Source: Candidatus Thorarchaeota archaeon
Lineage (GTDB): Archaea; Asgardarchaeota; Thorarchaeia; Thorarchaeales; Thorarchaeaceae
NCBI GenBank assembly: GCA_048884965.1
Contig: JBHLQH010000049.1
Location: 1 to 18,466, forward strand
Reading direction: 5' to 3'
Length of the DNA: 18,466 nucleotides
Shown here: piece after piece, positions 1 to 18,466 of the stretch
Layout of the letters: each line of letters starts with the position of its first letter
Numbering within the stretch: position 1 is the stretch's first letter
Program-made: the position numbers and the translations under genes
The notes under the pieces: model-generated
What the model saw: the letters and a program-made list of their open reading frames with translations, nothing else
The model's database searches: none
What the model was told of the DNA's origin: nothing

Positions 1-2
1 CG

Positions 3-68
3 GCATGGCAAGAAGGATATAAAATGACGCTAGAAGAAGCAATTTCAAGCGTGACCAGTAATATCTGA
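3..68 (+). CDS. C-terminal end of a gene entering from the left edge (AWQEGYKMTLEEAISSVTSNI*), resembling the helical tail of TPR/ATPase-TPR proteins
   Basis: Open frame from base 3 to TGA at 66-68; W-x-EG-x-x-MTLEEAI pattern recalled from TPR-protein C-termini; truncated by the window. Confidence 0.45.
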   Translation, partial: AWQEGYKMTLEEAISSVTSNI

Positions 69-209
69 GTGTATTTCATTAAAAGGGATCGCATAGTAAT
101 GCTATCTCTAATCCATCCTACAATCAAGTAATACTCATGTCATACCACTTTGGTTTCGCTACCATCGGGGTGGAAACATCCCTCTCTATCTTTCTTATTT
201 CTTGATACA

Positions 210-710
210 TTAATCTTCCCAAATGAAGACATGATTGCATTGGTCATGACCTTCCATCAACGTCTTTGTTCGTTTCAACTTTAATCTGGGATTCATAGTC
301 TTAATGAATGAGTGATCTTGATCACAACCAATAATCAATCCCAATTCTTCCGCACCAAGATCTCGAAAGGTCTTCGCGAACAAACATTCTGAATAGCTGC
401 AATGTAACTCAGTATCTGATTCATGTGGAAAGTCAACAGAAACAACTTGTGAGAAGTACTCCCCATATGATACAGTCTTCCAATAATTCTTGAATTCCTC
501 AAAACTCGAGGCTCGTTCCTCGCCAACTGATTTTATACTTGAGCGTTCACTCCAATCCCGAACAACTTTCAGAAGTTCTTCTCGCGGTATCACCTTTTCG
601 AGTTCGTTGAAGAAAGATACTAAACGAGTGTACCTCTGGTGGAAGAGTTGTTGATATGTGATTTGAATCTTATTTTGAAACTTGTGTGATTGGTTCTCTG
701 CCATTGTCAA
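210..710 (-). CDS. L-2-amino-thiazoline-4-carboxylic acid (ATC) hydrolase family protein (V4R-like fold)
   Basis: Signature ECLFAKTFRDLGAEELGLIIGCDQD...KLKRTKTLMEGHDQCNHVF; start is TTG at 710 or ATG at 704. Confidence 0.8.
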   Translation of the reverse strand: MTMAENQSHKFQNKIQITYQQLFHQRYTRLVSFFNELEKVIPREELLKVVRDWSERSSIKSVGEERASSFEEFKNYWKTVSYGEYFSQVVSVDFPHESDTELHCSYSECLFAKTFRDLGAEELGLIIGCDQDHSFIKTMNPRLKLKRTKTLMEGHDQCNHVFIWED

Positions 711-818
711 TCCTCATATGAAGGATTTACTTCAAGTATAAGGACACCAAATAATAGTATGAACAACGCAATTTTGAAGTTGCGTGTCCACTCTTTCAGT
801 CTTACAAGAGAGGAGACT

Positions 819-998
819 ATGAATGCGATCTGCAGGTCAGAGTGCTTAGAAATTGCGCCAGAGTACAAGAGAAAAGAGCTATTTGCCAAAGCCGATATCA
901 AAGCCAAGAAAGAATTGGTCAAGCTATTTGAAGCCAAGACAGCCCCTGAGCTTTACTTTGCGCTCGATGGTGAGATAATCGGTTTTGTGAATGAATGA
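819..998 (+). CDS. Small hypothetical protein (59 aa), possibly part of a decayed gene
   Basis: GAGGAG Shine-Dalgarno 3 nt before ATG 819; protein-like composition; stop overlaps the next ATG (ATGA at 995-998). Confidence 0.4.
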   Translation: MNAICRSECLEIAPEYKRKELFAKADIKAKKELVKLFEAKTAPELYFALDGEIIGFVNE

Positions 999-1204
999 TT
1001 GACAAAGACCGAGTTTCGAAATGCATTGGATGACTCTCTTGAAGAGTTGCAATAGATTTGAAAAGACAATTCCAATGATACGTGCTTCTAGAAATAGATG
1101 ACACAGCCAAAAATCGAGTTGGCTTGGTTGAAAAAGTGAAAATTCAGATTCAGCAAGACGGGGGGATGTGCATCCGGATTGGAATACATATGCTATCTAA
1201 ATAG
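995..1204 (+). pseudogene. Possible fragmented gene remnant
   Basis: Coupled ATG at 995 opens only 12 codons; protein-like pieces continue in other frames (TKTEFRNALDDSLEELQ*; 1082-1204 VLLEIDDTAKNRVGLVEKVKIQIQQDGG...). Confidence 0.25.
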
Positions 1205-1208
1205 AAAA

Positions 1209-1231
1209 TGGTAGCGGGTGAAGGATTTGAA
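1209..1231 (-). repeat. Exact inverted copy of the 3' 23 nt of the neighbouring tRNA-iMet (att-like site)
   Basis: Reverse complement of 1209-1231 is TTCAAATCCTTCACCCGCTACCA, identical to 1501-1523. Confidence 0.95.
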
Positions 1232-1316
1232 GTGCCTTCCTGGATGACCTCTCTGTCTTTGATGGGTTGTTGGTATCCTGCTTGCACTTGTCAGGTCCGA
1301 GAATGCAGGGACTCAT

Positions 1317-1330
1317 GAAAAGCCTTAAAA
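1317..1330 (+). promoter_or_regulatory. Putative BRE/TATA promoter of the tRNA
   Basis: GAAAAG-CCTTAAAA about 50 nt upstream of the tRNA 5' end. Confidence 0.45.
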
Positions 1331-1402
1331 CTCGGAGCAGTGCTTTCTCTTTTACGACCAACACAATTGGTTTTCCAAGATTAGCGGGTTGGGGAAGCCA
1401 GG

Positions 1403-1436
1403 TGGCGTTTGGAGTCATTCCGAACGTCTGGCATTC
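1403..1436 (+). other. Non-canonical D-loop tRNA intron (about position 19/20 or 20/21; boundaries +/-2 nt)
   Basis: GCCA(1397-1400)/TGGC(1429-1432) 4-bp helix, 3-nt bulge GGT, 10-bp intron hairpin 1404-1413/1419-1428: bulge-helix-loop; removal restores GGGAAGCCAGGTATCCC. Confidence 0.85.
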
Positions 1437-1454
1437 TATCCCGCGGGGCTCATA

Positions 1455-1484
1455 AGGCGCAGCCTGAGAGCTTCGCACGGGGAC
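1455..1484 (+). other. Canonical 37/38 tRNA intron (30 nt)
   Basis: Interrupts the anticodon loop CTCATA^A; relaxed BHB with CTC pairing to GGG at 1480-1482 and one mismatch in the central helix. Confidence 0.9.
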
Positions 1485-1577
1485 ACCCCGAGATCGAAGG
1501 TTCAAATCCTTCACCCGCTACCACCTCTTCTTCTAACAAGCAGTTCTAATAGATTCCTTTGACGTTGCTCCAGACGG

Positions 1578-1592
1578 TGAAGGACTTATCTT
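1578..1592 (+). promoter_or_regulatory. Conserved upstream element / probable promoter of gelsolin gene 1
   Basis: TGAAGGACTTATCTT, identical to 2321-2335 and at the same distance from its ATG; spacing fits a leaderless archaeal promoter. Confidence 0.6.
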
Positions 1593-1615
1593 TATTCGAT
1601 ACTAGAACCAATCAA

Positions 1616-2197
1616 ATGATATGGAATTGGTTCTCAGTCAATGTGAATGGAAACTGGATTGATTTTCAAACATCTGGCAAGCTGGGCATTACGATAGTCA
1701 TCAGGTATAATGATGAGATTGTAGTCACCGAAAGGATGGGGGCCTTTTCTTCTAGACACAGATCGTTCGAATTCGAAGGTGAGGAGGATGGCTCGAATGT
1801 TCGTTATCTCGTAGAGATGATTCCGTTGTACCGCACATTGAGTTTCATTCTATACAGAGATGGAGTGCTAATTCTAACATCTCAAAGAACACGAAAGAAG
1901 ATTCCTCCTTCAGTCGACTTAGATACACCAGCACGATGTTATACGATACAGGACTCAGGCGAGGTCATCGAGATAGCAGAGGGAGCTGTAAACCTGGATT
2001 CATCAAGTGTCTATTGTTTTGTTCACAATGGCAGAAAAACCATCTATCTTTGGAGGGGGAGAAACGCAGGTTTCCGAATGAGGATTCTAGGTACAGAAGC
2101 TGCAGATGCCTTGAAAAAGCAGTTTGGACGCGACTTTAGGATACAGTACATTGACGAGGGTGCTGAGCCGGCAGGATTCATGAATGTAGTTAGATGA
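1616..2197 (+). CDS. Gelsolin-domain protein with N-terminal beta-rich domain (paralog 1)
   Basis: C-terminal LDSSSVYCFVHNGRKTIYLWRGRNA...IQYIDEGAEPAGF matches the gelsolin repeat; start moved to ATG 1616 by alignment with paralog 2. Confidence 0.85.
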   Translation: MIWNWFSVNVNGNWIDFQTSGKLGITIVIRYNDEIVVTERMGAFSSRHRSFEFEGEEDGSNVRYLVEMIPLYRTLSFILYRDGVLILTSQRTRKKIPPSVDLDTPARCYTIQDSGEVIEIAEGAVNLDSSSVYCFVHNGRKTIYLWRGRNAGFRMRILGTEAADALKKQFGRDFRIQYIDEGAEPAGFMNVVR

Positions 2198-2253
2198 TCA
2201 TTTCTGAACTTGATGCCATTCCTTCTCATCATGTAATAGTTGAATCTCTACAA

Positions 2254-2276
2254 CCTCAACCTGCTACCACTTCTTC
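2254..2276 (+). repeat. Degenerate direct copy of the tRNA 3' end and trailer; tandem duplication junction
   Basis: CCTCAACCTGCTACCACTTCTTC vs 1508-1530 CCTTCACCCGCTACCACCTCTTC (19/23). Confidence 0.8.
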
Positions 2277-2320
2277 GAAGTCTTTCTTCCAATAGACTTC
2301 CGTGATGCTTCTCTGAATGA

Positions 2321-2335
2321 TGAAGGACTTATCTT
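2321..2335 (+). promoter_or_regulatory. Conserved upstream element / probable promoter of gelsolin gene 2
   Basis: Identical 15-mer to 1578-1592, same spacing to ATG 2359. Confidence 0.6.
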
Positions 2336-2358
2336 GTTTCAGTACATGAGTCAGCCAA

Positions 2359-2937
2359 ATGAAATGGAATGGGATATCCTTCAGTGTAAATGGGAATTGG
2401 ATAGATTTCTGGATTGAGGTGAACTGGAGGAGAAAGGCGATAATTGAGTACAATGGAGAACCAGTAGTGACTGAGAAACTTGGATTGATTAATTCAAGAA
2501 GAATATTCGAATTTGACATCTTTGAGGAGGGAATATCTGTGAACTATCTCATAGAGATGTCTCCAATAGGACACTCAGTAGGGTTCGAGGTGTTTAGAGA
2601 TGGTGAGCCTATCATTGTAGTCAGGGGTGATCGGAAGAATCTTCTCAAACAAGCCACACTTGGTGGAGAGATAAAATGCTATGAGGTTGTAAGCTCTGAA
2701 AAAACCATTGAGATACCAAGAGGTGGAATGAACATGGACTCATCAAGCGTCTATTGTTTGGTGCATCCAAACAGAAGAACCATATATCTTTGGAAGGGGA
2801 AGAATGCAGGGTTCCTAATGAAGCTCAATGGTGATAGCGCTGCAGCAAGACTAAGGGGTGAGTTAGGAATCAACTATAGAATTGTACGTATAGAAGAAGG
2901 CGATGAACCCTCTGAATTCAGAGGAGTGTTCGAATAG
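2359..2937 (+). CDS. Gelsolin-domain protein with N-terminal beta-rich domain (paralog 2)
   Basis: MDSSSVYCLVHPNRRTIYLWKGKNAG...IVRIEEGDEPSEF gelsolin motif; colinear with 1616-2197 over the full length. Confidence 0.85.
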   Translation: MKWNGISFSVNGNWIDFWIEVNWRRKAIIEYNGEPVVTEKLGLINSRRIFEFDIFEEGISVNYLIEMSPIGHSVGFEVFRDGEPIIVVRGDRKNLLKQATLGGEIKCYEVVSSEKTIEIPRGGMNMDSSSVYCLVHPNRRTIYLWKGKNAGFLMKLNGDSAAARLRGELGINYRIVRIEEGDEPSEFRGVFE

Positions 2938-3029
2938 GAGAAACTGTTCATCAATAGTTCCTTTTCTTGTAATAGTTGACCTCAAAAGAGAAGAGGGGGA
3001 CAGGTATCTGTCAGCAGTGACGGTGTTCA

Positions 3030-3290
3030 ATGATGATCTTCGAGATTGGGTTTCTAGTTGCGGTCTATGCCATATGGCTCCTTACACTGGTCAATTCCAT
3101 GGTATCCAGTGAGGAGGTGTCTCTCACCGTAGCAACGATCCCTTTCATCGTGACCTTTCCCATAGCCCTTATCCTAGCTGCAGCTGCTGAAGTATACGTT
3201 CCAGGCATCTTCATGATTGATGTCCTAGTGACATCTATCGTGGGAGTACTCATCTTCGTGCGATGGGTCATGGCGATTGCTGGCGAATGA
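3030..3290 (+). CDS. Small hypothetical membrane protein (about 3 TM helices)
   Basis: 86 aa with three hydrophobic stretches; fills the gap convergent to rps27ae. Confidence 0.65.
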   Translation: MMIFEIGFLVAVYAIWLLTLVNSMVSSEEVSLTVATIPFIVTFPIALILAAAAEVYVPGIFMIDVLVTSIVGVLIFVRWVMAIAGE

Positions 3291-3325
3291 TTGGCCGGCA
3301 ATGCACCTTTGAAAAATAGTCCGAG

Positions 3326-3487
3326 TTACTTCTCTTTGCGCTTGAACTCGGTGTAGCCGCAGCGACCGCATGCAAAACGGTTGTAATGCTCGGCCATGTA
3401 GGTACCCTTCTCGCATCGAGGGCATGTCCTCTTTACGGAAGATATCTTTCCTGTCTTAGAATCGACTTTGTATAGCTTGTGTGACAT
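3326..3487 (-). CDS. rps27ae: 30S ribosomal protein S27ae (eS31), missing from the ORF track
   Basis: Manual translation MSHKLYKVDSKTGKISSVKRTCPRCEKGTYMAEHYNRFACGRCGYTEFKRKEK; C4 zinc ribbon; ATG abuts the rps24e stop. Confidence 0.95.
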   Translation of the reverse strand: MSHKLYKVDSKTGKISSVKRTCPRCEKGTYMAEHYNRFACGRCGYTEFKRKEK

Positions 3488-3790
3488 CTATTCTCCCTCG
3501 CTTGGTTTCTTCTTGGACGCATGTCGCTTCAAGATATGTCCGAGTTCCACTCGCTTCAGCTGCTCTTCGTCAGCATAGATTCTAGCGAGGCCTTCAGAGA
3601 TACCTGCTCCGAACGTGGTATCCATAAATCTGATCACCACAGTGGAAGCGCTTGCATCATATTGTGCAACAATCTTGCTTCGGACATCTAGTCTGCTTGG
3701 AGTGGTGCCTCCTTGATGGTCTATTCTGAACTCAATCTCTTTTCTTCCGAGAGTCTTGTTCTCCGTTTCCTTTAGAATTTCGAGTTTCAT
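3488..3790 (-). CDS. rps24e: 30S ribosomal protein S24e
   Basis: MKLEILKETENKTLGRKEIEF...TPSRLDVR...TTFGAGISEGLARIY; likely ATG 3790 after GAGTGA. Confidence 0.95.
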   Translation of the reverse strand: MKLEILKETENKTLGRKEIEFRIDHQGGTTPSRLDVRSKIVAQYDASASTVVIRFMDTTFGAGISEGLARIYADEEQLKRVELGHILKRHASKKKPSEGE

Positions 3791-3855
3791 TGGCATCACT
3801 CTTTAATTATTGTAGCCCGTGCAATCAGGGTTCAGGCAGCCCACTTGGGGTTGTC

Positions 3856-3869
3856 TAATAAAGTTTTCA
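3856..3869 (-). promoter_or_regulatory. Putative BRE/TATA for rps24e-rps27ae
   Basis: Minus strand reads GAAAAC-TTTATTAG. Confidence 0.5.
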
Positions 3870-3890
3870 CCAGTGACAAAGATTCGAGTG

Positions 3891-4103
3891 TTAACGAACC
3901 TTGAGCGCATATTTTCCGGGCTTGTCGATATTGAGGCGCTCTGCGATATACGATGACTTTCGAGGGTCATCATGAACGTCACGACCAGGAAGAATCACGA
4001 CCACACCAGTATAGGAGGTCGAAAGGTTCGTGCTCTTACAGTTTGGACACTGTGGTTCAGCGGTCAGAAAATGACATTCGCGACATGCTTTGGGTCGAGC
4101 CAT
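3891..4103 (-). CDS. spt4: Transcription elongation factor Spt4 (RpoE2)
   Basis: KACRECH...CPNC zinc ribbon, SYIAERLNIDKPGKYALKVR end; directly downstream of rpoE1. Confidence 0.95.
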   Translation of the reverse strand: MARPKACRECHFLTAEPQCPNCKSTNLSTSYTGVVVILPGRDVHDDPRKSSYIAERLNIDKPGKYALKVR

Positions 4104-4119
4104 GAGAAGTCACCAGATC

Positions 4120-4722
4120 CTACTCTTTCTTCTTCTCCTTCTTTGTTTCGCCTCGGGCAGCCTTGACGTCCTCATCGATCCAAGATACGTCAGGACCGAC
4201 CTTTCCAAGGAAGGGCTGTCGCATTGTTAGACCAAGCTTTCCGGACCTGTTGCCAGATTCGAAGCTGATGGAGGTTATCCGAGCTCTCACTTGGTCGCCC
4301 TCTGAGAGAGTTCGTCCAGTTTCCTTTCCGAGGAGTGAGTTGCCCTTTGAGTCCTGTGTGATGAAATCATCACATATTTGGCTGACATGACAAAGACCAT
4401 CAAGTGGGCCCATCCTGATGAATGCGCCAAAGTCCATCAGTTCTACAACATTGCCTTCGACAAGCTCTCCACGAACTGGCTTGAACACCAGTACTTGATA
4501 CTGCACAGTATGATAGGTCGCACCATCTCCAGGCATCAACCTTCCCTGTCCAATCTCATCGATGTCAATCACGGCGATCATGAGACCAATGTCACGATCT
4601 AGTACGTTCTCACTGGTTTTCCGAAGGTGAGATATCGCTGCCTTCTCTAGTGGAGCACCAAACTCCTTTGGGGGGATACGTACTACATCACGCACTGTTA
4701 CTACTGAATACGACTTTTTCAC
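4120..4722 (-). CDS. rpoE1: DNA-directed RNA polymerase subunit E' (Rpo7)
   Basis: DVVRIPPKEFG, PGDGATYH, FGAFIRMGPLDGLCHVSQI, LTMRQPFLGK; GTG start. Confidence 0.97.
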   Translation of the reverse strand: MKKSYSVVTVRDVVRIPPKEFGAPLEKAAISHLRKTSENVLDRDIGLMIAVIDIDEIGQGRLMPGDGATYHTVQYQVLVFKPVRGELVEGNVVELMDFGAFIRMGPLDGLCHVSQICDDFITQDSKGNSLLGKETGRTLSEGDQVRARITSISFESGNRSGKLGLTMRQPFLGKVGPDVSWIDEDVKAARGETKKEKKKE

Positions 4723-5120
4723 TTCCTAGGGTCTTTTAAGGCACGTCAGAATTCAATCCGATTAATGTTCTCTTTTAATCATTTTGATATATTCGATTGG
4801 ATTGCCAGCGGATGCGTGGGAAATAGTGGTAGGAGGGGAGATTTCGTAATTTAGGGTATGTAACGAAAAACTAACCCACGTGCCCGCTGTTCTGTCCATA
4901 CGTTTAGCTTCCTAATATGTCCATTGTTACGTATTCGCGATTTGTAATGAGTGATATTCAGCTACTTGTCGATGTGTTGGATTCGATTTCGATATGTCAA
5001 ATCTGTCAGAATTATCTCTACCCTAGGAAGGAATTGACGTGGGGAAGGTATGTAATCAGGAATCGGATTGTAGGAATGAATGATTCAAGTCTTCATCGAA
5101 GACAGGGGTTCGTCACTTGC

Positions 5121-5543
5121 TCAAAGGACACTACCATCCAGAACTAACTGCTTCTGCCCACGGAGAATAAGTACTGGTACACCGAACGCTTTTGCTTTCT
5201 TTTTGAGGGCTCTATCGTTGGTTGCTAGAACGCCTTCTACACTTCTTGTATACTCAAGGATTTGGTCATCGACGTTGTCAATAGAAGGAAGTCCCTCAGG
5301 ACCTACTATCGTGCATCGATTGACAAGTTCCAATGCGATCCTGAAATGGCGTTCCTCGGTCTTACTCGTTGGAAAATCAAGCTTCCTTTTTAGTTCGTTC
5401 AAGGATGATGAAAGAATGATGAACTCAAGTTTGCGTTCAAGAACTCTCTCAGCTTCAGCGAAGATATCTACACCGAACTGAGCAGGTACCGCGATAAAAT
5501 TGGTATCAATGACTACAGATAGCGGCATGATGCTCACGGCCAA
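5121..5543 (-). CDS. PIN-domain protein (Fcf1/Utp24-like, COG1412 type)
   Basis: VVIDTNF...NEL...VDDQIL...LATNDRALKKK...GVPVLILR; usual position after aIF2-gamma. Confidence 0.9.
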   Translation of the reverse strand: MAVSIMPLSVVIDTNFIAVPAQFGVDIFAEAERVLERKLEFIILSSSLNELKRKLDFPTSKTEERHFRIALELVNRCTIVGPEGLPSIDNVDDQILEYTRSVEGVLATNDRALKKKAKAFGVPVLILRGQKQLVLDGSVL

Positions 5544-5546
5544 GGA

Positions 5547-6782
5547 CTAGAGCTCTGCATATCCGATAAGCCGCCATTTATTATCGACTCGGCGACCGAT
5601 GGCCATCCTTTGGCCCTCTTCGGCGACAACAGGTCGCTTCAACTCAAGCTCGATATCATTGCCGTGAAGACGAGTAATAATGCCTACAGTTGCCGCTGTT
5701 CCTACGACCAGCATCAAGGGCTCGTTCAAGCGCAGATTGTCAACGGCTTTTTTGGACTCGGATCCTACTACTCGTTCCATGAGCTGGGGAGTTATCATCA
5801 TCTTCTCAAGTGCCTTTGACATCTTGCCAGCTTTACCAACCACATTACCAACGAGTCGATCAGCTCGAGTGGATGCTGGATCTAGCTCTGTACCAACACC
5901 AATCAGTCCTCCTGGATAGGCTTCCTCCAAGCTGTTTCCACTACCAGAGAGGAGACTGGAAACTCGCGCCTTGATTGGTTCAAATCCCTTCTCGGTCTTC
6001 TGACCTGGAGATATCTCAATCTCATCACCAATCTTCAGCTTACCTTGAACGATTGAACCTCCAACGACACCACCCTTCAGGTCCTTTGGAAGGCTTCCGG
6101 GCTTGTTTATGTCGAATGACCTAGCGATATACATCTTAGGTGGAGCCTCAGCGTCCCTATCAGGCGTGGCAATTCGTTCTTGAATTGCTGCGATTAGAAG
6201 GTCAGCATTTGCACCAAAGACTGCTGAAAAGGGGACTATAGGAGCGTCTTCAGCAACAGTCCCTTTTACGAACTCCTTGATTTGCTTGTAATGCTTCAGG
6301 GCTTGCTCCTTGCTCACGAGCTCGATCTTGTTCTGGACGATTATCAGGTTCTTGACTCCGACGATCTGAAGTGCGTGAAGGTGCTCTGCAGTTTGAGGCA
6401 TGGGACAAGGTTCATTGGCTGCTATGACAAGTATGGCACCATCCATCAGACTCGCTCCACTAAGACATGTTGCCATCAGAGACTCATGACCGGGACTGTC
6501 TACAAAGGAGATCTCTCTCAAGGTTTCAAGCTTACCACCACATTTGGGACACTTGCCATCTTGTGCGAGGTGAGATGTAGTGTAACCATCAGGGCCACTA
6601 CAGGATTTGCATTTCATGATCTTGGTCGCTGCATAGCCTAACCGAATCGAGATTCCACGACGTACTTCGTCAGAATGACGGTCCGTCCACTCTCCGGTCA
6701 GATAGCTTACCATAGTGGTCTTTCCGTGGTCTACATGACCTAATGCGCCAATACTAACTTCGGACTGTCCCTGATATTTCAC
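5547..6782 (-). CDS. eif2g: Translation initiation factor 2 gamma subunit (aIF2-gamma)
   Basis: [18 protein letters not shown], zinc knuckle, [25 protein letters not shown]; GTG start. Confidence 0.98.
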
Positions 6783-6932
6783 CTGAGTATCACTTCCAAC
6801 ATCCCTTAGGAGTCAAGTTTGTTGAACTCAAAAGAATCCATATGAACCCTATGGTTTGGGGCATATCCAATATGGAGCATTGCATGAGGTTTGAAACAGA
6901 GGCACAAGGAATCAAAATAGAACAAGGGTGCT

Positions 6933-7316
6933 CTATGCAGCCTTTGTGATGAGTTCTTCGAGAGGTGTTGAGCCCTTTTCCTCAACTCGCATATTGACCT
7001 GAGAGATCTCACTGCTCAGCTCTCTGCCACGAACCATCTTTCGTCGGGCAATTCCGTCCCTGTCTGGCTTGAAACCAGGAGGGCCTCGGATGAGAATTCT
7101 TTTCTTACCGCTTCCATGGACATCTGGACGGATTGGAAAACCAGATCTGTCACTTCCACCGGTAATCTTGAGCTTGTATCCAGGTAGACCAAGGGCATCG
7201 CCTTCTACTATCTCTCCAACTGCTTTACCGACTAGAACGTTCGTCTTAGCATCATCCAACTCGTATTGGATAGCTTTTGCGGTTTCTGGGTCACTGATTA
7301 CTAGTTTGAAGGGCAA
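6933..7316 (-). CDS. rps6e: 30S ribosomal protein S6e
   Basis: FKLVISDP...GYKLKITGGSDRSGFP...RRKMVRG; TTG start. Confidence 0.97.
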   Translation of the reverse strand: MPFKLVISDPETAKAIQYELDDAKTNVLVGKAVGEIVEGDALGLPGYKLKITGGSDRSGFPIRPDVHGSGKKRILIRGPPGFKPDRDGIARRKMVRGRELSSEISQVNMRVEEKGSTPLEELITKAA

Positions 7317-7389
7317 TTGTGATTTCGCCTACCTATGGTTATTACCGTCGTCCGTTACCCGGACAACAGCGCTAGCGTCATGATTTCAG

Positions 7390-7456
7390 TTTATGAACGT
7401 TTTGTTCTAGCTTCTTATTTGTAGTACAATGCAGCCCATGTCATAACCGTTATAAC
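7390..7456. promoter_or_regulatory. Divergent promoter region (rps6e / site-2 protease)
   Basis: Minus strand AAAAACG-TTCATAAA near 7390-7404; plus strand AACCG-TTATAA near 7445-7455. Confidence 0.4.
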
Positions 7457-7497
7457 GTCATAAGCATCGCCCGATGTAATCAACTTTGACAGCGTGA

Positions 7498-8661
7498 TTG
7501 ACCATGGACATGTACCAAGCCCTTCTTCTGATTTTTGTCATCTATATCCTTGTGTATATCATAGCACAGGCTCTTGGAATAGAGAAACTGCAGGAGAAAG
7601 GTGTTGAGGCAGGAACGCCATTCTTCATCATGTGGAAGACTGAACGGCTCAATGCATTCTTGACCAGAATGGGCAAGAAGTTCCCGAAAGCCTTCTTCAA
7701 TCTCGGTATTGTTGTGGCCTTTGGTGGAATGGCGATTGGCTTCTGGTTGTTCGGTGAGAACCTCCTGAGGTTCTTCTTTATGCCTGAAACTGCTGGAGGC
7801 GTGGTCCCAATTATTCCAGGCGTCACAATCCAAGGACCACAGCTCTTCTACCTCTTGATTGGTCTGGCAGTTACTCTGCTTACCCACGAATTCGCCCATG
7901 GCCTCGCTTCTGCAAAGGATGATATCCCGATCAAGGGCTCAGGACTTGTATTCTTCTTGGTGCTCTTTGGAGGTTTCGTTGAGCCTGATGAGGATGTCTT
8001 TGAACAGGAAGCCTCACCACAGGCAAGAATGCGTCTGCTTGCAGCGGGATCCTATGCTAACCTAATCTGGGCATTGTTCTTCTTCTTGCTCCTCATCAAT
8101 GTCGGTCCTGTTCTATCCTTGGGCTACAGCCCTCCAAGTGGAGCATACATCTACGATGTCGCACCAGATTCAGCAGCCTTTGGGAATATAGAGATTGGTG
8201 ATGTCATAGTTAGCCTGAATGGCACTGATATCAATACCTGGGCGGACGTTTCAATCTTCATGGCGGATAGCCTATCAAATCGAACACTGACCGTGCAAAC
8301 GCTGGATACTACCTTCGATATAACGCTCGGTATGAATTCGGTGAACCATACGCGGGGGTATATTGGCATCTACGGAGCAGACTATTGGGAGCCGAAGATA
8401 GGCTTCTTGGATCCTATGTTCCCGTTCCATTACCAGATGACCCTGCAATGGACCTTCTTGATCCTCTTCTCAGTGGCATTGTTCAACCTCTTGCCTATAC
8501 CCTTCTTGGACGGCGATAAGCTACTCTCGAACGCCCTTAGTCTTCGGATCAAGGATGAGAGGAAGCTGAAGTATATCATGTATCCTGCACGAATCATTGC
8601 ATTCCTGATAGTGATACTGAGCATTGTACTTACGTTTCTGACAGGTAAAGTGCTGTTCTGA
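7498..8661 (+). CDS. Site-2 protease (M50 intramembrane zinc metalloprotease) with PDZ domain
   Basis: HEFAH, GGFVEPDE, AAGSYANL, PDZ-like GDVIVSLNG, NLLPIPFLDGD; multiple TM segments. Confidence 0.93.
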   Translation: MTMDMYQALLLIFVIYILVYIIAQALGIEKLQEKGVEAGTPFFIMWKTERLNAFLTRMGKKFPKAFFNLGIVVAFGGMAIGFWLFGENLLRFFFMPETAGGVVPIIPGVTIQGPQLFYLLIGLAVTLLTHEFAHGLASAKDDIPIKGSGLVFFLVLFGGFVEPDEDVFEQEASPQARMRLLAAGSYANLIWALFFFLLLINVGPVLSLGYSPPSGAYIYDVAPDSAAFGNIEIGDVIVSLNGTDINTWADVSIFMADSLSNRTLTVQTLDTTFDITLGMNSVNHTRGYIGIYGADYWEPKIGFLDPMFPFHYQMTLQWTFLILFSVALFNLLPIPFLDGDKLLSNALSLRIKDERKLKYIMYPARIIAFLIVILSIVLTFLTGKVLF

Positions 8662-8709
8662 GATTATTATCTGACTAAATAAGGGGAAAATCGTACATCT
8701 TCTTGATGT

Positions 8710-9120
8710 ATGATGATTACCTCACAATTAGCTGCATCACGAGATATCAAAGAAAGGACCAGAAAGGTACTCACAGACTATCTATCGATGTTCCTCCCAG
8801 GGTCATGGCAAGAGCCCATGGCTAGAATCAAGCTACTCCTCCACGCCAATATAGACCTAGATTGGGAAGCCCTCAAGGGATATGCTCTGCAGATATATGA
8901 TGAAAGACGTCACTCAACGGATAGAGTGGAGTTGCTCGCACGTGTCGAGCGATTAGCCGAAACCTGTAAGGAGTTCCATGCTACATTCCCTCCAACTGAA
9001 TGGAACAAAGGAATAGATGAAGTCATTCTGGCAGCCAACTTCCGCGTTTCCAAGATCGCTGTCCAGTCAAGGGACTTTCTCATATCGGATGATGAAAGAA
9101 AAGACAATGATGAAGAGTAG
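8710..9120 (+). CDS. Hypothetical alpha-helical protein with acidic C-terminus
   Basis: 136-aa ORF filling the gap, protein-like composition; no recognised motif. Confidence 0.7.
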   Translation: MMITSQLAASRDIKERTRKVLTDYLSMFLPGSWQEPMARIKLLLHANIDLDWEALKGYALQIYDERRHSTDRVELLARVERLAETCKEFHATFPPTEWNKGIDEVILAANFRVSKIAVQSRDFLISDDERKDNDEE

Positions 9121-9189
9121 AGCTGGACTAGAACTGGTATGGACCAATAAGTAATCTTAACAGTGAACGCATGATTCCTCCAATTAGTC

Positions 9190-10140
9190 TTGGCTGGAGT
9201 CATGTCTATGTCCGTACAGTGCTCGAAGTGTGAACGTCAAGCAGTCTATCTTCGTAGATATACGGCCGAACGACTCTGTGAATCGTGTCTTGTCCAAACG
9301 ACCATTGATAGGGTACGCAGAACTATCAATCGGCAGAAGATGCTGAAGGAAAATGACAGGATCGTCATCGGCGTCTCAGGTGGAAAGGATAGTGCGGTCC
9401 TTCTGGATGTACTGAGTAGAATCGAGCAGAAGTATCCTAAAAGCGAACTAATCCCTGTAACCATTGATGAAGGGATACGAGGATACAGAGACCAAGCACT
9501 AGAGGCTGCGAAAGCCCTTACTAGGTCACTAGGACTAGACCTAGAGATTCGCTCCTTCGAGGATCTCTTTGGACTGTCCTTGGATGGGATGGTAGAAGAC
9601 AGGACTGGGAAGGAACGTCTTGGAGCGTGCTCCTATTGTGGTGTGTTTAGGCGCAAGGCACTGAACTTGGCTGCGCAAGAGCTGGAAGCCGATGTTGTAG
9701 CCACAGGTCACAACATGGACGATGAAGCTCAGACGATAATGATGAATATAATGAGAGGGGACGGAAGGAGAATAGCCCGAACGAATAGACTCAGGGAGAA
9801 TGCGATCTCAGGATTCGTGCCGCGTGTCAAGCCAATCTCAGAGCTGAGTGAGCGTGATGTTGTCGCGTATGCGCATTATGGGCGCCTCCAATATCACGAT
9901 GTTCCATGTCCGTATGCCATAGAAGCATACAGGAATGACCTCCGTAATTTCTTGAATGATATGGAGCACAAGAGACCTGGCACCCTAACAGCCATTCTTC
10001 GCTCGGGAGAAGCCATTGCAGAAGCCTTTATTGAGAGGGCAGAAGGAATTCCAGATAGTACCTGTTCAGTATGTGGAGATCCATCACCTTCTAAGATATG
10101 CAAGGCGTGCCAATTGCTTGATGAGCTAGGTCAAGGATGA
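9190..10140 (+). CDS. ttuA: tRNA 2-thiolation protein, TtuA/Ncs6(Ctu1) family
   Basis: N-terminal zinc finger, PP-loop SGGKDS, CSYCGVFRR, TGHNMDDEAQT, CPY, C-terminal CxxC..CxxC; real start may be ATG 9202 or 9208. Confidence 0.9.
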   Translation: MAGVMSMSVQCSKCERQAVYLRRYTAERLCESCLVQTTIDRVRRTINRQKMLKENDRIVIGVSGGKDSAVLLDVLSRIEQKYPKSELIPVTIDEGIRGYRDQALEAAKALTRSLGLDLEIRSFEDLFGLSLDGMVEDRTGKERLGACSYCGVFRRKALNLAAQELEADVVATGHNMDDEAQTIMMNIMRGDGRRIARTNRLRENAISGFVPRVKPISELSERDVVAYAHYGRLQYHDVPCPYAIEAYRNDLRNFLNDMEHKRPGTLTAILRSGEAIAEAFIERAEGIPDSTCSVCGDPSPSKICKACQLLDELGQG

Positions 10141-10848
10141 ATGATTGCTTTGTCACGAAAACCTGAGGTGCTTCATGAGAGAAGGGTCATTATCTATGAT
10201 TCCAATCACTGGAAGAGACTCGATGAGCTCAGAAGTAAGGCATCCGAGGTGCTCTTACAGCTGAAGAGCGCAGGAATGGACGCGTATGTCTATGGTTCTG
10301 TCGCACGAGGGGACACCAGTAGGACCTCTGACATAGACATTGTCATCCTAGATGTAATTCCCAGCTATAGGGTGGAGCTGTCCCTAGGAAAAGGTGTCAA
10401 ACGAGAGTTGATTCAAGCGACGCCATCGTCAGTACTCAAAGCACATTTGCACTTGGATATTGAAACGGTTGTCAGTTTTCCGCTGTTCAAGATGATGTCA
10501 AGAGAACGGGAATTCTACCAGTGGGGAGGGCTGGCATCCTTGCAAGATCTGTCATCCCAAACTCGGAAGCCCGGGGTCGATAAGAGATTGGTCCTCATTG
10601 AGCCAACAGATTCTGGTCACACGGAGCAGGGGGTCATTGATTATGAATGGTACGTATCCAAGACTCTAGGGGTCAGTCTAGCAATAGCTCAGGAGAGAGT
10701 GAGAGTCTTAAAGCGAAGAGATGCAGTAGGACGTACCGGCGTATATCGTACGTATCAATTAGCAGATGATGAAACGTTCGAAATAGCAGCAAAGAAACTC
10801 ACTGATAGCGATCCTGCCTTGCGAAGGACTATCCGGAGAAGGGAGTAG
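10141..10848 (+). CDS. Pol-beta superfamily nucleotidyltransferase (archaeal COG2413-like)
   Basis: YGSVARGD...SDIDI, EREFYQWGG, GVDKRLVLIEP, ERVRVLKRRD.VGRTG. Confidence 0.85.
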   Translation: MIALSRKPEVLHERRVIIYDSNHWKRLDELRSKASEVLLQLKSAGMDAYVYGSVARGDTSRTSDIDIVILDVIPSYRVELSLGKGVKRELIQATPSSVLKAHLHLDIETVVSFPLFKMMSREREFYQWGGLASLQDLSSQTRKPGVDKRLVLIEPTDSGHTEQGVIDYEWYVSKTLGVSLAIAQERVRVLKRRDAVGRTGVYRTYQLADDETFEIAAKKLTDSDPALRRTIRRRE

Positions 10849-10857
10849 TGACTAATC

Positions 10858-11976
10858 ATGACAAAGCGTAAGATTCGGGAACTTGCTGGGGACTCCATTG
10901 CAATAGGGGACCTCCCACTTGGATGCAAGCTGTGTGCAAAAGGATCGAAAATGGTGCTATTTGTCACAGGTCTTTGTGACAGCTCCTGCTACTACTGTCC
11001 ACTTTCCTCCGAGAAGGCCGGAAAGGATTTCGTCTTTGCTGATGAGCTGCCGGTCTCTGATGATGATGATATCATCTATGAGCTTAGGGCGATAGGAGCA
11101 GAGGGAGCTGGCCTTAGTGGCGGGGATCCTCTGTGCGATATGGACAGGACTCTTCGTTATATCAATCTCCTCAAGGCTGAAGGTGGAAAGAAGTTCCATT
11201 TGCATCTGTATACAAGTAAGGCCGATGTCAATAGCAGCGACCTTGAAAGGTTGCGAGCAGCGGGGTTGGATGAGATACGATTCCATCCACAGGGAACAGA
11301 TTGGTCTGGAATCATCCGTGCAGTCGAAATGGGGATGATTGTTGGAATAGAGTTGCCAGTGATTCCAGGTCAATCGGCGCGACTCATAGAAGTCGCCAAA
11401 AGAGCTGAGGACATGGGGGTGTCTTTCCTTAACCTCAACGAGCTTGAGTCCAGTGAAACGAATTTTGAGCGATTGGTTTCCATGGGAATGCGTTTGACCA
11501 GCTTGGAGAAGTCGAGCATTCAGGGGAGTGCTGAAACGGCAAGGAACGTGATTGACTGGGCGTCCGAGAACCTCAAGCACCTTACCGTTCACTTTTGTTC
11601 AGCCAGATACAAGGATGCCGTGCAACTGCGTAGCAGGCTTGAGAGAAGATTGTCCAATGTGATTAGACCCTTCGAGGAACGAGATGAGGATGAGCCCTTG
11701 GTCATTCTCGGGGTTATCAGAGCTCCACATAGACAGAAACTCTCTGAAGAGCACCTTGCATTCCTAGAGGACAAGCTCACGAATGCATTTGATGTGCCTT
11801 CGGATCTGATGAATGTGGACTGGGAACGAAACCGAATAGAGATAGCACCTTGGATTCTAGAGGTAATTGCAGATGACTTGCGTCGTCTATTCACATACAC
11901 ACAAGATCTTGAGATGGGCATCGGGGTCGAGTATCCCACCCATGATAGATTACAAACGCTATTTGACCCACTATGA
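10858..11976 (+). CDS. Radical SAM protein (archaeal COG2108-like)
   Basis: GCKLCAKGSKMVLFVTGLCDSSCYYCP (CxxxCxxC), GGDP, HLYT, LDEIRFH, FLNLNELE, HFCSARYKD. Confidence 0.9.
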   Translation: MTKRKIRELAGDSIAIGDLPLGCKLCAKGSKMVLFVTGLCDSSCYYCPLSSEKAGKDFVFADELPVSDDDDIIYELRAIGAEGAGLSGGDPLCDMDRTLRYINLLKAEGGKKFHLHLYTSKADVNSSDLERLRAAGLDEIRFHPQGTDWSGIIRAVEMGMIVGIELPVIPGQSARLIEVAKRAEDMGVSFLNLNELESSETNFERLVSMGMRLTSLEKSSIQGSAETARNVIDWASENLKHLTVHFCSARYKDAVQLRSRLERRLSNVIRPFEERDEDEPLVILGVIRAPHRQKLSEEHLAFLEDKLTNAFDVPSDLMNVDWERNRIEIAPWILEVIADDLRRLFTYTQDLEMGIGVEYPTHDRLQTLFDPL

Positions 11977-13065
11977 TCACTGAGCAAGCTTGTATCTGAG
12001 CAATGCTGCGATCCCTCCGAAATTCTGGAGTTGATCACCTGCAGGATGCTCGGTTGACACTATGTGGAATTTTCCGCGTGCGCTCTCAGTATCTCGGACA
12101 AGCTTATCGACCCAGCGTCTTTGTGCAGGGTCTCCCTCTCTCAATCGTTTATCTGTAATTAAGAGACTCTCAACTGCTCCATATTGCACAGCCTTGGCTA
12201 CCTCATCAGGTCCATATGCAGCAAGCCCGTCGCCCTTAGCGATATGCTCGATTATGCTCTCGACGAGTTGGGTTTCCTCTTCAAGCTTTATTCCCTCAAC
12301 AGCACTGGATATGACTCCCCTGAACAAGATCTCCTTTGCTCCAGGAACACCAATGGAGTTAGTGGCCTCTGCAATAACTGAGGGGAGGGACTTGATTCTA
12401 GCACCCATGAGATGGTCCTTATAGTGATCCTTCACAAAGCCAGGTCCTGCAATGATGATGAGGCCGATCTCATTCTGCTCCAACTGTGACTTGAGTGCGA
12501 CAGTGGTGTCCTCAAAGAATTCCTTCATCGTAGCATCGTATGCCTTCTGATCGCCACGTTTGCGTGAGAGGCTAGACTTCACTCGGACGACTTCCCTGAT
12601 ACCAAAGTCTGCTGCAAGGAATAGTTCTGCCACCTCATCCTCAATGGTAACTAAGAGGGCGATGGGACTCTTTCCAGATTTCTCTGCCTCTTTGAGTCGA
12701 TCTATGATGTATTTTGGCCAAGTATCCTTCACGATTGTCAGAGTGTCACCTACCTCTATGTTGATAGTATGATAGGAGCCAATACTCACGTACTCTGAAG
12801 GACCTTGTAGGATCGTCCCCTTGATTCTGACTCTGTTAGAGAATGAATGGAAGTTCACGTCTTCTACCTTGATGTGAAGAGTCATCGGCTTTCGAAAGCT
12901 ATCCTGCTTGCGAGCGTCATCATCCCCAACGCGCACTCTTCGGGTGGTTCTTGAGATCACTATGTCCTCAGGACCTACGACATTATAGAGGGTCCAAAGA
13001 TCGTCCAAGAACTCTATCTTAAGGGCGATTTTCCCTTCCTTGAGATTGCGTTTCAGGATTTTCAA
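11977..13065 (-). CDS. pelA: Pelota (Dom34) ribosome rescue / mRNA surveillance factor
   Basis: DDLWTLYNV, GSYHTINI, AGPGFVK, AAYGPDEV, GAVESLLI, GGIAALLRY; TTG start after GGTGA. Confidence 0.96.
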   Translation of the reverse strand: MKILKRNLKEGKIALKIEFLDDLWTLYNVVGPEDIVISRTTRRVRVGDDDARKQDSFRKPMTLHIKVEDVNFHSFSNRVRIKGTILQGPSEYVSIGSYHTINIEVGDTLTIVKDTWPKYIIDRLKEAEKSGKSPIALLVTIEDEVAELFLAADFGIREVVRVKSSLSRKRGDQKAYDATMKEFFEDTTVALKSQLEQNEIGLIIIAGPGFVKDHYKDHLMGARIKSLPSVIAEATNSIGVPGAKEILFRGVISSAVEGIKLEEETQLVESIIEHIAKGDGLAAYGPDEVAKAVQYGAVESLLITDKRLREGDPAQRRWVDKLVRDTESARGKFHIVSTEHPAGDQLQNFGGIAALLRYKLAQ

Positions 13066-13093
13066 ACTGTCACCAGTTGCTAGTCATGAAGGG

Positions 13094-14521
13094 CTAGAAG
13101 AAATAGTCTCCGTAGGTCTTCTGATGGTCTGCCTGTGCAGAAGGATACTGCTGGGAAAACCGTGAATCGATCCCCCTGCTCAGCGTTCGAGCCTTGGATA
13201 CTTGATCCGCTTCTATGATATGACCGCCTTCATCCACTGCTATGTCCCCAGCAATCCTCACCAACCCTCCAAGTTCTCGTAGACGCAGGGTGAGCGCATT
13301 TCGTTGGCCGTCCATCTGGAGCGCGTATTCCTCAGCGATCTCTAGGACCTTCCTTGCAGCCTCTGATGTCATATGAGGTATCTTCCCGTCCTCAGTAACA
13401 GTCTGAGCAATGAATTTTACGACCTTCCCAATATTGTCCTCGGTCTTGGGCATCCATGAGTCTAACATGATCTCATATCCATAGCCCCTGATACGAGAGC
13501 GTAAGGGTGGAATGACCTTAGGTAGGTCCTCAACATTGCATGCTGCGAACAATAGAAAGTCACAGGGCACATTGTCTACTCGCACTGCTGCTCCTGAGCT
13601 CTGAGGATTATGTCCAGATATGGGGTATGTCTTATCTTGCATCGCGGTAAGAAGGTGCTTTTGATATCCCCCAAGAGCGGCAATCTCATCGATGTACAAG
13701 ATGCCTTCATGGGCTTCGTGTATGGCTCCTGGTACTACTCTGAGATATGCTGCAAGACCTAGATTCTCGGCACTTCCGTATGGATCATGTTTGACATCAC
13801 CAAGCAGCTCGACTGGACTAAATCCACTCACATGAACGAACCGACTAGAGGTATGAGATACGAGCACCTTGGATGCGTTCTCATCATAAACTGGGTCATC
13901 TTGATGTGGAACTGATTCCTCGTCATAGATGATCATTATTGTGTCATCGAATCCCCGTCTGAAGGTTATTCGAGCACCTTCTTGATCGACATGGGTCACG
14001 GATGTGAGAGCAGGCTCAGAGATGACATCAAGCTCTCGCATAAGCCCTACATACGAAGCGGTCCCGCTCGTTTCAGCTCGCTTTGGATAGCCACAGTCCA
14101 TACATAGAGGGTGACTTGGAATAGACAGCGATCCGCATCGATTGCATCGATAGCCCATCTTGGAAGCGACTTCGAAAGGTAGATCCTCAGGTCGGGTATA
14201 TACTACCTCGGGAGGCCTTGATACTGCAGGACGAGCTGTCTGTTCTTCGATTATTCTTTCTACAATGATTGGCCGATCTGGCTGTGATGGACTCTGTTGG
14301 ATTACAATGTCAGAGCGAGGTGGTGGTAACAATGAATGAGCGGCCTTTGCAAGCATAGATTTGCCAATTCCCGGAACACCGCATAGCAGCACATGTCTTC
14401 GTTGTAAGACTGCAGATTTGACCAGTGATACCGCGTGATCTTGACCTATTACCATCTCCAAAGGATTGTCTGAGATCGGTACTTCTTCTGTTGTTTCAAT
14501 TCGATCGAGTATAGTCGTCAA
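13094..14521 (-). CDS. LonB-type AAA+ ATPase lacking protease domain and membrane anchor; zinc-ribbon insertion
   Basis: VIGQDHAV, Walker A GVPGIGKS, LLGDVKHDPYG, PGAIHEAHEGILYIDEI, LRSRIRGYGYE, LTLRLRELGGLVRIAGDIA; ends without a Ser-Lys domain. Confidence 0.88.
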   Translation of the reverse strand: MTTILDRIETTEEVPISDNPLEMVIGQDHAVSLVKSAVLQRRHVLLCGVPGIGKSMLAKAAHSLLPPPRSDIVIQQSPSQPDRPIIVERIIEEQTARPAVSRPPEVVYTRPEDLPFEVASKMGYRCNRCGSLSIPSHPLCMDCGYPKRAETSGTASYVGLMRELDVISEPALTSVTHVDQEGARITFRRGFDDTIMIIYDEESVPHQDDPVYDENASKVLVSHTSSRFVHVSGFSPVELLGDVKHDPYGSAENLGLAAYLRVVPGAIHEAHEGILYIDEIAALGGYQKHLLTAMQDKTYPISGHNPQSSGAAVRVDNVPCDFLLFAACNVEDLPKVIPPLRSRIRGYGYEIMLDSWMPKTEDNIGKVVKFIAQTVTEDGKIPHMTSEAARKVLEIAEEYALQMDGQRNALTLRLRELGGLVRIAGDIAVDEGGHIIEADQVSKARTLSRGIDSRFSQQYPSAQADHQKTYGDYFF

Positions 14522-14603
14522 GTCACTGGCCTCATACGAGTTAGCCGCGTGTGAATAGATACCGTCAAAGAATTGAATGTGAGTAATACACGTGTGATGG
14601 AAT

Positions 14604-14655
14604 CAAAAAGAGCAGTGAAAGGCGATAGTCTGGAACGACTAACGCCCTTCATCTG
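14604..14655 (-). terminator. Hairpin plus U-tract downstream of dnaG
   Basis: Minus strand UGAAGGGCGUUAGUC-guucca-GACUAUCGCCUUUCA followed by CUGCUCUUUUU. Confidence 0.55.
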
Positions 14656-14700
14656 ATTTGATGATCTTGAGGTGATCTGATTGATTCTAGGCTATTTCGA

Positions 14701-15990
14701 CTATTCGATATCATCGAAGGTGAGAATTTGCATTCCTCTTGGACGGTTTTCGATGTCTGCCATGGCCGCGCCAATCAACAATGCTGTGCTCCTTTTCGAT
14801 GCTGCGTCTACCAGACGCTGAGTCACAACGCCATCAAAGACAATTGCTGCAACGGTTTCCTGAGCCTCCAATGTTTTGGCCAACTCTGCGACCCCACATT
14901 CAATGATGACTTTCTTATCCGGGCCAAAGAGTATTGCTTTGAATGATTCCTTGATTTCGCTGATTTTCGCAAGATATTCCTTATCCACTTCTGGAACTGC
15001 CCGTCTTGCTGGTTGACTTCTAGCAGGTAGTTGGCTTCTAGCAGGCAACGATGGAAGAGGTTCCTCATTCTGTTCGATGGGTTTTCTTGTTTCTCGTCTT
15101 GGTCGACGTAGTGGCTTTTTCTTCTTGGTAGTGGTGGGGGCTCTTCTGTCACTGACCAATGCAAGAGCCTGTTCCGCGGGTATCCGAGTCTGGAGTGCCT
15201 TGGTGATCTCTCGGCGTGAGAGGTCCTCTACCTCTTTGCCTTCGGGAGCCCTTGCAATATAGTCCACTCTGGCTACCTGCAATAGCTCTCTTAGAATCAG
15301 ATCGCCACCGCGATCGCCATCCAGAAATGCCACGATGGTCTTCTTAGCGTCACCAGTAAGGTCTGCAATAGACTTCGAGATATGAGTCCCTTCTACCGCA
15401 ACCGTATTGTTTATTCCATTCTTCATCAGGTTGATGATGTCTGCACGGCCCTCAACAATGATTATCTCGGGCTCCTCGTTCAAACTAGGTCCTGCAGGTA
15501 ACTTGTCAGGTCCATATTTCCCAACTGATTTCTTGCTTGCCTTCGATACCGCATCCGTAATCTCTTCAGTACCGGGCGAGATATCCTCTTCCCAGCCTTT
15601 GAGAATGCTGATAGCCCTGCTGACGACCTTTCGTCGCTTGGCGCCGCGAATGTCCTCTAATTTCAAGAGGGTCACTTTTGCGGTGCAGGGTCCAACGCGA
15701 TCAACTGTTTCTAATGAAGCTGCGAGGATAGCAGTGGCGGTCTTGTTGAGTGATACAGGTATCACTATCTCACCTCTACTATTGCCACCCTCTGATTTTA
15801 TTGCAATCTGAATCCTGCCAATACGACCGGTCTTCTGAAGCTCTCGTAAGTCGAGATCCTCTCCCAATAGTCCTTCTGTCTGTCCAAAGATAGCACCAAC
15901 GACATCGGGCTGTTCGACGAAACCGTCGATCTCTATTTTAGCTCTAATAACGTATTTTGCAGTGCTTGTGTCAAAGTCTCCTGTTCCTAT
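14701..15990 (-). CDS. dnaG: Archaeal DnaG (TOPRIM; exosome-associated), start extended to ATA at 15990
   Basis: IIIVEGRAD, DGDRGG, APEGKEVE, FDGVVTQRL; conserved AKYVIRAKIEIDGFVEQPDVVGAIFGQTEGLLG lies in frame upstream of the track's TTG 15867. Confidence 0.93.
   Translation of the reverse strand: MGTGDFDTSTAKYVIRAKIEIDGFVEQPDVVGAIFGQTEGLLGEDLDLRELQKTGRIGRIQIAIKSEGGNSRGEIVIPVSLNKTATAILAASLETVDRVGPCTAKVTLLKLEDIRGAKRRKVVSRAISILKGWEEDISPGTEEITDAVSKASKKSVGKYGPDKLPAGPSLNEEPEIIIVEGRADIINLMKNGINNTVAVEGTHISKSIADLTGDAKKTIVAFLDGDRGGDLILRELLQVARVDYIARAPEGKEVEDLSRREITKALQTRIPAEQALALVSDRRAPTTTKKKKPLRRPRRETRKPIEQNEEPLPSLPARSQLPARSQPARRAVPEVDKEYLAKISEIKESFKAILFGPDKKVIIECGVAELAKTLEAQETVAAIVFDGVVTQRLVDAASKRSTALLIGAAMADIENRPRGMQILTFDDIE
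15013..15048 (-). repeat. 18-bp tandem repeat encoding LPARSQ-LPARSQ in the DnaG linker
   Basis: TTGACTTCTAGCAGGTAG / TTGGCTTCTAGCAGGCAA. Confidence 0.8.
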
Positions 15991-16217
15991 TTCTACGCAC
16001 GTCTCCTATGATTGCCGCGCGTTCCCGTACCATTCTCCGGGTTTTCAGTAACATCTATTCCCACTAGGCCGGAGCCAAATCTAATTCTTGGTCTGTTCAA
16101 TTCCCTCTGCACTACACATAGAGTATTGCCCTACTTTTTTGAATGATAATCGTGAAGATGTGACATGTGAATGATAAGAGTCCACTATACTACAAGGCGG
16201 TTTCCAATTGAACCCAA

Positions 16218-16272
16218 ATGATTGATACATGGGATTCCGCGGCGATGTGATATGATGAACTTGTAATTCTGA
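16218..16272 (+). ncRNA. Candidate box C/D sRNA
   Basis: ATGATTGA (C-like) ... GCGA (D'-like) ... ATGATGA (C') ... 10 nt ... CTGA (D); 55 nt; first guide GGGATTCCGCG looks antisense to archaeal 16S CGYGGAAUCCC. Confidence 0.4.
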
Positions 16273-16393
16273 TGGCACAGTGGAGTGCTCCAGTGTGCTT
16301 CATAGTCAATTGCGGATTCATACCTTTTGAACATGTCGTTAGCGCTATAGAAAAATGAAGAGTCCGTAAGCAGAGGATTGGATGGCGCCAATT

Positions 16394-16409
16394 GAAAAGC
16401 CTGATATAG
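16394..16409 (+). promoter_or_regulatory. Putative BRE/TATA for a non-coding transcript
   Basis: GAAAAGCC-TGATATAG; same GAAAAGCC as the tRNA promoter; predicts a start near 16430. Confidence 0.5.
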
Positions 16410-16430
16410 CATCACGAGAAGAATAGGTAC

Positions 16431-16724
16431 GTCCGGTGATACTTACCCATTCCCGAGGGCACACTGAGTTAACTCGATGAGGTGTCGCGCAAAGAAGGGG
16501 TTACACACTGGACAGGAAGCCTGCTGAATACCAATAGGCGAAACATAACGGACTCACACAATGGGGATGATATCCTTCAGATGAGTGTCGGGTCACCCAT
16601 GGTTCGTACATTGGCAGGCAGGTCGATGTCACATCAGCCTGACACGAGACAGCTCAGTTGAGCCGGAAGGTTTTCCGATGCTGGGATTCTGGGGGTTAGT
16701 GTGTAGGGATACAGGCATCGACCA
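16431..16724 (+). ncRNA. Unidentified structured RNA, three consecutive stem-loop domains
   Basis: Closing helices 16431-16438/16506-16513, 16519-16527/16611-16619, 16621-16630/16714-16723, each with G-U pairs only on + strand; K-turn-like motif; no ORF of 60 aa or more. Confidence 0.6.
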
Positions 16725-16732
16725 CTACGTCA

Positions 16733-17404
16733 TCAGAAAGTGATTTCCTTGGAGTCACCAGGCTTCAAGATCTCGACCTTTGTTTTCCCTTTGTCAGTGA
16801 CCATTTGATAGAATTGTTTGGAGTTTGCTGCAATCAGTGGAAACGTATCATAATGCATTGGGATCGTGACCTTGGGATTTACCAGCTCGACCGCCTTCAC
16901 AGCCTCTCTAATTCCCATCACATAGTAGCTACCAATGGGCACGAAGAAGAGATCAATACCATAGAGTTCTCCAAAGAGTTTCATATCGCCAAACAGACCT
17001 GTGTCCCCTGGATGATAGAAGGTGCCGCTAGGCATCTTGACGATAAAGCCCGTGGGTGTGCCAAGGCTGCTTGAGTGGAATGCATGAACTAGGGTAATGG
17101 TGATACCAGCAACTTCTACACTGCCACCAATATTCAAGGTATGCACATGCTCAACACCATCCTGTCTGGCTTTGAGGGCCAACTCATTGATTGCGATGAA
17201 CGTTGCCCCGGTTTTCTTGCAGATTTCTATTGCCTCTTTGTAGCCATGGTCGCCATGATCATGTGTAATTAGACAGAGGTCTGCCTTGTTGACATCTTCA
17301 ACCTTGATTGGCGAAGTCGGTCCATTCAGCCATGGATCTACAAACACTGTTTTTCCATCTGCTTCTATTTTGAAGGATGCGTGTCCAAGGTATGTTACTT
17401 TCAC
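16733..17404 (-). CDS. Metal-dependent hydrolase, metallo-beta-lactamase fold (UPF0173)
   Basis: YLGHASF, VDPWL, THDHGDH, HAFHSS, YHPGDTGLF, IPMHYDTFP; GTG start after GAGGAG. Confidence 0.93.
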   Translation of the reverse strand: MKVTYLGHASFKIEADGKTVFVDPWLNGPTSPIKVEDVNKADLCLITHDHGDHGYKEAIEICKKTGATFIAINELALKARQDGVEHVHTLNIGGSVEVAGITITLVHAFHSSSLGTPTGFIVKMPSGTFYHPGDTGLFGDMKLFGELYGIDLFFVPIGSYYVMGIREAVKAVELVNPKVTIPMHYDTFPLIAANSKQFYQMVTDKGKTKVEILKPGDSKEITF

Positions 17405-17511
17405 AGTATCTCCTCAAGACATGTATGAGGCTGTCAGGCACTTGTATATTTCGAATAGATTGCTTTTCTCCCCTATAGGCTAACATTAATACAACTTTTG
17501 CAAACCCGCGA

Positions 17512-18438
17512 ATGAAGGTACCAAGCATGTCAATAGAGCCACATCCTGATTTCATGCAAGCTGGGAAGATTGCTGCACGAGTGATGAGTGAAGTTATGAA
17601 AGAAGTTAGGCCTGGTGTCAAGGTACTCAAGATCTGTCTGCTTGCTGAAAAGAAAATCTTGGAATATGGCGCATCTGGAATCGCATTTCCGTGTAATGTA
17701 TCTATCAATGAGGAGGCTGCGCATTATACTAGCCCTCACGGGGACAAGAAGGCATTTCCTGACAAGGGACTTGTGAAGATAGACATTGGAGCACATGTCA
17801 ATGGGTACCTATCAGATACTGCTGTAACGGTGGATCTTGATGGTTCGTATGAGAAATACATCGTTTCGGCAAAGGAAGCTCTTGATGCTGCCATAGAAAC
17901 CATCAAGCCTGATGTCAAGCTTGGGGAAGTTGGTGCATCTATCGAGAAAGCTATCAAGAAGTATGGATTGAAACCCGTCCATCAGCTCTCAGGACACCAG
18001 CTGAAGCCATGGATACTGCACGCAGGAAAGAATGTGCCAAATATCTCAATGTCCATGACTCAGAAGATGAATCTGGGCGAGATGTTCGCAGTAGAGCCTT
18101 TTGCTACGAATGGAAATGGGACCATCAGGAGTGGGAGAGCCTCATACATCTACTCGAATGATATGCGAAACAAGAAGAAACTAGACAAGTTGACCTTGCA
18201 GATCAGGAACGTTGCCCGTCAAAGATTTGGAACCCTTCCTTGGGCATCCCGTTGGTTGCACAGATTAAAGACAGAGATAGACATCGATGCAGCCATTCGC
18301 AATCTAGAACGTGCTGGAGCAATCCATGGGTACCCTGTTCTCATAGAGGGGAAGAACGGTATGGTATCACAGTTCGAGCATAGCGTGTTCGTGGGGCCAG
18401 AAGGAGCAATAGTGTCTACTCGTAGAGAGGATGAGTGA
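17512..18438 (+). CDS. map: Methionine aminopeptidase type II
   Basis: AFPCNVSINEEAAHYT, KIDIGAHVNGYLSDTAVT, LSGH, LHAG, AVEPFATNG, SQFEHSV. Confidence 0.96.
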   Translation: MKVPSMSIEPHPDFMQAGKIAARVMSEVMKEVRPGVKVLKICLLAEKKILEYGASGIAFPCNVSINEEAAHYTSPHGDKKAFPDKGLVKIDIGAHVNGYLSDTAVTVDLDGSYEKYIVSAKEALDAAIETIKPDVKLGEVGASIEKAIKKYGLKPVHQLSGHQLKPWILHAGKNVPNISMSMTQKMNLGEMFAVEPFATNGNGTIRSGRASYIYSNDMRNKKKLDKLTLQIRNVARQRFGTLPWASRWLHRLKTEIDIDAAIRNLERAGAIHGYPVLIEGKNGMVSQFEHSVFVGPEGAIVSTRREDE

Positions 18439-18466
18439 ATCAGCGTGTATGGAATCTATTAAGAAG

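Follow-up and report, generated by a model that had tools for sequence, protein, structure and literature searches.

An inverted copy of the initiator tRNA 3' end as a probable stranded separator in a two-sided thorarchaeal cassette array

We analyzed a window of 18,466 nt, the entire contig C49 of a Thorarchaeota-like genome (4.09 Mb, 95.7% complete, from which mobile DNA may be absent). It holds a single initiator tRNA-Met (tRNA-iMet) gene whose 3' end recurs upstream in inverted orientation. Positions 1209–1231 are the exact reverse complement of 1501–1523 (23/23), with the arms 269 nt apart. By a rough estimate, ~6e-6 perfect inverted pairs of 23 bp would be expected in DNA of such length, and a search of the 4.09-Mb assembly allowing up to 3 mismatches returned no copy of the 23-mer beyond these two. 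The features of the locus are as follows:

1–1208, no strand: cassette Y, with the last 68 nt of a DUF4062-NB-ARC-TPR gene, an ATC-hydrolase gene and a thioredoxin-like ORF
210–704, minus strand: ATC-hydrolase gene, in cassette Y
819–998, plus strand: thioredoxin-like ORF with a premature TGA, in cassette Y
1186–1208, minus strand: pyrimidine-rich, terminator-like trailer behind the inverted copy; the congener G005 has this same trailer behind its intact tRNA
1209–1231, minus strand: exact repeat, in inverted orientation, of the tRNA-iMet 3' end from T-loop to CCA; separator at the head of the left stack, which faces the core
1232–1311, no strand: 80-nt spacer between the inverted copy and the tRNA promoter and leader
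1312–1382, plus strand: tRNA promoter and leader, with a family-conserved BRE/TATA-like motif, GAAAAGCCTTAAAA, near 1318–1331
1383–1523, plus strand: initiator tRNA-Met gene, single, with a D-loop intron (~1403–1434) and an anticodon intron (1455–1484)
1524–2246, plus strand: right cassette 1, with a gelsolin-domain gene (1616–2197) that has its own promoter-like motif
2247–2269, plus strand: decayed direct copy of the tRNA 3' end (16/23), separating the two gelsolin cassettes
2270–2976, plus strand: right cassette 2, with a gelsolin-domain gene (2359–2937) whose protein is 45% identical to the first
3030–3290, plus strand: conserved 85-aa membrane-protein gene, the right-hand anchor, found in 75 of 86 genomes

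ARAGORN and Rfam miss the tRNA gene because of its two introns. With the introns removed in silico, ARAGORN called a tRNA-Met(cat) with the A1-U72 pair present, and this gene is the sole match in the genome to the iMet 5' pattern. It points towards the rps24e cluster, the opposite of the majority arrangement. The promoter and leader share 82% identity with G005 and ~45% with other congeners. The 80-nt spacer has no homologue in the spacers of relatives or elsewhere in the genome and no significant fold, and a look-up of a 36-aa ORF lying over it returned no match. On the minus strand, the inverted copy is preceded by GAAGG plus CAC and followed by TTTTCT, just as a sequence-only reading of this DNA had described along with the exact 23-nt repeat. 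That reading also took the T-stem dyad to be preserved. This part did not hold up: the GAAGG arm is shifted 3 nt out of register and closes a loop of 10 nt, not 7. The dyad is therefore not retained as an att-type core, and the comparable copies of relatives lack an arm of this type. Its expectation that recombination between the copies would rebuild an intact tRNA was borne out by simulation, in which a crossover between the 23-mers flipped a 315-bp unit containing the promoter and tRNA.

To the right of the tRNA lie two gelsolin cassettes of ~745 bp each. Both gelsolin genes share a promoter-like 15-mer ~24 nt ahead of their starts, and the cassette genes appear, from such motifs, to have their own promoters. 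Read-through control from the tRNA into the gelsolin pair or the ATC-hydrolase side, as proposed earlier, is not needed, because pyrimidine trailers stand on both sides and the gelsolin genes are preceded by this 15-mer. A search among 5.8 billion proteins with the 193-aa gelsolin-domain protein (window 1616–2937) found only itself at similar length; its N-terminal half is unannotated. Farther right, at ~3860, an insertion of 2.9 kb carrying an integrase fragment is present in G004 and the contigs of G005 break, so that the interval between rps24e and rpoE is probably a second insertion point.

To the left, cassette Y continues beyond the window. In GCA_048883605.1 (L069), an independent assembly of this species with a 99.97%-identical core, and in two Logan contigs, Y stops just past window position 1 at a second tRNA 3'-end copy, also facing the core, beyond which come a third gelsolin gene and then conserved core genes. 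This second copy (L069:7123-7182) is joined to a truncated NB-ARC/TPR gene via a 2-nt overlap and keeps a 30-nt T-loop intron, like that of the congener G006. Today's tRNA is without it, which implies that the tRNA allele was replaced or that the intron was lost. The tRNA therefore sits at the center of a two-sided array: two units lie to its right and two to its left, bounded by tRNA 3'-end copies with pyrimidine trailers.

Cassette Y is 95.5% identical to a cassette behind the intact tRNA in G005, versus ~70% for core genes, indicating that Y moved recently. It follows the intact tRNA in G005 but the inverted copy in this genome, and the junctions are base-identical. We considered G005 as the flipped state of the window's locus and ruled this out: measured against the conserved flanks, its tRNA points the same way as the window's, and only Y changes side. 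Within Y, the thioredoxin-like ORF (window 819–1055) has TGA at 996–998 where the G005-type allele has an Arg codon, which reads as a probable nonsense change rather than selenocysteine. A look-up of the ATC hydrolase returned no match.

The same junction and orientation recur in the second assembly, which has SNPs of its own (98.3% identity over window 1–1449), so the inverted copy is not an artefact of one assembly. Both assemblies of the species (n=2) thus carry the tRNA in the same orientation. Approximately 13 of the 24 differences between them cluster at 1338–1436 (leader and D-loop intron). Set against a 99.97%-identical core, this cluster would read as a locally exchanged promoter-tRNA. 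The locus lies in Logan contigs from runs SRR30758811–SRR30758818. Logan contigs end precisely at the repeat, and in the same run the sequence branches at window position 1, an indication that G005-type sequence is also there. The breaks can therefore be explained by a co-occurring G005-type organism, whose Y variant is probably the branch. Two co-occurring species with diagnostic SNPs would then share one cassette at the tRNA-iMet locus. The spacer-copy junction had no match in the genome contig collection.

We compared the tRNA-iMet locus across relatives. In Thorarchaeota it is a stack of small cassettes with ragged copies of the tRNA 3' end between them. Direct copies of the iMet 3' end downstream of the tRNA are frequent in the 86 family genomes. 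In G048 (L041/L042, G048:C10:4598-26670), ~15 direct copies of the tRNA-iMet 3' half lie 0.7–3.8 kb apart, and the array carries deaminase, HNH and toxin-antitoxin-like genes. Copy lengths are ragged family-wide (10–56 nt), with 22–23 nt in seven of 52 copies; inverted copies (11–23 nt) resemble direct ones. In other arrays, the internal copies show no ordering by decay (G066).

Using DUF134 and the 85-aa gene as conserved anchors to orient the locus, we found the tRNA pointing towards the core in ~31 genomes and away from it, as in the window, in 22. Both orientations occur inside genera g1 and g6, and the comparison of relatives that the sequence-only reading had called for thus revealed the two orientations across genomes. 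Inverted copies are present in only three of the ~20 loci that are turned around relative to the majority orientation, whose ancestral status is assumed. The inverted-copy layout occurs in just three of 60 genomes, and inverted upstream copies were found in this species (G000), G005, G046 and G086. Three of these four copies lie 49–91 nt from the promoter (80 nt in G000, 49 nt in G005 and 91 nt in G046). The spacers are unrelated to one another, and flips between the repeats could not have produced them. The G005 copy starts at the T-loop, like the window's, and has a T-stem mismatch. A tree of flanking proteins, small and poorly supported, does not group G000 with G005. In G046, a 65-bp relic (L137:5512-5576, G046:C122) comprises the promoter and the 15 leading nt of the tRNA and matches the live gene at 98% identity; a crossover between repeats would not leave a remnant of this kind. 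If contigs C122, C228 and C251 of G046 join, a layout that rests on split genes in a genome with 7% contamination, its tRNA faces the core, its inverted copy faces away and the relic lies on the core side. Extra tRNA 5' fragments also occur in G081, G008 and G069.

We then asked which enzymes might act at the locus. The earlier reading saw no recombinase in the window, and this extends to the rest of the 95.7%-complete genome: there was no match to PF00589, PF16795, PF00239 or PF02371 (tyrosine, SSV-type, serine and IS110), and tblastn with 18 thorarchaeal integrases found none. G005 has no PF00589 match. None of the 18 thorarchaeal integrase loci inspected lies at the iMet end (0/18). Searching metagenome and viral collections with the 23-mer returned only unrelated tRNAs and no contig with a thorarchaeal attP. 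In genus g6, a conserved gene of 400 aa lies upstream of the tRNA; considered as an invertase, it encodes a flavodiiron protein instead. At 14 loci of relatives, tRNA-iMet has beside it genes for a HerA-like ATPase, for a large protein with a LAGLIDADG-like domain at its end and for a 200-aa partner (L136:10394-11287, L043, L091, L120, L056 and others). This module is downstream and convergent in ten loci and upstream and co-directional in four. A fold search with the LAGLIDADG-like domain gave no match at E ≤ 0.001; the best, at 6.5e-3, was to homing endonucleases. The genome studied here has only a decayed fragment of the module, elsewhere, and G005 and G086 have none. We speculate that the module is a candidate cutter at the tRNA.

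These observations suggest, with a probability of roughly 0.6, that the inverted 23-mer is a stranded separator, left when the tRNA was turned around by breakage and rejoining. The copy is on the core side, facing the core as the 3' end of the majority tRNA does, and it heads its own stack of cassette Y, the second copy and the third gelsolin gene. It would have begun as an ordinary separator of the tRNA-iMet cassette array and been stranded afterwards. The tRNA gene would repeatedly be broken and repaired with incoming or neighboring DNA carrying an intact promoter-tRNA, one end being joined by homology and the other by short microhomology, while the old 3' end would stay behind. A new promoter-tRNA landing in the same orientation would turn this leftover into a direct separator, and a reversed one would turn it into an inverted upstream copy, as in the window. 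The repeat itself would not act in regulation. The ragged leftovers, the swapping of tRNA alleles and the landings in reverse argue for break-and-repair rather than site-specific recombination.

Some observations weigh against the stranded separator. The copy is still exact, the recent arrival of Y behind it would need either a recent turn-around or entry at the copy, and distances of 49–91 nt to the promoter would rarely be expected from random breakpoints. Among the earlier suggestions, a fossil att site from a rearrangement comes closest: the idea of a fossil stands, but as part of an integrase-free cassette array and not as a classical att site. If the stranded-separator reading is right, the essential single-copy tRNA that anchors thorarchaeal arrays is itself repeatedly replaced and turned, which would constrain how the arrays grow. 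With three gelsolin-domain genes in the cargo, eukaryote-like cytoskeletal genes would move by such a route.

Occasional, unprogrammed inversion between the 23-mers, by RadA-type host recombination or a visiting integrase, would be compatible with the stranded separator as a secondary process, and we regard it as possible though rather unlikely. The simulated flip of the 315-bp promoter-tRNA unit rebuilds an intact tRNA, but the two assemblies of the species show a single orientation, and the pTN3 integrase requires ~104 bp for such inversions (PMC8371274). The position of Y, behind the tRNA in G005 and behind the copy here with base-identical junctions, could be the trace of a flip; however, Y could alternatively have entered at the copy, given that decay does not order the internal copies of other arrays (G066), G005 is oriented like this genome relative to the conserved flanks, and its copy has the T-stem mismatch. 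The left copies are exact and the right one has decayed to 16/23, as if the tRNA had recently faced left. Provided that the G046 join is correct, loci with the repeat are found in either orientation across species. The Logan breaks at the repeat are explicable by the co-occurring G005-type organism. It is unlikely, in our judgment, that the sole initiator tRNA flips in living populations and alternately seeds gene capture into the left and right stacks. If true, an Asgard archaeon would have a platform that captures genes in two directions with no integrase, in this case carrying gelsolin actin regulators.

We consider it very unlikely that the copy is a classical attR/attP scar of a tyrosine-integrase element that was inverted later. 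Its start does fall exactly on the T-loop, in a region that integrases are known to target (PMC8371274), but copy boundaries are ragged overall, even though seven of the 52 family copies share its 22–23 nt length. The sequence-only reading rightly called the geometry atypical, since the copy is inverted and upstream instead of a direct downstream repeat. No integrase was found next to it, and the survey of integrase loci and the search for a thorarchaeal attP weigh against this origin.

A programmed phase-variation switch, in which a dedicated invertase would direct read-through to the gelsolin pair or the ATC-hydrolase side, has very little going for it. The promoter lies within the flanked segment and 23 nt falls within the 10–40 nt repeat range of bacterial invertons (PMC11892184), but flanking genes differ in every species and no promoter-less target gene is conserved. 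The first ORF left of the copy is antisense and broken, and the trailers and the gelsolin genes' own promoter-like motif argue against read-through. As an integrase-driven switch, the proposal also meets a genome where no recombinase was found, spacers unrelated between species and a layout confined to three of 60 genomes, most turned-around loci having no inverted copy. An antisense element or an assembly artefact is scarcely credible: a plus-strand transcript of 1209–1231 would complement the tRNA 3' end, but no promoter or structure is conserved, and contigs break near the locus, but the second assembly repeats the junction with its own SNPs and similar layouts occur in G005 and G046.

Finally, we compared the locus with known systems; no paper on such a tRNA layout, or on the integrase-free direct arrays of Thorarchaeota, was found in the literature. 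Archaeal tyrosine integrases target the tRNA T-stem loop or 3' end and re-create an intact tRNA, chromosomal inversions are caused by integrated elements and by the pTN3 integrase, and att sites have been proposed as vectors of tRNA introns (PMC8371274). Compared with the pTN3 inversions, the window's repeat is 23 bp against a reported minimum of 104 bp (PMC8371274), no such enzyme was found, and the segment is 0.3 kb and holds the sole initiator tRNA. Bacterial invertons such as fimS, hin and Bacteroides promoters (PMC11892184) likewise have short inverted repeats around a promoter-bearing segment; unlike them, the window has repeats made of tRNA sequence, no invertase found and no conserved target gene. 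The tycheposon islands of Prochlorococcus also have modules behind a tRNA with partial tRNA copies between them, and integrase-less remnants are common among them (bioRxiv 10.1101/2020.12.28.424599). Their copies come from integrase-carrying elements, whereas no integrase was found in the window's genome and copy lengths are ragged. The direct tRNA-fragment arrays of Thorarchaeota share with the window the same separators, the tRNA-iMet anchor and a locus with no integrase, but their copies are co-oriented with the tRNA, whereas the left copies at this locus face away and make the array two-sided. Cassette Y, joined at a copy through the same junction in G005, is a unit shared between genomes. 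By these comparisons the window's locus behaves as an accreted tRNA island does; its likeness to an inverton is superficial. Unlike in tycheposon islands, in the thorarchaeal locus the tRNA changes orientation and stacks face both ways; the window's locus contributes an array with two sides and an anchor tRNA whose orientation turns across the family.

Follow-up and report, generated by a model that had tools for sequence, protein, structure and literature searches.

The window analysed here, an 18,466-nucleotide stretch of contig JBHLQH010000049.1 from a Candidatus Thorarchaeota archaeon (assembly GCA_048884965.1), carries an ORF-free interval at about 16431-16723 that encodes a structured RNA of three domains on the plus strand. 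Both flanking genes lie on the minus strand: a Toprim/DnaG gene upstream and a gene for a metallo-beta-lactamase-fold hydrolase downstream. An earlier note, made from the letters of the sequence, had placed a three-domain plus-strand RNA with its own promoter in this interval, and that description is borne out by homologs, covariation and folding. The RNA, its promoter-like element and the parts of its three domains, which we refer to as motifs 1 to 3, are listed in Table 1.

Table 1. Positions in the window of the RNA, its promoter-like element and the parts of its three motifs
Feature	Position	Strand	Details
Probable H/ACA guide sRNA gene, three motifs	16431..16723	+	Placed by BLASTN bounds, covariation and RNA-library contigs; ends approximate
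Promoter-like element	16385..16408	+	GCGCCAATTG box, then TATA-like CTGATATAG (16400-16408); about 22-47 nt upstream of first helix
Motif 1	16431..16513	+	Closing stem 16431-37/16507-13; lower stem 16446-51/16495-500
Motif 1, predicted guides	5' 16452-58 (CCCGAGG); 3' 16489-94 (GCAAAG)	+	Upper stem 16459-64/16482-88
Motif 1, K-turn	UGA 16465-67; GAU-GA-G 16476-81	+	Around hairpin 16468-75; ACA 16503-05
Motif 2	16519..16619	+	Closing stem 16519-27/16611-19; lower stem 16538-44/16600-07
Motif 2, predicted pocket	5' guide 16545-53 (AACGGAC 16547-53); 3' pocket 16592-99 (ACCCA 16595-99)	+	Upper stem 16554-58/16586-91
Motif 2, K-turn	(C)AA 16559-61; GAU-GA-G 16580-85	+	Around hairpin 16562-79; ACA 16608-10
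Motif 3	16622..16722	+	Closing stem 16622-30/16714-22; lower stem 16638-40/16706-08
Motif 3, predicted pocket	5' 16641-52 (GAGAC 16646-50); 3' 16694-705 (GGUUAGU 16694-700)	+	Upper stem 16653-58/16688-93
Motif 3, K-turn	UGA 16659-61; UGG-GA-U 16682-87	+	Around hairpin 16662-81; ACA 16711-13

A conserved and expressed RNA at a fixed locus

The 4.09-Mb assembly contains a single copy of the RNA stretch, and BLASTN recovered one copy in each of 33 of the 36 genomes of the same family (Thorarchaeota), which represent 16 genera and match at 67-81% identity. The bounds of these matches are sharp and agree with the coordinates first proposed. The synteny of the locus is fixed, with dnaG divergent upstream and the hydrolase gene convergent a few bases downstream. 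Three studies provided metatranscriptomic contigs that match the RNA at 100% identity; all of them lie inside 16442-16715 and none on the flanks, and they are uninformative on its strand, its ends or its absence. We conclude that the RNA at 16431-16723 is real, expressed and conserved.

No Rfam family matched the window at gathering thresholds, and relaxing the threshold to E ≤ 10 for this region brought up only two chance matches. The model for HgcG (RF00064; gathering threshold of 77 bits) gave no match in the genome at E ≤ 10, nor in a cmscan of the region. The earlier note had also set the RNA apart from the RNAs of RNase P and SRP, rightly so: both are encoded elsewhere in the genome, RNase P RNA on contig C16 (41010-41342; 157 bits) and SRP RNA on contig C50 (11887-12197; 84.5 bits). 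The RNase P RNA gene lies 64 nt from the Cbf5 gene (41406-42356), on the same strand. The genome encodes the H/ACA proteins Cbf5 (428.7 bits), Nop10 (68.8 bits) and Gar1 (44.3 bits), all with scores above the curated cut-offs. A literature search found no papers on H/ACA RNAs of Asgard archaea. Further upstream in the window, a weak C/D-box-like match on the plus strand (16237-16298; SNORD26, 14 bits, E 9.1) has AUGAUGA and CUGA; it is conserved within the genus only and is probably a chance match.

The earlier note was right to point to an Asgard archaeon, and its promoter call also held, in that a promoter-like box with the consensus TTCGCGCCAATTGACAAnnCTAATAAC occurs at -47 to -22, at a fixed distance from the RNA, in about 50 of the 54 homologs. 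A search of the genome, including the regions upstream of other genes, found no other close match to this box, from which the transcription start of the RNA is predicted. Immediately upstream of the TATA-like CTAATAAC is a 16-nt box, (T)CGCGCCAATTGACAA, which is longer than a BRE and includes the palindrome CAATTG; it may be the site of a gene-specific regulator.

On the other side of this promoter-like element, the dnaG ORF (14701-15867, minus strand) is preceded by about 140 nt (15868-16011) that are 72-79% conserved across the family. This segment has third-position periodicity on the minus strand and can be translated in frame with dnaG. After the preceding stop, no in-frame ATG, GTG or TTG was found in 15868-16011; there is instead a conserved GGAGAC followed by an in-frame GTA here and by ATA, ATT or ATC in relatives. 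Owing to this combination of a conserved, coding-like upstream segment and no canonical in-frame start, DnaG probably starts at a non-canonical codon and is probably truncated by ORF callers.

Fold and architecture of the three motifs

Folding of the plus strand gives three domains in succession, with an energy of -106.3 kcal/mol that is better than for shuffled sequences (z -2.35); the minus strand is not better than its shuffles (z -0.41). RNAalifold detected compensatory changes in 39 of 80 pairs among 23 homologs. In a refined structure of 73 pairs, evaluated over 54 homologs, 95.5% of cells are paired, compared with 35-43% when the partners are slid. Both-sided (compensatory) changes occur in 53 of these 73 pairs, and all 12 helices are supported. 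The three closing stems read in the earlier note are part of this structure, with compensatory changes across the 54 homologs in 7/7 pairs of stem 1 (GUCCGGU/ACUGGAC), 7/9 pairs of stem 2 (GCCUGCUGA/UUGGCAGGC) and 7/9 pairs of stem 3 (GUCGAUGUC/GGCAUCGAC). Its inner helices ACUCA/UGAGU, GGGGAU/AUCCUU and CGGAA/UUCCG are likewise retained. The others that it listed (GCUCA/UGAGC, ACAU/GUGU and AGCCU/GGGUU) are paired in 46-73% of cells and clash with covarying helices.

The three domains share a common plan. A closing stem of 7-9 bp leads into a 5' loop of 7-10 nt and a short lower stem; above these come an internal loop whose bases are invariant, an upper stem of 5-6 bp and a K-turn, and on the 3' side an invariant ACA/ANA box immediately precedes the second strand of the closing stem. 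Each K-turn comprises a 5'-strand xUGA, a small hairpin as its C-stem, a three-base bulge and GA. Conservation of the K-turn G and A bases is complete or exceeds 90%, that of the pocket bases is complete or nearly so, and the two A positions of the ANA box are invariant in all three motifs. The 2n base of the K-turn of motif 2 is A in the window and G in more than 90% of homologs.

This plan revises several details of the first reading of domain 1. The CUGA...GAUGA feature that had been described as a K-loop-like tip stands as a feature, with equivalents in domains 2 and 3, and is a real K-turn; the K-loop label does not survive. The K-turn that had been placed at 16449-56/16491-501 is not conserved, and its bases belong to the lower stem and guide pocket. 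The ACA proposed at 16512-14 is not conserved either, the invariant ACA of this domain being the one given in Table 1. Because a K-turn, an ANA box and an rRNA-complementary pocket are present in all three domains, the suggestion of a multi-hairpin H/ACA-like guide is supported.

By published criteria for archaeal H/ACA motifs (PMC2377435), the upper stem measures 5-6 bp, the ANA box lies 14-15 nt from the target and a K-turn or K-loop is present. The upper stems of motifs 1, 2 and 3 are 6, 5(-6) and 6 bp in length. The stack from pocket to K-turn has 9 layers here, and Pyrococcus favours 10 (PMC4652768). The lower stems are short, at 6 bp in motif 1, 7 bp with a bulge in motif 2 and 3 bp in motif 3, where the published descriptor specifies at least 7 bp (PMC2377435). 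Each ANA box lies in an internal loop, enclosed by the closing stem, which is unusual; we found no description of closing stems or of helix-enclosed ANA boxes in the H/ACA literature examined. The closing stems probably lend stability to the short lower stems or pre-organise all three motifs, and they may compensate for the shortness of the lower stems.

A covariance model (R1) built on motifs 2 and 3 has a single full-length match in every one of the 26 Thorarchaeota genomes sampled. Beyond this family, R1 has one match per genome, with the same boxes, in 35 genomes from 18 other families of the phylum. In 23 of these more distant copies, ACA, GAUGA, GUUAGU and the closing stems persist, and compensatory changes are seen in 18/18 closing-stem pairs, in an alignment that was fitted to the R1 model and is therefore biased towards its structure. 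As judged by these alignments, the closing stems are conserved across Asgard archaea.

Where present, motif 1 (model R3) always lies immediately upstream of the other two. In five Thorarchaeota genomes that lack it at the locus, no copy was found genome-wide at E ≤ 0.01, and two relatives of the same genus have a short hairpin in its place. As motif 1 is variable, motifs 2 and 3 form the constant core, as in Haloferax. In the only sister-family genome sampled (G037, contig C13, 54343-54540), motif 1 is directly followed by a motif-3-like hairpin and no motif 2 was detected, an arrangement suggestive of hairpins being gained or lost as modules.

Predicted pairing of the pockets with large-subunit rRNA

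Because a search of the genome's own assembly found no rRNA, the LSU and SSU rRNAs of four relatives were used to search for targets. The rRNA genes of relatives have large insertions, and their SSU and LSU genes are unlinked; one SSU match (L040, from G014) is 2411 nt in length, about 900 nt over the usual length.

The guides of motif 1, GCAA(AG) and (CC)CGAGG, pair with LSU GGCUUGC-UU-CCUCGAUG (GGCUUGC-UU-CCUCGA) in a canonical fit. This site, which is equivalent to E. coli 2496 and has an ACA spacing of 15, scored best in both genomes tested. For motif 2, the proposed site is LSU UGGGU-UU(A)-GACCGUUG (E. coli 2580-2595), in which ACCCA is complementary to U2580-U2584 and AACGGAC to G2588-U2594 with one A.A mismatch (5 + 6-7 bp). 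As the guide base opposite U2585 is C, U2585 would be left unpaired as well as U2586, and U2586 lies at an ACA spacing of 15. At LSU position 2594, one relative (G010) has C for U, and opposite it only the G010 guide has G for an otherwise invariant A. This joint change in guide and rRNA is one line of independent support, from one relative, for the motif 2 target. In a different relative (G009), the LSU (L037) near E. coli 2580 departs from the conserved GAGCU right before GGGUUUAG; the insertion looks like an intron inside the motif 2 target region.

The proposed site of motif 3 is in helix 69, at ACUAACU-(A)UGA-GUCUC (E. coli 1909-1924). Here (A/G)GUUAGU matches ACUAACU (1909-1915) and GAGAC matches GUCUC (1920-1924), giving 7 + 5 bp, leaving (U)AUGA unpaired and placing U1915 and U1917 at ACA spacings of 17 and 19. 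The helix 69 match was sought after we had learned of the motif 3 target of Pab40-type guides, so the 7 + 5 bp found there amount to a genuine prediction. With an ANA-to-target spacing criterion of 14-16 nt, motifs 1 and 2 fall inside the range (15 in both) and motif 3 (17/19) falls outside. The earlier note had judged domains 2 and 3 a poor fit to H/ACA rules, a judgement that fails against documented atypical guides: the spacing of domain 2 is 15, and the 17/19 spacing and unpaired UAUG(A) of domain 3 are as in stem-loop SL2 of sR-h45 (PMC7075261).

With shuffled guides, pairing as good as that observed arose at the named site in 4-9% of trials for motif 1, 1-2% for motif 2 and 1-3% for motif 3. 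In a scan of whole rRNAs under relaxed geometry, the top score was equalled by shuffled guides in 23-34 of 60 trials, and the proposed sites of motifs 2 and 3 were not the top matches. Complementarity between pockets and rRNA, which the earlier note had suggested as a check, is present at three known sites and is not unique across the whole rRNA.

Relation to known guides and alternative readings

The guide Pab35 directs modification of P. abyssi 2549, 2672 and 2697, which are equivalent to E. coli 2457, 2580 and 2605, and these sites give an offset of 92 between P. abyssi and E. coli numbering in domain V. Pab40, Pho40, Pf7 and Afu4 are the HgcG RNAs (RF00064), H/ACA sRNAs with three motifs from Thermococcales, Archaeoglobus and Methanocaldococcus (PMC2377435, PMC4652768). 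The sites of Pab40/Pf7/Afu4 are P. abyssi 2588 (E. coli 2496), 2678 (E. coli 2586; proposed for Afu4 and Pf7) and 2016 (helix 69). HgcG and the Thorarchaeota RNA are similar in overall size and in having three H/ACA motifs in a row, every one of them with an ANA box and either a K-turn or a K-loop. They also share three LSU target sites that are identical and in the same order, those of Thorarchaeota being predicted. Unlike HgcG, which was compared by its description, the Thorarchaeota RNA has its motifs inside extra closing stems of 7-9 bp with the ANA box in an internal loop; its lower stems are shorter, and motif 1 is absent from some Thorarchaeota genomes.

In Haloferax volcanii, SL1 of sR-h45 guides the equivalent of E. 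coli 2586 at an ACA spacing of 15, and SL2 guides both helix 69 uridines from one pocket, with an unpaired UAUG and spacings of 17 and 19, a geometry that is experimentally productive (PMC7075261). Motifs 2 and 3 share their targets, order and spacings with SL1 and SL2. However, sR-h45 has no equivalent of motif 1 and has a long spacer between its stem-loops, in place of which the Thorarchaeota RNA has closing stems. With C as its guide base opposite U2585, the Thorarchaeota RNA would also leave both U2585 and U2586 unpaired. Eukaryotic H/ACA snoRNAs (yeast snR191 and human U19 for helix 69) are similar in that they direct pseudouridylation by Cbf5/dyskerin at homologous rRNA positions. They have a hairpin-hinge-hairpin-tail architecture with H and ACA boxes and without K-turns, whereas the Asgard RNA, with its K-turns, belongs to the archaeal type.

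On this evidence we identify the RNA, with a probability of roughly 0.9, as a box H/ACA guide sRNA of three motifs that is the Thorarchaeota ortholog of Pab40/Pf7/Afu4 (Rfam HgcG), motifs 2 and 3 being the counterparts of the two motifs of Haloferax sR-h45. As the RF00064 model gives no match, membership of the HgcG type is argued from architecture and targets. The RNA most likely directs Cbf5 to uridines of the LSU core for pseudouridylation. It would be transcribed from its own promoter, and each of its hairpins would be bound by L7Ae at the K-turn and by Cbf5-Nop10-Gar1 at the lower stem and ANA box. Both strands of the internal loop would then pair with LSU rRNA on either side of one uridine, which Cbf5 would convert to pseudouridine. 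The predicted targets, in E. coli numbering, are U2496 in the peptidyl-transferase ring for motif 1, U2586 or U2585 for motif 2, and U1915 and/or U1917 in helix 69 for motif 3. Protein binding, pseudouridine formation and the role of the closing stems are inferred.

The geometry of motifs 2 and 3 bears on a reading in which the RNA binds L7Ae and pairs with the rRNA core, and does not direct pseudouridylation, acting instead as a folding or processing chaperone like snR30/U17, at least through these two atypical motifs. Either 4-5 target bases must remain unpaired in both, or invariant pairs at the top of the pocket must open; motif 3 has a lower stem of only 3 bp, the ANA boxes are enclosed by closing stems, and no Rfam family matches, all of which this reading would accommodate. 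The same atypical geometry (17/19, unpaired UAUG) is nevertheless productive in SL2 of sR-h45 (PMC7075261), the ANA boxes and spacings are kept exactly as an active guide needs, and other archaea as well as eukaryotes are known to have pseudouridine at the target sites. We consider a chaperone improbable.

Another possibility, raised in the earlier note, is an undescribed class of Asgard-specific RNA that is unrelated to H/ACA and merely has K-turns. It could draw on the lack of an Rfam match and on the unusual closing stems that recur across Asgard archaea. Against it, every defining sequence feature of H/ACA is present three times, the three pockets fit the sites of a known three-motif guide in the same order, and guide and rRNA co-vary in one relative. 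A new class is very improbable and unsupported; the RNA is not a new class but a diverged three-motif H/ACA guide. Short plus-strand ORFs (16482-16661 and 16585-16743) overlap the region, but a cis-acting leader, a 3' UTR or a small protein gene is extremely unlikely, as both flanking genes are on the opposite strand, substitutions track base pairing rather than codon position, the RNA-library contigs end inside the element and the RNA has its own conserved promoter-like box.

Within the H/ACA guide reading, the closing stems could represent an Asgard-wide architectural change that alters the docking of Cbf5 or the assembly of three RNPs, and motif 2 might then guide pseudouridylation at the universally conserved U2585 and not at U2586. 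This proposal, which builds on ANA boxes locked in internal loops and on unusually short lower stems, seems to us rather unlikely, and the closing stems are otherwise a modest structural curiosity.

The identification fills an annotation gap, as Rfam is blind to this RNA and genome annotation based on Rfam would miss a conserved, stable RNA. It would mean that the closest archaeal relatives of eukaryotes keep the archaeal, K-turn-bearing type of H/ACA guide, and that the equivalents of E. coli 2496, 2586 and helix 69 would be guided by one ancient multi-hairpin RNA.
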